From a phage: a stretch of 608 nucleotides of DNA. The notes below the pieces were generated by a model. The model saw nothing but the letters and a program-made list of their open reading frames with translations. It was not told the origin of the DNA and searched no databases. How positions within the stretch are numbered: the first letter of the stretch is position 1; the number at the start of each line of letters is the position of its first letter. The DNA is taken from the sequence record AF056250.1; one strand, written 5' to 3'. The position numbers and the translations under genes are program-made. Positions 1 to 608 of the stretch are shown here, in pieces.

Positions 1-535
1 TATTAGACGNGNACTTNGGCGATCTATGGTCTGGAAANCAATGCAGTTTTACGCATCCTTTGCATGTTACCTTTGCATTAGCAGAAAACGATATTCTGCA
101 AGGTATTGCTAAAAATCTGCAATTAATCGCTAAAGATGAAGCTCTGCACACTCAGATGTCTAAAGCAATCATCCAGATTATGTTCCAGCAGNNTGACAAA
201 GATCTGGTAGATGAAGCAGNGGCTANAGCACCAGCACAGCTCCTGAAAACTCTGAAAACTGAAATTGAATGGGGTCATTTCATTTTCAAAGGTCGTAATC
301 TGATTGGCTTGAATGCAGAACTTCTAGAAAAATATCTGTACTTTGTGGGGGCCGTNATGCATTNATGCACATCNGNGTTNAAAGGGCTANTCACTTAGCA
401 GTTATCAGCAAAACCGATTNCANGGATCATGAAGNGNTGGATNTACGTCGCTACAGCGTCNCGNAAGAAACCAAATGGNGNACNTACNTGTNGTCGGTTA
501 TTAAACCCNGCNGATAGNCGGAAGATNGGGTATGA
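1..535 (+). CDS. nrdB: Ribonucleoside-diphosphate reductase small subunit (class Ia R2/beta, NrdB-like); 5'-partial (window starts inside the gene); reading frame interrupted by probable sequencing errors; 3' end approximate
   Basis: Seen in sequence: ORF-track frame (codons in register with nt 60) gives TFALAENDILQGIAKNLQLIAKDEALH...EIEWGHFIFKGRNLIGLNAELLEKYLYF over 69-350. From memory of E. coli NrdB (not a database search) this aligns without gaps to [26 protein letters not shown] and [28 protein letters not shown]. Upstream, a frame in register with nt 41 reads MQFYASFAC (41-67; E. coli IRFYVSFAC) and a frame in register with nt 31 reads GLEA (28-40; E. coli ALEA). Downstream of the TAG the ORF-track frame stays open and reads KPIPW (411-425; E. 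coli NPIPW), then a frame in register with nt 446 reads V-P-Q-E...TYL (458-490; E. coli APQE...SSYL). Codon usage is strongly biased (CTG, AAA, GAA, GGT, CGT, ATC) throughout. The end at the TGA at 533-535 is a guess placed near where E. coli NrdB would terminate (about 40 residues after PIPW); the true stop cannot be fixed because 506-560 is too noisy. Confidence 0.8.
243..260 (+). repeat. Perfect tandem duplication of a 9-nt unit (ctgaaaact x2) inside the CDS, encoding LKT-LKT
   Basis: Directly visible: ctgaaaact at 243-251 and again at 252-260, followed by a partial third copy gaaa at 261-264. It is in frame and lies in an N-free stretch. It adds no length relative to E. coli NrdB in the from-memory alignment. 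Confidence 0.85.
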
Positions 536-608
536 ATTGGAAATGCTTNNAATACGCANGTTTGCCGTGGGNCCATGGGAATTNNGCCCCNCGGTAANCC
601 NNGGGGTT

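Follow-up and report, generated by a model that had tools for sequence, protein, structure and literature searches.

An error-ridden single-pass read very probably accounts for the broken frames of a T5-like phage nrdB-frd segment

Gene content and origin of the window

The whole stretch of DNA that we analysed (608 nucleotides, hereafter the window) is co-linear with a locus of T5-like phages at which nrdB, the gene of the ribonucleotide reductase small subunit, is followed by frd, the gene of dihydrofolate reductase (DHFR). At the level of genes, the features are as follows, with L001 denoting the reference locus of Escherichia phage Bf23.

1-551, + strand: 3′ half of a T5-like phage nrdB (class Ia ribonucleotide reductase beta subunit), Bf23 codons 194-381; the end is good to about 2 nt
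549-552, + strand: overlap of the nrdB stop and the frd start, ATGA in the references (L001 2063-2066) and NNAA in the read, with one base missing (DNA alignment; NN at 549-550)
549-608, + strand: 5′ end of frd (dihydrofolate reductase), about codons 1-23, heavily degraded (DNA alignment)
60-398, + strand: mechanical open reading frame (ORF) from TTG to TAG, 112 aa, in the true nrdB frame only at 69-350 (ORF listing, alignments)

A blastn search with the window matched 536 phage records, essentially all of them from T5-like phages (Demerecviridae) of Salmonella, Escherichia and Klebsiella, and the matches land on genes annotated as ribonucleotide reductase small subunit. The top match is Bf23 (OR083247.1), a phage whose genome is described in PMC10644984, with 90.9% identity over window 1-457 when Ns are counted as mismatches. 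In an N-tolerant semi-global DNA alignment, window 1-608 maps onto L001 1501-2132 with no rearrangement, and its nrdB part is co-linear with L001 1501-2066. The Bf23 gene order at this locus is nrdA, nrdB (L001 921-2066), frd (2063-2596) and thy. This order, together with the 4-nt overlap between the coding sequences 921-2066 and 2063-2596, is the same in Bf23 and the five other phages that we used as references. The ATGA overlap of nrdB and frd in these reference phages is an arrangement suggestive of translational coupling.

No match was found on the E. coli chromosome among 5,426 complete E. coli genomes (blastn, 11-base words), which rules out the host nrdB as the source. Judged from these DNA matches, the gene in the window is the phage nrdB and not the host copy.

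The window contains 40 Ns: 4 in the first 38 bases, 4 across positions 192-226 and 32 beyond position 355. Ns and indels climb together past position 350. This distribution matches that of a single-pass read, in which the start is unsettled, the middle is clean and the tail decays.

Reading frames through nrdB

The frame map of nrdB, obtained from DNA and protein alignments to the reference phages, is given below. Frames are those of the window as read.

3-17, + strand: nrdB codons 195-199, frame 3 (LDxxx vs LDAYF; DNA and protein alignment)
18, + strand: single extra base adjoining N17 (+1), seen against all six references
19-34, + strand: nrdB codons 200-205, frame 1 (AIYGLE; DNA alignment, tblastn, frameshift-aware alignment)
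35-40, + strand: single extra base in an AAAN run (+1), its exact place within 35-40 blurred by N38
41-67, + strand: nrdB codons 207-215, frame 2 (MQFYASFAC; tblastn, frameshift-aware alignment)
67-68, + strand: a T read twice, TGT ACC becoming TGTTACC (+1), the sole break away from any N (DNA alignments)
69-350, + strand: clean core, nrdB codons 216-309, frame 3, zero indels (DNA and frameshift-aware protein alignment)
351-352, + strand: two extra bases, GGGG CGT becoming GGGGG CCGT (+2); read quality collapses and frame 3 is lost (DNA and protein alignment)
353-413, + strand: nrdB codons 310-330, frame 2 (RxAxMHIxVxRAxHLAVISK vs RNAFMHIGVEWPSHLPVITK; DNA and protein alignment)
413, + strand: two bases missed, an A and a C (-2) (DNA alignment)
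414-433, + strand: nrdB codons 331-337, frame 3 regained (PIxxIM vs PIPWIM; DNA and protein alignment)
434-548, + strand: degraded nrdB tail, codons 338-381, with a one-base deletion per 2-18 bases, traceable at the DNA level only (DNA alignment)

Two kinds of protein comparison follow the gene through these frames. With Bf23 NrdB as the query, tblastn places frame 1 at 19-36 (AIYGLE), frame 2 at 41-67 (MQFYASFAC) and frame 3 from 69. In a frameshift-aware protein-to-DNA alignment, residues 195-345 of Bf23 NrdB cover window 3-456 with a score of 568, six frame changes and 125 of 149 codons identical. Residues 200-312 of E. coli NrdB align in the same way with window 19-347, scoring 153, compared with at most 41 in 10 shuffled windows. 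Two more shifts at 183-194 appeared in the E. coli NrdB alignment, around the NN at 192-193 in a poorly conserved region. They are absent from the Bf23 alignment, and we regard them as alignment noise.

The DNA alignment counts 34 indel bases in total at about 30 frame-changing sites, with 9 of these bases at or before position 456 and 25 later. When the indels are removed under the guidance of this alignment, 137 of the 188 nrdB codons equal those of Bf23, 40 are ambiguous and 11 are different. A single stop remains in the repaired frame, where the tail is at its worst. Over 68-350 the comparison with Bf23 gives 276 matches, 3 mismatches, 4 Ns and no gaps.

We note that the indels cancel in two places: those at 18-67 sum to +3 (+1, +1, +1), and the +2 and -2 at 351-413 sum to 0. 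The gene, in frame 3 at 3-17, thus returns to it at 69-350 and again at 414-433, which is why ORF callers and readers by eye alike take frame 3 for the frame of the gene over most of the window.

An earlier note, made from the sequence alone, had proposed that NrdB-like sequence is present in three registers, co-linear with a single homologue. This idea holds: all three forward frames carry the gene, and a single homologue can be followed along the window across many changes of frame, as tblastn and the frameshift-aware alignment demonstrate. The proposed frame boundaries are less accurate. The stretch 41-67 was correctly placed in a frame of its own (frame 2, by tblastn), but 7-36 is interrupted by the +1 break at about position 18, with frame 3 at 3-17 and frame 1 at 19-34. 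The proposal that 69-445 forms one frame is impossible, since the gene is in frame 2 at 353-413 after the +2, where frame 3 holds a stop. Likewise, 446-505 was taken as a single further frame but contains at least 10 one-base deletions, and the three frame changes of the note become about 30 frame-changing sites in the DNA alignment.

Both ends of the mechanical ORF are indel artefacts

Mechanical ORF listing reproduces the open reading frame at 60-398 on the + strand, with a TTG start, a TAG stop and 112 aa. Both of its ends are artefacts of base-calling indels. The TTG at 60-62 is the first start-type codon of frame 3 and straddles true codons of frame 2, which read TTT (59-61), GCA (62-64) and TGT (65-67), encoding F-A-C. 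The TAG at 396-398 is out of frame as well: the true codons at 392-400 are CAC TTA GCA in frame 2, and a stop is read there only as a consequence of the +2 at 351-352.

These results agree with the earlier note, which had called the boundaries of this ORF read artefacts and had stated that the TTG is no codon in the local frame, where ttt and gca are the true ones. It had also described one nrdB gene over almost the whole window, with no second gene needed before about position 535. We find the same, with frd beginning only at about 549, except that nrdB runs to about 551 and not to about 505.

The degraded tail and the start of frd

Protein similarity to NrdB fades past about position 456. 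We therefore considered whether the tail beyond this point, or beyond the ORF end at 398, could be unrelated DNA from a vector, a chimeric clone or an intergenic region. The fading similarity would fit such a tail, and so would the behaviour of the DHFR protein: in frameshift-aware alignments with either frameshift penalty, Bf23 Frd scores no better against the window than against shuffled windows. A forced alignment was guarded against by aligning the tail locally with the whole 3.4-kb Bf23 locus and comparing the scores with those of 200 shuffles. Window 457-548 scores 46 (shuffle maximum 29), 549-608 scores 40 (shuffle mean 18.6, maximum 29) and 457-608 scores 78 (shuffle maximum 28). All three land at co-linear positions and on the + strand only, the place for 549-608 being L001 2075-2132, or frd nucleotides 13-70, and alignments to the minus strand of the 3.4-kb locus rise no higher than background. 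Since the local DNA alignments exceed the shuffle maxima at co-linear positions, we reject a chimeric or vector tail and consider an unrelated tail of any kind extremely unlikely.

The repaired frd translation, xNTAxFAVGPxxExxxxGxxPxG vs MITAMYAVGPNGEFGLRGKLPWG, is identical at 10 of 23 positions and ambiguous at 11, so that 10 of the 12 unambiguous residues of the DHFR N-terminus are recovered; this also speaks against an unrelated tail. In the absence of a protein-level DHFR signal above that of shuffled windows, the assignment of frd relies on DNA co-linearity, by which window 549-608 is identified as the start of frd. The frd gene of BF23 (ORF112, L001 2063-2596) encodes a DHFR that gave a strong proteomic signal in purified virions, a signal unreported for T5 (PMC10644984).

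NrdB family membership and iron ligands

The protein encoded in the window belongs to Pfam family PF00268, which has a cut-off of 33.6 bits. The raw ORF (60-395) scores 42.8 bits over profile positions 170-261 of 281, and repairing the frame raises the score to 60.9 bits and widens the match to profile positions 153-267. The 20-aa frame-2 piece from 353-413 has no Pfam match when searched alone; this piece is too short and rich in X. Among the proteins of known structure in the PDB, the repaired translation finds E. coli R2 chains, aligned over their residues 199-320 with an E-value of about 3e-17. The earlier note had proposed a correspondence with about residues 200-350 of E. coli NrdB, and this numbering is roughly right (200-312 and 199-320 align in the two comparisons), although the homologue proper is the nrdB of T5-like phages.

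Three iron ligands are found in the window: GAA 34-36 in frame 1, and GAA 138-140 and CAC 147-149 in frame 3. Their counterparts in the alignment with the E. coli precursor are E205, E239 and H242, numbered Glu204, Glu238 and His241 in the mature protein. Glu238 and His241 belong to the DEALH iron-ligand motif, which lies in the clean core. The ligands Asp84, Glu115 and His118 and the radical Tyr122 fall upstream of codon 194 and hence outside the window. At the C-terminus, we considered the radical-transfer tyrosine (Tyr356 in E. coli) alongside the alpha-binding tail. TAC 485-487 aligns at the DNA level with the Tyr of AAYRVGQ in Bf23, in a stretch with an indel every few bases where the repaired codon reads as X.

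The frame breaks are probably base-calling errors

The frame changes could in principle be real. A defective nrdB allele or a pseudogene in the phage stock or in the cloned fragment may carry some or all of them, with only the Ns being noise. In favour of this view, the extra T at 67 has clean-looking surroundings, the nearest N being 29 nt away. The +1/+1/+1 indels at 18, 35 and 67 and the +2/-2 indels at 351 and 413 both restore frame 3, and thus superficially resemble compensated frameshifts. The clean core also contains three private substitutions, at 86, 298 and 330, which are discussed below.

The distribution of the indels is not a mutational pattern. Their 30 sites all lie in 325 poor bases, with none in the 283 good bases of the clean core (68-350), for which the probability is about 7e-9 if 30 sites are placed uniformly. 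The nearest N is on average 4.1 nt away from an indel, compared with 18.7 nt at random, a proximity that 10,000 simulations did not produce even once. Only insertions occur up to position 352 and only deletions beyond it, a switch that tracks the position in the read. Most of the early events are changes in homopolymer length (AA to AAA, T to TT, GGGG to GGGGG, C to CC, AAAAA to AAAA, CCC to CC).

The indels are also private to this read. Identical indels recur in the comparison with each of the six reference phages (9 bases up to position 456 and 25 later), so they belong to the read and not to any one reference. For the 311-base query 40-350, all 30 of the listed megablast matches span 310 bases; these phages thus lack one base of the window, consistent with an extra T at 67. 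A search of IMG/VR for exact matches to window 52-80 found 0 with the extra T and 11 for the version without it, which served as the positive control.

The resemblance to compensated frameshifts does not hold at the protein level. Taken literally, the frame-3 reading of 18-67 would eliminate Glu204, an essential iron ligand that the locally correct frame preserves, and frame 3 holds a stop within 351-413. Taken together, indels that are private, absent from the core and associated with Ns form the signature of base-calling error. The co-linearity, the frame map, the private state of the indels and their association with Ns and read position are direct results here; we infer that the frame breaks were caused by base calling rather than by mutation of the template, and we consider real frame breaks very unlikely.

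Coding signal in several frames could also suggest programmed recoding, that is, ribosomal frameshifting in the phage nrdB, although nothing specific points to it otherwise. Hundreds of the matched records of related phages carry an annotated nrdB, which is a single 1146-nt coding sequence in the six that we inspected, and none of the shifts is common to any relative compared (the six references). About 30 shifts tied to Ns are in any case incompatible with recoding. Programmed frameshifting is effectively refuted by the association with Ns and the restriction of the shifts to this read, and we give it a negligible probability.

Substitutions private to the read

The three mismatches of the clean core are all reference G read as A, at 86, 298 and 330, in the contexts agaAaac, gtaAtct and gaaAaat, with A on both sides or A and T. 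Two of the three alter the protein (S to N and E to K); if real, they would be S291N and E302K in Bf23 numbering and would mark a distinct BF23-like isolate. Neither A298 nor A330 occurs in any of 179 phage records, where identity over window 270-350 reaches 79/81 at most, and a search of IMG/VR for the A298 version gave no exact match. Dye-terminator chemistry is known to produce weak G peaks after A. The three changes are probably miscalls of weak G, and they could also be real differences of the template.

If some of these differences, the three changes or the extra T at 67, were real, the template would come from a BF23-like stock or clone with a variant or defective nrdB, which would imply that the phage dispenses with its own ribonucleotide reductase beta subunit under laboratory conditions. 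We find this highly improbable. If the three changes are errors, the read cannot be separated from BF23 over 1-456. Each non-N difference from Bf23 in 1-456 also differs from the other five references, and therefore only calls private to the read distinguish its source from BF23.

Past the core, the substitutions take another direction. In 351-456, 7 of the 10 private substitutions are changes to G (three C to G and four T to G), which suggests a systematic base-calling bias in the decaying section of the read.

Discussion

Our analysis points to a low-quality single-pass read, apparently of the Sanger type, of Tequintavirus DNA from BF23 or from a phage identical to it over this stretch. Such a read would span the last 188 codons of nrdB and the 4-nt ATGA overlap, and would end at about codon 23 of frd. 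The underlying nrdB gene would be intact, and its apparent frame changes would be errors of base calling: over-calling in the unsettled first ~70 bases and at the collapse of resolution around position 351, then progressive under-calling from about position 413 to the end. An ORF caller would see only the frame-3 stretch from the first TTG (60) to the out-of-frame TAG (398). We hold this explanation, an error-ridden read of an intact nrdB-frd segment of BF23 or a T5-like relative, with high confidence.

We see no new biology in the window: complete Tequintavirus genomes already document this gene, its family and its surroundings. The lesson is one of data hygiene only, namely that ORF calls on raw single-pass reads yield false gene boundaries. 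The record would be better annotated as a partial nrdB with the start of frd from a BF23/T5-like phage than as a 112-aa ORF.

Comparison with known systems

Single-pass Sanger reads behave in a typical way, and we compared the window with this behaviour. Like EST- or GSS-type reads, the window has its Ns and indels in the first ~70 bases and after about position 350. It also shares with them early over-calls, late under-calls, homopolymer miscalls and G-biased miscalls in the tail.

The E. coli class Ia NrdB/R2 protein (b2235; PDB 1RIB, 1MXR and others) belongs to the same family, PF00268, and its ligands Glu204, Glu238 and His241 are kept in the window. The identity between the two is 36 of 108 aligned codons (~33%). 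The phage paralogue in the window has 381 aa and is followed by frd, whereas E. coli NrdB has 376 aa and is followed by yfaE.

The closest known system is the locus of Bf23 itself, where nrdB (BF23_00113, WLW40702.1) and the downstream frd (BF23_00112) are co-linear with the window across its 608 bases. Compared with Bf23 and the five other Tequintavirus/Epseptimavirus references, the window has in addition 34 indel bases, 40 Ns and about 26 substitutions; these are absent from the references and are best read as errors. Phages NBSal005, Kenya-K37 and Kenya-K43 equal Bf23 over window 40-350, and the attribution to BF23 is therefore one that these relatives share.

Follow-up and report, generated by a model that had tools for sequence, protein, structure and literature searches.

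The window, that is, the whole stretch of DNA analysed here, comprises 608 bases, of which 40 are Ns (4 in the first 38 bases, 4 within 192-226 and 32 after 355). It is a single poor-quality sequencing read that runs from the 3' half of nrdB into the beginning of frd in a T5-like phage (Tequintavirus) near Bf23 and NBSal005. A blastn search of GenBank phages with the window matched 536 records, the best at ~90% overall; nearly all of the matches were T5-like phages of Salmonella, Escherichia and Klebsiella, and the matched gene is annotated as nrdB, the class Ia ribonucleotide reductase beta subunit. Escherichia phage Bf23 (OR083247; nrdB BF23_00113 / WLW40702.1) and Phage NBSal005 (QIN93153.1) provided the reference loci. 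The gene order is nrdA-nrdB-frd-thy in both, and the overlap between nrdB and frd is annotated in these two phages and in others. The minus-strand ORFs of the window are short (at most 51 aa) and antisense to nrdB, and scans of both strands for Rfam families at E <= 1 and for tRNAs gave nothing. The features of the window are as follows, with their basis in brackets.

1-551, plus strand: 3' part of nrdB (codon 194 to stop) of a T5-like phage (blastn, alignment and frame map against the Bf23 CDS, Pfam PF00268, matches to solved class Ia R2 proteins)
17-67, plus strand: three insertions of one base each, early in the read (~18, ~35-38 and 67, the last giving TGTTACC for TGTACC), with the frame drifting 3>1>2>3 in the first 68 bases
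68-352, plus strand: clean stretch with nrdB in its true frame, here window frame 3, and with the iron-ligand motifs FALAE and KDEALH (alignments to Bf23 and to R2 chain 7mdi_E)
347-353, plus strand: two homopolymer overcalls, GGGGGCC against GGGGC in the closest relatives, which add two bases and move the frame from 3 to 2 (alignments)
353-413, plus strand: stretch in which the real nrdB frame is window frame 2, reading RXAXMHIXVXRAXHLAVISK against RNAFMHIGVEWPSHLPVITK in relatives (frame map, translations)
396-398, plus strand: TAG, out of frame, composed of bases 2-3 of the Leu codon TTA (395-397) and base 1 of a Pro codon (398-400, CCA in relatives and GCA in the window) (frame map)
410-415, plus strand: two homopolymer undercalls, AAAACC against AAAAACCC in relatives, which remove two bases and move the frame from 2 to 3 (alignments)
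414-433, plus strand: conserved (N)PIPWIMN segment of NrdB, read by frame 3 as PIXXIMK (alignment, translation)
549-551, plus strand: true nrdB stop (TGA in relatives) masked as NNA and overlapping the frd start (ATGA) (alignment to Bf23)
552-608, plus strand: start of frd (dihydrofolate reductase; ~20 codons) in badly degraded form (alignment to Bf23 frd MITAMYAVGPNGEFGLRGKLPWG)

The encoded protein belongs to the R2 family. Pfam PF00268 (Ribonuc_red_sm) matched window positions 72-395 at 42 bits (cut-off 33.6; E = 9.5e-11), and matches to solved class Ia R2 proteins reached E = 7e-65 to 3e-62 with the full Bf23 NrdB and E = 1e-10 with the clean 94-residue translation of the window. The di-iron ligands of the second half are present: FALAEND and KDEALH of the window align with SFAFAERE and ARDEALH of the solved R2 7mdi_E, and the ligands themselves, the Glu in FA.AE and the Glu and His in DEALH, are E204, E238 and H241 in E. 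coli numbering. The window begins at codon 194, downstream of the radical-bearing tyrosine and the first-half iron ligands (E..H, Y); for these, the nearly identical protein of Bf23 has the segment FEDLHSRAYSNII, which pairs with SETIHSRSYTHII of 7mdi_E. The C-terminal tail of the Bf23 protein also aligns with solved R2, and the DNA of the window, although too degraded after 433 for translation, still aligns to that tail up to the stop.

The surroundings of nrdB vary among the relatives. Endonuclease genes lie directly upstream of nrdB in some of them, such as the nicking homing endonuclease F-TflVIII in phage DT571/2 (positions 1-33 of our locus L006) and an HNH endonuclease in phage SmurfNell (1-43 of locus L009), and are absent there in Bf23 and NBSal005; it seems, then, that insertions at the junction of nrdA and nrdB vary between phages. 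Salmonella phage KKP_3831 (OQ674103.1; 1185-1697 of locus L010) carries an extra ORF of 170 aa between nrdB and frd, annotated as 'hypothetical protein', which is unrelated to DHFR and matches the Pfam HNH_3 endonuclease family (E = 1.3e-12); the ORF probably encodes a homing endonuclease that has entered this operon of nucleotide-metabolism genes. T5-like nrdB/frd at ~90% identity also occurs in a few short records under the names of Listeria or Campylobacter phages (e.g., OR848833.1, 'Listeria phage LM 4-14-1', 3468 bp); mislabelling or contamination probably accounts for these contigs, which would then not come from phages of those hosts.

The TAG at 396-398 lies in frame 3, where it terminates the ORF 60..398. 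The initial annotation described it as the stop that ends this ORF inside conserved NrdB sequence and placed it where a sense codon is expected, close to a cluster of Ns. It is indeed the sole frame-3 stop in the whole window, the similarity to NrdB on both sides of it was borne out by alignment and by Pfam, and the Ns at 356-380 and 390 are present in the letters (356, 364, 374, 376, 380 and 390). The placement in a sense codon fails, as the true frame at this point is frame 2. This follows from a frame map, for which the window was aligned globally to Bf23 and each base was assigned its position within the codon according to the CDS annotation. In window coordinates, the true frame of nrdB is frame 3 at 68-352, frame 2 at 353-413 and frame 3 again at 414-433; beyond 433, it changes every 3-15 bases until the end of nrdB, with ~18 further changes before the real stop. 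Frame 2 of the window is free of stops from 296 to 515.

The differences that bound the frame-2 stretch are of one kind. The overcalls at 347-353 amount to one surplus G and one surplus C; the three closest relatives (Bf23, NBSal005 and FGS029) have TTT GTG GGG CGT at this site, and F-V-G-R is encoded there in one unbroken frame in 11 of 11 relatives. At 410-415, one A and one C are lost (4 As for 5 and 2 Cs for 3). All four frame-changing differences at these two sites are thus homopolymer run-length errors. The overcalls at 347-353, as well as the insertion at 67, sit in N-free stretches, so the absence of Ns does not guarantee a correct call; conversely, the presence of Ns is no proof that neighbouring bases are miscalled.

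Between the two sites, the translations separate the frames clearly. Frame 2 over 353-412 agrees with the RNAFMHIGVEWPSHLPVITK of relatives at 11 of 15 determinate residues, whereas frame 3 (AVMHXCTSXXKGLXT*QLSAK) has zero matching positions with RNAFMHIGVEWPSHLPVITKN of the relatives. At the TAG itself, relatives read CAC TTA CCA GTA (His-Leu-Pro-Val) and frame 2 of the window reads CAC TTA GCA GTT. We read the site in eleven GenBank phages of Tequintavirus and Epseptimavirus, which share 85-100% mutual DNA identity in this region. Each of the eleven has an uninterrupted nrdB of 381 codons, with TTA CCA or TTA CCT as the site codons, and the 31-aa peptide YLYFVGRNAFMHIGVEWPSHLPVITKNPIPW across the site is identical in 11/11, the only differences being synonymous; to judge from these sequences, strong purifying selection acts on nrdB in all of the 11 relatives.

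The initial annotation had also relied on what follows the TAG. Behind it, frame 3 reads Q-L-S-A-K-P-I and then NCA NGG, i.e., X-X; the reported Q-L-S-A-K-P-I-P-W is therefore correct through P-I, and its last two residues are compatible with P-W but are not a literal reading. The downstream PIPW is real NrdB sequence in frame 3, as the alignment confirmed. Of the proposed pairing with E. coli GLDLPFQTRSNPIPW, only the last residues (the PIPW end) hold; the rest is misplaced, as T5-type NrdB is longer by two residues ahead of the site, and G-L falls on E. coli G-L-D-L by coincidence, being read out of frame. The openness of the frame after 398, which had been offered as support, carries little weight: 23 of the 70 frame-3 codons after 398 contain an N, the true frame shifts ~18 times, the real stop, masked as NNA at 549-551, lies in frame 3 and is one of only two N-containing frame-3 codons able to be a stop, and 552-608 already belong to the next gene. 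An open frame under these circumstances is uninformative.

The earlier account of the stop was that of a single miscalled base. It holds that the frame is right throughout and that one miscall turned an in-frame sense codon (TAC, TAT, TGG, CAG or AAG) into TAG. Comparison with the closest nrdB, which had been suggested as a means of finding this sense codon, does yield TAC at the same three bases in relatives, and the base equivalent to 398 is C in 31 of 31 relatives (all sequences compared, including 20 IMG/VR contigs obtained with a degenerate scan that permitted C or G at this base, all 20 of which have C); a C>G difference at 398 is therefore part of the story, and nrdB does run in frame 3 before 352 and again at 414-433. 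However, the TAC of the relatives spans two codons (TTA|CCA) and is no sense codon of the gene, frame 3 over 353-413 shares no residue with NrdB, and the stretch is flanked by indels of +2 and -2. Correcting base 398 alone would leave an open but wrong 20-residue peptide instead of NrdB. As a complete explanation, the single miscall is refuted by the frame map, and we regard it as very unlikely. With regard to substitutions, C>G accounts for 3 of the 6 in 353-413 (CCT>GCT, CCA>GCA and ACC>AGC), including the G of TAG at 398, which suggests a systematic miscall of G over C in that part of the trace.

A stop in this stretch needs little explanation once the phase is wrong. About one stop is expected by chance in a 20-codon off-frame stretch, and Bf23, when shifted into this phase, shows two, a TAG and a TAA, which makes off-frame stops unsurprising here. 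Both of these are erased in the window by other miscalls (GTAGAA to GTTNAA and GTAATC to GTTATC), and the new stop arises from TAC.

The distribution and kind of the differences bear on whether they belong to the phage or to the read. Relative to the closest T5-like relatives, the window has ~27 indels and ~22 substitutions, concentrated after base 350. Positions 68-350 match Bf23 at 276 of 279 called bases (~99% outside Ns) with zero indels. Mismatches with Bf23 among called bases number 3 of 279 before 351 and 22 of 174 from 351 to the stop (Fisher p = 2e-7), a rise from ~1% to 13%; identity per 50-base bin is 98-100% up to 350 and 82-91% thereafter. The 22 late mismatches fall on codon positions 1, 2 and 3 in the ratio 7/5/10, whereas 88% of the differences between relatives in the same codons are at third positions (Fisher p = 1.4e-5). 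Moreover, 13 of the 22 are nonsynonymous, whereas the differences between relatives are almost all synonymous, and the 22 comprise 4 transitions and 18 transversions (82%), as against mostly transitions in relatives (15:1 to 50:18). Past 413, there are 23 deletion events and 0 insertions, and the degradation runs unchanged into frd. Deletion-only errors are typical of undercalling late in a Sanger read. The blindness to codon position, the excess of transversions, the deletion-only indels and the jump in mismatches together argue for read error and against evolution, and we infer that the differences arose in base calling, not in the phage.

These statistics also weigh against the possibility that the phage truly carries a compensated +2/-2 frameshift with a premature TAG and that its nrdB is decaying or truncated, i.e., a pseudogene. 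The source would then be a T5-like phage whose small subunit of ribonucleotide reductase is inactivated or cut short at the C-terminus, and the tail that binds the large subunit would be lost. The frameshifts and the TAG are, after all, present in the given letters; yet the changes set in exactly with the Ns, increase in the 3' direction and extend into frd, and they ignore codon position, are 82% transversions and, after 413, include no indels other than deletions. In addition, nrdB is intact, and apparently under strong purifying selection, in 11/11 relatives, and the ~99% identity of the upstream 280 bases to intact genes is hard to square with a 3' end diverged by ~13%. We consider a pseudogene highly improbable, slightly more so than the single miscall.

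Least probable of all, to the point of being negligible, is recoding, whether by read-through or suppression of the amber codon (TAG) or by programmed ribosomal frameshifting within nrdB. T5-like phages carry many tRNA genes. What speaks for recoding in the window is a TAG followed by homologous sequence, and nothing further; against this, the TAG lies outside the frame of the gene, on codon positions 2, 3 and 1 of TTA|CCA, the relatives lack a TAG at the site and keep to a single frame without interruption, and the scans of the window for RNA families and tRNAs were negative. Programmed frameshifting was rejected, as the frame change is not conserved and 11 of 11 relatives use a single frame of 381 codons. 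The initial annotation had favoured a sequencing artefact over a nonsense mutation or amber recoding, and this preference is upheld by the frame map, the relatives and the error statistics.

We are highly confident that the TAG is an artefact of base-calling errors in a poor read, in which miscounted runs would have put ~60 bases out of frame. From about base 347 onward, the base caller would have begun to miscount homopolymers, giving 5 Gs for 4 and 2 Cs for 1 at 347-353; sixty bases on, the calling of 4 As for 5 and of 2 Cs for 3 at 410-415 would have restored the frame. Between these errors, the real frame would be frame 2, while the upstream ORF would run on meaninglessly in frame 3. In this wrong phase, the real CAC TTA CCA would be read as ..A CTT ACC.., and the C>G miscall at 398 would convert the phase-shifted TAC to TAG. 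The earlier proposal of one miscalled base was thus right about the TAC of the relatives and the change at 398, but mistaken in regarding this TAC as an in-frame codon and in overlooking the +2/-2 indels that bracket the stretch. If the artefact is undone, the true sequence would read TTTGTGGGGCGTAAT... and CACTTACCAGTAATCACCAAAAACCCTATTCCATGG, followed by TGA overlapping the ATG of frd. The gene itself is almost certainly intact, reading ...EWPSHLPVITKNPIPW... like all relatives.

The TAG is accordingly not a real biological feature, and there is neither truncation nor recoding at this site. A stop codon with homology in the same frame on both sides mimics a point error, a nonsense mutation or a recoding site; the cause here is instead a pair of cancelling frameshift errors, and repair requires the correction of four homopolymer lengths and several miscalls, not of one base. 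No lesson for phage biology, stop-codon recoding or gene decay can be drawn from this TAG.

The clean part of the window contains three G>A differences from all relatives: GAG>GAA at 86 (synonymous), AGT>AAT at 298 (Ser>Asn) and GAA>AAA at 330 (Glu>Lys). The base at 86, 298 and 330 is G in 22/22, 22/22 and 11/11 loci with matching flanks, respectively. Scans of IMG/VR for the A versions of 298 and 330 jointly, and then of 298, 330 and 86 singly, found no contig with them; the TAG site in the form present in relatives, used as a control, gave 20 contigs, which indicates that IMG/VR does hold T5-like phages. Among the best 25 phage records of GenBank, identity over 70-350 peaks at 97.5%, so none of these records carries any of the three variants, and the searches yielded no independent copy of this phage in which to read the TAG site. 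The three differences may reflect either true strain variation or a systematic miscalling of G as A.

In its gene order, in the overlap of the nrdB stop with the frd start and in its protein motifs, the window is the same as the nrdB loci of T5-like phages (Demerecviridae, Tequintavirus) such as Bf23 and NBSal005. At greater distance, the encoded protein belongs to the same family as the bacterial class Ia R2/NrdB proteins (E. coli R2, PDB 1rib and 1mxr; best match 7mdi_E). T5-type NrdB and bacterial R2 have in common the iron-ligand motifs FA.AE and DEALH, as well as the segment NPIPW...APQE in the C-terminal part; the T5-type protein differs from 7mdi_E in having two extra residues before the site (IGVEWPSHLPVITKNPIPW versus VG--LPAGFEGANQNPIPW). 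As for the false stop, the closest likeness is to the late-read artefacts of single-pass Sanger sequencing, namely, homopolymer miscounts, compressions and Ns: the window resembles these in the density of Ns, which rises after ~350, and also in its homopolymer indels, its exclusively deletional late indels and its codon-blind substitutions. Nothing sets the window apart from such reads, except for the minor oddity that errors of +2 and -2 cancel each other, so that the same frame looks homologous to NrdB on both sides of the false stop.
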